Source of the DNA: Neophaeotheca triangularis
Taxonomy: Eukaryota
Assembly (NCBI GenBank): GCA_054600435.1
Contig: BAAIJX010000063.1
Span: forward strand, 62,001-118,636
Length of the DNA: 56,636 nucleotides
Reading direction: 5' to 3'
The notes beneath the pieces were generated by a model. That model did not search any database. It was not told the origin of the DNA and saw only the letters and a program-made list of their open reading frames with translations. The stretch's first letter is position 1; each line of letters opens with the position of its first letter. A program made the position numbers and the translations under genes. Shown here piece by piece: positions 1-56,636 of this stretch.

Positions 1-1928
1 GCGGATGATCTACGCGGGCCACGTCCACACGTCCTCTCTCTCGACGTCGAAGACCTTTACGGATCATTATTACAATTTACTTCCTATCAAACCTCGACTA
101 CCTAGGCTCCGTTATTATTGGCGTATGTTTGTTTGCACGTCTCAGGTACCTTGTCTTGAACATTCTCAACTTCTAGGATTAGACTCTCGCCTTATTCGAT
201 ATTGCTAGAGAGTACACAGTGTGCTACAGAGTACTTGGGTGTCTAAGTCCATTTCAACGACCGCTAGACACTGGAAACTGCTAGTGTGGACGACCCATCC
301 ACGTGGTAGGATCAAACCCCTTTTTCGCATGTATACAGAGCAGAGGTGGACAAGGCTAGCAGCACGGGCTTACCCGATGCCTAGGTTACCGCCATCGTGA
401 TTCCTACAAGCAAAAGCTGAATCTAAATTGCATTTTGGCGTTTATCATTTCCTCAAAGCTTCGGCAGCAACAAAGAACACCCGCCTCTTTAGGAAAGCCG
501 CAACTCTTAGCCCTATAATATCAATGTCCTCTTCGGGCAATGGTTTCACGCATGCGTCAACGCGCCGGTGCAGAGGGCGCCTAAAGGATACGGCGATCCG
601 ACTCCATGATTTCAACTTCCAATCATTAGCGAGATTAGCCACTGGATAAGGTACGCTTAGACATATCCGCGGTTGGGCCCCGAGCTTCTTCATGGGGATC
701 GACATGTCTCCTTCCTACCTTATTGTTCCTGAAAACCACCTGACTGGATCAATGTAAATGTCGGGTGCTTTCGGCCTTTCATCTTTTTGATGCGCATGAC
801 CACCATGGCGCAGAGTCGACCATCTTCGCCTGGCCCTTTGTGCCTCGGAATTGTTCCCCGAGCGGTCCACGCCGATCCTCCACAGCCAACATTAACACCT
901 AAGAAGCGGGATATCCCGACTCTGTACTACACCACTACTCACTTTTGGTTCCCTTCCCTCGATGTGTTCAAGTTGTGGATCCCTCGTGGGAAATGCCGAC
1001 AAGCTTCGGGATGTGCGTCGATCATGCTTGGTCTGAACATGCGGATCATAGGAAACAACGTCCGTGGACCGTGACCGTGATGCCCGTCTTTGCCATATTA
1101 GCTCTGACGTGTGAAGTAAAGCCCGCCGAGTCACTCTGGAAACTTGACTTCAACCTCGCAGATACCATACCATAAGACTCGTACGGCCTATCTATACCAC
1201 GCAAACTGGTCAACCCATACCAAACTCATACCCTGTTGCACGAAAACGTGGTTTCCTCACGAAAAAGACGAAGCTCCGGCGACCTTCGGCTTCCTAGGCG
1301 CTCTCAAGGAGAAGTCGGCGAACCTTGAGCTCGCCTCTTTCGAGTATAGGAATGTTCAGAATCTCACTGACTGTTGCTGACCATCATCAACGTCAATCTC
1401 CTAGTACGGCCCAAGAGCGGTCGTTGTCCCATAATTTCTGAATTAATTTGGACAATCCTAGTTTCGATATCGAACTTACAGTTTAGGCGATCCTGGCACA
1501 CCACTATCCGCTCCTCTCCAAGCGGTGGCCCAAAGGTTTCTTATCTTTCCAGTGCTCTGTTTCAACGGAGGGCCATACCTCTTCTTGCTCTCGGCGCTCC
1601 GTGTTTTGGGGCTGGAGGAGCACAGCGCAACCCCAACGAAAGCGGCACATTGATACGGCAGAACCGTTTGGTACATTAGCACGTACAGGCCGGAGCATCG
1701 AAAAGGTGCAAACCATTACCAGTGGTTGTTGTGGCGGCATGATACGCAGGTCCGAAGTAGTAAAAGCGGACCGTCTGCAACGAACACGTTGATAGGCGAG
1801 ACGAGCCGGAATCGTCCCTCGAGCTTCTGACCTACTGTCATTGGGCCACCAAGATTCCCTGAAGCGAGACTTGCTGGTTTCAACTCCTACGACACCAAAC
1901 TTTGCACAATCGCCTCAAGCCTTCCCAC

Positions 1929-3578
1929 ATGGTCGCTCTCGCAATGTCGCTGAACGCGGAGACTGCGCCCAAGACCAGGTATCCGTCCGATACTGAGCTC
2001 ACGACCTTGAGCTCCGTAATCGAAGCACCGCCCCCTGATATAACAACCACCAAATTTCAACAATGGCGAGTGCGACATCGAACCCCAGTCACGATGGCGG
2101 TCATCTGCGCTGGTGGATTTGCAACTTCTCTGGATGCAGTAGTCGTGGGCACAGCGCTGCCGTCAATCTCGAGCGATTTGAACTCATCTACTACCGAGCT
2201 TGCCTGGATAGGTGCATCATACCAGCTAGCCTCCTGCTTGCTGATGCCTCTTTGGCCCACGATATCCGAGTTTACTGGCCGTAAGATTGCCTTGATCATC
2301 GGCTTCGTTCTATTTTTCATCGGTAGCCTGGTTTCTGCTGTCGCACAAGGTCCCGGAATGCTCATTGGCGGCCGCATCATCCAAGGGTTAGGCGCAGGCA
2401 ATACGATTGTCCTTTGCAACGTGCTTATCGCAGACCTCTTCCCACTCCGTGAACGAGGCCTCTATATTGGTATTTACTCCGCTTTCTTGTGTCTGGGCGC
2501 AGCACTTGGGCCCGTCCTAGGAGGGTTGCTCACGAGCTACATCACCTGGCGCTGGTGTTTCTGGATCAACCTGCCCTTCATTGGCGTAGCGCTACCCATC
2601 ACGGCGATATTGATGGACCTCCCTAAAATACCCTATAGCGCCGACATTCCCAGCCTTTACGCGGTAGACTGGCTTGGCTCAACACTGGTCATAGCGGCCA
2701 CCACACTATTCTTGGTGGGTTTACAATCCGGCGGGATCCTAGCGCCATGGAGCTCCGCTACCGTAATTGGCCTTCTAATCGGCGGTGGTGTGGCATTCGC
2801 GTTATTCTTGCTCTCGCAGAGATTCCACCTCAACCCCATCATGCCTCCCCGTATTTTCTCCTCTCAGTCTCCCGCCGCCTGCATCGCCATAGCCTTCCTC
2901 CACGGCTTCACCTACATCGCCTTCCTCTACTATCTCCCTTTCTACTTCCAGCTCGCGCTTGGCGCCAGCCCCGTCGATTCCGGTGTCTGGCTCCTCATCA
3001 CAGCCATTCCCTTGAGCTTCGTAACCGTTGGCGGTGCTCTACTAATCCGCAAAACTGGTCGCTATCGCCCAACCCTCCTCGTCAGCGCCGCGGCCCTCAC
3101 GCTCGGCGCCGGCCTCTCAATCCTATTCCCCGCCCACCGCAACTGGGCCCTCATCGTCGTCGTCCAGCTAGTTCTAGCCATGGGCATCGGCCCCCTATTC
3201 CAAGCGCCACTGCTCGCGCTGCAAGCCTCGACAGCCCGCGAAGATGTCTCCCGCGCCAACGGCGCTTTCGCTTTCGTGCGAACGCTCAGCTCAGCCATCG
3301 GGCTGGTCGTGGGCCAAGTGGTCTTGCAGAACGAACTCCAGACGCGCTTATCCCAGCTCGGCGATATCGGGCTGCCGCAAAGTTTGCTTGATCGCATTGC
3401 CGATCAGATCACCGTGCTGGCCGATGTTGGAAACCTGTCGCCGGTACAGCAGCGCGCGTTGCAGACGGCTTTTACGGATAGTCTTGATCGCTTGTGGGTG
3501 GTCTACACGGCTACTGCTGGTGCGGCGTTGGTGGCTACACTGTTTGTAAAGCATTTTCCACTGGCTACGGAAATTTAG
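1929..3578 (+). CDS. MFS drug:H+ antiporter (DHA2/14-TMS type), intronless
   Basis: Long ORF with about 14 hydrophobic segments and family motifs LDAVVVGTALPSI, ISEFTGRK, GRIIQGLGAG, GPVLGGLLT and WRWCFWINLP. Start is ATG 1929 or 1944. Confidence 0.9.
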   Translation: MVALAMSLNAETAPKTRYPSDTELTTLSSVIEAPPPDITTTKFQQWRVRHRTPVTMAVICAGGFATSLDAVVVGTALPSISSDLNSSTTELAWIGASYQLASCLLMPLWPTISEFTGRKIALIIGFVLFFIGSLVSAVAQGPGMLIGGRIIQGLGAGNTIVLCNVLIADLFPLRERGLYIGIYSAFLCLGAALGPVLGGLLTSYITWRWCFWINLPFIGVALPITAILMDLPKIPYSADIPSLYAVDWLGSTLVIAATTLFLVGLQSGGILAPWSSATVIGLLIGGGVAFALFLLSQRFHLNPIMPPRIFSSQSPAACIAIAFLHGFTYIAFLYYLPFYFQLALGASPVDSGVWLLITAIPLSFVTVGGALLIRKTGRYRPTLLVSAAALTLGAGLSILFPAHRNWALIVVVQLVLAMGIGPLFQAPLLALQASTAREDVSRANGAFAFVRTLSSAIGLVVGQVVLQNELQTRLSQLGDIGLPQSLLDRIADQITVLADVGNLSPVQQRALQTAFTDSLDRLWVVYTATAGAALVATLFVKHFPLATEI

Positions 3579-4458
3579 CCGGGTTCGTACCGGATTCTGA
3601 GAGGTGGCAAACCTTATGGTGTTTTTCGTAGCCACATACGTGGAACTTGGACTTGGGATCCTTGACCCTTCACAAGAGTAGCGTGGAGTAATGGTCCGTA
3701 TCTTCCTCGTCGCTATTTGCACATGGCAGCTTGCGTCTTGCTACTGATGGAGAGCGCCCTCTTCAAATGCTGGAGTCATGTTTCGGTTCGAAGATCATCG
3801 TTCGGCGGAGTCTGCTTTCGTCTATCTATGGCGAACGGGTCCTGGTCCGTCAAATGTCATGGCTGGCAAAGCCTAAACCTTGAAACTCTTCTTTAATCAC
3901 ATCTTCTCGACTAATTTACAAAGTGCCGCAATTACATCAAAACCGCTACATTAATATTCATGGACCGAATAAACAGTGCCTTACTAATGATAAGTTAAGC
4001 ATCTTGGTGAGAGGTAACAACAAAGCTAAGGGGCTCACCTGATGCGTATGTTGTCTCGGCGAGGGACAGGAATCGGGGTTTGTGAGGTTGGGTGGGAGTT
4101 GTTGGCTAGTACCTACGTTTTGCAGGAGTGGTGTTTTAGAAAGATTAGTGTGGTTGGAAGAAAAGGCTTGTTTGAGGGATGTTGGCTAGACACTGTGCTC
4201 GAGTAACTTACGTGGAAGGCGCTTGAGTGATGTAGGCTGCACGCTTTGATGAGGCCGTCTTTTAAGACCGTGGTCACGCTTGTTCGTACAAGTTCGAAGG
4301 ACCACGGTTTGCTCTGTCTGCCGTGTCTTGCACGCCGTGCTGGATGCAATTTTTGTACTGGCCTGTATTTACAATGCTCTTTGAACAGCAGACTCCATAC
4401 ACCCACAACAACAAAAAAGAAGTCGATCTCTCACCCAGTAACCCTCTCACAGCTTCTC

Positions 4459-5205
4459 TTACCTATAAGGCGCATCCGCCCTAGCAACAGCCGCCAACTC
4501 CGGCTCCCACTTATCCCCATTATGCAACAGCTTCTCCTTGTTATACAGCAACTCCTCCCTTGTCTCAGTAGCATACTCGGCGTTGGGGCTCTCGACAATG
4601 GCATCCACGGGACAGCTCTCCTGGCAGAAACCGCAGTAAATGCATTTGGTCATGTCGATATCGTAGCGCGTCGTCCGGCGCGACCCGTCCTCGCGCTCTT
4701 CCGCTTCGATCGTAATGGCTTGGGCTGGGCAGATGGCTTCGCAGAGTTTGCACGCGATGCACCGCTCTTCGCCCGTGGGGTAGCGACGAAGGGCGTGCTC
4801 GCCACGGAAGCGCGGGGAGATGGGGCCTTTTTCGAAGGGGTAGTAAATTGTGTAGCTAGGAGTATTCGTATCAGTCGCTGCTAACGTGTAGGTTTGTGTG
4901 TGTAGCTGTGACGGTTAAACTCACGGTGGTCGGAAGTACTGCTCCAGCACGACGTACATGCCGCGCATCATCTCGGTCAGGAGGAAGTAGTTGCCGGCTT
5001 GGTCCAAGGCGCTGTCTTTACGGTTGTGGTACCGGGTCGGTGGCGGCATGCGGAAGTTCTGCGGCGGGGGGCCTTCGGTTGTCGCTGCCAGTGTCCTGCT
5101 GGTGCTGAAGGCTGCTGTGCGGGTGGCTGAGACGAGGGGGGTGTTGTTGGCGAGCGGGCGCGAGCTGCGCATGAGCGCTGCCAGGGGTCGTGCGGCGTTG
5201 GCCAT
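4459..5205 (-). CDS. NDUFS8: NADH:ubiquinone oxidoreductase 23 kDa (TYKY) Fe-S subunit, 2 exons (intron 4856-4924)
   Basis: Arg/Ser/Ala-rich mitochondrial presequence, then [26 protein letters not shown] and two 4Fe-4S motifs [12 protein letters not shown] and [19 protein letters not shown]...CTGAT...TAG intron restores the frame. Confidence 0.97.
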
Positions 5206-6119
5206 GGTGTGTGATGTTGTATAGGTAGAGGGGAGATTGGTGGGGTGGCGTAGGCGTGGGTTGGTTAGGTAGAGGTGTAGTTTGACGATGATGGCTTCGA
5301 GGTTCTGCGGAAACCACGCTAGTCTCCGCCAATTAGATGAGGGGAATTGGAAAGCGCGTGCACGGACCAGCTTTACCTCAAATGTCGGGTGTGCTGACCT
5401 CACCTTGACTTTGATCTCGACCCTCACATTAAAGGCACACATATTTACACTACTCTGGATCATCTCAAATCTGCGACGATGAGTTGAGCTGCTGTGGAGC
5501 AAACATCTATGCATTGTTGTGAGAGCGCAACCTCATCTAGTGTTAAAATAGCCAGACAAGAGATCTACATTCGGCCAACACCCGCTCTTGTCTGGAAGGA
5601 ATAGCAGAATTACAACATAGACCTTAATCTCTGCTGGCTCTGGAAGTAGGACAACAAAGTTTTGGTCGTCGTTAACTCCTGCCATCTCCTTTCCCTCGAC
5701 CTAATGCACTATGGTTCTTCCTCCCTCCTGTCCTACATCTAACGCTTTTCTCCATTGCGGATCTACAACTTAGTCGTTCCGCTCATCGTAGCGTACACAC
5801 ACGGCCGTCTCAACACACCGCATGATCAAGGCATTTGCCAATAGCACACTTTTAGCATGCACTGCCCAAGTTTGACACAGCCCATTGAGTAGTTGATTGT
5901 CTCCTCCCACTCGTGGAATAATTATCCCCTCTTGTCAGACAGTAGCAAACTAGTCGTCACTTGCACCACGCGTTACCCTCTGCTAAAGCTCCGCCACTTT
6001 CTCCTCACCCTCCGGTCAATCCCTCCCATCCCTCTAACTTAGAGGCCCGCGCCCACGAACTTTCGTTGTCGCCTAGCACTTAGCCACAACTTCTACAAAA
6101 ATCTTCCATCGACTTCAAA

Positions 6120-7475
6120 GATTTTCAGTCAAAGGCATCACATCCCATGATGACAGAGGTGCACTCCACGACCAAGTTCGGGATCAACGACGACGTCTTC
6201 CTCTGTTCGAGTTTCCCTCTGAATTCCAACTCGAATGTATCCGCGCTATTGCCGCCCGCTGGGTCGAGATAGCTATCGATATAAGTCGCGACAGCGAAAA
6301 ATACAAACAACCTTGAAGGAGCACCCCGCGAATGTCGAGCGAGACAACAGTACCATCGCCGAGGGCTACGACGCCAGAAAGCTGGAACAGCTATTGCTCC
6401 ACAGATACCTGCTCAGCGGCGGAGTAACTCTGCACAATAAGATTGCGCCCGCGCCGTAGGCGCAGCATCCCTTCACTCTCACGTCGAGGAAGGTTTAGCG
6501 CGAAACGCTCCCGTTCTCATCGAGACCTATTTCGAAGCTGCCAAAGTATATAATACTCCAAGTACGATCCTGAGGCCGCCGGTGAGAGGGGGGTGACGGA
6601 TCAGACGCCTACACTGCCTTTGGGCTCAGATCAGGAGATCTTTTTGACGGCTCTTTCCAGGGACCCTACAAATACTGTGCTGAGGTCGCGATGGTCGCTC
6701 GTGCCGGACAGAGGGGGATAATATTTCAATTCCATCCATTCAGTTGTCGAGCACCTTCTCCAAAAAGTTGAAATCGAGCTGTAAAAATCGAGGAGCTCGG
6801 AAGGTGAAGTCTCAGTAGATGAGAAGTGGATCGCATGCCGTAACAACGACTTTGGGTCCATGCCACTCTTCCCTAAGATGCCCGAGTACAAGACGAAGTG
6901 GCTACTGGCCCCTGAAACATCTTGAAGGAAGATAGATGAGCGAGGCGAAAGCATTCGAGTGTAGCCTCGCGGCCAGGCCGGTGGGACCCTCAAGGAATCA
7001 CTTCATGCTTTCAGAGTTCCTGCTGATGCTAAAGATCTGGGGATGCGTCTCCGGGGAGAACAAGGTCAGGTGAGTTAGCGAAGCTTCTACCGATAACTAG
7101 GACCAACTTGCTGACGTCCTCACAAACTTCAAGTCTTTCTCGTGTACGAGAAGATGGGAAGATCGAGCCAGTCGAAGAACGCACTCTGGAAATTCTGGAA
7201 GGCGCACGGGACCGATTTGAAGACATGGTCCAGATCCTTCACTGGTCTTCGGCGCATCTGACCAAGGACTGAAGAGGACCAAACGAAAAAGCGAGAAGCA
7301 AGATTCGCTTGATCACGGGCTCAAATGCGGCATCCTGAAGCGACCGAAGGGCACTGGTGTTACAGACTCTGAACCAGATATCATTACTATCATATACCAA
7401 AGACCCAAAAACGCCAGAAGAGTCAGGAGAAGAGCGGCAGCTGATCAATATCTGCCGAAGACGCTATGGTCAATA
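6120..7475 (+). pseudogene. Degenerate coding relic of unknown family
   Basis: Protein-like + strand frames (e.g. DQEIFLTALSRDPTNTVLRSRWSLVPDRGG*YFNSIHSVVEHLLQKVEIEL*, KIEPVEERTLEILEGARDRFEDMVQILHW) broken by scattered stops and frameshifts. The antisense frames are open, as expected for an old CDS shadow. Confidence 0.4.
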
Positions 7476-9147
7476 ATCAGATCAATATTCGTCCATCTCG
7501 TCTCGGCATCTTAACGCTCAAGGGCTTCTTATCTCTCTCGAGTCTTTCGCTCACAGTAGTCCAATTATCCCGCCCCTATCTGATAGCACGAACAATTGAG
7601 CATGGACTAATTATTGAGCATGGACTAATTGCTTCAAAGCTGCTCTAGTGGGTGGTGCTTCCGTTTGGCCATATTCCGGGCAGCGTCATGTACTGGGAGA
7701 AGGGATGTTTATCGTCATCGCGTGGCGGTAATGTTGTTACCCGTCGTAAACGGTGAAGTCCATACCTAGTAGACAGAGCTGTTTCTGCGCGGGTCACACA
7801 TGTTTAACTCCCGCGATGTCGTGGCGACTGTACGCCCAGGAAGGTACATACCTAGTTAGGTGCTGCGGTAGTTCTCAAAGCCCTGGTTAGGCGCTGTGGA
7901 GGAGGCGAAGCACTTCCAAGACCAGGCAACTTTGCTTGTCTGATTGCTAGTCAACTTGGCAGTAGACCATTCTATCGCCGACAGATCTCCCAGGTTACTT
8001 TTGACTGCCTCCATTCTCATCATCGCTCTTTTGAAACCTTTTCCTTCCTGAATGAATATTTTGTGATCCGTACATAATAAGAGATGGGCCGGCACTCGGG
8101 TTGCCTAAACGAGCTGTTTCCCGAGCTTCGGCACAAGGACGAGTTTCGCGGAGGAATCGCGATTCTCAAGTGTACACGGTACCTACAGGAACCACTGTGC
8201 CGAGCCTTCCAGGCTCTTTGGGACTCGTCTGCTTTCGAACTTTCACAAACCAAGGCTATCGCAACAACATCAAAACGCTTCTTGTGCTCAGACACAATAA
8301 GGGCGCTCACTCGATGGCAAGATGGGCACGTTCAGTTCGACCCCGGGCGGAGACGTAACCGTAGCACGCGGCGCGGCCGTGGCCGGCCTTGGGGGCGACG
8401 ATCAAGCAGCGTCGTCCACATGGCCGTTGTAACCGACCCAATAGTAAAACCTTCCTGCCGCTCTCCACAACCGACCCCCAAGCCCCCAGAAAACGCTTAC
8501 CACTCCGTGGCAGGTGCTTGACACAGCTTTTCCACTCGCCAAGCAGACTAGCGACGGCGCCACACCCCTGACAAATGGAAGTCGGCACAGACAGCCATCC
8601 TGCCTCGCAACTTCATCGAAACCCGAGACGTCCGTCTCATGCTTGATGGCTGACCTCCACGGTAATCCGCGCCAAAAACAGACCGCGTGGTGGAGACGGC
8701 ACCTCTCTTACCTCCTAAGACCGAAACGCCCTTCCTTCTACACCGAGGTATTGAGCGGGCTCCGAGAACTTCATTGGCCCTACTGCCCTTGATATGTAGT
8801 TGTCCGAGGTTATCTTTGTGTTCCTTGACCCTTCGCTTGCAAAAAAACTGAGTGAATTGGCTCTACTACGGGTATGCTATTGTCATCGATGGGAGACGGC
8901 ACATCTTACCTGCGCAAGGCGGGGGCCCCATAGTCGCGAAGGTGTGAAGGTAGTGCTAGCTACGCGGGACCTCTCATGGAGTGTTCTTTGCTTTTTATTT
9001 CTTGCTTGCCGTTTTCTTTCCTGCGTTTTCTCCTCATACCTATTTGCTTAGCTCTCGCTTCTTCACTCTCAGCCAAAAAGTCTTCAACTCTAAGTATCGA
9101 CCGTAACACGAGATCTTCGATTCGAATATTCCAGCAATATAACCGCC

Positions 9148-10207
9148 ATGTCTGAATCCTCGCACGAGAAGATTGACCATCAAGACCGAAGTGGCTTCGT
9201 CGAAAACAACGCCGGTGGCGCCCCCCTCGATCGTCAAGTCACCATCTCTCTCTCGTCGGAACAGTATGAGCGCATGTTCTTCCAGCCGACTGCACCACGC
9301 GGCGACCTGGCAAAAAGACTAGGAAACCCAACCTTGCTAGGCCTCATTGGTTTTCTGATTCCTTACACTTCGACGGTTCTGATCCTATGTCAGTTTGGTG
9401 GAGCTTTGCCGCCGTACAGCCTGGTCGGGCTGAGTGGTGATTATTACTTCTTGGGCAGTATTGCTATGGTGATTGCGGGGATCTGTGAATTTGTATTGGG
9501 CAATTGTGAGTTTCACCATTCACATTCCTCACGTTCTGAGAGAGATTCTTGGAACAAGGCAAGTCGCAACCGAGATTCGAAAGCTAACACCCCTTTCCAA
9601 AGCCTTCCCCTTTGCAGTCTTCATCATCTACGGCACCCACTGGGGCGCGCTCGCCTACCAACAAGACCCTATCCATCAAACCACTGCCGCTTTCGAGGGC
9701 GAGGGCGGTGCGGAGGGCGCGCCTTACAACTCCTCGCAAGCCTTCCACAACGTCACCATGTAAGCTTATCCCGGCGGCAGCACTGTGATTCGGAAGCACA
9801 CAACTAACGAGATGTGTAGGTGCATGGTCAGCTTCTTCCTCATGATCGGCCAGCTGCGCGTCAACGTGCCCCTCGTGCTTCTCTTCTTGGGCCTGACTTT
9901 CCTCTTCGCTTTCATTGCGGCAGCCGACTTCAAGATCCCTTCTGGTGATCTAGAAGGCGCTTTGTACTTGTTGAAAATTGCTGGCGGCTTTGGATTCGTT
10001 GGCTTGGTATCGGGATGGTGAGTACTTGATCATGTTCCCTGGAAGAGAGCATGCTTGTGTCAAGGGCATTTTGGCTGACAGGTGGTGCTTAGGTACCTTG
10101 TGCTGCTTACCGTTTGCGAGACTGTGGGCTTGCCACTGCCGTTGCCGATTTTTGACTTGAGCTCTAGGGTTTTCCCTGCTAAAGCGGCTCAGAAGAAGAA
10201 CCACTAA
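9148..10207 (+). CDS. GPR1/FUN34/YaaH family acetate/ammonia transporter, 4 exons (introns 9506-9602, 9760-9819, 10018-10092)
   Basis: LGNPTLLGLIGF motif and AGICEFVLGNSFPFAVF after splicing; about 6 TM segments; canonical GT-AG introns with CTAAC/CTGAC branch sites. Confidence 0.9.
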
Positions 10208-10982
10208 ATTGGGAGAGATACGCTCAGGGACTCCCTTGGGATGAGTACCATGGAATGTAATGAGAGTACGAAGGAAACGGGCAACGAGGGAAGAAGTGTT
10301 CGAATTACCAAATTGAGTACACTATTAACTCAAGCTTGATTCGAATGTGTGATTGACAGTATGTTTGTAACTCGAACGAGATGCAAATACTTATAGAGTG
10401 GTAGATCACCGTGCCGCTTGGAGATTGCAATAGGGATCGTTAGCACTCACTCGAGTCAGCTGTAAGGTTTTAAACAACGAAGTAAAGGCAACGAACCCTC
10501 GCCACTACAGCCCAACATTCACTCTCTTTCTTCCAGCTTTTGAAGCATGCCTTCCGCATTAGGACATTGATAGCCCGGCTGTTTCCGTTCTTCCCCACGT
10601 CTTGGCATCGGTATATAATAGCTCTCCTGTACCGCGCGTTTGTATGGTCATGTAAACCAACAATTTTCCCCTTCCTTGAGCAACGTGACCTTTTCGCATC
10701 AAGACAAACACTGGCGCATTGCAACAGGGAAACTTCAGTCTATCTTTGCCGACAGCCAACTGTCGTTCGCGCCTTCCTCCACCACTAGCGCGTCACCATT
10801 GAGCATCTTAGGAAGCTTCACTTGAGCCCCAAGCTTCACTCTCCAACGAACAGTCACGCGACGACCTCCAACCATCTACCCCCACAACGTTGTCTGCCTG
10901 GTACAGCTTGCGACCTCTTCCTCTACACCGCGCCATTACGTGACACAAGAATGTGATCCGCCCAGCGCGTGAAATCAACCCA

Positions 10983-13664
10983 ATGCGTATCTTCACTCCC
11001 GCCTCCCTGCGCTATCCGATCACGGTCACCAAACTCCTGCGCGCACCTGGCGATGACGTAGACCAAGGCACCGCCCTCTTCCGCTACCAGTACCAGGCCA
11101 CAGTCACTGAGAGTTCGGAGGAGAACCCAGAAGGCAAGGAGGTGCTGAGATCATGGTACGCCGACTTTGAGAGCGAGCTTGAGGGCAAAGTGACGAGTTT
11201 GGATATCAAGGCCGACCAGGTCATTACTCGAAGAACGGCTGTCGCGGAGATTGAGGAGCCTTGCACGCATGAGATTCAATATGGTGGGCTTTGCGCGCTT
11301 TGTGAGAAGGATATGACGACGGTTAGCTACAACACTACCCAGAAGAACACGTCCAGAGCGACGATCAACACCACCCATGGCAATACGGCGCTTCTTGTTA
11401 GTGGACAAGAGGCCAGTAAGGCGGATGAAGAGGCGAAGCGAAGACTTCTGGACTCTCGGAAACTGAGCTTGGTTGTGGATCTGGACCAGACAATCATTCA
11501 TGCGACAGTAGACCCTACGGTCGAGCAGTGGCAGAAAGACCCGAGTAACCCCAACCACGAGGCTGTCAAGGATGTGCGAGCTTTCCAGCTGTCTGACGAG
11601 GGATCCGCATCTAGGCAGTGCTGGTATTACATCAAACTCCGACCTGGGCTTGAAGACTTTCTGCGGACAATGTCGGAGTACTATGAGCTGCACATCTATA
11701 CCATGGGCACACGCGCGTATGCGGAGAATATCGCGAGGCTTATCGATCCGGACCGCAAGATCTTCTCTGATCGCATCTTATCACGCGACGAGAGCGGAAG
11801 CATGACAGCCAAGAATCTCAAACGACTCTTTCCTGTGGACACAAGGATGGTGGTAATCATCGACGATAGAGGCGATGTGTGGCAGTGGAGTCCGAACTTG
11901 ATCAAGGTCTCTGCATATGACTTTTTCGTTGGTATTGGCGATATCAACAGCAGTTTCCTGCCTAAGCGTCCTGAGTTGGAAGCCGCAAAGCCAAAACCCA
12001 CCAAAGTTCCGTCTCCTGTAGTGTCGGAAGGTAGTTCAGAAGAGAGTGAGAAAGATTCCACGGTTCAGAGTAACCCTCCAAGCGTACCCTCAACAGCGCC
12101 TTCAACACCTCCACCCGTCAATGGCGACGCATCCGCAGTGGATCGACTTGTCACGATGGCAGGAAGTCAGGATGCCGGGGCAATGAAAGAAAAAGCCAAC
12201 CAACAAGATGAAACCCTATCCTCTCAGCTCGAAGACCGTCCGCTCCTTCAGAAACAGAAAATCCTTGACGCCGCCGAGGACGAAGCCAAAACGTCTCCTG
12301 CCGCCGAAGCAGCCGCGAACCTTCTCTCACCAGACGAGAATCAGGACTCTACCGCGCCTCCCACCGAACACGCCTCAAAGTACCGCCACAACCTGCTCCA
12401 AGATGACGACACCGAACTTCATCACCTCAGCCAAAGCCTTCGCAACATTCATTCGGCCTTTTTCACCGAATACGATCGCTCCAACAGCACCACCAACCCC
12501 CGCGTCACAGCACTCAACCCAAAAGTCTCAGCACAAAAGCCATCTCCCTCCACATCCCTCTCCAACATCCCCGACGCCGCAGCCCTAATGGCAACAATGA
12601 AACGCCGCGTCCTCGCAGGCGTGCACCTCGTCTTCACCGGTGTCGTGCCACTCGGCGTCAATATACATCACCACGACACAGCCATCTGGGCCAAGAGCTT
12701 CGGCGCTAGCGTCAGCGAGAACGTTGACAAGAAAACCACTCACGTCATCGCTTCGCCGCAGCGGCGCACTGTCAAAGTACGCCAGGCGCTTAGAAAGGGG
12801 CCTGGAAGAATTGCCGTTGTGAGCCAGGGCTGGCTGTTCGCGTGTTTTAGCCAGTGGAAGCGGGTTTCAGAGGCGGAGTTTCGAATTCATTCCGAGGGAG
12901 GTGTCAATGGGGGCGCGGGGTTGCCTGGAGGGTTTGCGGAGGGTGCGGCGAGAGGAGAAAATGCGCTGAGCTCGAGTGATAGCGAGGCGACGGGGACTGA
13001 GGACGAGTCAGCTGGGGAAGAAAGCGGGACCAGTAGCGCTCTTGCGGTCAGGACTGAGGAGCTGGAGACGGATACCGAAGCCGAGCTCGAGAAGTATAAA
13101 CCCTCTTCCGATCGCGATGAGTCTCCTATAGAGGAACACAAGGAAGATTGGGAGGATATCGATCGCGAATTTAAGGATTTCATGGGCGAGGATTACGACA
13201 GCGATGATTCCGAGTTTAGCATGGCTAGTCTGGACTCCGGGCGAGAAGGGTCGGAGAATGGTGATGGAGGTGGTGGTGCAGAAGGTGAGAGGAAGCGGAA
13301 GAGGGAGGATGGGGAAGTGGGCGGGGAGAGCGCTGGCGACGAGGAGCACCGGCCCGGAGAGAGTAGGTTGCAGAAGCGAAAGAAGGAGGCGCTGGAGCGG
13401 ACTACGAGTTTGACAAAGATGGCCACCGTGCCCGCCTCTTCCCCTGCGAATGGCTCTTCGCCTGCCGCTGCTGTCAACGAGCCTGATGGTTCTGCAGATA
13501 GCGAGACCGTCAAAGCCGACCGCGAAACTGTGGAAGACGACAGCGATCCCGAAGCCGCGGGTGATGGCGGCGAGGATGTCGTCGAAGATGACGATGAAGA
13601 TGACCTGGGCACCATGCTCGAGGCAGAGATGAGTCGCTCTGACGGCGATGAAGAGGGCTTCTAG
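10983..13664 (+). CDS. FCP1: RNA polymerase II CTD phosphatase Fcp1
   Basis: CxHxxxxGGLCxxC motif, catalytic LVVDLDQT (DxDxT), YIKLRPG, VVIIDDRGDVW, BRCT domain (aa ~540-640) and acidic tail. Confidence 0.96.
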   Translation: MRIFTPASLRYPITVTKLLRAPGDDVDQGTALFRYQYQATVTESSEENPEGKEVLRSWYADFESELEGKVTSLDIKADQVITRRTAVAEIEEPCTHEIQYGGLCALCEKDMTTVSYNTTQKNTSRATINTTHGNTALLVSGQEASKADEEAKRRLLDSRKLSLVVDLDQTIIHATVDPTVEQWQKDPSNPNHEAVKDVRAFQLSDEGSASRQCWYYIKLRPGLEDFLRTMSEYYELHIYTMGTRAYAENIARLIDPDRKIFSDRILSRDESGSMTAKNLKRLFPVDTRMVVIIDDRGDVWQWSPNLIKVSAYDFFVGIGDINSSFLPKRPELEAAKPKPTKVPSPVVSEGSSEESEKDSTVQSNPPSVPSTAPSTPPPVNGDASAVDRLVTMAGSQDAGAMKEKANQQDETLSSQLEDRPLLQKQKILDAAEDEAKTSPAAEAAANLLSPDENQDSTAPPTEHASKYRHNLLQDDDTELHHLSQSLRNIHSAFFTEYDRSNSTTNPRVTALNPKVSAQKPSPSTSLSNIPDAAALMATMKRRVLAGVHLVFTGVVPLGVNIHHHDTAIWAKSFGASVSENVDKKTTHVIASPQRRTVKVRQALRKGPGRIAVVSQGWLFACFSQWKRVSEAEFRIHSEGGVNGGAGLPGGFAEGAARGENALSSSDSEATGTEDESAGEESGTSSALAVRTEELETDTEAELEKYKPSSDRDESPIEEHKEDWEDIDREFKDFMGEDYDSDDSEFSMASLDSGREGSENGDGGGGAEGERKRKREDGEVGGESAGDEEHRPGESRLQKRKKEALERTTSLTKMATVPASSPANGSSPAAAVNEPDGSADSETVKADRETVEDDSDPEAAGDGGEDVVEDDDEDDLGTMLEAEMSRSDGDEEGF

Positions 13665-14166
13665 TGTTTGGCTGGGCGTTATTTGAATCGGCGTCTTGAG
13701 AAGGACAGGAGTGAATGGTTGGTGGGCATAGCGTCGGTGTTGTTGTTCAAGTTGTAACATGGAGTGCCAGGGTCACTTGTTCTAGAGGTACGAACAGGAA
13801 GGCGGAGATTGGTGACGGTGGGTTATTAGCCCGTGGTTGTGTATCCGCTCGATACCCTGCCTGCAAGATAGCCAGAACGCGTCTCCGAATACCACCTTCC
13901 ATCGTTACGGTCTGTGCAATGTTGCCCAGTAATCGTTTTATAGTACACTTTTCTACACGCATTTGCGAAACTTGTTGTCTCATAAGTTATTGCAAGGGTA
14001 GGTAGGAAGCTACGAAGTCGCACCGCCAAGCCTTCGAACTTTCACTTTGCATCCACAGCTCGACTTTGCATCCAAAGCTCTCGCGGCGAAAGAGGGCCGA
14101 AACTTCAAAAAGAAGAAGAAAAGTTACAGCGATACTGTGCCGATCTTCTCTATCCTTGTTGTCGTC

Positions 14167-15585
14167 ATGGAACAAGCGCAACATATCCATTCTCTCACAT
14201 CTCTTACCCTCGATCTCCCACCGAGCTGCATCGCTTTTCATCCGGCTTCGCCTGAGCTGTTTGTTGTCGGGACGTATCACTTGCATAAGGAAGAAGATCA
14301 AGTCGACAAACAAGGAGATTCCTCCGACAACGGTGGTGCCGATGTCGATGGCAACGATGGTCAAGGTGTTGGAGATGAAGACACCAAAGGTCAAAAACGA
14401 ACTGGTAGTTTGATCTTGATGCGACTGCATGAAGATGATACGATGTAAGTTGGAACCTGAAAGCGCGCCCTCGTTCAATCAAAACCGAATAGAGGTTTGA
14501 AGAACGCAGCGCACCCCTGAAACTACTAGACTCAATCCTAACACCCCGCCAGAGAAATCCTGCAAACCCACCCAACCCCCTACGCCGTCCTAGACCTCCA
14601 ATGGAACCCGCACGCCCCAATGCCAGCCCCTCAATCCCCCAACCCCGACCTCCCCGAAACCCCCGACCTCGCCGTCGCAGCCTCAACAGGCCTAATCCAA
14701 CTCTTCACCCTCACCCCCCACCCCCACGCCGTCCTCAAACCCCGCTCCACCCACCCCCTCACCCACCCCTCAGTCCTCATCCTCTCCCTAGCCTGGCACC
14801 CCGACCCCCACCAGCCCTCCAAAATAGCCTTCACGACCTCCGCAGGCGAAATCGGACAATCCCACCCCCTTTCCCCAACGCCAACCCCAACACCAAAGCT
14901 AGCACCCCACGACCTCGAAGCCTGGACCCTAGCTTTCGCAGCTTCCTCCCAAGCGACAACGCCAACCCACCTCCTCTCCGGCGGCGACGACGCGCGCCTC
15001 GCAGCCTCAACGCTGCACCCGGGCTTCCATCCCACAACCGCCGGGCCCTCGGAACCCGCCGCCCCGGCTCCCTCCTCCATCCACTGGACCGACCGCAAAC
15101 TCCACCAAGCCGGCGTCACGGCCATCTTGCCCCTGCCCCCACCCAACCCTGCAACCCTAGTAGTCACGGGCAGCTACGACGAGTCGATCCGGCTATTGCA
15201 GCTGCCGGCGCCAGGGACGGCGGCGGGAAAGCGGCACGTCCTCGCCGAAACGGGACTGGGGGGAGGGGTGTGGAGGCTCAAAGTGCTCGGGGTGGAAGCT
15301 GGCGGGGCTCTGCTGGTCTTGGCGAGTTGCATGCACGCCGGTGCTAGGGTTGTGAGGTTGGGTCGGAGTGATGGCGGGGTGGGAGAGGGAGGGGATGGGG
15401 TTGGCTATGGCGGCGACTGGGCTTTTGAGGTCCTGGCGCGGTTTGAGGAGCATGGGAGTATGAATTATGGGAGTGACTTTCAGCCGCGGCTGGGGAGGGA
15501 TGGGGACGGTGGGGGTTGGAGGGTTGTGAGTACGAGTTTTTATGATCGGTTGTTGTGTTTGTGGCGGTTTGAGGGTGGGGGGTGA
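14167..15585 (+). CDS. DPH7: Diphthamide biosynthesis WD40 protein Dph7/Rrt2, 2 exons (intron 14445-14552)
   Basis: Motifs LDLPPSCIAF..VVGTYHL, HDLEAWT, LLSGGDD, HQAGVTAILP, TGSYDE, GGGVWRLK, LASCMHAG, EHGSMNYG and STSFYDRLLCLW. Confidence 0.9.
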
Positions 15586-16091
15586 GGGGGGGTTGTGGTT
15601 GGGAAGTTGACCTTGGATGAAATGGATGGAATGGATGCAATGAGATAAATGGATGGATGGGGCAAGTGAGATGGATCTTCGTGGTGACTGGTTCACTGGA
15701 CTGTCCAATTCTCTGGTTTGCCTATTATACTTCCCACCTCTCGACTCAATTATGCATGCAGCAGGAGCTGTGGTATCCCCCCCTTTTTGCTGGAACACTA
15801 AAAGCAATGCTCCCCTCTCTTATGTAGTAGAACGCCTTGCTCGCCAAATTAAACCAGCCCACGGACTGCGATGCTGCTTCCCGCAAAAACGTCGCGTATA
15901 GGTACATTGTTGTTTCTAACCGCTCGCACTTCTCAAAACACCACCCAGACATAGACCTCGACATATCTCATTATCATAAAATCACCCCCCACTTGGTACT
16001 CCCACCATTCATTGCGAAATCTTCAACACCCCATCCAGCAGCGACCAGCGCCCGCCGGACCTCCCCTCATCAATCAACCTCCAACAAGCCA

Positions 16092-17141
16092 TCACGGCTC
16101 CCCAGGACCAGATATCTTGATCTGTGGCGTCGGCGGCGGCGGCACAGCCTCGGTATTGTCCTTTGCCCTCCGCCACTTGAGCACAGGCACACGCCTATCG
16201 CCCTTGATCTCCGTCGGCTCCTCGGAACCCAGCACGAGCACTTGGCCGTCCTCCTCGAACCGATGCGTCCGCACCTGCAAATCGCCAATCCACCCGGGCA
16301 AGTTGCAGACCTGGAAAGTATGTCGCAGCACCTCTTCCCTGCCGGCGCCTTCGTGGGAGATGTAGTACGGCCCGCAGTAGCCGAAGAAACGCTTCCCGGC
16401 TTCGGCCCATTGCGGTTCCTCGCCTTCGCCGCGCTTGAAGGTCTGTTGCCCCGGTATCAGCATTTGCGCTGACATGTAGCCGTCTGGGGTGTAGAGGATG
16501 AAGCCGGTGACGTTTTTGGTCATGGGGAAGGTGGGGCGTTGGATCGGGGAGGAAGGGGTTGGGTAGGCGATGTAGGATTCGAGTTTCCAGGCGCCGATGA
16601 TGCGTTGGCGGAGGGGAGGGGTCGGTGGGGTTGGAGGTGGGGCGTCGGACATTGTTGTGTCGTTGGGTTCCGGGGGAAGGGCGGAGGCTTCGGCGTCGGC
16701 TTCGGGGCTGTAGATGCTGCCGTTGAGGTTGAGGTTGAGGTCGAGGGGGATGGAGGGGTTGGAGGGGGCGGGTTCGGGGTCGATGGGTTTGGTGGTGGTG
16801 GTGGTGGAAGCGGTTGGTGGCGGATGGAAAGGCTCTTGGTTTGTTTCCATACTTCGTTTTTGCGGGATGTTGATTGCAATGGATGGTTGCGGTTGCGGTT
16901 GTAATTGAGGGGGTGAAAGAGGAGGCGAAGGCCTTTTCCGTGTTTCGAATGCAGGTGCTTGCGGTGACTGCAAGCGTGCTTTCGAGACAAAGACTTCTTT
17001 GGGGGGAGATTCCAGCGGCACTACGACTTCCTGAGGTTGCGATCGTGAACGCGAGCGTGATCTTGAGCGGGATTTGCGGTGCGGTATGATTTTTGGGACT
17101 TGGAGGTATTGGCTGGAGGTTGAAGGCATCGTGACCAACAT
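16092..17141 (-). CDS. Lipocalin-like domain protein with a low-complexity Pro/Ser-rich N-terminus
   Basis: C-terminal IIGAWKLESY...GFILYTPDGYMSAQM...FFGYCGPY...WIGDLQVR resembles the Lipocalin_5-type fold. Start is ATG 17141 or 17129. Confidence 0.8.
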   Translation of the reverse strand: MLVTMPSTSSQYLQVPKIIPHRKSRSRSRSRSRSQPQEVVVPLESPPKEVFVSKARLQSPQAPAFETRKRPSPPLSPPQLQPQPQPSIAINIPQKRSMETNQEPFHPPPTASTTTTTKPIDPEPAPSNPSIPLDLNLNLNGSIYSPEADAEASALPPEPNDTTMSDAPPPTPPTPPLRQRIIGAWKLESYIAYPTPSSPIQRPTFPMTKNVTGFILYTPDGYMSAQMLIPGQQTFKRGEGEEPQWAEAGKRFFGYCGPYYISHEGAGREEVLRHTFQVCNLPGWIGDLQVRTHRFEEDGQVLVLGSEEPTEIKGDRRVPVLKWRRAKDNTEAVPPPPTPQIKISGPGEP

Positions 17142-18564
17142 TGTGACAATGGTCCACGTTGGAGGAGACGGAAGTCGGCAGGACGAAGTGGAGGTAAGGA
17201 GGACAATAATGGCGTCTCTGCTACCTGGTGGCACACCGGTACATGGTGAGCAGTATAAGGTAAAGAAGATAGGAGAGGGAGAGGAGTTGAGAAGATAACG
17301 AGGATGAGAGAGAGGCTGCCGGGCAACTCTGACGGTTGTCGTTGCAAGGTGAAGGTGGTGAAGTAGGTCAGAGACAAGCTACGGTAACAGGCCGGGTCGT
17401 GTTGTATGAATAGTAAAACGTTAGGATGTATCTGCGACAGACCTGTATCTGACTCTTGTATCATCGATTCATCATCATCATCATCATCTCCGTTTCGGAA
17501 AAGGTTGTGAAAGCATCCATTATTTTCATTGAATATAGTACTGTACCTTAGCCGTAAATGCTGATTGATGCAGAGTGGGGGGGCCCATGCAACGGGAAAA
17601 GGCACAAGCTAGTGCGGTCCATTGTCCGAAAAACGAGAACCTTGGAAGGCTTAGACAGCGGTAATTAATAATCAACACATCCTCCCAACGAAGCATTCCA
17701 GTCTGTTGTTGTTACTGTCAGCCATTAGGTACTTCCCTAGAGTCGTAGGGAGTCCTCATCAGTCGACGTCTTGGGTGCATCAGGAACCGAACCCACGTCC
17801 CACTTCCAACGTTGCCCACATGTCCCAGACAGTAAACACGTCACGACTTGTGTGGGTGGGACCTTCACCCGACGGGTGTTGGACGTGTGGAGATAGTGCA
17901 AGTACTACTAGGTAAGTAGGGTAAGTATCGAATGCTTGATTCGCGTCCCGTCCATCCCTTGGTCGACTATTATTCCGAAAGCCGCCTACATCAATCAGCT
18001 GCTAGCCTCCCCTCCTCATCCTCCCCCTCCCGTGTCCAGGCCAGTACTAATGAGTCTCATGTGCCCCTTGTTCGTCCGGATCGTCCAATCGTCCTGGGTC
18101 GGACAAGATCGCATCTGCCATGCAACCATAGCACGTGCTAGAGAGCTGACGGTAGACAAGTACCTATCGATCCATCGTCGGTGGTAGGGCTGTTGGAGTA
18201 ATCAAGTCTTGGTACTACTACGGGTACTGCCTATGTACATGTCGCACGTGAAAACAGCAAGAATATTAATGAAAATGCAGTAGTAGCTCCCACTACTACT
18301 GCACTATGATATCTGCCCCGCCCAAGCACAGTGGAGTGCACAATACCTTATTGGGAAGTATTTCTACCCCTCCATCCCATCTCTTCTCATTCCTTTCCTC
18401 TTCTTCCTCCTTCTTTACTCCTACCTCATCGAACATCGACTACTACACTGTCATACAGCCCCCCCAACGTCGACCGTAGAGTTACCCCACCAACACCCAC
18501 TCTCCATATGCTAACAGTTTTACAGACCAAAAGATACCAAACTTGTACGCTTGAAGCTACAACA

Positions 18565-19955
<1,391 letters not shown>

Positions 19956-20500
19956 TGACTTCTTCCTCACATCAAGGTCGAATGTGAGGGCAGATGGTCC
20001 GCTAGGGGGTGATTTGGAATGGAATGGATGATTGCCACGAATTGCACGCTCGTTTCTGTAGCTGAATGAAGTCTGAACTCTCGCCCTAACTGCTTCTCGT
20101 TGAGTTGTACCTTGTGCTTCCCAAGTGTTTGTCGAGCAATTTGTTGCAGCCTAGGGCTATCATAGCCTGTGTGGAAAGGGGGTACCCGAGGCAGTGAACG
20201 CTTCACCTTCACCTCATGCCGAGAGCGAGAGAGAAGACCGCGAATTGCACTCTAGATAGGCACACGGCCAACATATCTTCATTACTGTACGCAGTAGGCG
20301 AAGAAAAGAGTACAACTCATTGACCGTTTGTTTCTGAAAAATGTCAACACGAGGCCAACTCGAGACGTCGCGATCAAATCAACAACCACAATATCAACGA
20401 CGAAAAGAGCCCGTACACTCAATTCGACACCATCGAAAACCCTCGCGTCAATAATTCACCACCTCCCACCCACCCGCCAACCACCAAAAAAAAAAAAAAA

Positions 20501-23310
20501 CTACTCGGCAATCTTCAACTCAGGCGGCGGCAACACCGGCCCAATCAAAGCCTGAGGCGGCCAAGGATCCGCAACAAACTCACACTCAAACTCATGCCGT
20601 CCGGACTTGACAACCCTCTCGGCCTCCTCGCCCTCTTCGCCCCAATCCCTCCTCAGCTCCGACGGAAGCGTAACAACAGCCTCGCAATTCGGCGGAACCG
20701 TCACTTCCATCCGGAACCTCTTGCCCCCTTGCGACAACGCCCACTCGCAAGCGACCAACCCATACGGCCCGTGGAAAGACGCCCGCGCGCTGCTGATGTT
20801 GCCGCCGGGCACCGGACGCACGCGGATCCGCCGCCACCCCGGCGCCGCCTGTGCGATGCCGCCGACGCTCGCGTGCAGCCAGTCCGCTATCGACCCGAAC
20901 GAGTAGTGGTTGAAACTCGTCATCTCGCCCGGGTTCACGCGCCCGTCGCCCAGCTTGCTGTCCCACCTTTCCCACATTGTCGTCGCTTCGTGCGAGAGCA
21001 CCGGGTACAGCCAGCTGGGACATGTGGTTTCCAGGAGCATGCGGTAGGCGAGTTGCGGGCGCCCGATGGCCGTGAGGGCGTGCGCGATTATCGGGGTGCC
21101 TGCGAAGCCTGTGCCGATGTGGAAGGCTTCTTGCCGGATCAGGCGGTCTAGGGTTGATGCCGCGAAGGAGCGTTGGCCGCGGTCGCTGGGGTAGAGGTTG
21201 AAGCGGATGGCGAGGCTGAGGCCTGTTTGCGACGACGACGTGAGGTTGCCTTCTGGGGTGATGTAGCGGCGCTGGAATTGCGAGAGCAGTTTCTTGCCGT
21301 CTTTGGCGTATTGAGACGCCAGCTCGGTTTTGCCGAGTTCGGCGCAGAAACCCGCTAGGACTAGGGTGACGTGCACGAGGTATGCGTTTGCTACCAAGAG
21401 GCTGTCGGTGCGGCTCTCGTCGGGGTGCTCGGGTGGAGCGCGGGGGTCGAGCCAGTCTGCGAGCTGCCAGGACTCGGGATTCCAGAGACCGTCGGGCGCC
21501 CTTTCGACGCCCTGGTCAATCCATGCTTGCATGCTCTCAAATTGCCGTTCGAGGAGCTTTTTATCGGAACTGTAGTTGTACAGTGCTTGGGGCGCTAGTA
21601 CAGCAACGTCGTCCCAAACTAGAAAGTTGTCAGCTATGCAAGGGTAATAGACAGCTGTATGGAAAGCTTACCGGCTTGCGCTATGTCAGGCCAAAACTCC
21701 ATCGCGTAGGGCACGACTAGAGGTGGTACGCCGGGTTTCCCTTCATTGAGCTGCTCAGCGGCGACGTCTTCGAGCCAGCTGCCCACGACTCCCATTGTGT
21801 CGTAGAGGAAGCTGGCGGTAGGGCAGAATGCTTGAAGATCGCCAGTCCAGCCAAGACGCTCGTCTCTTTGAGGGCAATCGGTAGGTATCGAGACGAAATT
21901 GCCTCGCATCGACCACACAGCGTTGCTGTGAAGTTGGTTGACCGCCGAGTTTGAGCAACTGAAGAAGCCCCTACGTTTCATGTCCGAGTGGATAACAAGA
22001 GCCTCGACGTCCTCCGCTTTAGGCTCGCCCACAGGCCAGCCCTCGATTTGAACATAACGGAAACCGTGGAATGTAAATTTCGGCGTCCAGTCCAGCGTCT
22101 TGCCATTTCCAATGACAGTGTCGGCGCACTTGGCGATCCGTAAAGGTCTCGTCGCTGCCTCCCCGGCTTCCAGAACTTCTGTGTGAGTGAAGGTCACCTC
22201 ATGACCGTCGGGAAGCTCGAGCTTAGGAATGTGCAACTTCCCCACGAGGTTTTGACCAAAGTCGAGGAGAATCTTGCCGCTCTTGCTACGGAAAACTTGC
22301 TTGCAAGGCACTTTCTCCGTCACACGAACAGGTGGAGCGTCAGGCGAGACGAGTTTGCCCTTTGGTCGTGGAAGAACCTTGGTCCCTACTGTCGAAGCTT
22401 CAGGCCAGACTGCTTCCGCGCTGTGCCAATCATCCATCTCATTTCGCGCATCGTAGACCTCTCCGTCGTAGAATTCGCTGCTAACCAGGGCGCTTCCCAT
22501 GGCCGACCAACTGTCGTCGCTTAGTAGAGCCCATGGACTGGAATTGTCGCTGGAAACCTCGAGCTGTGCGGCGATTCCAAGCTCGTTGCCCCAGCGAAAT
22601 CGTTTCCCGCCGCCAAACCCAAGTCGTCCAGCATACCACCCGTCAGCAACTTCTGCGCAGATCACATTCCGGGCTCCCGGTCGCAGCAGGCTGCTGACGT
22701 CAAGAGTCCTGTATGCCAGACGGTAGTTGTAGCTAGTCCATCCCGGAGCCAGGAGCTCGGTGCTAGCGGCTTTGCCATTGATGTAGACGTCGAAAACACC
22801 CAATGCGGTGACGTAGAGTCGAGCGTCCAAGCCGGCAGTGGTCTCCTGTGGCAGATCAAACGTTTTCCGGAACCTGATGGGTTGCAGAGGCTCCTTGGGC
22901 CCGATGTGCTGTGCTGTGGCGATGAAGCTCGCTCGGAACTCGCTCTCGTCTAGAAGAGCAGTCTCGACAGTAGCAGCAGGAGACCACGGGCTCGGCTCAG
23001 ATGCATTGAAGTCGTTTACTTTGTCACTCTTGCCGTAGACACGCACTCTTACGGTCGCTTGCTCGCGCGAGGCAAGCGATGTCAACGGCCATGGCACAAG
23101 CACGGAGTTGTCGCCGTCTACACGCACGGTTTGCGGCGAAGATGAACTGCCCCTTGTGATTTCCAACTCATAGGACGTCTGAGTCCAAGCCGGTACCGTG
23201 CTCTCGGAAACATCATACTGCCACGATATGCGAGGCGCTGCTTCAGAGATACCTAGGCCGTTGTGGTGGTGCTCGAAGCGTGGCTTGCATGGAACCGGGT
23301 TGGTGGACAT
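20501..23310 (-). CDS. GH78 alpha-L-rhamnosidase, no signal peptide, 2 exons (intron 21619-21671)
   Basis: DFGQNLVG, FTFHGFRYVQ, PTDCPQRDERLGWTGD, ATTMWERWDS and MTSFNHY motifs. Confidence 0.93.
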
Positions 23311-23938
23311 GTCTGAGCGGTGGAGAGTCTTGCAGAATTGTTTGCTGGAGAGATGTCAGGCTTGAGACTTCCAGAGCCCATCATTATGAACTATCGTCGA
23401 GCCAAGTGCTTCGTTGCGAATGGCCCCGAGTTGTAGTCAAGTCATCGCGTCGAGTGGAGCCGGCGGAGGTATGCCAAGTTGGATCGTGAAGTTGTCGTTG
23501 TGGAGATTGAGTTGGCTTGTCAACTCGATTCGGCTTTCGATGTACCGAGACGCGAGTTGTCGGAAGTGTCAAGAATCGCCACACACCTGGTAACGACTGC
23601 GCGGCTTAAGAAAACGACCTGCCATTTCTTTGCCACGAGGTAGCAAGTATTCGACACCGAAGCTCGTTATCCACTACTAGAGGGGCATATTCCAATGCTA
23701 GAAGGAACAACAATCATGGACGAAGGCGTGCCTCGTGGAGGCTCAATCGCTTCCTTTCAAAAAAAAGGGGGATCACTCGAATATCACGATGCACATAAAG
23801 TATCGAGCCGCCACTCGCATCGATTGATTAGTTATTGTAGAAACGCATGACCGGGAGCTGTCCATTCGAAAGTCTGGAGGCGGGCAAGCACCTACGCATT
23901 GGTGCGGTAGGGTTACGGTATAGCTCACGCCTTGTCAT

Positions 23939-25815
<1,877 letters not shown>

Positions 25816-26640
25816 GTTGAGGTTTTGAGGCTCCTATCGTGAAGGTGTTAAAGATGTGAGAGGATTGGGGGAGTGAAAACAACGGATCCTCGTCCTTTTA
25901 ACACTGCAGCAGACTCCAACACCCCGGCTTCCCGTTTATACATCCCGCCTCACCTAGGCACCGTACTCTTCCTACGTCCGAGGTCCTCTCGACACATGGT
26001 GACAGCCTATGGTTAGAAAAAGAATCCGAGCTTAGTTGTCCGAGCCTGCACGAACAGCCAGCTTCTCTGTTGAAATCGCTGGAACGGCCATTCAGAAGAT
26101 TGAGGAGTAGTTCACGACCGAGGCAAAGGAAGGACTCGGCTACAGATGACGGGATGATATATGCAAGTTGAGTGTAGGTGCAGCAGGTAAAGGTATGGAG
26201 AGCATGGGGTTTTGCGGGGGCAGTGCTTGCCAAGAAAGGTGGAGAGCGGACGACATGTGCCAAGGTGGTAAGGGTTTGGGTTGACACCTATTCTTGATGT
26301 TAAGACTGCAGATTTTGTGATGGTCTTACTGTTCCTTGTGTATGGATCGCTGCAGTCGGTGCTCTTCGAGCGCCAAAGCAAGAATGTAACAAAATAAAGA
26401 GGAATAAAATAAGTGAGCGGGAAGATGCAACCGAGCAACATCTCACGACGTTCAACTCTGTCGTCGGACGAAGACTCAACTGGCAGCGCGATCGTAGTCC
26501 ACGAGCTTGGTATTGCCGTCGTTGTACTCATCTACCACTCGTCAGACCTCCCGGGTATTAATCTCTCACGAAGCGACTGCGAGAAGTATCGGCCTTACAC
26601 CTCTTCCAACTCCACATCCAGATCCACCAACCCCTATCCT

Positions 26641-27357
26641 TTACCCTATCCATCCACTCTGACCACTCTGACCACTCTTCGCCCTCTGGACCTCTTCAAG
26701 CGTAAGACCGCGCTCCGACAAAGCCTTCCGCAAAGGGCTATCCGGCAGCAACGGCCGCCTGCCCAAAGCCTCCAAGTGCACGATGCGCTTCGTCCTCTTT
26801 CTCATCTCACGGTCCAGATCTAGGAAGCCTGGGATGATCTCGGTCCAGTCTTTCGCGCCGAGAGCTTTGAGGAGCCAGCTTTGCTCGGACTTGGGCTGCG
26901 CGCTAGTAGGTATTGGTGCAGCGGTTGCGATGGCTCCAGCTGTTGTTATGCTTTGCGGGATAGTTGTTTCTCGCGGAGCGGCATTGTCATCCGGAGTCGT
27001 TGCGTCTCCCACGGCGAACGAACCCCTCATACTGATCTCTCCGGAGTCCGGCGCCGTCTCCTCCACAGAGGGCTCCCTTAATTCCGCCTCAAGCGCCTCA
27101 GCTTCCGCTTTCAAGATCGCCGCCTTCGTCGCCTCGCGGTCGTTGGCTTCTCTATAGTTTCTCAGAACGTTGCGACGTCGAGTGGTAGGCGAAGGTGCAT
27201 CGTCGTAGAAATCCAAGTTCGCCCAGCATCGGACTTGAGGATGCGAGCCCTGGCAATGCTTGCAGGTTCCGTAGCACTGGTTCCAGCTGTGGCCTGGGTT
27301 CCAGCAAGTTTGGCAGTAGATTGGGGGGAGCTCTGCGTGGTTCTGTGAGGTGTTCAT
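26641..27357 (-). CDS. Orphan protein (~238 aa) with tandem CCHC zinc knuckles
   Basis: N-terminal CQTCWNPGHSWNQC (CX2CX4HX4C) plus CKHCQGSHPQVRC (CX2CX3HX4C), followed by a coiled-coil-like segment; intact ORF. Confidence 0.65.
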   Translation of the reverse strand: MNTSQNHAELPPIYCQTCWNPGHSWNQCYGTCKHCQGSHPQVRCWANLDFYDDAPSPTTRRRNVLRNYREANDREATKAAILKAEAEALEAELREPSVEETAPDSGEISMRGSFAVGDATTPDDNAAPRETTIPQSITTAGAIATAAPIPTSAQPKSEQSWLLKALGAKDWTEIIPGFLDLDREMRKRTKRIVHLEALGRRPLLPDSPLRKALSERGLTLEEVQRAKSGQSGQSGWIG

Positions 27358-27927
27358 AATGTTGTTGGTATTGTGACTCGATGGTAAAAGGCTAGCTGAG
27401 CGGGTGCATGTATAGCTAAGTAAAATGGAAGTTCTGAAAAATGAAGGTGAAGGTGAAACCCCGACGAGAGTGATTGCCAAGACTTGCAATGTCTTCCATT
27501 CACGCGACAGCTTTGCCTCTGTCTCTTACTTAGATGTTTGGCCTGGGTACTTCTGAGACTTACATGAAAAGGCGACGGCAGTGAGACATCTTGTAGAACG
27601 GATTACTCCGCTTTCAGTCGCTGAGCGACCCAGACCTCTGCAAAACAAGCTAGCAGCAGTCGCAAGTCGTAAACCCCAAGCGCTACGCTGGCCACCCAGA
27701 AAATCCCCCCGCTTCGAATATGCCAGACAAGCTATGCATAATGAATGAGAAAGAGAATGACCGCTCCAGCACGCTAAAACGCAACACCAAAGAAAGAGAT
27801 CTTCTCTATCAAACCTAATTATCTATCCTCTTCATTATTCTCATAAGCCATAAAGTCGTAAGGAGAGGAAGAGAAATGCAGCTGAGTAGAACGAAAAGAA
27901 ACACGAAAGAAGAAGGAAAGCCCATAA

Positions 27928-28839
27928 TCACACCTTCGACATCTCACTCCCCTGAACTCTGCCCCTCCTCCCCCTCAACGCCGCATACGAACTCAACGCG
28001 CTCGCCATTAGAAACGCCCAACTCGCCCACAAAAACGTGCTTCCGAAGTGATATTCCGTCCAAGAACGGCTGAGCAAGCCCAGGATGCTGCAGAAGATGA
28101 AGCCCAAACTGCCAATCAGGTTTAGCATGTTGGCGTGCCAGACCATGTTCCAGAAAGCCGGGCGGTACCAAGCGGTTTGGGATTGCAGCATCAGGAGCGT
28201 GGAAGACGTGGCGAATCCGACCGCGGCGACGAGTTGTGGGAATCGGATCCAGGTTGCGATGACGCCGTAGCGGTGGATGGAAATCAGCGCTAGGACGCCC
28301 GTGAGGGTATAGATGGTGGAGCTGGCGACGGAAATGAGGCCCGCAATGCATTGGGCTTCGGTGAAGTAGTAGGTGCGGAGTTCGTAGAGGGTTGGGAAGG
28401 TGCGCCAGGTGAGGGTGTCAGCCTGGGCAGCGGCGGTGGGCTCGTTTCCGTCGACGGAGTTGAGACTGAAAGCGCGGATTCGGCTGGTTGTCTTCTCCAA
28501 GACTTCCGTTACGGCGATCATGCAGGACCCTCGACGGATCTTCGCTTCCTTCTCCTCTTGTCCGCCCTCGACTCCCTCGTCCTGGTACACCACGGTGCCG
28601 TAGTTGGGCTGAGAGCGGAATTTCAAGCTCTCGCCTCGCTTCGATTTGACGACATGCGTGAAAGAGATGGCGCCGCCGATCAAGAACAGCGCGCTGCTCA
28701 TCAAACTCAGGACACCCTCGATATACAGGACGAGCGGCGGGGGCGTGAAGCCCGGCGAAATGTTGGGCCAAAAGGAGAGGACGGCATTTCCGGTGAGGAC
28801 GACGCAGGCGATGGTGAAGACGATGGCGGCCTGGAGCAT
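27928..28839 (-). CDS. Integral membrane protein of unknown function (YrhK-like segments)
   Basis: 303-aa ORF with about 6 TM segments and motifs QTAWYRPA..WH..LNLIGSLGF and STFLWASWAFL. Upstream exons are possible. Confidence 0.7.
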   Translation of the reverse strand: MLQAAIVFTIACVVLTGNAVLSFWPNISPGFTPPPLVLYIEGVLSLMSSALFLIGGAISFTHVVKSKRGESLKFRSQPNYGTVVYQDEGVEGGQEEKEAKIRRGSCMIAVTEVLEKTTSRIRAFSLNSVDGNEPTAAAQADTLTWRTFPTLYELRTYYFTEAQCIAGLISVASSTIYTLTGVLALISIHRYGVIATWIRFPQLVAAVGFATSSTLLMLQSQTAWYRPAFWNMVWHANMLNLIGSLGFIFCSILGLLSRSWTEYHFGSTFLWASWAFLMASALSSYAALRGRRGRVQGSEMSKV

Positions 28840-30506
28840 TGGAGCAACGAAATTCGCTGCTGCTCAGTTATCTCTGGAAGAGGCAGAGTAGTGGTGGTGA
28901 CTTGGGCGCCCCGTGCCCTTGTGTAGTCAGAAAATAGAATCGTCCAGAGTGACTATTAGTGGAGTTCAGCTTGCAGGAGTGAAGGGAAACTCTATTACCA
29001 GAGCAAAGGCCATGATCGTTCATATAACAGTCTCGCATACAACATTCTTCCAAGAGGCATGCTTGAGAACTCCACACACACCTTTTGCACATTCTTTACG
29101 GGGCGCCTACCAAACGCGGTTCGAAAACCCCTACAATACTATCGCCATCGCTTCTCCGTCGCGCTTAGGGAGAAAACCCCGCAAGAACGACTCACCCCAT
29201 CAGAGCAAACAGCCCACCATCGCCACGCCGCGCGAGTTGGCCCTTTTGCAAATCCTTCGCAGACGAGTCAACTTTCAAGGCAAGAATGGATTTGCAGACC
29301 TTTTTGAGCAATAGCGGCGGCAAAAGCAACGTCAACGGGCCGTCCCTTTCGTCGCAAGTGTCAGGCAGCCCAGGGTCGTGCAGGGTCTGCATGCGCAAGG
29401 CGTCGGGCGTCTGTCCATCATCATGTCTCGCTTGCCACTTCTAGCCCGATCACGACCGCTGGAGCTACATGGGTAGTATTATTATTGATTGCGCAATAAA
29501 CAGCTGCCCACGCCACTACCTATACTAACTAATGTAGCAACGCAAGCTGCCCAGCGCTCTACAGCTGCGCTCGCCGGGACTCGCCTGCCGAATTCAGCTT
29601 GACGCGCTCCGTGGCCCATTAATTAGGTCTAGAAGGACACCAAGGCGTGGTGGGCGTGGTAGCCAGCTATCGCTTGCAACTTGCAAAAGATAAATATTAA
29701 CAAGAGAAGAGACAATCATGGCGGTGTGGAAGATAAGCGCTGACATGTCGCCGGGCGGGTTTGGTGTTGCGGTGACGTTGGAGTTAGGTTATGGATATTG
29801 GTCTTAGAAACTTACCTCCTACGGTATTTATTCATTGATGGCGGGCGGCCGTTTGTGTGTCCACTTTCAGCCTAGGTACAGTATATCCCCGTGGGCAGAG
29901 AAAGTATATCACAGGCCCCACGCTGGCGGAGTCTAGCTCGGTGGGTCTGAAGGAGTGGTGGTTTCTATGGTCTCCCGTGAAGTGACTTCCGGGCGACCTG
30001 GCTTCCTCATACATACTAGGTACGCATGCAGCATGCTGTAGAGCATCTGGCATAATTTGGAAAAGAAGGTGCAGATACTCGATACCGAAGGGTTATCGAT
30101 TCCCTCCATCGAGGCGGCAAAACGGCGAATATGATGAAGTTTTGTGACATGCACAGTACTAACAGACTTCAGTGTTGATGATGAAAATCGATGGTATCAT
30201 ACAGCGCTACAATCATTGGCAAAGCCGAAAGCAAACGCCGCACTTTCTCCATAGCCTGCCTTTTGGACCTCCCCTAACGCCTCTGCTGTCGAGTACTGTT
30301 GATCCCGTACGAAAAATTGCTCAATGATGGTGCTTTGCTCTCGACACCCCCTCTCCCTTAACGGCTCGCCTGAATCCATTGGCGTCAGCAGCTCACCTGT
30401 CCTTTCAACTGCCAAAGAACCTGGGACCACTCGCCATCAAGCCTACTCACTGCTTCAACTTTCCCCTCACAACTCCAGCAACCATCTCCGACCCGCCACA
30501 CCCAAC

Positions 30507-32729
30507 CTATCCTAATCCCCTAACATGCGTATCAAAGACCTCATTCCGCCAACCCCCAACCTCAAACTCATCCACCCTCTCCCCTGCCAGCAACGCCTCC
30601 TCATTCCAAAGCTTAACAACACTGCCAGGCGCATAAACACCCTTGAAAACGCCCTTGCCCGGCTGCGCGAGTCCAACCCTGGAATAAACGTCCGGGTCCT
30701 CTGCAGGCTGCAAGCGCGCCGAGACGGCCTTGAAAAAGGTCATCAAATCCTCCGGGTTGGAGATGCGCGTCGCACGTAGGCGTTCGCGGGCGAAGAGGAG
30801 TTCGCGGTTGGCGGCGTGCAGGGTGTCTGCGAGAGCAGAAGCGAGTTGCTTTTCCATGACTTTGCGGACAATGGGGCGCAGGAGGGGTTTCATTAGCCAG
30901 CCGAACCAGGAAAATTTGGACTTGCGGAAGCGATAGTCGAGTTTGTGGATGTGGACGTGGACGTCTTTGAGGGTCAGGATTTGCTCAAGGCGCTCTTTGC
31001 AGATTTCAACGTCGAGGTGAATGTCGATGCCGCGATCGTCGAGGGCGAATGAGGCGATGCCTTCATCTGCAAGGCGCAAGATGCCGGAGTGGGCGCGCAG
31101 CCAAAAGCCGATCTCGTCGGCTTTGGCCGAGAGACCGTCGATTTTGATTGTGACGAGGGAGGAGGTGGCGGTTGTGGTGCGTGAGCGGGCTTTGCGGATT
31201 TCGAGGTCGTTGTAGGTCTCGACTTTGAGGCGGTATGGGAGGAAGGAAGTGTGGTTGACAGTGTGGCCGGGTTCGATTATCAGATTCTCGAGTAGTAGGT
31301 CGATCTCGGGTGTGCTGACTTCGAGTCGTGGGATGGGGATGTATTGTATCGCGGCGATGAGTAGCGGGACGAAGGTATGGATGCTGTCGTCTAGGAGCTC
31401 GGGGTTGGTAATGTTGTTGATGGGGGAGAGGATGTGGAAGAGGGCAAATGTGGTTTTGAGGAGGTTGCTGATGTCTTTGTCATCGAGGACACCGCGCAGG
31501 GTTGTTTGCATCTGGTTCAGGAGAGCTTCGACATCTTGACTCAGACCACTCTCGTTACCCACGCGCTTGCTTTTGTCGCGCAGCTCTTCGAACTTGGCGG
31601 GCGCGTTGGTGAAGAACTCAGGGTCAGTCAGCAGCTTCTGCAGGCTGTTGCCTACATCTTGCATCAAGCCTTCAAACTCCGGGTCTTTCTGGCTATGGCT
31701 CATGACTTTCTTGAACAGGCTTTCGCACTTCTGCCACTCGTTCCTATCGCCGAAGCTTGTGACCAAAAGCCACAGATTGTGCATAGCACGGTCTGCAGCT
31801 CGGTTCTCTTCGACGTCCTCTTGAGCCACCTCAGCCACCTCTTCTGCAGCTCGTGAATATACCATGGCGTAGCGTTTTATGAGCAAAGCGATGGTGGAGA
31901 CCGAGTCGGAGTAATCGTTCCGCTGCCTCAGCTTCGTGACTGCTTCTTGAAGTCTATTGAGTAAAGTGCGACCTTCGTCGCCAGAGAGGTGGTCTTTGGC
32001 GCTTTCAGCAGCGGACGTTGTCACAGCCGCTGTGCCATTTCCAACGACTTTGGCAAGATCCTCGGCCTCCTCTTCCAAGTCCTTGCCGGTAGGTGTCTTT
32101 CCATTGGCATCGGCCCCAGGCTTTGCAACTGCATCCTTTTCTTCCTTGGACGGTTCCAACTTCTTTCCCGCCTCTTCGGCGACGTTGCTGAGGGTAAAAG
32201 CAGAATCTCTAAAGACCTCTCTACCTACAACATTAAGGTCACCCAAGAAGACTCTGAAGTCGGAGTTGGTAAGAAGCAACGAGCCGACAGTTCGCAAGCT
32301 TTGGTAAGCAGCAGCCGTATCCGCCTTGACTTTCGACTTTTGCACCTGCTTCGTGATGTCCGCGGTGTCAATGCTGATCCTGCTCTTGGTCAAGAACCAT
32401 ACCAGATCTTGCAGTTGATCTTCGCCATTCTTGTGCTCCAGAAGGTCCATGAACTGTTGAAGCCATGTTCGAGTATACTTGACCAGGTTGTTGCCGCTTT
32501 GGGAGAGCTCCTCGTTGTCCGGCCTTAGGATGTCGCTGCCTAGAAGGGTTCGTAGGTTGATGATGATTTGTTCGGTGCTCGGCATGAAGCCTTTGGACAT
32601 GGCTCGGAACATCTGATATGTGTGCAGCTTCTGGTACAGCTCGCGTTGGAGCTCCGTGTCCTGAGCATACTGAGGCAATAGTGGTTCCCTTTCGTCGGAC
32701 TGCTTGCGAAATCCGAAGCACGAGGACAT
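30507..32729 (-). CDS. HAM1-like / DUF4449 (BPI/TULIP-like) conserved fungal protein
   Basis: 740-aa intact ORF; KLHTYQMFRAMSKGFMPSTEQ N-terminus, IQYIPIPRLE..EIDLLLENL and a beta-rich C-terminus typical of this family (recognised from memory). Confidence 0.75.
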   Translation of the reverse strand: MSSCFGFRKQSDEREPLLPQYAQDTELQRELYQKLHTYQMFRAMSKGFMPSTEQIIINLRTLLGSDILRPDNEELSQSGNNLVKYTRTWLQQFMDLLEHKNGEDQLQDLVWFLTKSRISIDTADITKQVQKSKVKADTAAAYQSLRTVGSLLLTNSDFRVFLGDLNVVGREVFRDSAFTLSNVAEEAGKKLEPSKEEKDAVAKPGADANGKTPTGKDLEEEAEDLAKVVGNGTAAVTTSAAESAKDHLSGDEGRTLLNRLQEAVTKLRQRNDYSDSVSTIALLIKRYAMVYSRAAEEVAEVAQEDVEENRAADRAMHNLWLLVTSFGDRNEWQKCESLFKKVMSHSQKDPEFEGLMQDVGNSLQKLLTDPEFFTNAPAKFEELRDKSKRVGNESGLSQDVEALLNQMQTTLRGVLDDKDISNLLKTTFALFHILSPINNITNPELLDDSIHTFVPLLIAAIQYIPIPRLEVSTPEIDLLLENLIIEPGHTVNHTSFLPYRLKVETYNDLEIRKARSRTTTATSSLVTIKIDGLSAKADEIGFWLRAHSGILRLADEGIASFALDDRGIDIHLDVEICKERLEQILTLKDVHVHIHKLDYRFRKSKFSWFGWLMKPLLRPIVRKVMEKQLASALADTLHAANRELLFARERLRATRISNPEDLMTFFKAVSARLQPAEDPDVYSRVGLAQPGKGVFKGVYAPGSVVKLWNEEALLAGERVDEFEVGGWRNEVFDTHVRGLG

Positions 32730-33716
32730 GTCGGGCGAGTTGTCGGGTAGGTAGGCTGTTTGAGCTGTTCGTGGGTTACCCAGTCGAGCGACTTCAGCTA
32801 GTCTGGCAGGGTGATGGCGTACGGGACGGTATGAGGTTCAAGTCAGGGTGAGGTACCTAAGTGGTAAGGTAGTTGGCAGAGGATGGTGGTATTGTCGGCC
32901 AGAGGTTGAAACGGTAAGGTAAGGTAGGTATTGGAAGGTAAGAAGCAGGCGCAGGCGAAGCTTTTGGTGGAGTCTGGGGAAAGCTCCTGGCATGACGCTG
33001 TGGCTAGTGACGGAAACACGTGCAGACACCCGGGCAGGCCAGGCCCAGGCCCAGGCTCAGGCCGGCGTGGCTGAAGAGCTGTACATGTCGGACAAGGACC
33101 TCTAGACCAGGACAAAAACTGATACTTTGCTACCATTCGACAAGACGAAGCTAAGGTATCTATCTATCCACCACCTCCGAGGAACGAAAAGGGACGGGAG
33201 GTGACTTTGAAAGTGTGAAGTGTATAGGTACAACCTCGAATCGAGGCAGTCCAACGTCCACACCCGTTCCCGGCCGATTATGAGTGATTACCACTGGAAA
33301 GCACTTCCGATTTCGGGGGAACGTGGAAAGCTGCAGCTCGATCATCTGTGGGGAAGACGCGCGAGCTTGGATTTTATGGATTCGCAACCAACGCGCAACC
33401 AAACAACAAGACGACGAAGAAGACAGATAGCAGCAAGATGATGCACGGCAACAACAGCCCGAGATCAATGATGATGGATATATGGTCTAGCAAGGCTTTC
33501 GCATGCATTTCACGTCTCTGGACACGGTAACGAATAATGTGTAACGCGAATACATGACTTCGGCCGGGCCGCATTAAGTCCGCTGCGGGTAATCAGACTC
33601 AATGCGAGCAACAAAGTCGAGTCACCTCAACTACAGCAAAAAACATTCAACGCCAACACCAAAAGAAACGAGGAGGAGAGGAGAGGAGAGCCGGTGTTGT
33701 TTGTACCTAGTTACTA

Positions 33717-33749
33717 CCTGTCTACCTACCTACCTACCTACCTATCTAA
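33717..33749 (+). repeat. (CCTA)n microsatellite
   Basis: acctgtctacctacctacctacctacctatcta. Confidence 0.8.
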
Positions 33750-34131
33750 CCTTCTTCACTTCCTCCATCTACCACCTTACTGTCATTGCCTTTTCTCGCC
33801 CTCCGAAGCTTCCCTTCCAAACCGAGCCCGCAACAAGAGCCATTGGATCCACCACTCCACGTTGTTCCGACCTCGACCGATATTCTCAAACATCTCCCCA
33901 AACAGGTACTCTTTGACCTCGGGGCGCCCTTTCCCTCTGCTTCTGCCCTTTGTATATCATCCATCCCCCCCAAATACCGCGGTTCAATCCTCTCCAATGC
34001 CATTGCGGTTCCCTCCGAAGAAGTTTCCGAGTATACCTAGTGTTCCGCCTACACCACATTCCTATCCTTCTCTCAGACCCACACTATATCCAGTTCGAAT
34101 CTCGACTACAACCTCAAGGACCAACGCGACC

Positions 34132-36485
34132 ATGTCAGACGTCAAGAGTCAACAGCCGCGTGCAAACATTAGACAGGCCCACCACATGGCACCCACTAGT
34201 AGCCAGCATGTTCCTCACACGTAAGTGTGCATTGGCATGGAGAATGCAGACAGAATGGCAAAAGCTTTGGAGCTCATACCTACCCACACCAGCACCGACT
34301 ACGACACCACCCATTCCCATCAAGCACGAAGATACCTGAGGACGTACGGTCTCACGCCTCCCGCCATTGAGACCTTCGACATGCAAGCCAAGAGATGTTC
34401 GTAGATGAACCGTTCCCGGGGAAGCTTGACACCTCCGCTAACCATGCATACCTTACCGTTTCCAGGCCTCGCCCTCTTACGTTCGCGAAAGACGCCAATC
34501 GAGAAATATCAATACTTGTCCGTCCTCCGGAATAGCAACAGCCATCTGTTTTACCGTCTGCTGGCGAGCAACGTCAAAGTTAGTTGTCCAAAAGAAAAAA
34601 GAAAAAGAAAAAAAAAAAGGCAGAGCAGTAGATAGCAAGATCTGACAAGCAGCAATAATAGGAACTCACACCTTTCATCTACACGCCGACCGTGGGCGAA
34701 GCGTGTCAAAGATGGTCGGAAATCTACACACAACCAGAGGGCATGTACCTGTCATACGCTGACAAGGGGCACCTTCACAATGTCATCCAGAATTGGCCGC
34801 GTGATGTTGAGATCACTGTGGTGACAGACGGCTCGCGGATCTTGGGACTAGGCGACCTTGGAATCAATGGTATGGGCATACCGGTGGGGAAGCTGGCTCT
34901 TTACACCGCGTGTGCTGGTATCAGCCCAGACAAAACTCTGCCGTTGTGTCTGGATCTCGGTACGAACAACCAGGCGCTGCTGGACGACCCGTTGTACCTC
35001 GGTAGCAGGAGGAACAAGGTGACTGCAGACGAGGAGAGGGAGTTCTTGGATGAGATGATGGCCGCGCTGACCGAGAGGTGGCCTGGGTATGTCCTCAACC
35101 GTCCAAGGAGCTACCAGTTCACTCGCTAACTTGCGCACCGCAGAATCGTCATTCAATATGAAGATTTCAAAAACCCGTTCCCCTCGCTCGAACGCTACCA
35201 AAACACCTACTCCATGTTCAACGACGACATTCAAGGAACAGGCGCCGTCATCCTCGCAGGTGTTATCAACGCAGTCAAGCAATCTGGTATCCCGACGAAA
35301 GAGCAACGAGCCGTGTTCCTCGGCGCTGGTTCAGCAGGAGTCGGGGTAGCAAAGCAGATTGTGGCTTTCTTCATGAAAGAAGGATTGACCGAGGACCAAG
35401 CCCGGCGGTGCTTCTGGCTTGTCGATTCCAAGGGACTCGTAACTGACGACCGACCGGGCGAACTCGCCGAGCATAAGAAATATTTCTCGCGCGACGACAA
35501 CCAAGGCAAGCAACACGGCACGCTCGAGGAAGTGGTCGAGCACGTCAAACCGACCATCCTGATGGGTCTCTCGACCATCGGAGGCGCCTTCACCCCTCAG
35601 ATCCTGCAACGGATGGCCCAAATTAACGACCGCCCCATCATCTTCCCCCTATCCAACCCCAGCAGCAAATCGGAGTGCACTTTCGAAGAAGCCTACAAGC
35701 ACACCAAGGGCAAATGCCTCTTCGCCTCCGGTTCCCCCTTTCCAACCCTGCACGCCGACGGCAAAGAACTCGTACCCGGCCAAGGCAATAACATGGTAAG
35801 TTCACGTCTGTCATACACCCACCACATGACCGCATGAGCCTAACACTACGCCTAGTACGTCTTCCCAGGCATCGGCCTCGGCGCCATCCTTAGCAAAGCG
35901 GTCAGCGTCACCCAGAACATGATTTACGCCTCCGCCGAAGCCCTCTCCACCGCCCTCACCCAAGATGAAGTGGATTCCAACTGGCTGTATCCCAACGTCA
36001 GCCGCATCCGCGAAGTATCCGCTATCGTCGCCCGCGGCGTCATCAGGGCCGCCCAAGCCGATGGCGTCGATCGCGAACTCGCCTTGAGAAATTTGTCCGA
36101 GGACCAGTTGAACAATTACGTCCGTGAGCGCATGTACGATCCTTTCCTTGAGAAAGAGCGCGTTACTGAGGAAATTCGGGAGATCACTGCTGGGTTGGAA
36201 GGGTTGTTGGCTGGGGGGGAGAATCAAGGTGCGTCGCCTTTGGTCTTTTCTTCACCTTCTGCTTCTGCTGCGATGGGCAACGACGTCAGGCGTGGTGGCG
36301 ATGCTACTGCTACTGCTGGTGTTGCTGCCTCCGACTCTTCTGCTTCTACGCCGCCGACTGCTGGTGGTAGGGCTTCTTCTGGGCGTCCTGCTGATTTGTT
36401 GAGTAGAATCTCTACCAGCGGACCGAGCACGGGGCGCGAGGCGCACGGGGAAGCTATGACAGTGCAGTGGTCCAGGGGCCAATAG
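34132..36485 (+). CDS. Malic enzyme (NAD(P)-dependent), at least 6 exons; alternative end at 36459 if intron 36229-36406 is spliced
   Basis: YGLTPP, IYTPTVGEAC, VTDGSRILGLGDLG, FNDDIQGTG, GAGSAG, IIFPLSNP, FASGSPF and GQGNNM|YVFPGIGLG; canonical introns. Confidence 0.95.
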
Positions 36486-36974
36486 TTGGCAAAGGAAGCA
36501 GGGCAGATGGAGGGGTGAATGAGTCGAGTCCGTGGGGTCCCCCCAAGGGCGGGGAGGGGATGAGAGAGGATGGAAGCACCCATACGCCTGCACTTGAGAG
36601 GAACTGGTAGAGATGACACGTGGCTTGTATCAGGTATCGACATGGGCGGGGCCGGATTCTTTGCTTGGGTTTTTGGTTCTGTTTGGATACCCGCTATGAA
36701 ACTCTTAATCAACACCAACATCAGGTCCGCGGTCGTTTAATCTGGCAAGCGCCCTCGGTCCTGCCAGAAGACCCCACGAAGTTGATTGCATTGAAGCCAC
36801 CGAATATTCCGCCGCGCGCGTGGTGGATGCTTGGATTGCTGAGACTGCTGCTAATCTTAAGTGCATTCATTACTGCCCACACCCTTGTATGCATCGCTGC
36901 TGCTGCAGGCACATTGAGCACTAGCAATCGCCCAAGTACATCCTTGTGATGTAATCCGATGCGCTACACCACCA

Positions 36975-37752
36975 GGCCCAGGCTGCAGCTGCCGAAGCTC
37001 GAGTCGCCACTGCAGGTGAGGTGTTCATGAGCGTCCATTCGTGTGAACGAGGAGGAGGCACAGTCATCGGTGGTTCGCTAAGGGGGACGCTGTCTACAGG
37101 TCGTTTCGGAGCTCGTCCACGCGGCTGCTGAAGCTGGATTTGAGCCTGCAGGTGAGGTGTTTATGCACGTCGATTCCACGTGAAGAGGAGGACGTACGGT
37201 GATCGGTAGTTTGCTAAGGGGGACGTTATCTACAGGTCGTTTCGGAGCTCGTCTGTACGGCTGCTAAAGCTGGATTCAAGACTGTAGGTAAGGTTTTCAC
37301 ACGCGGCCATTTCACGTGAAGGAGAGGATGTACGGTGATTCGTGATTCGGAAGCGCTGAGGGGGAAGCTGTCGACAGGGAGCTTCTGAGCTTCATATCAA
37401 TGCAATGGGTCATATGGCCGAGCTGCAGCTGCTACAGCTGGATTTGAGACTGTAGGTAAGGTTTTCATACGCGGCCATTTCACGTGAAGAGGAGGACGCA
37501 CGGTGATTCGCGATTCGGAAGCGCTGAGGGGAAAGCTGTCTACAGGTCGTTTCTGAGCTTCATATCAATGCAATGGGTCATATGGCCGAGCTGCAGCGGC
37601 TGAGTGGCTGAAGCTGGATCTGCGGCTACATGTAATGAGGGGGACGCATGGTAATAGGCGAGTCGCTAAGGACGAGGCTGCCTAACTATCTAGATACAGG
37701 TCGCTTCTGAGCTCTATGCTAATCCTTGCGAAGGATTGTTTCGTCTGCAGGT
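36975..37752 (+). repeat. Tandem array of 5 units plus a partial unit (periods 136, 136, 168, 176 bp) with splice-like signals
   Basis: Anchor (A/C)AGCT(G/C)GA at 36995, 37131, 37267, 37435 and 37611. Each unit has GT-RA(G/T)G...GCTRAG...ACAG|G. Confidence 0.9.
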
Positions 37753-38029
37753 TGCTCCTATCCTTCCTGTGCTTCACAAGATGGGGCGCCGCCACGCCAC
37801 TCTCGCAGATTCTGAGTCTTGGCGCATACCTGCAAGGCTTTAGGCTTAGGCCATGGCGACTCTTTTAGAGGCTCTCGCATGCCCACCTTCACGCTTTGAA
37901 CATACTGCACGGCTTTTGCTACTCCCTCACCATATCAGCTCGAAGCCTCTTCTATCTCGCCCACACCCTCATTCTTTGGCTGGCGTTCACGCCTAGACGC
38001 CTGATTCTTACGTCTTCGCCGCAGTCAGC

Positions 38030-40865
38030 ATGGACGAGCGGGATTTTCTTCCTAGGCACATGGTCCAGCTGAGGCTGATCGATGGCAAAGAGCTCAAATG
38101 CGAACTGTCAGGCTTCTCTGCCTCGACCTGCTGGTATGAGCGCAATCTTGACGAGGTATTGGGAAACAAAGGCGGACACTTCACTGTCTTCCGTGAAAAT
38201 TTTTCGAAGTCTGCTCAAGACGTCAGGCTTGAAGGCAACGTTCTCAAGGCACAGTTACGAACCCGAGATGGCAGTTGGAGAGAGGATCAAGTAGAGATTA
38301 GGGTGGCACGGGTACCCAAGGCTGCCGCAAAGACTTTCACGCTCGCTTTCGGCATACGGGATGTCTTCTACCCCGTCCCTTCCTGCGTGTGTCATGCTAC
38401 ACGTCAATATCCATTGCTCGAACAAGGCCCAAAAGACGACTGCCGCAATCTGAGAATCTCTCAATGCGGCCGCTTCATCATAGCTCTCTGCAAGCAAACT
38501 GACGGCCATTACCGTGCCTCGTATATCGCATTGAACAGATTGTTGGCTAGTGAAGGCTTCACATTCGACGACCGCCACAGATTTAACAGTGAATGTGATC
38601 ATAGGCCAACAATTTCACATCTCACTATATACGCTGGGCTAGTGGGTCCCGACGGTGATACGCAACTATCTGCGCTCGACCTACGCAAGTACCTTGGCTG
38701 TCGTGACGGTCGCCTGGTAGCTCTTGCCGAAGACGAGCCAAAAGACAGCGACATGACATTGGCAGCCGCAAGAAACAATGAAGAAGCCACGGCACCGATG
38801 GACTCGGTGACACCAATCTATACGCCCCTCGAAAACAAGGGAATGATCCGAGTTTGCGAAATTGCTAGAGGTAAATGGGATGACCCAATCTCTTGTCGAT
38901 TGAAATGTCGGGCACTGGACGGAGCAGAGCCATACACCTGCCTTTCGTACACCTGGGGTTCCATGGCCAATAGCTGTTCAATCACACTCAACCAACATCC
39001 TTTCAGCATTGGGCGCAACCTGTTTCGCCTCTTGAGACGTCTACGTTGCAGAGGGGCGGTTTCCATCTGGATCGATGCACTGTGTATAGACCAGTCCAAT
39101 CATGCTGAGAAGTCAGTGCAAGTCGCGCAAATGGGTGCCATCTACTCGAAAGCGGAGAAGGTTTTTATCTGGCTTGGAGAAGACTGTGAGGGCGAGGGTA
39201 CAGAAGACCCTTCAGTATACCACCCTCAGTGCGGCCATACAGACTCTTCCAACATTCCCAAATTCGATTTCGTACTGTTGACAACGATGTTTGAGTACAT
39301 TGCTGCTGGCTGTCACTATTACGAGATCCCTGGGATTTTTCATCTGTTGCCCGACGGCCTAGCCTGTTGCAATCCCAGGAGAGCGATCCAATCCCTGTCA
39401 CTTGCGTTGCACCGCTTTTACGAATCACAATGGTGAGTGCAACTCCGGAGTCCAAAGCAACCGGTCTTAGTATCGCTGCTTCTAACACATACATCGCAGG
39501 TTCTCGCGCACGTGGACCATACAAGAGCTTGCGCTCCAGCCTAACGCAGAGGTACTTATAGGGGGTTCGTCTGTACGCTGGAGTACTATAAACGATGTTC
39601 GATGTGCGTTGAAACTTCACCACACGGGCTGTTGTGGCGTCTTTGGGGATGCTTCCGGATCGAGCAACAATTTCTCGCGGGAGACGGAAATTGTGGAAAA
39701 ATTGCTGCGACTTAGGTTCAAGTTTGACGAATTGGACTGGTTCGGTGTCGCGAGAGGCCTACTTGCAGATCTCAGTCGTCCATCCGAGGCCAGGTTACGC
39801 TATCTCACTTGGCTTATAGACCGTGGCTCCAGACAGTGCGCGTCGGATCCTCGCGACAAGATTTTTGCTTTCTTCGGCATTGGCGGACCAACTTTTGAGG
39901 GTTTTACGCCCAGCTACAATGCCACTGCCGTAGAATGCTACAAGAGCTTCACACTATGGTTAATCCAGGGAACACGATCTCTAGATGTTTGGGACTTCTT
40001 GGCTTTTGACGCCAACAAAGGCCGAAATCCAGATCTTCGAGGCTTACCTTCGTGGGCGATAGACTGGACACTTCAAGGCAGACGCGCAGTGGTCAAAGAA
40101 CAGCCTTATAGAACAGACAAATTGTCACTGAACTGCGCACCTGGCGTAGCAGCGACGGCAGACGTCCAGGCCGATGGAACCCTCGCGGTTCGAGGCATCC
40201 ACATAGACAGTGTCCACCTTGTTAGCACGCGCAGCTGGTCTGATAGAAGTCAACGAAACGAGCTTCCTCTCGTTATACTCGAGTGGACGGAATTCGCGAC
40301 TTCAACGCAAGCTCTTGGTCACGAGACCGGAGCCTACACTAGCGCAATGGATGCTTTGTTCAGGGTTGCGACCAGTGATAGTATACCGTTGAAGAAAGGT
40401 TTGGTCGGGAACTTACCTACTGGTGATTCCAGCAAGTGGCGACGAGCTGCTGCTGAGGATCGTGCAACGTGGTCAGAATGGGCGTCGCGTCTCCAAGATG
40501 ATGCATGGTTGAACAACGAGTCAAAAAATGGAGGAGCGCACACTCTACATCCGAAAAGGACTGACCATGACGAGACGCCTGATTGGCAAATTGAAGACGC
40601 GGTCAGCGTCGCTGCCGAAAACCGCAGACTGTTCGCAACGGAAGGCTCACGTTTAGGGCTTGGGGCCCTTTGCATAGAGCCTGGCGATGAGATCTTCCTC
40701 CTACAAGGCGCGAGCAATCCCTATGTTCTCAGAGAGAGCAGCGACAAGAAGCATTCTTCAGGTCAAAAGACTTATGCCATCGTCGGAGCTTGTTATGTTG
40801 ATGGGGTGATGGACGGGGAGCTGAAGGACATGCTCGAGTCTGCGGATACAGTCTATCTGTGCTAG
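38030..40865 (+). CDS. CVNH-CVNH-HET fusion protein (~922 aa), 2 exons (intron 39433-39499)
   Basis: N-terminal CVNH-like NLDEVLGNKGGHF...NFSKSAQDVRLEGNVLKAQLRTRDGSW, then a second degenerate copy ending LDLRKYLGCRDGRL. HET motifs YTCLSYTWG, IWIDALCIDQ..EKSVQVAQMGAIYSKA and W|FSRTWTIQE. HET-6-like tail DPRDKIFA, LPSWAIDW and VGACYVDGVMDGE. Confidence 0.88.
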
Positions 40866-41125
40866 AAGGTATGGTCAACACGACTGGATGAGATCCGCCA
40901 TGTTCGTCTCTAATGGATGCTGCAAAATCAGATACTTCTTTGTACTAGCTTTATCACAGAACGTTGAAATCTTGAGGAGCCAGCCCCAATCTCTTATTCC
41001 AAGAAACTACTTGTCTACCACACTGCTGCCCATTTCCATGTAGGTAACAGCAGCTATTGACAAGGAATTCCAAGCACGCTCAAACTGCCTCCCTTCACGC
41101 GACCCCGACATCTGTAAAGCTGAGG

Positions 41126-42385
41126 CTAAGCTTCCACAGTCACATACTCAACGCCGCATTCCACATCCCCCGTAGCTCCCGCAGCAGCCGGCGTTGTCAG
41201 TGTCTGGAACCCGCTCGAGGGCTGCGAGATCTCCCACTCGTTGGCAACGTCTTCCAACTCGTCGACTGGGGCGGTAGGCTGAGGTCCCCACGGCGCTTGC
41301 TCAACCGGTGGCGAGGGAGCTGAAGGTGGAGTAGGCTGCCACTGTTCGGCGACAGGGTCGGTGGATTCGATGGGCGTTTCGTCGCCTTCGGTGGGAGAGG
41401 TTGTGTCCCAGTCATTGAAAGCGGTGGTGGGTTCGGTGGCATCGGAATCGGTCTGTTCCTCTGGCTCTGTAAAGCCAGGCACCGCGGCCGCTTGTTCAGC
41501 TTCAAGAGCAGACCCCGCGCTAGGGGTGAAAAACTGCTCCCAGAACGTCCAAGTCTCCTCAGGCGCCCAAGGACCAGGGTAAGCATCATGATCGCCGCCC
41601 CAGGTAATGAATGTCACAGGCTCGACGGCGCACGTGTACTCTGTTTTCACGTAGTCGGATGAGCCTGGGGCTGGGGTTGGCAGTTCTTCGCCCGTGCAGT
41701 CGTTGTTGCTGAGGAAGGTGTTGCGGAGTTCGCGGCCGCGGTCGAGGGGCAGGATGTCGTCCGTCACGCCGTGGATACCGAGGTAGGGAACGGCGTCGTT
41801 GCCGGCGCTGCAACCGCTGAGGAGGGCGCCTGCTAGGACTGCTACGGCTGTGAAAGTGTCTGCATAATGGTGATCATTAGCGATTGATAGTTTGACTGGG
41901 GTTGAGTGGAGATGTTTTATACCCGCGCGGTCGCAAGCAACGGCGTAAGTCATAGCGCCACCGTACGAGAAGCCCGTGGCAAAGCGCTGTGACTGATCCA
42001 CGCACAGCTCTGCCTCGACTTCCTCGATGATCTGGTCGGTGAAGAGCAAGTCTTCGCCGTCGACATTGGCCCAGCCGGCGTCCAAACCGTTTGGTGCGAC
42101 GAAGATCGCTGAGCCAGCTGCGTGCTCTTCGAGCCCGTAATGGTTGGCGCCCACGACCATGTCCATGTTGCCATCCAGCCAGTGGTAGTTGATGATGAGT
42201 TTGTGCTGAGTGGTTGGGTCGTAAGTCTCTGGGATTGTGACCGTATATTCGCGAGTTTGGCCGTTGACTTCGGTCGTGCGGAGGCCGCTGGGGGATGGGT
42301 TGGTGTTACTGCAGCCGGGCGATTGGGCCAGGGTTGCTGGGATTACGGCCGCCGGGGCTCTAAGGGTGGCGAAGAGAGAAGGCAT
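41126..42385 (-). CDS. CE1-like feruloyl/acetyl esterase with a Pro/Thr/Glu-rich tail; probable in-frame intron 41860-41922
   Basis: SPGC...REYTVTIPETYD, AIFVAPNGL, LCVDQSQRFATGFSYGGAM (GxSxG), GIHGVTDDIL and GGDH. Confidence 0.85.
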   Translation of the reverse strand: MPSLFATLRAPAAVIPATLAQSPGCSNTNPSPSGLRTTEVNGQTREYTVTIPETYDPTTQHKLIINYHWLDGNMDMVVGANHYGLEEHAAGSAIFVAPNGLDAGWANVDGEDLLFTDQIIEEVEAELCVDQSQRFATGFSYGGAMTYAVACDRAGIKHLHSTPVKLSIANDHHYADTFTAVAVLAGALLSGCSAGNDAVPYLGIHGVTDDILPLDRGRELRNTFLSNNDCTGEELPTPAPGSSDYVKTEYTCAVEPVTFITWGGDHDAYPGPWAPEETWTFWEQFFTPSAGSALEAEQAAAVPGFTEPEEQTDSDATEPTTAFNDWDTTSPTEGDETPIESTDPVAEQWQPTPPSAPSPPVEQAPWGPQPTAPVDELEDVANEWEISQPSSGFQTLTTPAAAGATGDVECGVEYVTVEA

Positions 42386-43570
42386 GTCTGTTGAAGGATA
42401 GGCACAGCCTGGTTGTTTGAAGGGAATATGGAGCAAGAAACAAAGGGTTCGAGTTGTCTGGGAGGGGAAGTTCGGAGTCGAGTCTCGGGGGGAACTCCCT
42501 TCCAACGCGTCCTTACCTCGCGCAAGGAGAAGGACTTTTAACTGGTCTAACCTACTCGCTTGCATTGTACCATGTCACATTTTTATGCTCATCGACCGAT
42601 GACAACACCCTTGTTGGCGTTCGGGGTTTTAAAGGGGAAGCGAAGGGGCAACTTGTACTGGAACCTTGACAGACAACAGATAGTCGCTCAATGAGCTAGC
42701 AGCCAGCTTCCTGCTGACCTACAGGTAAATACATCAATCCCAGACGTGGTCCGTTCACTGATTGTCAAGCGTGTCGAACAGTAGTATGATCTGCACCGTG
42801 TGCTAGGCGGCTCATGCACGGTTGTCGGTAGGCTTAAGGAGCTGGGGGCATTCGGTTCTTCCACGTGTGTCGCGCTTGGAACCACATAGATACGAGCTGC
42901 CTGTGTATCGAGTTTAGTAGTGTGGACGTGTCGTGGGCTGCTGTATCAGTTGACGTTGCTCCTCATTCACTCGGAGCTGCGCCACATGAGGTCGGCATCA
43001 TCGAGGGCGGTCCGACGGGGGCTCCTGAGGTCCCGAGGTCGCCCCGAAAGCCATCCTGCTGACATCAGCCCCATCAGCCTTACAACCCCACCCAACACCC
43101 AATGAGGTAAGTCCTGCACTCGAGCCATCGCAGCCCAAGCAAACATCCAACCGAGCACTCCCGGGGAGTTGTGATTCTTCGCGAAGCTGTCCTATTGAAC
43201 GTAACAAACCTCTGGGACAATCGAGAAAACTACACTCTCAACGTCAGTTACTTTACGCTGTCCCCAGTCACTCGTTGCGCTTCGAACACACGACAAAGTC
43301 AGCCTCCGCCTCCGCCTGAACAGCAACAACCCCTCGCCAAGCGTACCGAGACCTCGCCTGCACGCCCAGCTCTTTACCTCTCACACTCGCTAGAAAGAGA
43401 CCCCCCTTGGAGAGCGCTAACTAGCTGTGACTGCTGAGCGATCGCTACGAACGGCCACTTTCGCACTGAACACTTACACACCACATCCCAACGCGACAAC
43501 CTCAATCTGATCAAAACTCCTCCAAAGCAGCGGCTCGGCCGCCGACAACAAGCAGCTTCAGGCTACAACC

Positions 43571-45529
43571 ATGGAATCTCCCGAGATTGTGCGCGTCCGG
43601 CGCAAAGACACGACCAAAGGCCCGCCCCTGCGCATCCTGTCGCTCGACGGTGGTGGCGTGCGCGGCTACTCCATGCTCATTATCCTGCAAGAGCTGATGC
43701 ACCGAACCTTTGTGGAGATCGAAGGCCGTGCGCCTAAGCGCCATGAAATCCCCAAACCTTGCGAGCACTTTGACCTCATAGCCGGCACTGGGACGGGGGG
43801 CTTAATCGCGATCATGCTGGGTAGGTTGCGGCTGGACATTGATACTTGCAAAGATGTGTATGTGCGCATGACTAGGAGGGTTTTCGAAACGGACAAGACG
43901 TTTGCTGGAATTCCGTATAGAAGTACGCTGTTCAAGGCGAGCAAGCTGGAGGAGGCCATCAGGGAGTGCGTGAGGGAGCATACTGTTTTCGAGGACGAGG
44001 GGAATGATACGTTAGCGAATGCGACGCCCATGAGTCCGGAGACGCCCGGGAGCGCGGGCACGGGAAGCAGTGGTGTGCCGCAGCGATCCATGAGCCAGAC
44101 GAGCAGGTACAGTCAGGTTGGTATGAGTCCGATGGGCGGGGGAAGGCCGATGTTTGGGAGCATGCGGTTTGGAAATCCGAATGCGCTGCTATATGACACG
44201 AGGGAACATCGCACGAAGACGGCAGTGACAGCACTGTACAAGGGTACGCCGAGAGATGCGCCTGCGGCATTTTTGCGTTCGTATGATTCGCGTAAAGAGC
44301 CGGCGCCGGATGTCAACTGCAAGATTTGGGAGGCTGGAAGAGCGACTTGTGCGACTGGCATGGCTTTCAAGCCGATACAGGTTGGACAGTCGGTGTACAT
44401 TGATGAGGGCCCGGGAAGGTACAATCCGGCACCGCAGGTTTTGGACGAGGCCGCGCAGAATGAATGGCCGGGGAGGGAAGTAGGGGTGTTTGTGAGTGTT
44501 GGGACTGGAAAGCCGCCTCAAAGGACTGGATCGCAACAGCCGGAATGGTGGGAGAGCTTCCTCGGAGACAACATGGGGAGTTTTGCGGAAGCAAGAAGAC
44601 GGCTGGCGTCGAAGATTGAAGGCTGCGAAGGCACCCACCAGTACATGAAGAGAGAACACTTGGGCTCACGAGGCGTCAACGCAGAGAACTACTACCGCCT
44701 CAACGCAGAAGTCGGTGTTGGTGATTTTGGCATGAACGAATGGAACAGACTCTCCGACATCAGCACCAACACGCGCATGTACCTAGGCCGCAAGGACGTC
44801 GAGGCCATCAACCTTGGCGCATCGGCCAAGCTTGCGAAAATCCATTTCGCGAAAGCGCGCTACGAGCGTGCAGAAACCCGCAGAGCAGCGGGTACAGATG
44901 GTCCGCAATATCAAAACCCTACCAATCCATGGGACAGACCGCTTCCTGCCGCACCCCCGCCATCCAACCCCATGGCCGTCGAACTCCCCGGCGACGACAT
45001 GTACCTACAGACCGAAAGCTTCCGCCCAGGCTCGCAGCTCAGTAACAACGCAAACTCCGGCCGCTACTCCTACGAGCATCGCCCCAGCGTCGTCGACCAG
45101 AAATATGTCGTAGTCGGCGAAGACCACGCACCCGACCCACCGCAAACACCGCCGCAGCAGCCCGCCTACCCGCAACAACAGCAGCAAACCCGTCCCTATT
45201 CCCCAAGCTCCCCGTCCCACTACCTCTCCCGCTCCCACGGCACCCAGAACTCCTCAAACTCCATCCCGCCGCTCCAACCGCACTCGCCCCGCCACAGCGT
45301 CGATTCTTACCAACAGCAACCGACTTCCCCTCCGCCTCTGCCGCCCAAGACCCCGCTTCCCTACCCCGACGACGACGCTTACGGCGGCGCTCCTCATCCC
45401 GCCGATGGCAATGGTGGGCCCAGGACTTTCACGCACATGGGGAGTTTAGGTCGTCGACTGCCGTATCCGGATGTCGAGGGCCCGCCGCCTGCGGTCAATG
45501 TTGGGAGCAAACCAACCATGACGCGGTAA
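43571..45529 (+). CDS. Patatin-like (iPLA2-gamma-like) protein lacking the nucleophile Ser, Pro-rich tail
   Basis: LRILSLDGGGVRG, FDLIAGTGTGGLIAIMLGRL, IWEAGRATCA, YIDEG, FVSVGTG and YYRLN; intronless 652-aa ORF. Confidence 0.9.
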   Translation: MESPEIVRVRRKDTTKGPPLRILSLDGGGVRGYSMLIILQELMHRTFVEIEGRAPKRHEIPKPCEHFDLIAGTGTGGLIAIMLGRLRLDIDTCKDVYVRMTRRVFETDKTFAGIPYRSTLFKASKLEEAIRECVREHTVFEDEGNDTLANATPMSPETPGSAGTGSSGVPQRSMSQTSRYSQVGMSPMGGGRPMFGSMRFGNPNALLYDTREHRTKTAVTALYKGTPRDAPAAFLRSYDSRKEPAPDVNCKIWEAGRATCATGMAFKPIQVGQSVYIDEGPGRYNPAPQVLDEAAQNEWPGREVGVFVSVGTGKPPQRTGSQQPEWWESFLGDNMGSFAEARRRLASKIEGCEGTHQYMKREHLGSRGVNAENYYRLNAEVGVGDFGMNEWNRLSDISTNTRMYLGRKDVEAINLGASAKLAKIHFAKARYERAETRRAAGTDGPQYQNPTNPWDRPLPAAPPPSNPMAVELPGDDMYLQTESFRPGSQLSNNANSGRYSYEHRPSVVDQKYVVVGEDHAPDPPQTPPQQPAYPQQQQQTRPYSPSSPSHYLSRSHGTQNSSNSIPPLQPHSPRHSVDSYQQQPTSPPPLPPKTPLPYPDDDAYGGAPHPADGNGGPRTFTHMGSLGRRLPYPDVEGPPPAVNVGSKPTMTR

Positions 45530-45963
45530 AAGACTTGCGCACGGGTATTCAGATAGCATTGGCGAATGCGAGGCGTTGTTCATGGCTTTCTTATTGGGGT
45601 TCAGGCTGCGATGAGGTTTGAAGCTTCACGGAGAGCCATGATATATGATACCATGATGTTAGTTGCATGTACGCATGTAGGATTTGCATATTGACGTTTT
45701 TACAATGTTTGGGCTTCAAGGTCACTTCTGTCCGCTCTGAGTTGTATTCGCTTCTCGTTGCTCATTCGCTGGTTCGCTAGCACGACGAGCTTCTACCTCA
45801 GATGACAGGCCCCAGAAGTGTGCCGATGGATGTCCTACAGCAACACGCCCCAAGCGAGTCCTCGGTAAGCTTAGGAAAACTAGAAATCGCACAATAGCTT
45901 TTCCACTCTCGATTCCCCGACCGCTTCCAATGATTGAATGCCGACCTCGATGGTCCAACGCCT

Positions 45964-47725
45964 TCACTTGCTCCCAGAGTCCTTCTGCGCCAGAAACCCC
46001 ATGACAGCATACCAGAGTGAAAATGCGACAGCGCAGCCGCCCAGTCCTACCGACACCCACATGGCGGCCCTGTAGCCTGCGAGCAAATCGTTTTGTCCCA
46101 CATATACTTCCACCGTGCCTGCGATACCGATGCCGATGGCGATGGAGTACTGGAATGGTCAACTTCGGTCACCCTACACGCCGCGCGCTCCCGGCCATGG
46201 AAAGGAATTGGCGTGCCGCGTCCCGATTTTGCGTGACTTACATTTACGACTGTGTTGACGACCGAGGCGGAAACGCCCTGATGCTCGCGAGGCACAGAGT
46301 TGCTCAGGATTGTAGCCGAGGCGGGGAATGAGATGTCCATGCTGCTCTAGTGGTCAGCGAATGACCGGAGCTGGTGACTTGAGAGTTCTGCTTACCCCCA
46401 AGCCTCGATGATGAAGCTCCAGAAGATGTTGTGCCAGTACGACTGCTTCACGGGGGCGGTGGCGAGGAGTAGACAGCCCGCGAGGAAGGCGAAACATGCT
46501 AGCACCATCAACCATGCCGGCGTCATGCTCCGCAACATCCAGGCTGTGCAGATGGCCGCAGCGATGCCGGACAGAGCCCCGGGAATGAACTGGACGGCTG
46601 ACTCGAGTGCCGAGACTGAGCGGATGCGCTGGAGAAACTGGAAGAGCTGTGAATCAGGTTTGTCAGTGATTACCATGCACTTTGTGTGGACGTAGACATA
46701 CGTAGTAGAACCAGACGCTGAAGGAGGCCCAGCCCAGGCCTGTAGACGCGAGCACCATGTAGGAGTCTCTGTTGAAGATGGAGAGGTCCAGTATTGGTTG
46801 CTTCGCCCTGCGTTCTTGAGCCACGAACAAGCCGAGAAACACAAAGCCAAGGATCAACAGTACGTAAACGTAGGGAGGGTCCCAACCGTCAATGGGCGCC
46901 TGGATCCAGCTGCATATCTGTTAGCCAAAGGGTGGACGTCCGCTCGTGAGATGAAACCAACCTAGCGTTCAACAAGAGCAAGCCGGCAACCCCAAGCAGG
47001 GCGCCTAAAAAGTCAAAAGTCTGCAGCGGCAGAGTCATATTACGTTCATCTGGAGGCAGAACCAACCAACTAGTCAGGGCAACGACGCCGCAGCCAGCGC
47101 AGTAGACCCACATGACCCAAGGCCACCACACATACTGAGCAAAGGCCGAAGCGATAAGCCCACCCACGCAACAACCCAGCGGAGCCGTGAGAGCGTAGAT
47201 TGAAAACACAATATTTTTCCGCATCCCTGGGGGGTAGATCCGACCGGCAATCGCCAGCGAGTTCGGCAACAGGATAGCAGGCCCTATTCCTTGAAAAGCT
47301 CTGGCAATATCGAAGAAGATTGGCGAAGCTGTGAACGCAGCGCAGCCGCCGATGAGGCCCCAGACCGCGAACCACACCCATCCGAGTATCAAGAGCTTTT
47401 TTGAGCCATAAATGTCGCCCAGTCGCCCCGCTGGTAAGATGAAGGTGCCGGCGGTTAGGCTGTAAGCTGAGACGTGCCAGGCGAGTTCAGGCATCTTGCT
47501 CGTGGACTGATTGAAGGTCTGCCCGACGATGGGAAGCGGGATTAGAATGTAACCGTAGCAGCCTTGGACGAAGAGTTCGGTTGAACACAGGACGGTGATG
47601 ATCAGGGCCTCCCTAGCAAGGCTGTGGCGGACTTGCCTGGGAGCTTGCTGTGGGAGCTCCGGTGAAACATTGGGACTTTTAGGTGCAAGTTCCGCATCTT
47701 CTGCGGCGTTGGTCATCAGTGCCAT
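45964..47725 (-). CDS. MFS drug transporter (Atr1/aminotriazole-resistance-like), 5 exons
   Basis: AYSLTAGTFILPAGRLGDIYG, ARAFQGIGPAILLPN, WWPW, and WG|MDISFPASATILSNSVPREHQGVSASVVNTVVN|YSIAIG after splicing. Confidence 0.9.
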
Positions 47726-48297
47726 GGCTTTTCAAAGGTGAAGACTAGAAAGAGATTGTAAAGAAAGGATGCTTCCAAACCAGAGCAATCATTTGTGGGC
47801 GTACAAGACGCTTTATGTCGCTACCGCACGTCCTCCTAAAGGCTTCGCCGTGCTCAAAAGGCGGTTTTCCTTTTCAAGACCGTATCGAGTCATGGTGAAG
47901 AAGAACAACTTCCTATAAAGGAGTGTGGTGTCAAGACCTCTTTCGAGATAAGAGGTTTGCTTTCACCAGGATTCTCGAAAGCAGTGCCCCATGTTAGAGC
48001 CTAGAGATGTCACGCTATACCCAATATGGTGATAGGTCTTATGTCTTGACTAGTGCTTTGGTGAGCTCTCCCGGACGTCAGGAAGTCCATTATTCCTGTC
48101 TCCTGCCACCCCTTCATGGCGAGCGGATTCTCAAAAGCGTCATGTTGCTGTCAGGTTCAGGTTGGTTGCCTTGATAGGTAGACCGGAAGAGATTCCGAGT
48201 CATCAAATTCCCCGCCGAAACTTGCACCCCGATGACCTTGTGATGCTGTAGAGCTTCACCCTCTCAAACTCCCGACGCTTCGGCGTAGGGCTTCACC

Positions 48298-49903
48298 ATG
48301 CAACTGGATGATGACAGCGGCAAATATGCCTTTGTTGTAATGACGAAAGCATCCAAACCGGACGCCAAAGGAAGGACACTGATGCGAAAACACGTGATGA
48401 AACCACACGGCAAAGCAAGACGCAAGCCTAGGTCGGTTGCCATAGGCACCTCCGACGAAAGATACGATGGTCTCAAAACCCCATCTGCCCCCCACTCGAG
48501 CCAGGCGCCATCTTCACTCAGCTCGTCCGACAAAATCTACCAGACCGTGGGCACTCCAGCTAGCGACACCAGCTCGCGGATTTGCTCCTCTCATGCTGGG
48601 TCTGTGTCTGTGTCGGAAGGTCCGAAGAACCTTGCCACATGGGAATCAAGTCCATGGCCGGCGCCTCAAGCTTGGCACCCCGAAAGCTCTATCTGTCGCT
48701 CATTCTCAATCTATCCCGTACGCATGAACTCATGGGCATACGAAGCAGTAGACCACAGTCAGTAGGGGTATCACAGCAGCAAGAGCTTCAACTCACAATC
48801 TCGCAGTGCTTCGTCGACCTCTGTTGCCACCTCGTCTGGTCATATATCGCATGGTTTGGTTTCCGCTCGCCCTTACCGACCCGGCCGCCTTTCGCCAGGT
48901 CCTCGCTAGTTATGCCACTCATCGGTACGCCGTGGAAAGTGTGACGCCAGAGAAGACGATGCATGCGGTTCTCGAAAGTAACTCGCAGGCAATGCGCTCC
49001 GTCCGAGAACGAATTGGGACCAAACCCACGAGCTGCGACTTGAGCGGTTTGATATGCGCCATGACGGCGATGGCCTGTCATGCTCATCTAAACGGCGACC
49101 TTTGGCAGTGGAAGAATCATTTGAAAGCGATTCGTTGTGTACTCGAGCCGCTTGGTGGGCTAGATACACACATGCTGTCCGCACAACTGCGCAAGCTGGT
49201 GCAATGGGTCGAAATCATTGGGTGCTACGTGCTTGATGAAGCGCCAGTGCTGGCACTTCCTCTGCGGATTCCCACCGAAGCTTGTTCTAGCCAGCGGCGC
49301 GGCTCGCCCAGACGCTTGACAGGAGCTCTCATTACCTCCCTCCCGCCAACCTCGGACCTACAACTCACCGTGGGAGCTGTCATAATGCTCACTGACGTTG
49401 AGTCAACCAGCAGCGACCACAGACAAGCGGAATGGAACTATGACTCTGCGCTACACGACCGCATCAATCGCATCGTTTGTTCGCTGCTCTGCTTTGGGAA
49501 TCCGGCCACGCAGAACATAGGGCTCGACCTCCAAGAACACTTAATCCGCACGGGTGCGTTGCTCTACTTAGCTGAGTTCCGACGGCATTGCGGGGATGCG
49601 CCCGTGACTACAAGCACTCATGTTGAGCAGCTACGCCGTCTTTTGTCCCGGCTCGGAGTGGGACCAAGTTCTTCTTATAACCCGTCTTTAGAGCTGTGGT
49701 TAACTGTCTTGGGGGCTCTAGAGGCTATGTCAATGGTGCACAAGAGCATGTTTGAAGGCAGACTGGCAGTGCTGCTTGCGCTTCGTAGTTTCTCTGAAGT
49801 GGAGCAACTCGAGGCTGAACTCGGCACGGTTGTTTGGCACGGCAGGCTGTACGCGAAATCTTTGAGAGCTTTGTTTAGAAAATGTTCTGCCTGCACAGGG
49901 TGA
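48298..49903 (+). CDS. Fungal-specific transcription-factor-domain protein without a Zn2Cys6 cluster, 2 exons (intron 48758-48806)
   Basis: N-terminal FVV.....R..MRKHVM motif, WFPLALTDPAAFRQVL, WKNHLKAI and LELWLTVLGA; Fungal_trans_2-like by recognition. Confidence 0.7.
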
Positions 49904-50294
49904 TTGTGTGGAAGCCAGCGCTTTGCCTACCATGAAGATGTGGACAGGAGTAGATTTTGATCTTGCTGTAGGAGACTTCGGAGAAGACTCGATGCTGCCT
50001 ACTAGGGTCTCTCTGCATTACCTGAGCATCCTACTGGTAGTTCGATAGCGGTTTGCATTTTACAAGCTATTGTGCCTCCCGTACTCGGTATGGCGTGTAG
50101 GGGCACTGTATGGACCCTACGAGTTTCATTCGAAGACGATTGATTAATATCTCACGCTCGCGATCGGCCGACACCTTTCTGCGACGATCACGTCGAGTAG
50201 CGAAGTGTTTTTTTTTTTTTTTTGTACGGTGTGTTATCAAGTTTGGAGCGTGCAGTCGGGATGTATCTACACTGGGTCTTGGCACGGATCAGGC

Positions 50295-51584
50295 ATGTCG
50301 AGCTTTACCTCTATTGCTTCCGCCAGCCAGCAAGGAACCTCATTTCGCATCTTCCATCTTCAATCCATTCAATCAATCCGAAAGGCCTCGCCAGCCATCG
50401 ACGAAATGTATCGAGATTGTTGCTGCAACCAGCAGACGTGGTTTGATGCGTGCAAATACCCTTCCATACCGTTCGGCTTCTTTCGTTTTCCTCTCTTCAT
50501 CCTTCCCGTTGTCGCATCCCTACTTTTCCTACTCGACAAGAAGTACGGGCCTTTATTCAATCTAGATTTCCCGACCGCCGGTCCGACCCCTACGTTCGAG
50601 AAAAAGAAGGAGACGGTGGTAGATGTCGAGAATCAAGTCCCCGCGCGAGGGCAGGAGCACCTAAAACCATGGCAGACCTGGCTTAGGAATACCGCGTGGT
50701 TCTATCACATGGGCTTTACATGGCAGCAAGGCATCTTGCTTAATGCTATCGACAAACCGTCCTTAGCTGACAGCACATGCACACTTGCTGTACTTGAGAT
50801 ACTCAGTCTGCTATTTGCTGCTGCCGTTGCCGACCAGAAGGCGCAAAGGCTATACGGTTTCACGGCGCTGGGCTGGGCAGCATGGGCCACTGAGAAGTCG
50901 GTCGCGGAAGAAGTCACCGTGCTAGGGTCAATTGCCTACCTTCTGGTAGCTCTACCGACAGCCTTGCTGATAGGCCGCAACGACAAGTCTTGCTCGTCGT
51001 TGAGCGGGTTCTGCCTTGCGACTTCCGCAATTCGCCCGCATATACCAGCTAGCTCACTGCTGCGACGAGTCACCTTCTTGAGCAGATACATTTGGCCTCT
51101 CGGCCTCATAGCCGTGGTCGCTCTAGCTAAAGAGGCATATAGCGCCTTACTACGTGTTCTTAAGCGCGACAGCGACGTGAGGGATGAGCTTGGAAGCCTC
51201 GTCAATGCCGTTGTCGCCTTCTTCACCTTCGAAAGACCAGAACCAGCAGCAATAGGCCAGTTTTTACTAGGTGTTTGCAAGTGCTGCTCGGCGGTCGCCG
51301 GGTCATGTCTTACAGCAGGTCTACTGAGCTCGTGCCTAGCTTGGAATTGGGCCATCGCCATGCGACCGGCGACTGCACCCTCGTCTGGACCGGCTTTTTG
51401 GTTCACAGCCTTAGCCACCTTCTGTGTCTGGGCCCTGATTGACTTGGCCAGAAACACAGCTCGACCGGAGTCGCGCTTGATCCCAGAGAAGGTGCCGAGA
51501 ACGGTTTACTTGAGCTCTTACGATGCCGCCGGCTGGTTAAATTTCCTTTGCACTTGCCTGTGGTTACTAAAGATGGCGAATTGA
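50295..51584 (+). CDS. Orphan multi-pass membrane protein; last gene before the subtelomere
   Basis: ~429-aa open frame with several hydrophobic segments; no recognisable motif; start uncertain (50295 or 50406). Confidence 0.5.
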   Translation: MSSFTSIASASQQGTSFRIFHLQSIQSIRKASPAIDEMYRDCCCNQQTWFDACKYPSIPFGFFRFPLFILPVVASLLFLLDKKYGPLFNLDFPTAGPTPTFEKKKETVVDVENQVPARGQEHLKPWQTWLRNTAWFYHMGFTWQQGILLNAIDKPSLADSTCTLAVLEILSLLFAAAVADQKAQRLYGFTALGWAAWATEKSVAEEVTVLGSIAYLLVALPTALLIGRNDKSCSSLSGFCLATSAIRPHIPASSLLRRVTFLSRYIWPLGLIAVVALAKEAYSALLRVLKRDSDVRDELGSLVNAVVAFFTFERPEPAAIGQFLLGVCKCCSAVAGSCLTAGLLSSCLAWNWAIAMRPATAPSSGPAFWFTALATFCVWALIDLARNTARPESRLIPEKVPRTVYLSSYDAAGWLNFLCTCLWLLKMAN

Positions 51585-51956
51585 CCATGACGCCTGTCCG
51601 GCCGGACCCGGCGCAAAGTAGGATACCTTAGGTAGTGGGTTCGGCGACGCTATAACGCTCGCTCCATCAAATTCCCTCCGTTACTCTACCATCGAAGAAG
51701 GTATTGGGCCAGCTTATTAAAGCATTCACCGAATGAGACAAGATGTGAGGTATGTATGGCAGGAGGTTCGATAGAGTGTGAACAGTAGCCTATAATGTCT
51801 ATGAATGTGATTGCTTAGAGAGGAGGAAGCGAAGAGAGCGCGAAGCGGGACTACAAAGGAGGCGGTAAGCGTGTAGAGCGGACTCGTACGTAATACGGCT
51901 CTAAGGTGTGTAGAGTAAACGAGGGCGTGGACTAAGATTTGAAGGATAATGGCGTT

Positions 51957-52618
51957 GTTGATTAGATGACATACTACATTTGAGCGTTTTCGAAGGGGTT
52001 AGACTACTAGCGGTAGTCTAACCGGGGGTACCCTATTACGGTAAAAGCTCGGTCTAGTAAATGCCTCGGGGGTACTAAGGTACATATAAAAAGCTCGATT
52101 AGGTAGGTAGACTAGTATTAAACTAGCTCTTTCGTCCGTACTCGATCGCGAGCTTAACGCGCTCCCTTAGTAGTGTTTACAGTACGTATGCTTATAGTTA
52201 CTACTACTAGTATAGTGTTTTGTATAACTAGGCATACCGCTATAAGGCCTTATACTATTAAGAGTAGTAGTAGTGATATGACTAATAAGGGGGAGCAAGA
52301 GGCTATTATTTAGTACTATTTTAATACTAATTTAATAAAAATTAAATGACTAATGTAACCTATAGAGTAGAGTAACACTAGAGTGTAGGAGTACGTCTAG
52401 ATAAACTATACCCTAACTACATATAGCTAGCTAGTCTATAAGACTACGTTAGTCTATACTAGACTAGGCTAGTCTACACTAGACTATAAGGACTACTATA
52501 GAGTAGGGGTATAGCCATTTTAGAGCGCTAAGACACTATAGAGCATATAGTCCTAACTAACTAGAGCGGTAGTCTAATACCTTCGAAAACGCTTAATTAA
52601 GGTATTACTCTAATTAAC
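51957..52618. mobile_element. RIP-degraded non-autonomous inverted-repeat (MITE-like) element
   Basis: The left arm GTTGATTAGA..ATAC..TTGAGCGTTTTCGAAGGGGTTAGACTAC matches the reverse complement of 52569-52618 (GTTAATTAGA..ATAC..TTAAGCGTTTTCGAAGGTATTAGACTAC). Internal TAGTCT/AGACTA hairpins. Confidence 0.6.
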
Positions 52619-52774
52619 TTAAGATTTATTAGATAGCTATTAGTCCTTAGGTAACGACTATAGTATATACTAAATAAGGCCCGAGTACCCTATGATCTAG
52701 CGATAGATATCTACTAACGACTATAAAGAGAGAGGTAGCTCGTAAGGAATAAGTCTTAAGACGTACTAAACATA

Positions 52775-52965
52775 TGTCGAAGAAGCTACTCTACGCTATA
52801 TAGACTAATAAGTATTATAATAAGCTATACTACATAGTACGTAATAGCCTATACCTAAGGTATTAGCTAGAAGCTATAACCTGTCTTTATAGGCTTTACT
52901 ATAAAGTACCTAGTTTAGTCCTTAGTAATTAATTAATCGAGTTTATACTACTATATATTATAATA
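52775..52965 (+). repeat. 5' LTR of a copia element, followed by a PBS at 52966-52979
   Basis: Starts TGTCG and ends TAATA (CGACA after C>T/G>A changes). Followed by GGTTATAAGCCTAG, a RIP-mutated form of the copia-type PBS GGTTATGAGCCCAG. Confidence 0.7.
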
Positions 52966-55900
52966 GGTTATAAGCCTAGTATATTAATCTATATAAGTAA
53001 GTACGAAACTAGCTAATTACAATTCCTAGGATAACTATCCCTAGTTAAATAAAATAGATATAAATAATAAGGGAGCTAAGGATAATAAGATCCTTAAGAA
53101 GAACATAACCTTTAGTATCTAGGAGGCTATCCTAAAGAGTAAGCTATTTAATAAGGACTATCTTAACTATATATTTTATAACCTTAAATAGCTACTAAGG
53201 GTAGTCTAACTACTAATATCTATAATAGATACTATAGTTAAGTTCTATAAGAAAGATATACTTATATATAGTATTATTATAGAAAGGCTATTAGATAAAT
53301 ATAGGCCTAACTATAGTAAATTATATAAGACAGCCTATAAGCTATTTAAGTATATTAAATCTATCTACTAGCCTAATGTTATAGTTACTCTCTATAAGGC
53401 TATCTCTAACCTCTATAGTATTAAGCTATAAGGAATAAATACCCTAAAGTATTATTAGGAGTTTATAGTAGCCTATTAGACCTTTAAGAGAGCTATAAAC
53501 TAATAGATAGCTCTAAGGAACTAGATAAATGTAAGAAGTATTAGTCTCCTAGATAACTATATTAAGATTCTCTTTAAAGGGAGAACTCTAAATATAGAGT
53601 AGCTTAGGACTTAGAGATATAATAACCTCCCTTAAAGTAGGAAATACTTAGAGGATGTAATTACTAGCCTTAGGTCTAAGGCCTTACCTCCCCTTTTATA
53701 GTAATAGAGGAGGTTATAGGGGTTTATAGGTATAGTAAAAGATAATATCTATACCTAATATAATTACTACTAATATACTAATACTAAATACTTTAAGTAG
53801 TACCTAGAGTAGGTACCTAAATAGTATAAGAAATGTAAAGATAGTAAGAAGGATAGGTAGGAGGGGAAGAAGAAGGATATAGAGAAGAATAAGAATACTA
53901 AGTCTACTAAGAAGAAGGGGAGAAAAGCTACTATAGCTATTAATAATAGTAATAATAGTAATACTAAGTTAATCTTATCCCTATCTTTAGGAGATATATT
54001 AAGTATTACTCTATCTCTCCCTATAGTACTATAAGCTATAGTACTAGAAATTACTATTATCTTAGACTCTAGATTATCCTTCTCTTTCTTTAATAAGCTT
54101 AAGCACTTTTAGGATATTAAGCCCCTTAGGAAGCTAATTATCTCTAGCTAAGCTATTAGATAGGCCTCTATTACCTATTTAGGGATAGTTAAGCTCTCTC
54201 TTAAATATTATAATAAGATCTTTAGCATTACCCTAAAGAATGTCCTATACTCCCTAAGATCCTCTACTAACCTAATTTATATAGATATACTATACTAGAA
54301 GTATAGGATTACTCTAGATAGATATACTAATAAGCTAAGGTCTAATAAAAGTACTATTAGGATAGTAAAGCAAGTTTATAAGGTAGATGTTATATAGGAA
54401 ATTAAAATCCTCCTACTACTTTAGTAATAAAGTCTACTATTAATAGTAGTAGCTATACTAAGATTACTAGTAGTACTAGTAGTATTAGGGCTAAGAGTAG
54501 ATATAACTAGATAGTACTAAAGATTAGGCTATATTAGTAGTAGTATTCTTAATACTACTAAACAATATATAACTAGACTTAAAGTAGTAGACACTATAGC
54601 CCTAGGCTACTATAAGGTCTATAAACTCTTAAAGTCTTAAAGGGTTATCTTAAGAACCCTAAGAGTAAGGACTAGTTAAGCCCTAGATAAGATATATGTT
54701 AGTATAGTTAGCCCTATTATACTAACCTCTAGTAATAGTCTAAGGTACATTATCTTCCTAATAGATTCTAAAACTAGGTTTAGGTAGCCTCTCTTTATAA
54801 GAAATAAAAGTAAGGCACTATTACTTATTAAGAATTTTATATTAAGAACTATAAATGCCTATAATAAGGTACTAAAGATATAGTTCTCTAATAGTAGTAG
54901 GGAGTTTATTAACTATAATTTAATTGTTATAGTATAGTAGATAGGGATAAGATAGGATATCTTAAGTCTAAAGACTCCTAAGTAGAATAGCATTATAGAG
55001 TTATCTAATAAAACTATCCTAGCTAAGGCTAGGGCAATAATAATTAACTCTAGTATTCCTAGAGATCTCTAGCCCCTAGCTATAAACTATATAGCCTATA
55101 TTACTAATATAGTCTATAACCTTAGGACTAAGAAAATTCCCCTATAATACCTTAAGAAGGATTTAGGGGTTTCTAAGGACTAGACTATTAACCTCTCTAA
55201 CCTTAGAAGATTTAGCTATAAGGTATTCCTATATAACTAGAATAGGATTATATTAGAAAAGTTTACCCTAAGAGCTACTATCTACTAGTTTATAGGATTC
55301 TAAGATAACTCTACTACTAATTACCTCCTAATAATACTAACTAGATAGAGCCTATTTAGTATTATTTAGAGCCTATATATAACCTTTAATAAGGATACCT
55401 ACTTTAGGCCTATTTAGGCTCCTATAGTTTAGGGAGAGTAGTTAGCCCTTTATATCCTAAGGCTTTAGGAGAACTCTATTAGCCTATAATAGGAATAATA
55501 AGCCTCTCCTAAGAGAGAGTAGTAATAATAATAAGCCTCTCCTAAGGGAGAGTATTAACACTAGTAAGTCTCCCCTAAAGAGTAGGGAGAGTACTAACCT
55601 TCTCCTAAGGGAGACTACTAGTAAGCCTCTCCTATAGAATAGGGAGAGTACTAAGAAGTCTCCTCTATAAATTAGGGAGAGTAATAGTAGCCCTTAGTTA
55701 ACTAAATAGAGGAAGATTAGAGAGATACCCTAATAACACTATTCTTCCCTTAACTAACTACTAGTAAGAGGAAGAGATTACTATCCCCCTAGCCCTTAAT
55801 ATATATAAGGGTAGGTAGGCCTATAAAACTATAGAATTATAGGTAGTTATATATAGGAGCTATAACCTAAGCTACTAATAATCCTAAGGACTATTACAAT

Positions 55901-56240
55901 ATATTTAGTAGAAAGGATATAAGCTAGTAGAAGGCTATAATAATTAAGGAGATTAAAAGCCTTAAATCTACTAGTATAATTACCTAGATTAAGTAATTAG
56001 AGCTACTACCTAGTAGAAGAGTACTTATAGGGAAGTAGGTATTTAAGCTAAAGCTTCTCTTAGATAGCTCTATTAATAAGTATAAGGCTAGATAGATAGT
56101 AAGGGGATTCTTATAGAAATAAGGTACTAACTATATTAATACCTTTATACTAATACTAAGACTAGGAATAGGAAGGATCCTCCTAGCTATTACATTCTAG
56201 CTTAAATAGAGTAGAACCTAGATTAATATAGAGATAGTAT
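52775..56240 (+). mobile_element. RIP-destroyed Ty1/copia LTR retrotransposon, truncated in RT
   Basis: After reversing C>T/G>A changes: gag CCHC (~53750), protease ILDSG (~54060), integrase WHQRLGH (~54512), HVDIVGP, DGGxEF, TPEQNG, and RT GKWVFKLK..DG..KYKARWVVRGF (~56030-56110). The order PR-INT-RT is copia. Extreme TpA excess. Confidence 0.92.
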
Positions 56241-56516
56241 TGTCGTAGTAACTCCTATACTACATTTATAGACGTACTTGTTTTCGTAGTATTTACTTTA
56301 TTATTACCCCCTTTATATACCTATACCTCTCCCTACACTAGTACTTATACCTTAGATACCTACTAACCTAGATAGATATATATAGAATAAATTACGACTA
56401 ATTAAATTAGCCTCTAGGTACTATAACTAACCTAACTAATTTCTAACCCTTATACATTATTTGTAACTATTATGAATAATCCCTAATTCTCGACTATACC
56501 TAATTCCTAACCCTAC
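56241..56516. mobile_element. Second LTR-like fragment interrupting the copia RT
   Basis: RT homology stops abruptly after the (Q)IDVETA-like codons at a new TGTCG start that resembles the first ~30 nt of the upstream LTR. Confidence 0.45.
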
Positions 56517-56636
56517 TTAGGGTTAGGGTTAGGGTTAGGGTTAGGGTTAGGGTTAGGGTTAGGGTTAGGGTTAGGGTTAGGGTTAGGGTTAGGGTTAGGG
56601 TTAGGGTTAGGGTTAGGGTTAGGGTTAGGGTTAGGG
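56517..56636 (+). repeat. Telomere (TTAGGG)20
   Basis: Perfect TTAGGG array running to the end of the window. Confidence 0.99.

What the first reader, a model, noticed from the sequence alone, without database searches (positions are those of the whole stretch)
38030..40865. Cytosolic tandem cyanovirin-lectin (CVNH) plus HET fusion: candidate one-component glycan-sensing cell-death receptor
Seen: one spliced ORF with no signal peptide or TM segment. It carries a clear CVNH-like domain (~38060-38300), a second divergent CVNH-like domain (~38426-38725), an intact HET domain including the WxxRxWxxQE Glu, and a HET-6-like tail. Established: CVNH domains are mannose/glycan-binding lectins, and HET domains are TIR-related effectors of fungal allorecognition cell death that are often fused to NLR NOD/repeat sensors. 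Inference: here a lectin pair takes the place of the NLR sensor, giving a direct glycan-triggered death or immunity switch. It sits about 16 kb from the telomere, where fast-evolving non-self genes cluster. I know of no functional characterisation of this architecture, though it may exist in domain databases.
Basis: partly seen in the sequence, partly recalled or inferred. Interest (0 to 1): 0.75.

Follow-up and report, generated by a model that had tools for sequence, protein, structure and literature searches.

The report
Cyanovirin-lectin plus HET cell-death protein
A fungal gene near a chromosome end fuses two cyanovirin-type lectin domains to a HET cell-death domain, a combination that recurs in many fungi and probably acts as a self-contained sensor-and-killer, though what it senses is untested.

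Summary
A two-exon gene (38030-39432, 39500-40865; 67-nt intron) encodes a 922-aa protein. It has no signal peptide or membrane segment. It carries a canonical CVNH domain, a second degenerate CVNH domain, a complete HET domain and a Het-6-type tail. It lies 15.65 kb from a (TTAGGG)20 telomere.

The architecture is not unique. 18 of 134 representative relatives of the lectin region also carry HET. They come from four classes of ascomycetes and show three topologies: lectin at the N-terminus, lectin nested inside a HET loop, and lectin with ankyrin repeats.

I found no paper describing the fusion. A published precedent exists for the logic. In Podospora het-B, a non-NLR HET protein uses a different lectin fold to recognise a protein partner.

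A lectin module replacing the NLR sensor is therefore plausible. Glycan triggering is unproven. CVNH-1 keeps part of the cyanovirin sugar-site pattern. CVNH-2 kept none of the six positions checked in the corresponding half. Differences from the nearest relative concentrate in one half of each lectin domain.

Verdict: real gene, new variant of a known kind, moderate interest (0.45).

The parts
38030..39432 (+). Exon 1 (aa 1-467 plus two bases of W468)
   Evidence: First ATG of the open frame 37997-39436. A GTGAGT donor lies at 39433. The relative P0042 starts with the same MDERDFLPRH.
39433..39499 (+). Intron, 67 nt (GTGAGT...CTAAC...CAG)
   Evidence: Read from the sequence. Removing it joins the two halves of one HET domain. 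There is no transcript evidence.
39500..40865 (+). Exon 2 (aa 468-922 and the stop codon)
   Evidence: It is colinear to the last residues with P0066, P0075 and P0149.
38063..38374 (+). CVNH domain 1 (aa 12-115). The profile-supported core is aa 13-90. The second half (aa 40-94) is canonical. The last hairpin is non-canonical.
   Evidence: Pfam CVNH best stretch is aa 18-88. My own profile gives 72.7 bits. AF2 pLDDT is about 90, with strands at 12-17, 21-26, 34-39, 62-68, 71-77, 83-94, 103-109 and 112-115. Foldseek returns CVN/CVNH hits.
38438..38734 (+). CVNH domain 2 (aa 137-235), divergent. The middle half (aa 168-217) has lost the family motifs.
   Evidence: My own profile gives 21.3 bits over profile positions 6-103. 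Scored alone it gives 27.7 bits against a maximum of 6.2 in shuffles. It aligns with canonical second CVNH domains of homologs. AF2 pLDDT is 70-90, but below 50 at aa 182-189.
38933..39539 (+). HET domain (aa 302 to about 481), interrupted by the intron. Block 1 LSYTWG is at 38942-38959, block 2 WIDALCIDQ at 39068-39094, block 3 WFSRTWTIQE at 39431-39527.
   Evidence: Pfam HET E 8e-25. All 15 of 15 near-invariant family residues are present.
39843..40067 (+). Conserved post-HET motifs: SDPRDK (39843-39860) and LPSWAIDW (40044-40067)
   Evidence: They align with CSDPRDR/ASDPRDK and LPSWAVDW/LPSWVIDW in homologs. PMC10890737 describes a PSWSW-type motif in TOL, PIN-C and relatives of BH.
40599..40862 (+). 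C-terminal Het-6_barrel-like region (aa 835-922)
   Evidence: BLASTP HSPs to the C-termini of 15 HET proteins, 13 of which carry precomputed PF26639. Atlas look-alikes carry PF26639 Het-6_barrel, score 0.99. The homolog model shows a strand-rich C-terminal domain at aa 833-912. The local Pfam copy gave no match.
56517..56636 (+). Telomere repeat (TTAGGG)x20 at the end of the window (context)

Best explanation
The locus encodes a cytosolic, non-NLR HET-domain protein. Its N-terminal pair of cyanovirin-type (CVNH) domains is the ligand-recognition module. Its HET domain with the Het-6-type tail is the cell-death effector.

Proposed mechanism. The lectin module binds a multivalent ligand, most likely a mannose-containing glycan or glycoconjugate. 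Binding would be at the conserved second half of CVNH-1. The two divergent halves (aa 12-39 and aa 168-217) would tune or extend specificity. Ligand binding brings HET domains together or relieves an intramolecular block. HET then triggers regulated cell death, in the way HET-domain incompatibility proteins do.

Shown: the gene model (by homology, not by transcript), the domains, intact HET motifs, absence of NOD or repeat domains, and recurrence of the CVNH-HET combination in several topologies.

Inferred: that CVNH is the sensor, that the ligand is a glycan, that activation is by clustering, and that the output is death.
For: - Domains and intact motifs.
- CVN fold. In the colinear homolog P0075, target-normalised TM-score (TMt) reaches 0.88 over 102 columns.
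- Recurrence: 18 of 134 representative relatives of the lectin region carry HET. HET is the commonest partner domain. The other 116 show CVNH alone or with LysM, crystallin, DUF3011 and similar.
- Spread: named members come from Dothideomycetes, Eurotiomycetes, Sordariomycetes and Leotiomycetes.
- Three topologies exist. In one, CVNH is nested between HET blocks 2 and 3, as in P0060, P0067 and P0079.
- On a HET-domain tree, CVNH presence needs at least 4 changes. This points to repeated fusion and hence functional coupling.
- HET is a death-inducing domain and is remotely TIR-like. A lectin-fold domain sets specificity in the non-NLR HET protein BH (PMC10890737; PMC4986451; PMC10197012; passages read).
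- For a glycan ligand: PMC8091458 lists 12 residues of the cyanovirin-N domain-B site. CVNH-1 keeps 4 identical (N46, N57, F58, R79) and 2 conservative (S61, R77). These include both residues whose side chains bond the sugar in that paper's simulation. This is my manual mapping through the alignments.
- That half is 52 of 55 identical to the nearest relative.
Against: - No binding, toxicity or expression data exist.
- CVNH-2's matching half keeps none of the six positions I mapped.
- The only characterised HET-plus-lectin-fold protein recognises a protein, not a sugar.
- A secreted CVNH effector of Sclerotinia binds a plant peroxidase in yeast two-hybrid (PMC11064801).
- High-mannose glycans are not normally displayed in the cytosol, so the setting in which the protein would meet its ligand is unexplained.
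- The HET-TIR link was not recovered here. Foldseek of the homolog model gave no TIR hit in the 50 listed matches. A family profile against PDB sequences found only cyanovirins, 17 of 17 hits.
- The nearest relative's copy reads as frameshifted.
Confidence: 0.4

Rival explanations
1. The architecture and output are the same, but the lectin folds serve as a protein-recognition surface. The protein would be a het-B-like allorecognition or guard component. Its CVNH module binds a polymorphic fungal protein or a foreign protein, and glycan binding is vestigial.
For: - BH of het-B uses a lectin fold to recognise the PII-like protein BP. In Sordariales, 5-10% of HET proteins carry such a lectin fold (PMC10890737).
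- SsCVNH interacts with a peroxidase (PMC11064801).
- Differences from the 85%-identical relative concentrate in CVNH-1 strands 1-3 (17 of 28 identical) and the middle of CVNH-2 (34 of 50). The other CVNH-1 half is 52 of 55 identical and the HET part 105 of 113. Fisher p = 2.8e-7, with regions chosen post hoc. This is the pattern expected of a specificity surface.
- CVNH-2 has lost the family motifs.
Against: - No partner-like gene is next door. The neighbours are malic enzyme, an esterase-like ORF and a patatin-like gene, and Pfam found no PII-like domain.
- The canonical half of CVNH-1 is strongly conserved across the whole family. That conservation is easier to explain by a shared small ligand.
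- Repeated independent recruitment of CVNH by HET suggests a generic property of the fold is being used.
- Only one relative was available, with no DNA, so selection could not be tested.
Confidence: 0.3
2. The lectin module is not a trigger. It localises, scaffolds or regulates the protein, for example by tethering it to a glycan-rich structure. Alternatively HET acts as a signalling adaptor rather than a killer, so there is no one-component death switch.
For: - Only a small fraction of HET-domain genes are known incompatibility genes, and the mode of action of HET is unknown (PMC10890737; PMC10197012).
- Dyrka et al. proposed an adaptor role for HET (PMC4986451).
- The large conserved tail (aa 480-922) has no assigned function and could carry the regulatory logic.
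Against: - According to the papers read, HET alone is sufficient to induce death in Podospora.
- Insertion of CVNH inside a HET loop in some relatives suggests intimate coupling rather than passive tethering.
Confidence: 0.15
3. The gene is a decaying, lineage-restricted subtelomeric gene with no current function.
For: - CVNH-2 is degenerate.
- The nearest relative's copy shifts frame after IWLGED and stops at 416 aa.
- The window's protein was not found in the protein collection, although its neighbour Fcp1 is there.
- The gene lies 11 kb from an AT-rich block.
Against: - A 922-codon frame is open across a canonical intron.
- All 15 of 15 near-invariant HET residues are kept.
- It is colinear end to end with homologs from other classes.
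- GC content across the gene is normal.
- The relative's frameshift sits in a 1,622-bp read-assembly contig and may be an assembly error.
Confidence: 0.05

Closest known systems
Podospora anserina BH (Bh, het-B locus): HET + HET-associated domain + C-terminal fruit-body-lectin fold (Clave et al. 2024, PMC10890737)
   Same: It is a non-NLR HET-domain protein. A lectin-fold domain stands where an NLR would have its sensor, and that domain determines recognition specificity. It also has a conserved post-HET region with a PSW-type motif.
   Different: The lectin fold there is actinoporin-like and C-terminal. Here it is a cyanovirin-type pair and N-terminal. BH has an adjacent polymorphic partner gene (PII-like), and none is seen here. 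BH is genetically proven, whereas nothing is tested here.
Neurospora crassa HET-6, TOL and PIN-C type stand-alone HET-domain proteins
   Same: They share the HET domain with three conserved blocks, the PSW-type motif and a Het-6_barrel-type C-terminus. HET genes tend to lie near telomeres (PMC10684091, abstract seen).
   Different: As far as I recall, those proteins have no lectin module. I did not align them here. The Het-6 link rests on the name of PF26639 and on proteins that carry it.
Single-domain fungal CVNH lectins (TbCVNH 2JZK, NcCVNH 2JZL, GzCVNH 2L2F) and the CVNH-LysM lectin MoCVNH3 (2L9Y, 5C8O)
   Same: They share the fold and family. My recollection, not checked here, is that many also lack a signal peptide.
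   Different: Those are small stand-alone or LysM-interrupted lectins. Here two copies are fused to a death domain, and one copy is degenerate.
[quoted passage not shown]
   Same: HET serves as the effector and is coupled to a variable recognition module.
   Different: Those use a NACHT domain plus WD40 repeats. Neither is present here.
Uncharacterised database homologs: Hortaea werneckii RMY83831.1 (863 aa, 'Cyanovirin-N domain-containing protein'), Anthostomella pinea CAJ2508401.1 (847 aa) and P0075 (913 aa, unnamed source)
   Same: They are colinear from the tandem CVNH through HET to the C-terminal barrel. On the HET tree the window protein groups with P0042, P0075 and P0149 (SH-aLRT 98).
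   Different: They are only 27-28% identical. Their second CVNH domain is canonical, while the window's is degenerate.

Membership tests
CVNH (Pfam PF08881) | Profile match above the curated cut-off | tested here: met
   65.4 bits against a cut-off of 24.5, E 8.9e-18. My own profile finds two domains, at 72.7 and 21.3 bits.
CVNH (Pfam PF08881) | Cyanovirin fold: two pseudo-symmetric halves, each a three-stranded sheet plus a hairpin | tested here: met
   AF2 model plus Foldseek gave 22 hits at E<=1e-3, all CVN/CVNH, with target-normalised TM-score (TMt) 0.57-0.72 for monomeric entries. This is met for at least one domain. CVNH-2 has the expected strand order but was not searched on its own.
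CVNH (Pfam PF08881) | Binding of Man-alpha-1,2-Man or high-mannose glycans | not testable with these tools
   Only residue mapping was possible. CVNH-1 keeps 4 identical and 2 conservative of the 12 cyanovirin-N domain-B site residues. CVNH-2's matching half keeps 0 of the 6 positions checked (manual mapping).
HET (Pfam PF06985) | Profile match above the cut-off and the three conserved blocks | tested here: met
   88.3 bits against a cut-off of 22.5. LSYTWG, WIDALCIDQ and WFSRTWTIQE are present, and 15 of 15 near-invariant residues are kept.
HET (Pfam PF06985) | Remote homology or shared fold with TIR domains | tested here: inconclusive
   No TIR hit appeared among the 50 listed Foldseek matches for the homolog model, nor among 17 profile hits to PDB sequences. 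The link rests on the HHpred and JackHMMER results of PMC4986451.
HET (Pfam PF06985) | Induces cell death when expressed or activated | not testable with these tools
   Known for Podospora HET domains from the papers read. Not known for this protein.
het-B BH-type HET plus lectin-fold recognition proteins | N-terminal HET, HET-associated domain, C-terminal fruit-body-lectin fold | tested here: not met
   The lectin here is CVNH and sits at the N-terminus. This is therefore an analogue, not a member.
het-B BH-type HET plus lectin-fold recognition proteins | Adjacent polymorphic partner gene (PII-like) | tested here: not met
   ORFs within about 8 kb on each side of the gene gave malic enzyme, patatin, MFS or no Pfam family. 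None was PII-like.
het-B BH-type HET plus lectin-fold recognition proteins | Divergent alleles under balancing selection, with specificity in the lectin fold | not testable with these tools
   Only one relative is available, as protein only. Its differences cluster in two lectin sub-regions, which is suggestive only.
Fungal NLR (NOD-like receptor) | Central NACHT or NB-ARC domain with C-terminal WD40, ANK or TPR repeats | tested here: not met
   No such Pfam match at E<=10 in either exon.
Het-6_barrel tail (Pfam PF26639) | Profile match to PF26639 | tested here: inconclusive
   The local Pfam scan gave no family for exon 2. It also did not report PF26639 for P0012, which carries it in the precomputed list. 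Indirect support: 13 of 15 proteins that align with aa 835-910 carry PF26639, and atlas look-alikes score 0.99.

The most novel reading that the evidence does not exclude
CVNH-HET proteins would be a widespread class of one-component, non-NLR cytosolic pattern-recognition receptors in ascomycetes. Multivalent mannose-type glycans would cross-link the cyanovirin module. Such glycans could be exposed by ruptured secretory compartments, by intracellular invaders or by a fusion partner. Cross-linking would drive HET (TIR-like) oligomerisation and cell death. This would give fungal cyanovirin homologs their long-missing physiological role, and it would show that fungi fused the same sensor to the same executioner several times independently.
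Probability: 0.2. Interest if true: 0.8.

Novelty: new variant of a known kind. Interest (0 to 1): 0.45.

Why it matters
HET is one of the most abundant and least understood domains in fungal genomes. How it is switched on outside NLRs is known genetically for only a few loci. Fungal cyanovirin homologs are structurally well studied, but a 2021 lectin survey still says the function of cyanovirin in plants and fungi is not elucidated (PMC8227253).

A recurrent fusion of the two gives both a concrete, testable hypothesis: lectin as sensor, HET as output. The lectin is small and soluble, and its ligands can be screened on arrays. That makes this family a more tractable entry point to HET activation than repeat-based NLRs.

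If the ligand turns out to be a protein, the family would extend the het-B principle, a lectin fold acting as a protein-recognition surface, to a second and unrelated lectin fold.

Tried and rejected
1. NLR reading. No NACHT, NB-ARC or repeats were found. Rejected.

2. Secreted lectin or effector reading, as for SsCVNH. There is no signal peptide or membrane segment by a hydropathy scan. Rejected, with the caveat that no dedicated predictor was run.

3. TIR link. Foldseek of the 913-aa homolog model and a family profile against PDB sequences returned only cyanovirins as significant hits. The PDB copy yielded no hit to any HET-domain chain. Not recovered.

4. Pfam on exon 2 alone gave 0 families at E<=10. 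The tail had to be assigned indirectly.

5. Word-indexed searches for longer relatives. With exon 1 I got 41 hits, mostly HET-only, with a best identity of 40% over 25% of the query. With the lectin region I got one hit, P0042. No full-length ortholog was found, and the window's own protein was not found either.

6. Search for a partner gene or a second CVNH or HET copy in the window. None was found.

7. Literature.
   - 'CVNH' + 'heterokaryon incompatibility' gave 7 papers.
   - 'cyanovirin' + 'HET domain' gave 3 papers.
   - I opened two of these (PMC10684091, PMC3218866), and in both the terms occur in separate contexts. For the others I saw only the listing.
   - Two further CVNH searches also showed no paper on the fusion in their titles and abstracts.
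   - Koharudin 2008 (by DOI), PMC3076533 and PMC5009269 are not held. Percudani 2005 was not looked up. What I say about CVNH types and the single sugar sites of the fungal lectins is recalled or omitted.

8. Not run.
   - The complex-prediction job was not used, because no specific binding pair is claimed.
   - The genome-contig collection holds only bacteria and archaea, so it was not used.
   - As a result, synteny, polymorphism and DNA-level selection in fungi stayed unchecked.
Full report
**What is there**

The region holds one gene on the + strand. The first ATG of the open frame is at 38030. That frame closes at 39434-39436 inside a GTGAGT donor. A CTAAC branch site and a CAG acceptor end a 67-nt intron at 39499. 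The next frame then runs to the TAG at 40863-40865. The spliced product is 922 aa.

The junction produces ESQW|FSRTWTIQELAL, which is HET block 3. It aligns with the same block in three full-length homologs, and those homologs are colinear with the window protein to the last residues. A HET profile I built from homologs matches positions 5-127 in the exon-1 ORF and 164-191 in the exon-2 ORF. The two ORFs therefore carry consecutive parts of one domain. There is no transcript evidence.

**Domains**

- Pfam gives CVNH (E 8.9e-18) and HET (E 8e-25), both far above their cut-offs.
- A profile of 33 single-domain CVNH proteins places CVNH-1 at aa 13-90 (72.7 bits) and CVNH-2 at aa 137-235 (21.3 bits, nearly full profile length).
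- CVNH-2 alone scores 27.7 bits. The maximum over 2000 shuffles is 6.2.
- An AF2 model of aa 1-260 (30-sequence alignment, mean pLDDT 74.8) shows two strand-rich modules with the cyanovirin strand order. CVNH-1 is confident. CVNH-2 is moderate and has a disordered stretch at aa 182-189.
- Foldseek against the PDB returns only cyanovirin-N and CVNH structures among its 22 hits at E<=1e-3. The tool does not report which module was aligned.
- The protein has no hydrophobic segment (maximum Kyte-Doolittle 19-residue mean 1.14) and a charged N-terminus.
- All 15 residues that are at least 90% conserved in a 42-sequence HET-family alignment are present. They include R, W, Q and E of block 3.
- The last ~90 residues align with the C-termini of 15 other HET proteins, 13 of which carry PF26639.
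- The protein-atlas look-alikes of exon 2 are Het-6_barrel clusters.
- The local Pfam copy gave nothing for exon 2.

**The two lectin domains are not equal**

In the family alignment the near-invariant columns are L40, G45, N46, G49, F51, F58, S61, L67, L72, A74, L76 and W83. All of them lie in the second half of CVNH-1, and the window keeps all of them. At the matching positions of CVNH-2 the family has G173 and G177, while the window has A and F.

I mapped through the alignments onto the 12 cyanovirin-N domain-B site residues listed in PMC8091458 (passages read).
- CVNH-1 keeps N46, N57, F58 and R79 as identical residues.
- It keeps S61 and R77 as conservative replacements.
- The matching half of CVNH-2 keeps none of the six positions I checked.

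This mapping is manual. The same paper shows that most sugar contacts are to backbone atoms, so the mapping is only indicative.

**Relatives**

An exhaustive HMMER search of 1.84 billion representatives with aa 1-235 gave 134 hits at E<=1e-3. I scanned all 134 against Pfam, 54 and 80. All carry CVNH, and 18 also carry HET. Four of these 18 are weak, partial HET matches followed by ankyrin repeats. A Mollisia protein adds a nineteenth.

Named members come from these species:
- Hortaea werneckii, Meristemomyces frigidus and Saxophila tyrrhenica
- Penicillium longicatenatum
- Xylaria grammica and a Xylariales sp.
- Podospora didyma
- Anthostomella pinea
- Mollisia scopiformis

Three topologies occur.
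- CVNH N-terminal to HET, as in the window. Ten of the 18 are of this kind.
- CVNH N-terminal with ankyrin repeats inside HET.
- CVNH nested between HET blocks 2 and 3. Motifs confirm this in P0060, P0067 and P0079. P0080 groups with these three on the HET tree, and Pfam places its CVNH after its HET match, but none of the three HET block motifs was found in it.

On a quick maximum-likelihood tree of HET domains, the window protein forms a supported clade with P0042, P0075 and P0149 (SH-aLRT 98). The tree had 56 rows and 183 columns, and four fragmentary rows were dropped. Eight other CVNH-HET proteins form a separate long-branched clade. CVNH presence needs at least four changes on the tree. 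Only 11 of 53 inner branches are well supported. The HET-only comparators are the biased set. I therefore read this as suggestive of repeated fusion, not as proof.

**The nearest relative**

P0042 comes from a 1,622-bp read-assembly contig. It is 85% identical over 385 aa. It then continues in another frame of the window sequence and stops at 416 aa. That is either a one-base indel in that organism or an assembly error.

Its differences from the window protein are uneven.

| Region | Identical residues |
|---|---|
| CVNH-1 strands 1-3 | 17 of 28 |
| Middle of CVNH-2 | 34 of 50 |
| Canonical half of CVNH-1 | 52 of 55 |
| HET part | 105 of 113 |

Fisher p = 2.8e-7, with regions defined after looking at the data. 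Each lectin domain thus has one conserved half and one divergent, fast-changing half. With one protein pair and no DNA, I cannot tell diversifying selection from relaxed constraint.

**Context**

The window ends in (TTAGGG)20 at 56517-56636. Just before the repeat lies about 4.5 kb of 31% GC sequence. The gene ends 15,652 bp from the repeat.

Neighbours are a malic enzyme gene upstream, an esterase-like ORF with no Pfam match, a patatin-like phospholipase, an MFS transporter and a fungal transcription factor downstream.

The Fcp1 phosphatase encoded at 10944-13664 is in the protein collection as the window's own protein. Its nearest named relatives are 59-63% identical: Saxophila, Meristemomyces, Vermiconidia and Extremus. 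The source is therefore an undescribed or unnamed Dothideomycete near the rock-inhabiting black fungi.

**Comparison with what is known**

HET is a death-inducing domain of fungal incompatibility proteins. HHpred and JackHMMER in Dyrka et al. 2014 (PMC4986451) show remote similarity to TIR. My own searches did not recover that link.

The closest functional precedent is BH of het-B in Podospora (PMC10890737). It is a non-NLR HET protein whose C-terminal fruit-body-lectin fold sets specificity for a PII-like protein encoded next door. In Sordariales, 5-10% of HET proteins have that lectin fold. The window protein works on the same plan with a different, N-terminal lectin fold and no visible partner gene. 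It is an analogue, not a member.

I found no paper describing a CVNH-HET fusion (searches; two of the ten co-mention papers opened). Databases already hold such proteins under generic names.

**Most likely mechanism**

I favour a sensor-executioner reading. The CVNH module binds a ligand. Binding clusters or unlocks HET, and HET kills the cell or compartment.

| Reading | Probability |
|---|---|
| Glycan ligand | 0.4 |
| Protein ligand | 0.3 |
| CVNH has a non-trigger role | 0.15 |
| Decaying gene | 0.05 |

Every step beyond the domain anatomy is inferred.

**Verdict**

It is a new variant of a known kind, of moderate interest. The family is a tractable route to the question of how HET domains are activated and what fungal cyanovirin homologs are for.

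Noticed in passing
window 37009-37601: A tandem repeat array lies in the 5' intergenic region, about 430 bp upstream of the start codon. It has periods of 136 and 168 bp, about 4 copies in all, with 80-91% matches. Its role, if any, in regulating the gene is unknown.
   Followed up: partly
window 52000-56636: About 4.5 kb of AT-rich sequence (GC 0.31, against 0.51-0.58 elsewhere) lies directly before 20 TTAGGG repeats at the end of the window. This looks like a RIP-degraded subtelomeric block. RIP indices were not computed.
   Followed up: partly
window 43511-45529 (+): A 672-aa ORF 2.6 kb downstream has a patatin-like phospholipase domain (E 2.8e-15) and nothing else recognisable. Patatin is one of the effector domains found on fungal NLRs (PMC4986451). 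Two cell-death-associated domain genes therefore sit side by side, but no NB-ARC is attached here.
   Followed up: partly
P0042 (relative, 1,622-bp contig), corresponding to window ~39180: After IWLGED, the nearest relative's protein continues in the +1 frame of the window sequence and stops at 416 aa. This implies a one-base indel. It is either a pseudogene in that organism or an assembly error.
   Followed up: partly
P0060, P0067, P0079 (relatives): In these HET proteins the CVNH domains sit between HET block 2 (WIDxxCIxQ) and block 3 (RxWxxQE), inside the variable loop. In other relatives the same loop holds ankyrin repeats.
   Followed up: yes
window 38030-40865 versus the protein collection: The window's Fcp1 protein is in the 5.8-billion-protein collection (P0185, from a 118,636-bp contig). 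No protein matching this gene's exon 1 or its lectin region was found at 413-2335 aa, apart from the 82-85% relative. The gene seems not to have been called in that genome.
   Followed up: partly
window 41126-42574 (-): A 482-aa ORF lies immediately downstream on the opposite strand. By eye it looks like a secreted esterase with a Pro/Thr/Glu-rich C-terminal stretch, but it matches no Pfam family at E<=0.01.
   Followed up: no
PDB copy: Neither a family profile nor a full-length model retrieved any solved structure for the HET part. The only significant hits were cyanovirins. No HET-domain chain was retrieved from the PDB copy searched.
   Followed up: partly
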